14,206 nucleotides of DNA from Gemmatimonadota bacterium. GTDB taxonomy: Bacteria > Gemmatimonadota > Gemmatimonadetes > Gemmatimonadales > GWC2-71-9. The DNA lies in assembly GCA_036679605.1 (NCBI GenBank), contig JAZDCZ010000268.1:1-14206 (forward strand), in the 5' to 3' direction. The notes beneath the pieces were generated by a model. That model was given only the letters and a program-made list of their open reading frames with translations. It was not told where the DNA came from and did no database searches. The position numbers were made by a program, and so were the translations under genes. This document shows positions 1 to 14,206 of the stretch, piece after piece (position 1 is the stretch's first letter; the number at the start of each line of letters is the position of its first letter).

Positions 1-257
1 TCTGTCATGGACGATGCCCAGATGTGCGGTACTCCGCGCCGATCGTACACGACCCGCACTTCTTTGCCTAGCGAGCCGATTTGACCGGAAAACTCTTGGG
101 GAAGCTTGGCAACACGAGCTACGGACCAGATTCCATGCACCGGATCCAGAAACGGTCCGATTGGCGCAAGTGGACCCGCGCCATTGACTCCGATGTAGAT
201 ACCGACGGTCAGGAACGGAATCGCCAATACAAGTCTCAGAAGCGCGATTCGGCTCAT
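1..257 (-). CDS. Penicillin acylase family (peptidase S45, Ntn-hydrolase) protein, N-terminal part; runs off the window edge
   Basis: Not in the ORF track. Manual translation from ATG at 257 is open to the window edge: MSRIALLRLVLAIPFLTVGIYIGVNGAGPLAPIGPFLDPVHGIWSVARVAKLPQEFSGQIGSLGKEVRVVYDRRGVPHIWASSMT... It has an N-terminal hydrophobic anchor and the V-x-V-x-x-D-x-x-GVPHI-x-A motif typical of S45 alpha subunits. It starts 4 nt after the stop of the upstream gene. Confidence 0.85.
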   Translation of the reverse strand, partial: MSRIALLRLVLAIPFLTVGIYIGVNGAGPLAPIGPFLDPVHGIWSVARVAKLPQEFSGQIGSLGKEVRVVYDRRGVPHIWASSMT

Positions 258-261
258 CGCG

Positions 262-1485
262 TCATTCGTTCACAGTTGCCGACCGTACTCGTACTCCTCC
301 GGAGTCACCCACCTCGGTCCAGGCAAACAAGATCTCTTTGCCCGCCAGGATCATGCGAGGGAAACCGCTTGCGCGTCTCTCTGAAGTCTCTGTGACGAGT
401 TGTGCTTCCCCGACCGTGCCGTCGGGACGTGCCGACCGCACTCGTACCTCGGCCGCATCGGAGGTGCGCTCGAGCCAGGATACAACCGCAACACCGCTGG
501 GCAAGAGTTCGATGTCCACCCTACCCAGCGGGTCGCCATCATCAATCCGAATGGGCGAGCTGAAGGAAACTCCCGCGTCGAACGAAAACGCAGCCAGTAC
601 CGTGGACTTTTGATCCGGTGCAGTAAACCACGCTATGGCAACGGTATCACCGTTTGTCGAAAGTTGTGGACCATTTACCGGACATCCCGGATAGTACCAG
701 TTGTCGTCGTGTACCGGTTTGGGATCAGTCCAGACCCCATCGACTTTCCGGACCACTGCGATGTTGCGTATCTCGGCATCGCTGCGATCGCGATATGCTG
801 CCACTACCCCGTTCGCCGTCCTCGCAATAGCCGTCTGGCAACACTCGCACACTCTCTTGTCCAGCAAGACCTCCGGACCCACTGTACCTGTCGCACTCAC
901 CGTGGTCGCTCGGAGGGACATCTCGCCTGTGTCGATGTCGCCGCGCTCATCTGCGGCATCCGCGCTGTTCATATCCCTGCCATCGAGCCAGACCACTTCG
1001 GCCAGGCCGTCCGCACCCTGCACCATCGAAACAAAGCCGTGCTCGCGAGGCGAATCGTCACGATGTGGCACGACTGGCTTGCTCCAAGTCATGCCGCCGT
1101 CATCGGAGAGGGAAAGTTTTACGTGATAGGCATACACGTTGTGAGCCGTCTTTTCGGGCCAATTAACGATCCAGCTTCCGTCCGCCAACTCAACGGATGA
1201 AGGAAGATCGGCCCAATTGACGAAGAACCCTGCCCGGCTCGCCACCGTGTGTGACTCCGACCATCCACTCTGGTCCCGCACTGCAATCATCAACGAGTGG
1301 CGGTCCTCACCAGCGGGCTCGAACCAGGTGAGCAGCACCCTCCCATCTGAGGTCGCAGATAGATTGGGTTCGCCACTGCCCAGCGGTCCGCTGAACTCCG
1401 TTTCACTGATCTGCAATCCGGGCGCCCTGACACCGCATCCAGCGACAAACACAGCGATCAAAACGCCTAATGTCCTCGGCCGCAC
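262..1485 (-). CDS. Asp-box/BNR-repeat (sialidase-like beta-propeller) lipoprotein
   Basis: 407 aa. Lipobox-like VFVAG-C, Asp-box motifs SDDGGMTWS and SFDAGVSFS, conserved-looking NWADLP, CECCQT and GCPVNGP segments. GGAGG lies 4 nt before the GTG start. Confidence 0.8.
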   Translation of the reverse strand: MRPRTLGVLIAVFVAGCGVRAPGLQISETEFSGPLGSGEPNLSATSDGRVLLTWFEPAGEDRHSLMIAVRDQSGWSESHTVASRAGFFVNWADLPSSVELADGSWIVNWPEKTAHNVYAYHVKLSLSDDGGMTWSKPVVPHRDDSPREHGFVSMVQGADGLAEVVWLDGRDMNSADAADERGDIDTGEMSLRATTVSATGTVGPEVLLDKRVCECCQTAIARTANGVVAAYRDRSDAEIRNIAVVRKVDGVWTDPKPVHDDNWYYPGCPVNGPQLSTNGDTVAIAWFTAPDQKSTVLAAFSFDAGVSFSSPIRIDDGDPLGRVDIELLPSGVAVVSWLERTSDAAEVRVRSARPDGTVGEAQLVTETSERRASGFPRMILAGKEILFAWTEVGDSGGVRVRSATVNE

Positions 1486-1540
1486 GTTGCCTCCGATAAA
1501 ATGAGCGTCTGCAAGATATAGTATAGGTGGATACTAGGCG

Positions 1541-1601
1541 AACTGGAGCAAACTGGGCGGTGGAACTGGGCGGTAGATAAAAGGCGGTAGGAAAAGGGCG
1601 G
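1541..1601 (+). repeat. Short degenerate tandem repeat (AACTGGGCGGT x2; GGCGG at ~13-14 nt period x4)
   Basis: AACTGGGCGGT at 1551-1561 and 1564-1574. GGCGG at 1556, 1569, 1583 and 1597. AACTGG also at 1541. Confidence 0.5.
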
Positions 1602-1604
1602 GAG

Positions 1605-2294
1605 CTACAGGGCCTCTCGCAGCCTCTTAATTTCCTCCTTGGCCCAGTCGGCAACCGGATCTTGCGGAAACCGATCCACCAGCCGAGCTAGTTCGGGTAT
1701 CGCCTTCTGCGGAACGTCTAGCTTGCCGGTGTAGATCTCGATGATCTCTTGAGTGATGAGAAGCTCGCGTCCCTTGTCGACCTGGGCATCCGAACGCGCG
1801 CGTTTGAACCAGAACAACGCGTCCTCGTGTTTTTCGAGTTTATCGCGGTACAGCCGAGCGATCCTAACGTACGGTTCGGGATCGTCAGGGAAGTCGGCAC
1901 AGCAAAGCTGGTACGCTGTGACGGCCTCCTCGTAGTGTCCTCTTGCGACCAACGATTCGGGGTAAGAGTACTCTCGCTTAGGTGGCGTTGATTTGCCTGA
2001 AGGGTGGTAGATCGTTCCAGCCACAGCCCCGGCGCCTTCGGAGAAGAGATTCGTCATTGTGAAAGTGAACAAGAAACAGAATAAGAAGGCAAGAACCCCG
2101 ATTGCCGGATTCCATATTTGGGCCCCGAAATTACCTGCGACGGCTCCGATAGCTAGCGACCAACCCACCATCTTGATGGTACGGGCGCGCTTGGCGAGGT
2201 CAACGTCCTTGTCATGCTCGTGCTTCTCGTAGGTCCGCTTGGGTGGCGGCACTCGAGGCTTGGATAGCGGCTTCGGAGCTTCGTCTGGCGTCAT
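1605..2294 (-). CDS. Membrane-anchored TPR-repeat protein (two TM helices plus C-terminal TPRs)
   Basis: Hydrophobic segments MVGWSLAIGAVAGNFG and IGVLAFLFCFLFTFTM are followed by TPR-like helices (GHYEEAVTAYQ, EPYVRIARLY, KHEDALFWFKRA, PQKAIPELARLVDRFP). ATG 2294 is preferred over 2438, whose extension would fill nearly the whole divergent intergenic region with gltA. The start is uncertain. Confidence 0.7.
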   Translation of the reverse strand: MTPDEAPKPLSKPRVPPPKRTYEKHEHDKDVDLAKRARTIKMVGWSLAIGAVAGNFGAQIWNPAIGVLAFLFCFLFTFTMTNLFSEGAGAVAGTIYHPSGKSTPPKREYSYPESLVARGHYEEAVTAYQLCCADFPDDPEPYVRIARLYRDKLEKHEDALFWFKRARSDAQVDKGRELLITQEIIEIYTGKLDVPQKAIPELARLVDRFPQDPVADWAKEEIKRLREAL

Positions 2295-2454
2295 AGCGGC
2301 ACGACCGAATTTCGAGAAGATGAAAACTACGCCCCGGGTCGTAGCGCGGTAAGAGCCTTGCCGAACCGGACGGCCGCGGCCGATCACGCCTGACGCCTTG
2401 CCGATCCCCTGAGTATCTTTAGGCCCGCTTACGAACAATCAGATTGAGGAAACA

Positions 2455-3741
2455 GTGTCTAAAGATTCACTCGCGATAACGGACAACCGGACCGGTAAGA
2501 GCTACGAACTCCCGATCGAGGATGGGACGATTCGGGCTTTGGATCTCCGACAGATCAAGACGGACGACAACGACTTTGGGCTCATGACCTACGATCCCGG
2601 TTTTACCAACACGGCGTCTTGCAAGAGCAAGATCACATATATCGACGGCGAGAAGGGAATCCTACGGTATCGCGGCTACCCCATAGAACAACTCGCAGAG
2701 CGCGGTACTTTTCTGGGAGTCGCCTACCTGTTGTTGCACGGGGAGTTGCCGATGACTGCGCAGCTCGCCGATTGGACCCACGACATCACGCATCACACGT
2801 TCCTACACGAGAACGTAAAGAAATTCATGGACGGGTTCCGCTACGACGGACACCCGATGGGAGTATTCGTCAGCACGGTGGCTGCACTGTCCACCTTCTA
2901 TAAGGACGCGAAACGAATTAGAGAGGAAGACTGTCGCCGCCACCAACTACACCGGCTGATCGCGAAGACACCCACCATAGCCGCGTTTGCATACCGGCAC
3001 ATCACGGGACTGCCGTACGTGTACCCGGACAACGATCTCTCCTATACGGGCAACTTCTTGAGCATGATGTTCAAGACGAGCGAGGCGAAGTACGAGCCCA
3101 ACCCCGTGTTAGAGCGAGCGCTCGATGTGTTGTTCATCCTCCACGCCGATCACGAGCAGAACTGCTCGGCGAGTGTGATGCGCAGCGTGGGGTCGAGCGA
3201 GGCGGACCCATACTCATGCATGGCCGGGGCCGCAGCGGCACTGTACGGGCCGCTCCACGGCGGCGCCAACGAACAGGTACTTCGTATGCTGGGGGAGATC
3301 GGGAGCACAAAGAACATTCCCGCCTACCTGAAGAAGGTACGGAACAAGGAAGTGAGACTGATGGGCTTCGGCCATCGGGTATATAAGAACTACGATCCGC
3401 GGGCCAAGATCATCAAGCAGGTAGCCGACGAGGTATTCGAGGTAACGGGCCGCAACCCGCTCATCGACATAGCTCTCGAGTTGGAGCGCATCGCGTTGGA
3501 AGACGAATACTTCGTCTCACACAAGCTCTACCCCAACGTCGACTTCTATTCAGGGATCATCTATCAGGCAATGGGACTGCCGGTGGACATGTATCCGGTC
3601 CTGTTCGCGATCGGTAGGACGCCGGGCTGGCTCGCCCAGTGGGAAGAGATGCTGCAGGACAAGGAGCAGCGCATCGCGCGTCCGCGTCAGATCTATCTGG
3701 GAAGTGGCGAACGGGACTTCGTGGCATTGACCGATCGGTGA
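2455..3741 (+). CDS. gltA: Citrate synthase
   Basis: 428 aa with YDPGF, ITYIDG-GILRYRGY, LHADHEQN, GPLHGGANE, LMGFGHRVYKNYDPRA and YPNVDFYSG motifs. GAGGA precedes the GTG start. Confidence 0.97.
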   Translation: MSKDSLAITDNRTGKSYELPIEDGTIRALDLRQIKTDDNDFGLMTYDPGFTNTASCKSKITYIDGEKGILRYRGYPIEQLAERGTFLGVAYLLLHGELPMTAQLADWTHDITHHTFLHENVKKFMDGFRYDGHPMGVFVSTVAALSTFYKDAKRIREEDCRRHQLHRLIAKTPTIAAFAYRHITGLPYVYPDNDLSYTGNFLSMMFKTSEAKYEPNPVLERALDVLFILHADHEQNCSASVMRSVGSSEADPYSCMAGAAAALYGPLHGGANEQVLRMLGEIGSTKNIPAYLKKVRNKEVRLMGFGHRVYKNYDPRAKIIKQVADEVFEVTGRNPLIDIALELERIALEDEYFVSHKLYPNVDFYSGIIYQAMGLPVDMYPVLFAIGRTPGWLAQWEEMLQDKEQRIARPRQIYLGSGERDFVALTDR

Positions 3742-3750
3742 TGTAGGTCC

Positions 3751-5544
3751 TCAGAACCGACCAATCTTGCGCAACGCCTTCTCGAGTTCCCCCCGAACCT
3801 GCTGTAAGTCAGCGAGCTGACTCCCCAGCCGTTGCTCTACATTGGCCTGGAGCAAAGCCACCTTTGACTGCGCTTCATCTGCTCGGCTCCCAACCAAACG
3901 ATCGACCTGAGCCCGCATCTGACCTCTTGCGCGGTTGATCTCGGCTCCAAGCTGCTGCTTGAGGCTGCTTGCAATAGCACGTCCGATGTTGGAGCCGATC
4001 CGTAACGATGGTCTGCGCGGGGAGCCGGAAAATCGTACGTCTATGGTCACGTTTCGCAGCGCCGAGACTGTGCGCCACAGAAAACCCTGCACCAGATTGT
4101 CTGCTGAGGCCCCTTCGCTTCTCGCCCATGTCGCTTCGTTCGATCTCCACAGCCAGCGGCCGGAGATGCTGTCCCCTCTCATCGAAAACGCAAGTTCGCT
4201 GCCGCCTTCGCCTAGATCGAGTCGTGCCCCCACCCCACTTAGTTCCAACGGAGGAAGCGCCAGCCCCGTAAGAGACAGCGACACTGAATCATGTATCTGT
4301 GATCCGGTATGATCCAGCAGAGCATCGAGCTTGATACCGCGTGGCCCCGCTGTGCCGGCTGCGCGTTGCAATGACGCCGTGAGAGGTTTTCCGTAGATTG
4401 CCGGTTCGGTGGTCAAGCCTGCGATGCGCGCCGAGTAACGACCCGCCGCCACACCCTCCCCTGCGATCTCCAAGTCCAGATCAGCCGACTCCAGTAGGAA
4501 CTGCGGGTACTCCTCCTGGCCCGGGAACGTGACAGTCGTGCCTGCCTGCCTAGCTCGTTTGGGTCCGGCAGCGCTTCGCGGATCCAAACCCGGCGGGAGA
4601 TACTCCGCCGCGCGATTCATCCAGTAGAGAACGGGTTTGATTCGCGACACCGCCATCTCACCAAAGATGCTGGGAGACACATCAGGTGAATTGAGCGACG
4701 GTAGTTTGAGAAGGCCCCACGCGTACTGATAGTCGGCCTGCCGAGCCGATGCTAGCTCCGTTGCACGAACTCTCAGCTGAGTCATACCCGACCGCACCGT
4801 GCTGTCTAGTGCGGTGAGCCTGCCCTGCAATCGGTTGATAGATGTAATCGTGTTCGGACCGGAGGCTAACAGCCGGGCTCCACCAGCTAGTCCCAGCGTA
4901 AGTGGATTGGCGCCGTTCAGTTCGGCCACGAGTTTGCGTGAAGAGTCTATCAACGACGTCGGATCTAGGTCGTTCAGCTGGCCCTCCCACACACGGCGCG
5001 CCGAGTCGGCAAAAGCCGTCGTCGCTCGTGCCGCGGCCAACGTTTTCAGATTACCCTCTCTTATAGCGGTGACATCTACGGTCTGGCCAATGCCCGCTAG
5101 GGTAAGCGGCGGGACCTTGATGCTATTCGCCCAGCCGGAAAGTTCGCGCGCCAATCGGCCCGACCCCGGTCGTGGGTTATCGAGTTTACCTGAGGTTGTG
5201 CGAGCGGTGCCAAAGCGCAGTCCGCGCAGTGCGGCTTCTTGTATCACTACCTTCTTTTTCAACAGTGGCGCCATACGCACGTCGGCCACAAACTCATCGG
5301 CCTCGAAGAGATTGCTCATCGGCGAATCCGGATTCGCGGCAGCCACACCGGACAGGCGTACCCTGCCCTCAGCCAAGTCCACGTCCGCCGATTCGATATC
5401 GAACTTGGCACCCAATAGCTCCGCCCCGAGGTCTTCGATCGTATGCTCTACCAGCGTATCGAGAAAGAGCAACCAGCCGGCACCAAGGATCGCCAACAGT
5501 AGTGAGAGCGGCGCAATCGCCCGCCAACGGAAAAGGTTCTTCAT
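3751..5544 (-). CDS. TIGR03545 family protein (AsmA-like N-terminus, single N-terminal anchor)
   Basis: 597 aa with an N-terminal TM, an AsmA-like segment (LLGAKFDIE...NPDSPMSNLFEA...PLLKKKVVI...GLRFGT-R) and a coiled-coil C-terminus. It lies 1 nt downstream of the TIGR03546-like gene, the known two-gene arrangement. Family assigned by recognition, not by search. Confidence 0.75.
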   Translation of the reverse strand: MKNLFRWRAIAPLSLLLAILGAGWLLFLDTLVEHTIEDLGAELLGAKFDIESADVDLAEGRVRLSGVAAANPDSPMSNLFEADEFVADVRMAPLLKKKVVIQEAALRGLRFGTARTTSGKLDNPRPGSGRLARELSGWANSIKVPPLTLAGIGQTVDVTAIREGNLKTLAAARATTAFADSARRVWEGQLNDLDPTSLIDSSRKLVAELNGANPLTLGLAGGARLLASGPNTITSINRLQGRLTALDSTVRSGMTQLRVRATELASARQADYQYAWGLLKLPSLNSPDVSPSIFGEMAVSRIKPVLYWMNRAAEYLPPGLDPRSAAGPKRARQAGTTVTFPGQEEYPQFLLESADLDLEIAGEGVAAGRYSARIAGLTTEPAIYGKPLTASLQRAAGTAGPRGIKLDALLDHTGSQIHDSVSLSLTGLALPPLELSGVGARLDLGEGGSELAFSMRGDSISGRWLWRSNEATWARSEGASADNLVQGFLWRTVSALRNVTIDVRFSGSPRRPSLRIGSNIGRAIASSLKQQLGAEINRARGQMRAQVDRLVGSRADEAQSKVALLQANVEQRLGSQLADLQQVRGELEKALRKIGRF

Positions 5545-5545
5545 C

Positions 5546-6064
5546 TCATTCGGGTCGGAAAAGGCGATAGATGTTGTAGATCTTGGATGCTCTTAGAGCC
5601 TTAAACGCCTTCCACTCCTGTATCCTAGCGTACACGGTGGCCCTGTATGTCGCTATTCCCCAGCGTGCCAAGAAATACAGCGGGACGCTCACAGCTATCC
5701 AAAACACTAGACTGCCCAGGACGATCGAATTGTTGAGGTTTGCTATTGCAATAACTGGGGCGTTTGTGATCGACGTCCAGAGTGGCCTGAGCGCCAGCAT
5801 CTCCAGCATCCGGACTCCCATTGAATCGAATAGCGGGTCCAGTGCGAATCCTGCGGGAACCGAAACCATCCACCCCAACATCACCGCAGGAAGGGACACT
5901 CGTAGCAAGACCACCACTGCCAAGATGATCAAGTTGTGCAGGTTGATTAGAGGAGTGAGTCCGAAGACGCTTCCGACGGCGATGCCCGCCGCGGCTTGGC
6001 CGGGTGTGCCGTCGGAATTGAGCGTGGCGATCAGTTTTTGGACAAACTTGAGCAGCAGATACAT
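5546..6064 (-). CDS. TIGR03546 family (DUF2062-related) membrane protein
   Basis: 172 aa, hydrophobic, with LNSDGTPGQ, GLTPL-NLHN, LDPLFD-G and NLNNSIVLGSL motifs. GAGG RBS. Confidence 0.8.
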   Translation of the reverse strand: MYLLLKFVQKLIATLNSDGTPGQAAAGIAVGSVFGLTPLINLHNLIILAVVVLLRVSLPAVMLGWMVSVPAGFALDPLFDSMGVRMLEMLALRPLWTSITNAPVIAIANLNNSIVLGSLVFWIAVSVPLYFLARWGIATYRATVYARIQEWKAFKALRASKIYNIYRLFRPE

Positions 6065-6190
6065 GCCTCAAAGGTTTGTCGCGTGTCCGCCCCTTGTCCA
6101 GGGGTACCGGCCGCCAGCGACATTGCTTCCCATTTCATACCTGTGGGAGTTACTCTAGGAAAATGGCCACTCTAGCGAACTGAGGTTTTT

Positions 6191-7096
6191 GTGCGCGTAT
6201 TCCTGACCGGCGGCACGGGTTTCATAGGCCAACACCTAGTGCGCAGTCTGGTGGAGCGCGGCGATGAGTGCACCATCATATCGCGTAGCGGTCGAGACCC
6301 GTGGCAACACGACCGTGTCCATGTCATGAGGGCCGATCCCACCGAGCCCGGTAGTTGGCAGAAGGAAGTATCGCACGCAGACGCAGTCGTCAACCTCGCG
6401 GGCAAGCGCATCGTCGATCCACCGTGCAGATGGACCGGTGCCAGAAAACGGGCGCTTCGCGATTCCCGGATCAAGACCACACGAAATCTGGCTGACGCAA
6501 TTCGCCAAGCGGCCGATCCTCCGGCGGTCTTCGTAAGCGGATCGGCGATCGGTTACTACGGGTCGCGCGGTGACGAAGTGCTTGATGAATCGTCCCATGG
6601 CGGCGATGACTTCCTGGCCCGGCTGTGCGCGGACTGGGAGGAAGCCGCCCTCGAGGTAAGGGATGTAGCACCCGTCACTCTAGTCCGCAGCGGCATCGTT
6701 CTAGGCAGCAACGGAGGTGCGCTCGCTTCTCTGCTGCCAGTTTTCAAGATCGGACTCGGCGGACCCTGGGGGGCAGGTGGGCAGTGGTGGTCTTGGATTC
6801 ACGTTGTAGATGAAGTAGCGCTAATCCGTCTGGCGATAGATCGGCGAATATCCGGCACAGTCAACCTCACGGCACCCAACCCTGTAACCGTCAATGAGTT
6901 TGCTGCCGCGTTGGGCCGAGTACTGAAGCGACCCGCTTTGCTTAGGGTACCGGAATGGCTAATGCGGATTGGATTGGGCGAGGCGGCTATTGCGTTGCTG
7001 GATCTTCAGCGGGTACTGCCGCGTAGCGCGATGGATGCCAAGTACGAGTTTCGCTTTGGGTCGATCGACGCGGCCCTAGCTGACCTTCTGCTTTGA
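6191..7096 (+). CDS. TIGR01777 family NAD(P)-dependent epimerase-like oxidoreductase (YfcH-like, SDR39U1-like)
   Basis: TGGTGFIG Rossmann motif, VVNLAG, SRI-TT, SGSAIGYYG, DFLARLC-DWE, GLGGPWG-G-QWWSWIH, NLTAPNPV. GAGG RBS before GTG. Confidence 0.92.
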   Translation: MRVFLTGGTGFIGQHLVRSLVERGDECTIISRSGRDPWQHDRVHVMRADPTEPGSWQKEVSHADAVVNLAGKRIVDPPCRWTGARKRALRDSRIKTTRNLADAIRQAADPPAVFVSGSAIGYYGSRGDEVLDESSHGGDDFLARLCADWEEAALEVRDVAPVTLVRSGIVLGSNGGALASLLPVFKIGLGGPWGAGGQWWSWIHVVDEVALIRLAIDRRISGTVNLTAPNPVTVNEFAAALGRVLKRPALLRVPEWLMRIGLGEAAIALLDLQRVLPRSAMDAKYEFRFGSIDAALADLLL

Positions 7097-7105
7097 AACG
7101 GGCTG

Positions 7106-7399
7106 CTACAGAACCTTCCAAGCCGAGTCTCGACGCTCGGTCAGCCCGCGTCGTTCCGCAAGGCGGCGGGTCGTGCCACGACGATCATCTACTCTGCGAA
7201 CAACCGCTTCGCGGCGATCATCCATCACCCGATGGTCGTTCGCCACAGCACTCGACGCCATCCTACGATCCTGTATTCGGCGAACAACTGCGTAGCGGCG
7301 ATCGTCGGTCCGGCGGTCGTCCCGTTGTCGTCGGGGGCTAAAACGGCGACCATCATTGGATTTGGAGCCTCTACCTGCTCCGCCTATTTCCTGTTCCAT
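7106..7399 (-). CDS. Small arginine-rich protein with tandem [D/E]RR repeats (97 aa)
   Basis: MEQEIGG...DGRRFSPRRQRDDRRTDDRRYAVVRRIQDRR...DDRREAVVRRVDDRRGTTRRLAERRGLTERRDSAWKVL. ATG 7399 has GAAGGGG upstream and a promoter-like element at 7452-7479, which favours it over the 7558 start in the ORF track. Confidence 0.6.
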   Translation of the reverse strand: MEQEIGGAGRGSKSNDGRRFSPRRQRDDRRTDDRRYAVVRRIQDRRMASSAVANDHRVMDDRREAVVRRVDDRRGTTRRLAERRGLTERRDSAWKVL

Positions 7400-7451
7400 A
7401 ACAAGTGCCCCTTCAAACATGAAGACTTGAGAGCGCTGATGCTCGGGCAAC

Positions 7452-7479
7452 AAGCTAAAGCCCATTAGAAATATGGCAA
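7452..7479 (-). promoter_or_regulatory. Putative sigma70-type promoter for the DRR-repeat gene
   Basis: TTGCCA-N16-TAGCTT on the minus strand. It has the same -35 hexamer and spacing as the candidate promoter of the DAHP synthase leader. Confidence 0.45.
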
Positions 7480-7554
7480 GGGTCGTACCGTGCGCGGGGA
7501 GTTGTTCGGGGATAATTGCGGTCAAGGAGATCGACTGTCTCGACTGCGGGTGGA

Positions 7555-7845
7555 TCAACCTCCGGTGAGGCGCTTCACATCCTTCGCGCCGTGCAAAACA
7601 CCGGCGCCGATACCAACGCCGATCCCAAGTCCAAAAAAGACAGCTGACAGACCACCTATTAGGGGCAAGAGGCTCACCACAGGAATCGTGAGCAACCCCA
7701 CTGCCCCTCCAGCTACTAGCGGTGCCATAGGATTGTTTACTGCGTCTACAAACCGCAGTCGGCGTCTAACGAACTGCCGAGTTTTGATATAGCCATAGAT
7801 TGCAGCGGCGCCCGTCAGACCCATCCAGGCAATCAATCCGAACAT
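7555..7845 (-). CDS. Small Gly-rich membrane protein, hypothetical (96 aa, ~3 hydrophobic segments)
   Basis: Strong GAGGAGG RBS. N-terminal TM, basic RQFVRRRLRFVDAV linker, then two Gly-rich hydrophobic helices. Confidence 0.8.
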   Translation of the reverse strand: MFGLIAWMGLTGAAAIYGYIKTRQFVRRRLRFVDAVNNPMAPLVAGGAVGLLTIPVVSLLPLIGGLSAVFFGLGIGVGIGAGVLHGAKDVKRLTGG

Positions 7846-7868
7846 GGTTGTACCTCCTCATGTCTCAT

Positions 7869-7895
7869 GACGAAACATTCATGTCGAAAGTTTCA
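7869..7895 (-). promoter_or_regulatory. Putative ECF-sigma promoter
   Basis: TGAAAC-(TTT...)N17-CGTC on the minus strand, starting 1 nt after the nadC stop and ending 23 nt before the ATG at 7845. It matches the general AAC/CGT ECF promoter pattern. Confidence 0.55.
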
Positions 7896-7896
7896 G

Positions 7897-8766
7897 CTAC
7901 TTGGAATCGATATCCAGTGCTACGTCTGCCGACCTGACACTATGTGTTAGAGCCCCTACCGACACAAAATCCGCCCCAGCAACTGCGTAATTCCGTACAT
8001 CCTCCAGTACGATGCCTCCGGTAGCCTCGACTTCGATGTCCGAATTCAAGCCTCGGGCGATCTCACACCAATGCGATAGAGTAGCAGGAGTTTGATTGTC
8101 CACAAGGAGCCGAGTAGCTCCTGCCGATACCGCCAATTCGACCTGATCGGTTGTCTCTACTTCAATGTAGATAGACGTTACTCCGCGGCCCCGTGCGCGT
8201 CCGACGAATTCGCTCAGATCCCTGCCCCGCGCAGCCAACGCACTCCAATGATTGTCTTTGAAGAGTATCTGACTTCCGAGATCCACACGATGCAGCGACC
8301 CTCCGCCCGAAAGCACGGCACTCACATCGAGCCTGCGGAGCCCCGGCGCAGTTTTTCGCGTGTGAAGGATACGACATGTGGTACCTGCGACGGCGTTCAC
8401 GAAACTTCGGGTCATCGTCGCCACGCCACACGCGCGCTGCAGCAGATTGAGCAATGGACGTTCGGCGCGCAGCATCCGAGCGAGATCACCGTGCATCGTT
8501 CCGATGGTCGCACCCGACGGCACCACCGATCCGTCTTTCATCTTCCACTCTATCGGGTCACAATCACAGACGTGCGCTACGGCGTCGGCGTATGGCAGTC
8601 CTGCCACCACACCACCGCTTCGAAATACGAGCAGGCCCCTAGCAACCAAGCCCTGGGCCTGCGCAAGCTCACTGGTGATATCTGTGGGACCGTCTTCAGC
8701 GACGGCACGTTGTGCTACAACCCTTGCATCCTTCGCGATGTCCGGCAGCTCAGGGGAAGACGTCAT
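7897..8766 (-). CDS. nadC: Nicotinate-nucleotide pyrophosphorylase (quinolinate phosphoribosyltransferase)
   Basis: AER-LLNLLQ, TRKTAPGLR, HR-DL, KDNH, IEVE, LVDN, EATGGI and SVGALTHS motifs. Adjacent to nadA (13-nt gap). Confidence 0.95.
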   Translation of the reverse strand: MTSSPELPDIAKDARVVAQRAVAEDGPTDITSELAQAQGLVARGLLVFRSGGVVAGLPYADAVAHVCDCDPIEWKMKDGSVVPSGATIGTMHGDLARMLRAERPLLNLLQRACGVATMTRSFVNAVAGTTCRILHTRKTAPGLRRLDVSAVLSGGGSLHRVDLGSQILFKDNHWSALAARGRDLSEFVGRARGRGVTSIYIEVETTDQVELAVSAGATRLLVDNQTPATLSHWCEIARGLNSDIEVEATGGIVLEDVRNYAVAGADFVSVGALTHSVRSADVALDIDSK

Positions 8767-8779
8767 GGCCGAGATCGCC

Positions 8780-9766
8780 TTAGACGATAGCCACCATTCG
8801 GTCGAGAGCGGCTCGCGCGCGGTTGGCCACAGGGGAAGGAACCGTTATGCAGTGCCGGTCGTAGAGCAGCGAGTCTCTGACATGTTCCAGCGTGATCGTT
8901 TTCATGAACGCACATATAGCCTCAGGATCCGCGGCCAGGAAAGTCTTGTCTGGAGCCACTTGCTGCATCCTGTGCAGCACACCCACCTCGGTCGCCACTA
9001 TATAGGTCGAGGTCTTGCCGCATCGTGCCTGACGAACCATTCCTTCGGTCGAGACTATGTGGACTCCCGTTGCATCGACATCGCCCATGTCCATGCTGTA
9101 GATCAATTGCCCGGCGCAACCACACTCTGGATGAACGAGGACTTGCGCCTCCGGGTGCTCTCTCCTGCGAGCATTGACTGTCCGGGCATTGATGTTCTTG
9201 TGGACATGGCATTCGCCCATCCAGACCTCGACCTCCCGCTCCGGCCGCATGTGGCGGATGTGCGCACCGAGGAAGAAGTCGGGCAGGAAGAGAATGCCCC
9301 GGTCGTCCGGGATTGCGTCGATCACGGCCAATACGTTTCCACTGGTGCAGCAGTAGTCCAGCTCGGCTTTCACGTCCGCCGTGGTGTTGACGTAGCCCAC
9401 CGTTACGTGATCGGGGAACTCCGTCTTCCAGCGCCTAACATCCTCTGCCGTTATGGTATCTGCCAACGAGCAGCCCGCACGGAGGTCGGGTAATAGGACA
9501 CGCTTCTCGGGTGATAGAATGGCTGCGGTTTCGGCCATGAAATGGACGCCACAGAACACGATGACCGGAGCGTCGGTCTCGGCTGCCTGGCGCGACAGCC
9601 CCAACGAATCACCCACGAAATCGGCCACGTCCTGGACTTCGGGACGCTGGTAATTGTGAGCTAACACCACGGCGTCTCGTTCAGCCGTTAGCGTCCTGAT
9701 CTCGGAATGCAATACCAGAATCTCTTCCGGACTCAGGTCGGTTTCTTCTACCAGGGCTAACGTCAT
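8780..9766 (-). CDS. nadA: Quinolinate synthase NadA ([4Fe-4S])
   Basis: LAHNYQ-PEVQDVADFVGDSL, FCGVHFMAE, the three cluster Cys in GCSLA, GECHVH and AICAFMK, plus YVNT and VHPEC. ATG 9766 (GGAG upstream) is preferred over 9814. Confidence 0.96.
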   Translation of the reverse strand: MTLALVEETDLSPEEILVLHSEIRTLTAERDAVVLAHNYQRPEVQDVADFVGDSLGLSRQAAETDAPVIVFCGVHFMAETAAILSPEKRVLLPDLRAGCSLADTITAEDVRRWKTEFPDHVTVGYVNTTADVKAELDYCCTSGNVLAVIDAIPDDRGILFLPDFFLGAHIRHMRPEREVEVWMGECHVHKNINARTVNARRREHPEAQVLVHPECGCAGQLIYSMDMGDVDATGVHIVSTEGMVRQARCGKTSTYIVATEVGVLHRMQQVAPDKTFLAADPEAICAFMKTITLEHVRDSLLYDRHCITVPSPVANRARAALDRMVAIV

Positions 9767-9791
9767 CTGACCGTAAATCTCCACAAGAATG

Positions 9792-9822
9792 AGGGGGACG
9801 GAAGATACTCCCATCCTGCCCT
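9792..9822 (-). other. Intergenic RNA hairpin between the DAHP synthase gene and nadA
   Basis: Minus strand AGGG-CA-GGATGGGAG-TAT-CTTCCGTCC-CCCT: a 9-bp stem with two G-U pairs plus a 4-bp extension, followed by only a weak U-tract (CATTCTT). Confidence 0.4.
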
Positions 9823-9841
9823 TCCGGTCTACTGGTAGAAC

Positions 9842-10849
9842 CTACACCACAATCGCCTCGCGGACGACCGTGACCGCCGCCATCAACTGCTCGAACATCG
9901 TGAAATCTAAGCTCTGATCCCCGTCGCTCCGAGCCCGGTCCGGATCCGGATGGACCTCTATCATCAGACCGTCGGCACCCGCCGAGACGGCCGCGAGGGC
10001 AAGGGGTCGAACCAGATCGCGCCGTCCGGCTGCGTGAGAGGGATCTACGATCACCGGCAAGTGGGTCTCCCGCTTCAGATAGGGCACGGCGCCGATGTCC
10101 AACGTGTTGCGCATGGCGGTCTCGAACGTGCGGATTCCCCGCTCGCAGAGGATTACCTCTGAGTTTCCATGGCTCATCACGTACTCTGCCGCCAGCAAGA
10201 AATCTTCCAGTCGGGCCGACATGCCTCTCTTGAGCAGCACCGGTTTGCCGGCCTCTCCTACTTCAGTGAGCAGTGCAAAGTTCTGCATGTTGCGGGCGCC
10301 GATCTGGAGCACGTCGGCGTAGCGGACAACGTCCGCGACCTGCCTGGTATCCATTACCTCGGTCACTATCGGAAGCCCGGTAGCGTCACGGGCCTCGGCC
10401 AGGAGCTGGAGGCCCTCCAGCCCCATGCCCTGGAACGAATAGGGCGAGGACCGTGGCTTGAAGGCTCCCCCGCGCAACGCGACCGCGCCGGCCGCTCGCA
10501 CCGCGCGTGCCGTGTCGAGCAGCATCTCCTTCCCCTCCACCGAACACGGTCCCGCAATGACTGCGAACTGACCGTTGCCCACGCTGCCAGTACCCAGCGG
10601 GATGATCGTGGGCCCCGCGGCGAATGCGCGGCTCGCCAGCTTGTACGGCTTCTCGACGGGTAGTACGGTTTCCACACCCGCGAGTGAGAGCACCGCAAAC
10701 TCTCGCAGCCGATTCTCGTCGCCGATGCATCCCACTATCGTATGGGTCTCACCGCGCGAAACGTGGGGCTTTAGACCTGCCTCCTCGATTCGCGCGAGCA
10801 GGTTGTCGAGATCCTGTTCGCTAGCATCGGACCGCATGACAATGACCAT
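9842..10849 (-). CDS. aroF: 3-deoxy-7-phosphoheptulonate (DAHP) synthase, type I-beta with N-terminal ferredoxin-like/ACT regulatory domain
   Basis: N-terminal MVIVM...HVSRG-THTIVGCIGD domain, then IAGPCSVE, GGAFKPRSSPYSFQG, QIGARNMQNF, LKRG, LCERGIRTFE, RNTLD, IVDPSH, IEVHP and SDG-QSL. ATG 10849 has GGAGG 8 nt upstream. Confidence 0.95.
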   Translation of the reverse strand: MVIVMRSDASEQDLDNLLARIEEAGLKPHVSRGETHTIVGCIGDENRLREFAVLSLAGVETVLPVEKPYKLASRAFAAGPTIIPLGTGSVGNGQFAVIAGPCSVEGKEMLLDTARAVRAAGAVALRGGAFKPRSSPYSFQGMGLEGLQLLAEARDATGLPIVTEVMDTRQVADVVRYADVLQIGARNMQNFALLTEVGEAGKPVLLKRGMSARLEDFLLAAEYVMSHGNSEVILCERGIRTFETAMRNTLDIGAVPYLKRETHLPVIVDPSHAAGRRDLVRPLALAAVSAGADGLMIEVHPDPDRARSDGDQSLDFTMFEQLMAAVTVVREAIVV

Positions 10850-10864
10850 CTCAGATACCTCCAC

Positions 10865-10892
10865 AAAAAAAGGCCCCGCTCGTTGCGGGGCC
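10865..10892 (-). terminator. Intrinsic terminator (attenuator 3:4 hairpin) directly before the aroF RBS
   Basis: GGCCCCGC-AACGA-GCGGGGCC-TTTTTTT on the minus strand: a perfect 8-bp GC stem and 7 U, ending 2 nt before the GGAGG of aroF. Confidence 0.92.
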
Positions 10893-10925
10893 GTCGGTAG
10901 TTGAACGCTGCTGGGTTGTTCGTGT

Positions 10926-11018
10926 TTAGTCGATCACGAGCGCGCGCACGCCTGCCGGAGGCCCCGAGTTGCCGGGCCAATACCAGTAATAGCGGGAATA
11001 AGTGGGTGCGTGTTTCAT
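10926..11018 (-). CDS. Tyr/Trp-rich attenuation leader peptide (30 aa) for the DAHP synthase gene
   Basis: Too short for the ORF track. ATG AAA CAC GCA CCC ACT TAT TCC CGC TAT TAC TGG TAT TGG CCC...GAC TAA = MKHAPTYSRYYWYWPGNSGPPAGVRALVID. Four Tyr and two Trp fall within 8 codons, upstream of an intrinsic terminator and an aromatic-pathway gene. Confidence 0.85.
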   Translation of the reverse strand: MKHAPTYSRYYWYWPGNSGPPAGVRALVID

Positions 11019-11027
11019 CGTAAGGGG

Positions 11028-11055
11028 AATGTAGTCCAGGACCCGGTGATGGCAA
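11028..11055 (-). promoter_or_regulatory. Putative sigma70 promoter of the leader-aroF transcript
   Basis: TTGCCA-N16-TACATT, with the -10 ending 9 nt before the leader ATG. There is no SD in between, implying a leaderless or near-leaderless leader ORF. Confidence 0.55.
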
Positions 11056-11074
11056 GGGAAGACCAAACCCTTGC

Positions 11075-11119
11075 AGAAACGCAGGACCCCGACCACCATG
11101 AAAGTGAGCCGGGGTCCCG
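11075..11119 (-). terminator. Long GC-rich hairpin, probable terminator of the small RNA
   Basis: CGGGACCCCGGC(T)CAC-TTTCATG-GTGGTCGGGGTCCTG followed by CGTTTCT: a ~15-bp stem with a modest U-tract. Confidence 0.6.
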
Positions 11120-11169
11120 TACCCTAGTGTCGTGCTGCGCCCGAAGGCTTAATACAGTAGAGGACGATC
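11119..11169 (-). ncRNA. Small structured RNA resembling the Acido-Lenti-1 motif
   Basis: GAUCGUCCUCUACUGUAUUAAGCC-UUCG-GGCGCAGCACGACACUAGGGUAC. Nested stems CGUCCUCUA/UAGGGUACG, CUGU/GCAG and GCC-UUCG-GGC with AUUAA and CACGACAC bulges, flanked by a promoter and a terminator. The family assignment is from memory of the GAUCGUCC...UUAAGCC..GGCG...AGGGUAC pattern and was not searched. Confidence 0.55.
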
Positions 11170-11180
11170 CGGGGAATTAC

Positions 11181-11209
11181 ACTTTAAGTGTCGGGACTCC
11201 AACTTGGAA
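11181..11209 (-). promoter_or_regulatory. Putative sigma70 promoter for the small RNA
   Basis: TTCCAA-N17-TAAAGT on the minus strand, 11 nt upstream of the structured motif. Confidence 0.45.
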
Positions 11210-11307
11210 AATCAACCCATTTCCCTTACCAGCATTAAGCATCGAGCGTATCGAATGGAGAGCTGCCAAACGGTGAGCGCCACGCGTATGCGCGACTTGC
11301 CGCTTTC

Positions 11308-12198
11308 ATGACGGATACCAGGAACACGCGCGTAACCCGACCGGATACCGGCGAGGAGTGGAGGGCCCTAGGGTTCTACCACGAGCCCGACCAGACGCAC
11401 CACGTGTGGCGACTGGTTGGCTCCGTCTCAGGATTGCGTACGATCGTACGTATGCTCGCCTCGCAGGCGGACAAAGCCAGCGGCGGGACCGAACCCGCGG
11501 CGTTGGTAGTCGGTCCATTCAACGATTTCCACATCCGGATCTGGGAACGGGCCGGTATCGATGACGAGAGCATTCACGGTTCGGCAGATGACCTCCGGCG
11601 CTTGAGCGAGATCATCGAACAGAAGCTCGGCGGTGCCGCCGTGGGAGCGGAGATCGCGATCGGCAACGAGTACGCCGCCAACCTGGAGTACACGTTGCTC
11701 ATCGCAGTCCGGGACGAGGAGTTTGATCCGGCGTCGCAGGTGCCCGCGATCGTCAACGTCCCGCCGGAGGACGTGGAAGTGATCGACGATGACGGCGGCG
11801 AAATGGTCCGGACAGAGGTTTTGCCGACTCTGCCGTTCAAATTCCACGATCCCGAAGCATATGCCACGGTGGGTGAGGGTCTCATTCGGCTCGAGAGCGA
11901 CCGCGTTGTCATCGAGTTCCAAACGAAAGGTGCCTTGGGTGCCTGGGGCGCCTTCTTCTTTGGCACAGTATCGGAGGTCAAGGAAGTTGGCCTTCCGTTC
12001 GATAAGATATCGCACGTGCGCTTCAAGCGAGGAGTGTTCAGCGCCGAGATCACGATCCAGGGCAGAGACATGAAGACGATGGACGGCCTGCCGACGGTGA
12101 AGCATGGCCGCGTGCGGCTCCGCTTCAAGCGCGACTTACGTGGTGATGCGGAATGGTTCGCGATGGAACTCGAAAGGCTGGCGGATAGAGGCGGATAA
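11308..12198 (+). CDS. Hypothetical two-domain protein (uncharacterised N-domain, acidic linker, PH-like beta-rich C-domain)
   Basis: 296-aa ORF with GC-rich third positions and natural composition. An acidic Pro-rich linker VPPEDVEVIDDDGG separates the domains. The C-domain pattern (G-IRL...V-IEF...VKEV-LPF--I--V-F-RG-F...ITI...C-terminal helix) is bacterial-PH-like by inspection. Confidence 0.75.
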   Translation: MTDTRNTRVTRPDTGEEWRALGFYHEPDQTHHVWRLVGSVSGLRTIVRMLASQADKASGGTEPAALVVGPFNDFHIRIWERAGIDDESIHGSADDLRRLSEIIEQKLGGAAVGAEIAIGNEYAANLEYTLLIAVRDEEFDPASQVPAIVNVPPEDVEVIDDDGGEMVRTEVLPTLPFKFHDPEAYATVGEGLIRLESDRVVIEFQTKGALGAWGAFFFGTVSEVKEVGLPFDKISHVRFKRGVFSAEITIQGRDMKTMDGLPTVKHGRVRLRFKRDLRGDAEWFAMELERLADRGG

Positions 12199-12226
12199 GG
12201 GGGGCGACGATCCCTAGAGGGAGTAA

Positions 12227-12263
12227 AGAGCCACCGCACAGAGTCGACGCGAAGCGGAGCGAG
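12227..12263 (-). repeat. Distal copy of the tRNA-Thr 3'-end hybrid repeat (att-like)
   Basis: 12227-12247 matches 13862-13882 (tRNA-Thr 3' end) at 20/21 nt. 12231-12263 matches 13819-13851 at 30/33 nt. Confidence 0.85.
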
Positions 12264-12319
12264 GATCGCTCTAGCGGCCGGAGTTCAAAGGACCACCACG
12301 TGAATTGGGGAACGCCGAG

Positions 12320-13525
12320 CTACCTCCATGGATACGGATCGTCCATCTCCAGCCCGGCCTTGGACTCCAACATCAACTCGAGGAACCGCTGCCAGGAGTC
12401 CCAACTCGTGGTCCGACCATACACCGAGTTGGTCTTATGGGCAATCACCAAGTCCATCGCCGGCAGCACGGTGATCCACTGTCCCCACGCACCTCGCGCT
12501 GTGTAGGCCCCTTCAAAAGGACCCACAGCTCGGGGCCCGTCCCACACCCACCACATGTAGCCGTAGCCGAAGTAGCCGTCTCTGCGCCGGACAGGGTTCA
12601 TCTCTTTCAGGGGAGTCACGAGGCTCGATATACGCTGAACCCAGTCCCGGGGGACAAGCTGCTCGTCGCCCCACTTGCCCTCCCGCAACATCAGGTAGCC
12701 GATCCGTGCCATGTCTCTGGTCGACAACCATATGTGGTACGCTGGATTCCTCGAAACCTCCAAGTTGCCGCTCTTGCGCTGAGCCGATCTGTCCCAGTCC
12801 TGGAAGCCGAGCGGTTCGGCCAGCTGCTGTTGCAAGGCATCGTATATGTTGACCCCGGTCTCCTGCTCAAAGACGGCCCCGGCTGCGTTGAAGTCCCAGT
12901 TGCTGTACAGCATGTATTCCCCTGGTTGCTGCGATCCGCGCTCCGGGGCGTCGGCCAGGTTGTCACCACTATTGGAAGCCCGATGGTAGACTCCGGATCG
13001 CGCCGTGATCAGGTGGTGAATCGTCGCCTGCTTCTCGATATCGAGGAGGCCACCCACGTCGTCCATCCCCAGGTCTTCCAGCGTCTTCTCCAGGTCGATC
13101 GTGCCGTTCTCGACGTACTTGCCGTACAGAATGGACAGGACGCTCTTGCGCACCGAAGCCACGTAGGAGAGATCGTCAACGTCACCGAACTCGAAGATCA
13201 CCCGGCCCCGGTCGATCACGATGAGACCCGTCGTATTGGAGCTGTCCCGTACGAACCGCCGGGCCTGGCGAAGACCGGCAGCCGACCAGTCGTACGCTCG
13301 AAGAGCTTCCGCATTCGGCCAGACGTACTCCCATTCCGTGCCCGGATAGAGCGGGTCCTGTACGACCTGCGCGGCAGCCCGACTGACGACTAGGGCAGAA
13401 CACAGGATCAGGACGGCCGTCACCGAAATTCGGCTGGAGCCAGCGCGAGTTCGGGAGAGAGAACGGCGATTGATGAGGATTGGGTGGCCATAGCGAACGC
13501 AGTAGGATGCTTGCAAGGAGTTCAT
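12320..13525 (-). CDS. Secreted serine hydrolase, beta-lactamase/class C-like fold (S12-type)
   Basis: SxxK (ASVRKS), HLITARSG, YxN (YSNWDFN), PLG, S-RDMARIG-L-L--GKW, GYGYMWW and ARG-WGQ-I motifs. Signal-peptide-like AVLILCSALVVSRAAA-Q. The true start may be downstream of 13525. Confidence 0.88.
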   Translation of the reverse strand: MNSLQASYCVRYGHPILINRRSLSRTRAGSSRISVTAVLILCSALVVSRAAAQVVQDPLYPGTEWEYVWPNAEALRAYDWSAAGLRQARRFVRDSSNTTGLIVIDRGRVIFEFGDVDDLSYVASVRKSVLSILYGKYVENGTIDLEKTLEDLGMDDVGGLLDIEKQATIHHLITARSGVYHRASNSGDNLADAPERGSQQPGEYMLYSNWDFNAAGAVFEQETGVNIYDALQQQLAEPLGFQDWDRSAQRKSGNLEVSRNPAYHIWLSTRDMARIGYLMLREGKWGDEQLVPRDWVQRISSLVTPLKEMNPVRRRDGYFGYGYMWWVWDGPRAVGPFEGAYTARGAWGQWITVLPAMDLVIAHKTNSVYGRTTSWDSWQRFLELMLESKAGLEMDDPYPWR

Positions 13526-13581
13526 CTTTTCTTCACACTCAGTTGGGAATATCTTGCATTCATCTTAGCTATCGTTTGCTC

Positions 13582-13815
13582 ATGGATCCAGGCCCGTTTA
13601 TCGCCATTGCCATCGCCTCCCCAGGGATCATCGTGGCCGTTGGGTCTATCTGGTTGGGATCACGGGCGCTTCGCATCTGGACCCAACGACGAGGTCGCCA
13701 GGACGAGGCGATCGATCGGTTGGATGCCGCGATGGGCGAACTCCATGAACGATTGGATTTCCACGAACAGCTTCTCAAGCAACAGCGGGACGCGGGGAAA
13801 CTTGGAGGGGATTGA
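13582..13815 (+). CDS. Small single-TM protein with C-terminal coiled coil (77 aa)
   Basis: MDPGPFIAIAIASPGIIVAVGSIWLGSRALRIW...ELHERLDFHEQLL. The ATG at 13582 lies inside the track ORF 13480..13815 and avoids overlap with the divergent hydrolase gene. Confidence 0.7.
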   Translation: MDPGPFIAIAIASPGIIVAVGSIWLGSRALRIWTQRRGRQDEAIDRLDAAMGELHERLDFHEQLLKQQRDAGKLGGD

Positions 13816-13818
13816 GTT

Positions 13819-13851
13819 CCACCGGACAGAGTCTACGCGAAGCGGAGTGAG
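13819..13851 (-). repeat. Proximal copy of the tRNA-Thr 3'-end hybrid repeat
   Basis: CCACCGGACAGAGTC (13819-13833) is identical to tRNA-Thr 13866-13880 and is followed by TACGCGAAGCGGAGTGAG, which is shared with the distal copy. Confidence 0.85.
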
Positions 13852-13863
13852 AAGGAGATCTAG

Positions 13864-13935
13864 AGCCACCGGACAGAGTCGAACTGTCGACCACTCGATT
13901 ACGAATCGAGAGCTCTACCACTGAGCTACGGTGGC
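13864..13935 (-). tRNA. tRNA-Thr (anticodon CGT)
   Basis: GCCACCG-TAGCTCAGTGGTAGAGC-T-CTCGA-TTCGTAA-TCGAG-TGGTC-GACAG-TTCGACT-CTGTC-CGGTGGC-T. Full cloverleaf, followed by CTA, so no encoded CCA. Confidence 0.96.
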
Positions 13936-13944
13936 GAATAGGAG

Positions 13945-14026
13945 TGCCCTGGCCCGGATTCGAACCGGGACGAGTTTCCCCACTGCCCCCTCAAGACAGC
14001 GTGTCTACCAATTCCACCACCAGGGC
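13945..14026 (-). tRNA. tRNA-Leu (anticodon GAG)
   Basis: GCCCTGG-TGGTGGAATTGGTAGACACG-CTGTC-TTGAGGG-GGCAG, long variable arm, CCCGG-TTCGAAT-CCGGG-CCAGGGC-A. No encoded CCA. 9-nt spacer to tRNA-Thr. Confidence 0.96.
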
Positions 14027-14054
14027 AAAACGGCCTAACTTGCTGAGGGGACGG

Positions 14055-14083
14055 AACCTAGCTGTAGCCTTGGCAGCGGTCAA
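14055..14083 (-). promoter_or_regulatory. Putative sigma70 promoter of the tRNA-Leu/tRNA-Thr operon
   Basis: TTGACC-N17-TAGGTT followed by a GC-rich discriminator-like CCGTCCCC, 28 nt upstream of tRNA-Leu. Confidence 0.65.
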
Positions 14084-14206
14084 CCGAAGGTGGGGTATAT
14101 AGATAACCTGGTTTGTAACTTCCTCCGGGTTTTGTTCGGGTTTCGGTCAGTGCGCCGCTAGATTCACCGTCAAAAAACTCTGTTCAGCCTGGTTACTCGG
14201 CGCCAA

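What the first reader, a model, noticed from the sequence alone, without database searches (positions are those of the whole stretch)
10858..11055. Complete, unannotated Tyr/Trp-sensing transcription attenuator controlling DAHP synthase
Seen in sequence (minus strand): a promoter-like TTGCCA-N16-TACATT; the leader ORF MKHAPTYSRYYWYWPG... (10926-11018); segment 1 GGCCCGG (10972-10978, overlapping the last Trp codon), which can pair with segment 2 CGGGGCC (10960-10966); segment 2 extended, CGGGGCCTCCGGCAG (10952-10966), which pairs with CTACCGACGGCCCCG (10886-10900) at 12/15 positions and sequesters the terminator's 5' arm; and a perfect terminator with U7 just before the aroF RBS. Established knowledge: this is the 1:2 / 2:3 / 3:4 logic of E. 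coli trpL and pheL attenuators. Inference: ribosome stalling on Tyr or Trp codons allows read-through. Classical attenuators control the terminal branches (trp, pheA), whereas this mixed Tyr+Trp sensor sits on the first committed step of the shikimate pathway, in a lineage where I know of no such description.
Basis: partly seen in the sequence, partly recalled or inferred. Interest (0 to 1): 0.85.

Follow-up and report, generated by a model that had tools for sequence, protein, structure and literature searches.

The report
Tyr/Trp attenuator matching lost Phe synthesis
A 30-codon mini-gene rich in tyrosine and tryptophan codons, followed by a stop-signal hairpin and a competing helix, sits before the first enzyme of aromatic amino-acid synthesis and likely works as a textbook ribosome-sensing switch; its lack of phenylalanine codons matches a genome in which no phenylalanine-making enzyme was found.

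Summary
The feature is real. Promoter-like site, leader MKHAPTYSRYYWYWPG…, antiterminator and terminator+U7 lie where stated, before a type Iβ DAHP synthase. The architecture recurs before aroF across the phylum (inferred Gemmatimonadota): 98 of 160 and 42 of 58 loci in two non-random samples, 0 of 18 in the housekeeping paralog clade. The leader appears leaderless (no SD; 9 nt after the −10). Leader codons match the downstream operon: Trp before trp genes, Phe before prephenate dehydratase (PDT), Tyr before prephenate dehydrogenase, mixed when aroF stands alone. This genome has tyrA and trpA but no PDT, and its leader has no Phe. Of 20 PDT-less genomes, 17 had Phe-free leaders, versus 12 of 59 with PDT. 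A held-out set agreed (p=0.007), but tree-independent pairs gave only p≈0.06. Attenuation at aroF is not new: C. glutamicum aroR and Acholeplasma uORFC-13-1 are published. This scan also noted the family in other Gemmatimonadota. Function is untested, and no RNA data were listed. Verdict: new variant of a known kind.

The parts
11050..11055 (-). -35-like hexamer TTGCCA
   Evidence: a TTG-N16-19-[TC]ANNNT site lies within 3-25 nt of a leader start in 97 of 138 leaders, against 3 of 138 aroF starts and 7 of 1600 internal ATGs
11028..11033 (-). -10-like hexamer TACATT, 9 nt before the leader ATG; inferred start site about 11021-11018, so leaderless or nearly so
   Evidence: 92 of 97 sites lie 4-11 nt before the start codon, mode 6-7; start site inferred, not measured
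10926..11018 (-). Leader ORF, 30 codons, no Shine-Dalgarno sequence
   Evidence: orthologue G001 keeps YSRYYWYWPG with synonymous changes
10977..11000 (-). Control codons Tyr7, Tyr10, Tyr11, Trp12, Tyr13, Trp14; no Phe codon anywhere in the leader
   Evidence: the last Trp codon starts 14 nt before segment 2 in 10 of 15 close orthologues with a correctly read frame, 12-15 nt in 13 of 15
11006..11010 (-). 5' strand (CGCAC) of a possible outer helix enclosing the control codons
   Evidence: 73% of cells paired in alignment A1; predicted probability 0.2-0.8 depending on transcript length; uncertain
10972..10978 (-). Segment 1, pairs with segment 2 (1:2 hairpin, -10.7 kcal/mol)
   Evidence: the family-register hairpin is 85% paired in A1 but not above shuffles
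10952..10966 (-). Segment 2, 5' strand of the antiterminator
   Evidence: duplex -22.5 kcal/mol
10945..10949 (-). 3' strand (GTGCG) of the possible outer helix; conserved motif in relatives
10886..10900 (-). Segment 3, pairs with segment 2 or, in its 3' part, with segment 4
10865..10892 (-). Intrinsic terminator: 8 G-C pairs, 5-nt loop (-19.6 kcal/mol), U7
10858..10862 (-). Shine-Dalgarno sequence of aroF, outside the terminator hairpin
9842..10849 (-). aroF, type I-beta DAHP synthase with ferredoxin-like regulatory domain; a second, regulated copy (a 50%-identical paralog on contig C346 has no leader)
9802..9831 (-). Promoter-like TAGAC-N19-TATCTT before nadA, also present in G001; suggests nadA-nadC need not depend on the attenuator
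   Evidence: consensus resemblance in two genomes only

Best explanation
This is likely a classical ribosome-mediated transcription attenuator that would switch on a second DAHP synthase copy when charged tRNA-Tyr or tRNA-Trp runs short. A sigma70-type promoter would start the RNA at or within about 3 nt of the leader AUG (leaderless translation, inferred). A ribosome stalled at Tyr11, Trp12, Tyr13 or Trp14 covers segment 1 but leaves segment 2 free. Segment 2 then pairs with segment 3 before segment 4 is made, and RNA polymerase reads into aroF. A ribosome that passes codon 15-16 covers segment 2, so the 3:4 hairpin and U7 end transcription near 10865. The leader likely lacks Phe codons because the organism appears unable to make Phe (no prephenate dehydratase found), so only the two end products it can make are sensed. 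Shown: anatomy, conservation, codon-operon match, gene presence and absence. Inferred: start site, translation, stalling, termination, and the reason Phe is missing.
For: Leader + terminator in 15 of 18 loci of the window's own aroF clade by script (a 16th by eye), 0 of 18 in the housekeeping clade. Phylum-wide 98 of 160 and 42 of 58 further loci. Codons follow the operon: trp-linked 11 of 11 called, W 33 of 41 aromatic residues; PDT-linked 21 of 21, F 84 of 121; PDH-linked 14 of 16, Y 58 of 73; stand-alone F70/Y99/W41. Antiterminator: own leader pairs with its own terminator arm better than the median other-genus arm in 83 of 96, and beats 95% of shuffles in 55 of 96; its 5' strand starts a median 12 nt after the last aromatic codon. 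Nascent-RNA folding with a 13-nt footprint: antiterminator P about 0.99 with the ribosome at codon 14 or earlier, 0.57 at 15, 0.01 at 16. Promoter position conserved and SD absent. G000 has trpA and PDH but no PF00800, PF00497 or PF00351 match. Phe-free leader versus no PDT: discovery set 9/4/1/26, p=2e-5; held-out set declared beforehand 8/8/2/21, p=0.007.
Against: No expression, termination or ribosome data exist for this locus. Formal covariation on the 16-row MAFFT alignment is weak: antiterminator 19/500 and 10/500 on two measures but 285/500 for two-sided pairs; 1:2 plus outer helix 371/500; terminator 149/500; RNAalifold gave only -3.2 kcal/mol and not the expected helices. At full-length equilibrium the terminator wins (P 0.9-1.0) even with the ribosome at codons 11-14, so read-through needs kinetic ordering; without a ribosome the antiterminator is also predicted (0.98). 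The Phe/PDT link has exceptions: 12 Phe-free leaders in genomes with PDT and 3 Phe leaders in genomes without. On the tree only 8 independent pairs exist (4.7 same way, 0.1 opposite, median p=0.0625). Absences come from assemblies 82-99% complete (G000 96.5% complete, 6.3% contaminated).
Confidence: 0.85

Rival explanations
1. It is an attenuator, but it effectively senses only one of the two amino acids (Trp, or Tyr); the other codons are passengers.
For: The last Trp codon is the positionally conserved one (14 nt before segment 2 in 10 of 15 close orthologues). Tyr7 and Tyr10 lie too far upstream to cover segment 1. In C. glutamicum the Phe-Tyr-Phe leader responds to Phe but not Tyr limitation (passage of PMC11802643).
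Against: Tyr11 and Tyr13 lie in the effective window. Near-pure Tyr leaders precede tyrA operons and near-pure Trp leaders precede trp operons, so both codon types appear functional in this family.
Confidence: 0.25
2. The attenuator is real, but the absence of Phe codons is drift or shared ancestry, unrelated to loss of prephenate dehydratase.
For: 12 of 29 Phe-free leaders are in genomes with PDT; genus g192 shows all but one state combination; independent-pair test p=0.0625; missing genes in assemblies can be artefacts.
Against: 17 of 20 PDT-less genomes have Phe-free leaders against 12 of 59; the held-out test agreed; pairs almost never go the opposite way (0.1 of 8); near-complete genomes G032 (5 contigs), G101 (1), G561 (8) and G595 (1) fit; genus g183 shows the contrast internally.
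Confidence: 0.35
3. The peptide itself acts, either as a nascent arrest peptide sensing free amino acid (TnaC-like) or in trans (peTrpL-like), rather than the codons sensing charged tRNA.
For: Trans-acting roles are reported for the S. meliloti trp leader (search listing and abstract start of PMC7968998).
Against: Outside the aromatic cluster the peptides share little sequence; what is conserved there is RNA complementarity and spacing. The control residue changes with the downstream pathway.
Confidence: 0.06
4. The attenuator also puts NAD synthesis (nadA-nadC, directly downstream) under Tyr/Trp control.
For: aroF-nadA-nadC are adjacent on one strand in G000 and G001, with no terminator noted between them.
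Against: No nadA hit lay within the DNA held downstream of aroF in the family's other close orthologues, and nadA lies elsewhere in G032, G101 and G067. A promoter-like site is conserved before nadA in both genomes. No full kynurenine route was found (TDO present; kynureninase below cut-off; 3-HAO search uninformative).
Confidence: 0.12
5. Chance arrangement: a constitutive terminator with an accidental short ORF.
For: GC-rich DNA pairs easily; whole-region folding z = -0.41.
Against: Conservation across at least five family-level groups, codon-operon match, fixed promoter spacing, absence before housekeeping paralogs.
Confidence: 0.02

Closest known systems
Corynebacterium glutamicum aroR-aroF attenuator (Neshat et al. 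2014 not held; seen only as summarised in passages of PMC11802643 and PMC4046766)
   Same: Aromatic-codon leader peptide with attenuation upstream of a DAHP synthase, the first step of the shikimate pathway
   Different: aroR has Phe-Tyr-Phe and reportedly responds to Phe, not Tyr. This leader has 4 Tyr + 2 Trp and no Phe, in another phylum. No sequence comparison with aroR was made.
Acholeplasma uORFC-13-1 motif upstream of aroF (passage of PMC8632094)
   Same: Predicted uORF plus intrinsic terminator before aroF, proposed ribosome-speed attenuation, untested
   Different: Phe codons and an RBS there; Tyr/Trp codons and no SD here; different phylum
E. coli trpL-trpE and pheL-pheA attenuators (established knowledge; passages of PMC11802643)
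   Same: 1:2 / 2:3 / 3:4 logic; control codons placed just upstream of the antiterminator strand; U-tract terminator
   Different: Single amino acid, terminal branch, SD-led leader; no Rfam family matched this region above chance
Multivalent attenuators thrL (Thr+Ile) and ilvL (Leu/Ile/Val) (recalled, no call)
   Same: One leader senses several end products of a branched pathway at its shared first step
   Different: Different pathway; I know of no report that their codon set tracks gene loss

Membership tests
Classical leader-peptide transcription attenuator | Short upstream ORF with clustered codons for the pathway's end products | tested here: met
Classical leader-peptide transcription attenuator | Intrinsic terminator between leader and first gene | tested here: met
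   present in 98 of 160 related loci with a leader
Classical leader-peptide transcription attenuator | Antiterminator mutually exclusive with the terminator, its 5' strand just beyond a ribosome stalled on the control codons | tested here: met
   formal covariation only modest
Classical leader-peptide transcription attenuator | 1:2 pause / anti-antiterminator hairpin | tested here: inconclusive
   conserved pairing potential, not above shuffles; predicted P 0.79 early, 0.34 once segment 3 appears
Classical leader-peptide transcription attenuator | Promoter upstream of the leader | tested here: met
   positional conservation in 97 of 138 against 3 of 138 controls; consensus-level evidence only
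Classical leader-peptide transcription attenuator | Leader is translated | not testable with these tools
   no SD; leaderless initiation inferred
Classical leader-peptide transcription attenuator | Read-through rises when the matching charged tRNA is limiting | not testable with these tools
   needs reporter or Term-seq experiments
Rfam leader families (Trp, Phe, His etc.), T-box, riboswitches | Match to the covariance model above gathering score | tested here: not met
   only two chance-level hits (15.5 and 14.1 bits against cut-offs 47 and 95.9)
aroR (C. glutamicum) / uORFC-13-1 (Acholeplasma) families | Phe-containing leader, homologous RNA | tested here: not met
   no Phe codon here; RNA homology itself was not tested

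The most novel reading that the evidence does not exclude
Across Gemmatimonadota one leaderless attenuator scaffold is repeatedly retuned by point changes in a handful of codons. It senses Trp, Phe or Tyr when aroF heads the matching branch operon, all three when aroF stands alone, and drops Phe when the genome loses prephenate dehydratase. The leader's codons would thus be a readable record of what an uncultured organism can and cannot synthesise, and the Tyr+Trp leader here marks a phenylalanine auxotroph.
Probability: 0.55. Interest if true: 0.65.

Novelty: new variant of a known kind. Interest (0 to 1): 0.5.

Why it matters
The mechanism is textbook and attenuation at aroF has precedents, so the element alone is a modest addition: an uncatalogued RNA family in a little-studied phylum. 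The comparative pattern is the more valuable part. It gives a natural series in which sensor specificity follows operon content and, probably, gene loss. That makes regulator-pathway co-evolution testable with a few codon swaps, offers an independent check on auxotrophy predictions for uncultured genomes, and provides a case of attenuation driven from an apparently leaderless mRNA.

Tried and rejected
Rfam scan: no real match. Whole-region folding: not unusually stable. RNAalifold on A1: no useful consensus; four rows are out of register by about 2 columns in the 3' half. A general ribosome-position scan over 138 leaders showed the arm sequestered at median 0.85 (first aromatic codon) and 0.43-0.46 (3 or more codons past the cluster), but the baseline is high and masking lowers pairing by itself, so I give it little weight. 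Division of labour as the reason for Phe-free leaders in genomes with PDT: a separate Phe-containing leader before the PDT gene was seen in 2 clear plus 2 plausible of 12 such genomes, and in 4 clear plus 1 weak of 27 controls, so not supported as a general rule. NAD coupling through the kynurenine pathway: not supported. Literature searches without a hit for this element: zero papers; only the precedents cited. The library omits most subscription journals; Neshat 2014 was not held, and I did not look up Vitreschak 2004 or Panina 2001 (seen only as reference entries), which may describe further aroF attenuators. Supplements were not read. Two script calls (L166, L203) looked spurious and were dropped; the G101 leader was called by eye; named loci L031-L110 were left out of all counts.

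Full report
Observation. The gene behind it is a type I-beta DAHP synthase with a ferredoxin-like domain, followed by nadA and nadC. The window is contig C188 of G000. The best named aroF relatives that carry the same architecture are labelled Gemmatimonadota, so I infer that phylum. In a genome-wide scan of 540 short ORF + terminator combinations this is the richest aromatic cluster by my reading of the list. Rfam has no matching family.

Conservation. I collected aroF loci from three relative searches and applied one fixed rule: a terminator 8-130 nt before the start, and a 10-40-codon ORF with at least 3 aromatic residues in 10 ending near it. Of 162 loci, 160 had enough upstream DNA and 98 were called. 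A further family sample gave 42 of 58. These are best-scoring hits, not a random sample. On the aroF tree the window's clade has 15 of 18 called (G101 a 16th by eye; G086 and G091 none), and the housekeeping clade has 0 of 18. G000's own 50%-identical paralog directly follows another coding region. Some groups have none, for example genus g119 (0 of 8) and family f10 (0 of 5).

Codons follow the operon. Before aroF-trpE operons 11 of 11 loci have leaders, with 33 Trp among 41 aromatic residues; these aroF genes form a single clade, so this is one event. Before prephenate dehydratase, 21 of 21, with 84 Phe of 121. Before prephenate dehydrogenase, 14 of 16, with 58 Tyr of 73 (one exception, G353, is Phe-rich). 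Stand-alone aroF, 40 of 95, is mixed (F70, Y99, W41). This is what sensing of charged tRNA predicts and a chance ORF does not.

RNA switch. In 15 close orthologues with a correctly read frame the last Trp codon begins 12-15 nt before segment 2 in 13 (exactly 14 in 10; 20 in two). Across 96 leaders the antiterminator strand starts a median 12 nt after the last aromatic codon; the own pairing beats the median foreign terminator arm in 83 of 96 and 95% of shuffles in 55 of 96 (window: shuffle rank 0.04, foreign-arm rank 0.37). Folding the nascent RNA with a 13-nt footprint gives antiterminator probability 0.99 up to codon 14, 0.57 at 15 and 0.01 at 16. Tyr11 to Trp14 cover segment 1 and spare segment 2; Tyr7 and Tyr10 do not cover segment 1. 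Against this: full-length equilibrium favours the terminator with the ribosome at codons 11-14, the model also forms 2:3 without a ribosome, and column-based covariation on the MAFFT alignment is modest for 2:3 (19/500, 10/500, 285/500) and absent for 1:2 and 3:4. RNAalifold found no useful consensus.

Leaderless start. Earlier scan notes suggested leaderless translation, so I tested it. A promoter-like pair lies within 3-25 nt of a leader start in 97 of 138 leaders, 92 of them at 4-11 nt, against 3 of 138 aroF starts and 7 of 1600 internal ATGs. Leaders lack SD pairing (median -2.4 against -6.25 kcal/mol; window -0.1 against -12.6). The start site itself is inferred.

Why Tyr and Trp but not Phe. 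G000 has trp genes and prephenate dehydrogenase but no match to prephenate dehydratase, to the SBP_bac_3 family, which I recall includes cyclohexadienyl dehydratase, or to aromatic amino-acid hydroxylase. In 40 genomes with stand-alone leaders: Phe-free/no PDT 9, Phe-free/PDT 4, Phe/no PDT 1, Phe/PDT 26; trpA was found in 40 of 40 and PDH in 37 of 40. I wrote down a prediction for 39 further genomes of one family and found 8, 8, 2 and 21 (p=0.007; 0.04 after collapsing genera). Overall 17 of 20 PDT-less genomes have Phe-free clusters against 12 of 59. Phe was counted in the best 10-residue window; G590 has one Phe outside it. On a tree of these 79 proteins only 8 independent pairs exist; they go the same way in 4.7, the opposite way in 0.1, median p=0.0625. 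One PDT-less genome, G101, has an SBP_bac_3 protein of untested function. The link is suggestive, not established. Putative Phe auxotrophy has been reported for one Gemmatimonadota order (passage of PMC10469786).

Downstream nad genes. aroF-nadA-nadC adjacency was seen only in G000 and G001, and a promoter-like site before nadA is conserved in both. I do not count nadA-nadC as regulated targets.

Comparison with what is known. Attenuation at DAHP synthase is described for C. glutamicum aroR (passages of PMC11802643 and PMC4046766; the primary paper was not held) and proposed for Acholeplasma (passage of PMC8632094); a Shewanella screen lists aroF with a literature note on Tyr-tRNA sensing (passage of PMC2659441). 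Searches for Gemmatimonadota attenuators found no paper, within a library that lacks most subscription journals. This scan has noted aroF attenuators before in cyanobacteria and in 13 other Gemmatimonadota findings; those are unchecked notes, not support.

Verdict. It works like, and by every feature testable here belongs to, the classical leader-peptide attenuators (confidence 0.85); it is not a member of any Rfam family. New aspects: the phylum, probable leaderless initiation, and a codon set that follows operon content and probably loss of Phe synthesis. Interest 0.5.

Noticed in passing
G000 contig C413, minus strand near 756; contig C371, plus strand near 1542: A His-run leader (MRNTTQTHRHHHHHHPLHGG...) with terminator before a hisG-like ORF, and a Leu-containing leader with terminator before a leuA-like ORF (gene names from my reading of the translations). 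Both contigs are small and the assembly is 6.3% contaminated.
   Followed up: partly
G000 contig C343, plus strand near 96302: Trp-rich short ORF (MAKWWTMWVTW...) and a hairpin with U-tract before an ORF that looks NusG-like to me (recalled resemblance, not searched).
   Followed up: no
window 7897-9814 (-): nadA-nadC with no nadB match over the cut-off in the genome; the nadA start is probably near 9766 rather than 9814; tryptophan dioxygenase is present on C212.
   Followed up: partly
L319 (G143), L330 (G599), L338 (G587), L339 (G191), L348 (G509), L358 (G487): Phe-rich leaders with terminators directly before prephenate dehydratase genes or a PDT-DAHP synthase fusion: the same device on the Phe branch.
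   Followed up: partly
G387:C1 near 4546600 and G532:C276 near 1610-3369: Prephenate dehydratase lies next to the leader-bearing aroF on the opposite strand (divergent in G387, convergent in G532).
   Followed up: no
L099, L108, L076: Aromatic-rich uORF plus terminator before aroF in records labelled Phycisphaerales, Oscillospiraceae and Peptoniphilaceae, outside this phylum.
   Followed up: no
window 7106-7558 (-): ORF with many repeats of an RR-x-DRR / ERR motif.
   Followed up: no
L179-L187, L192 (genus g119) and genus g120 loci: aroF of the leader-bearing clade without a detectable leader or terminator, suggesting loss of the attenuator in these genera.
   Followed up: no
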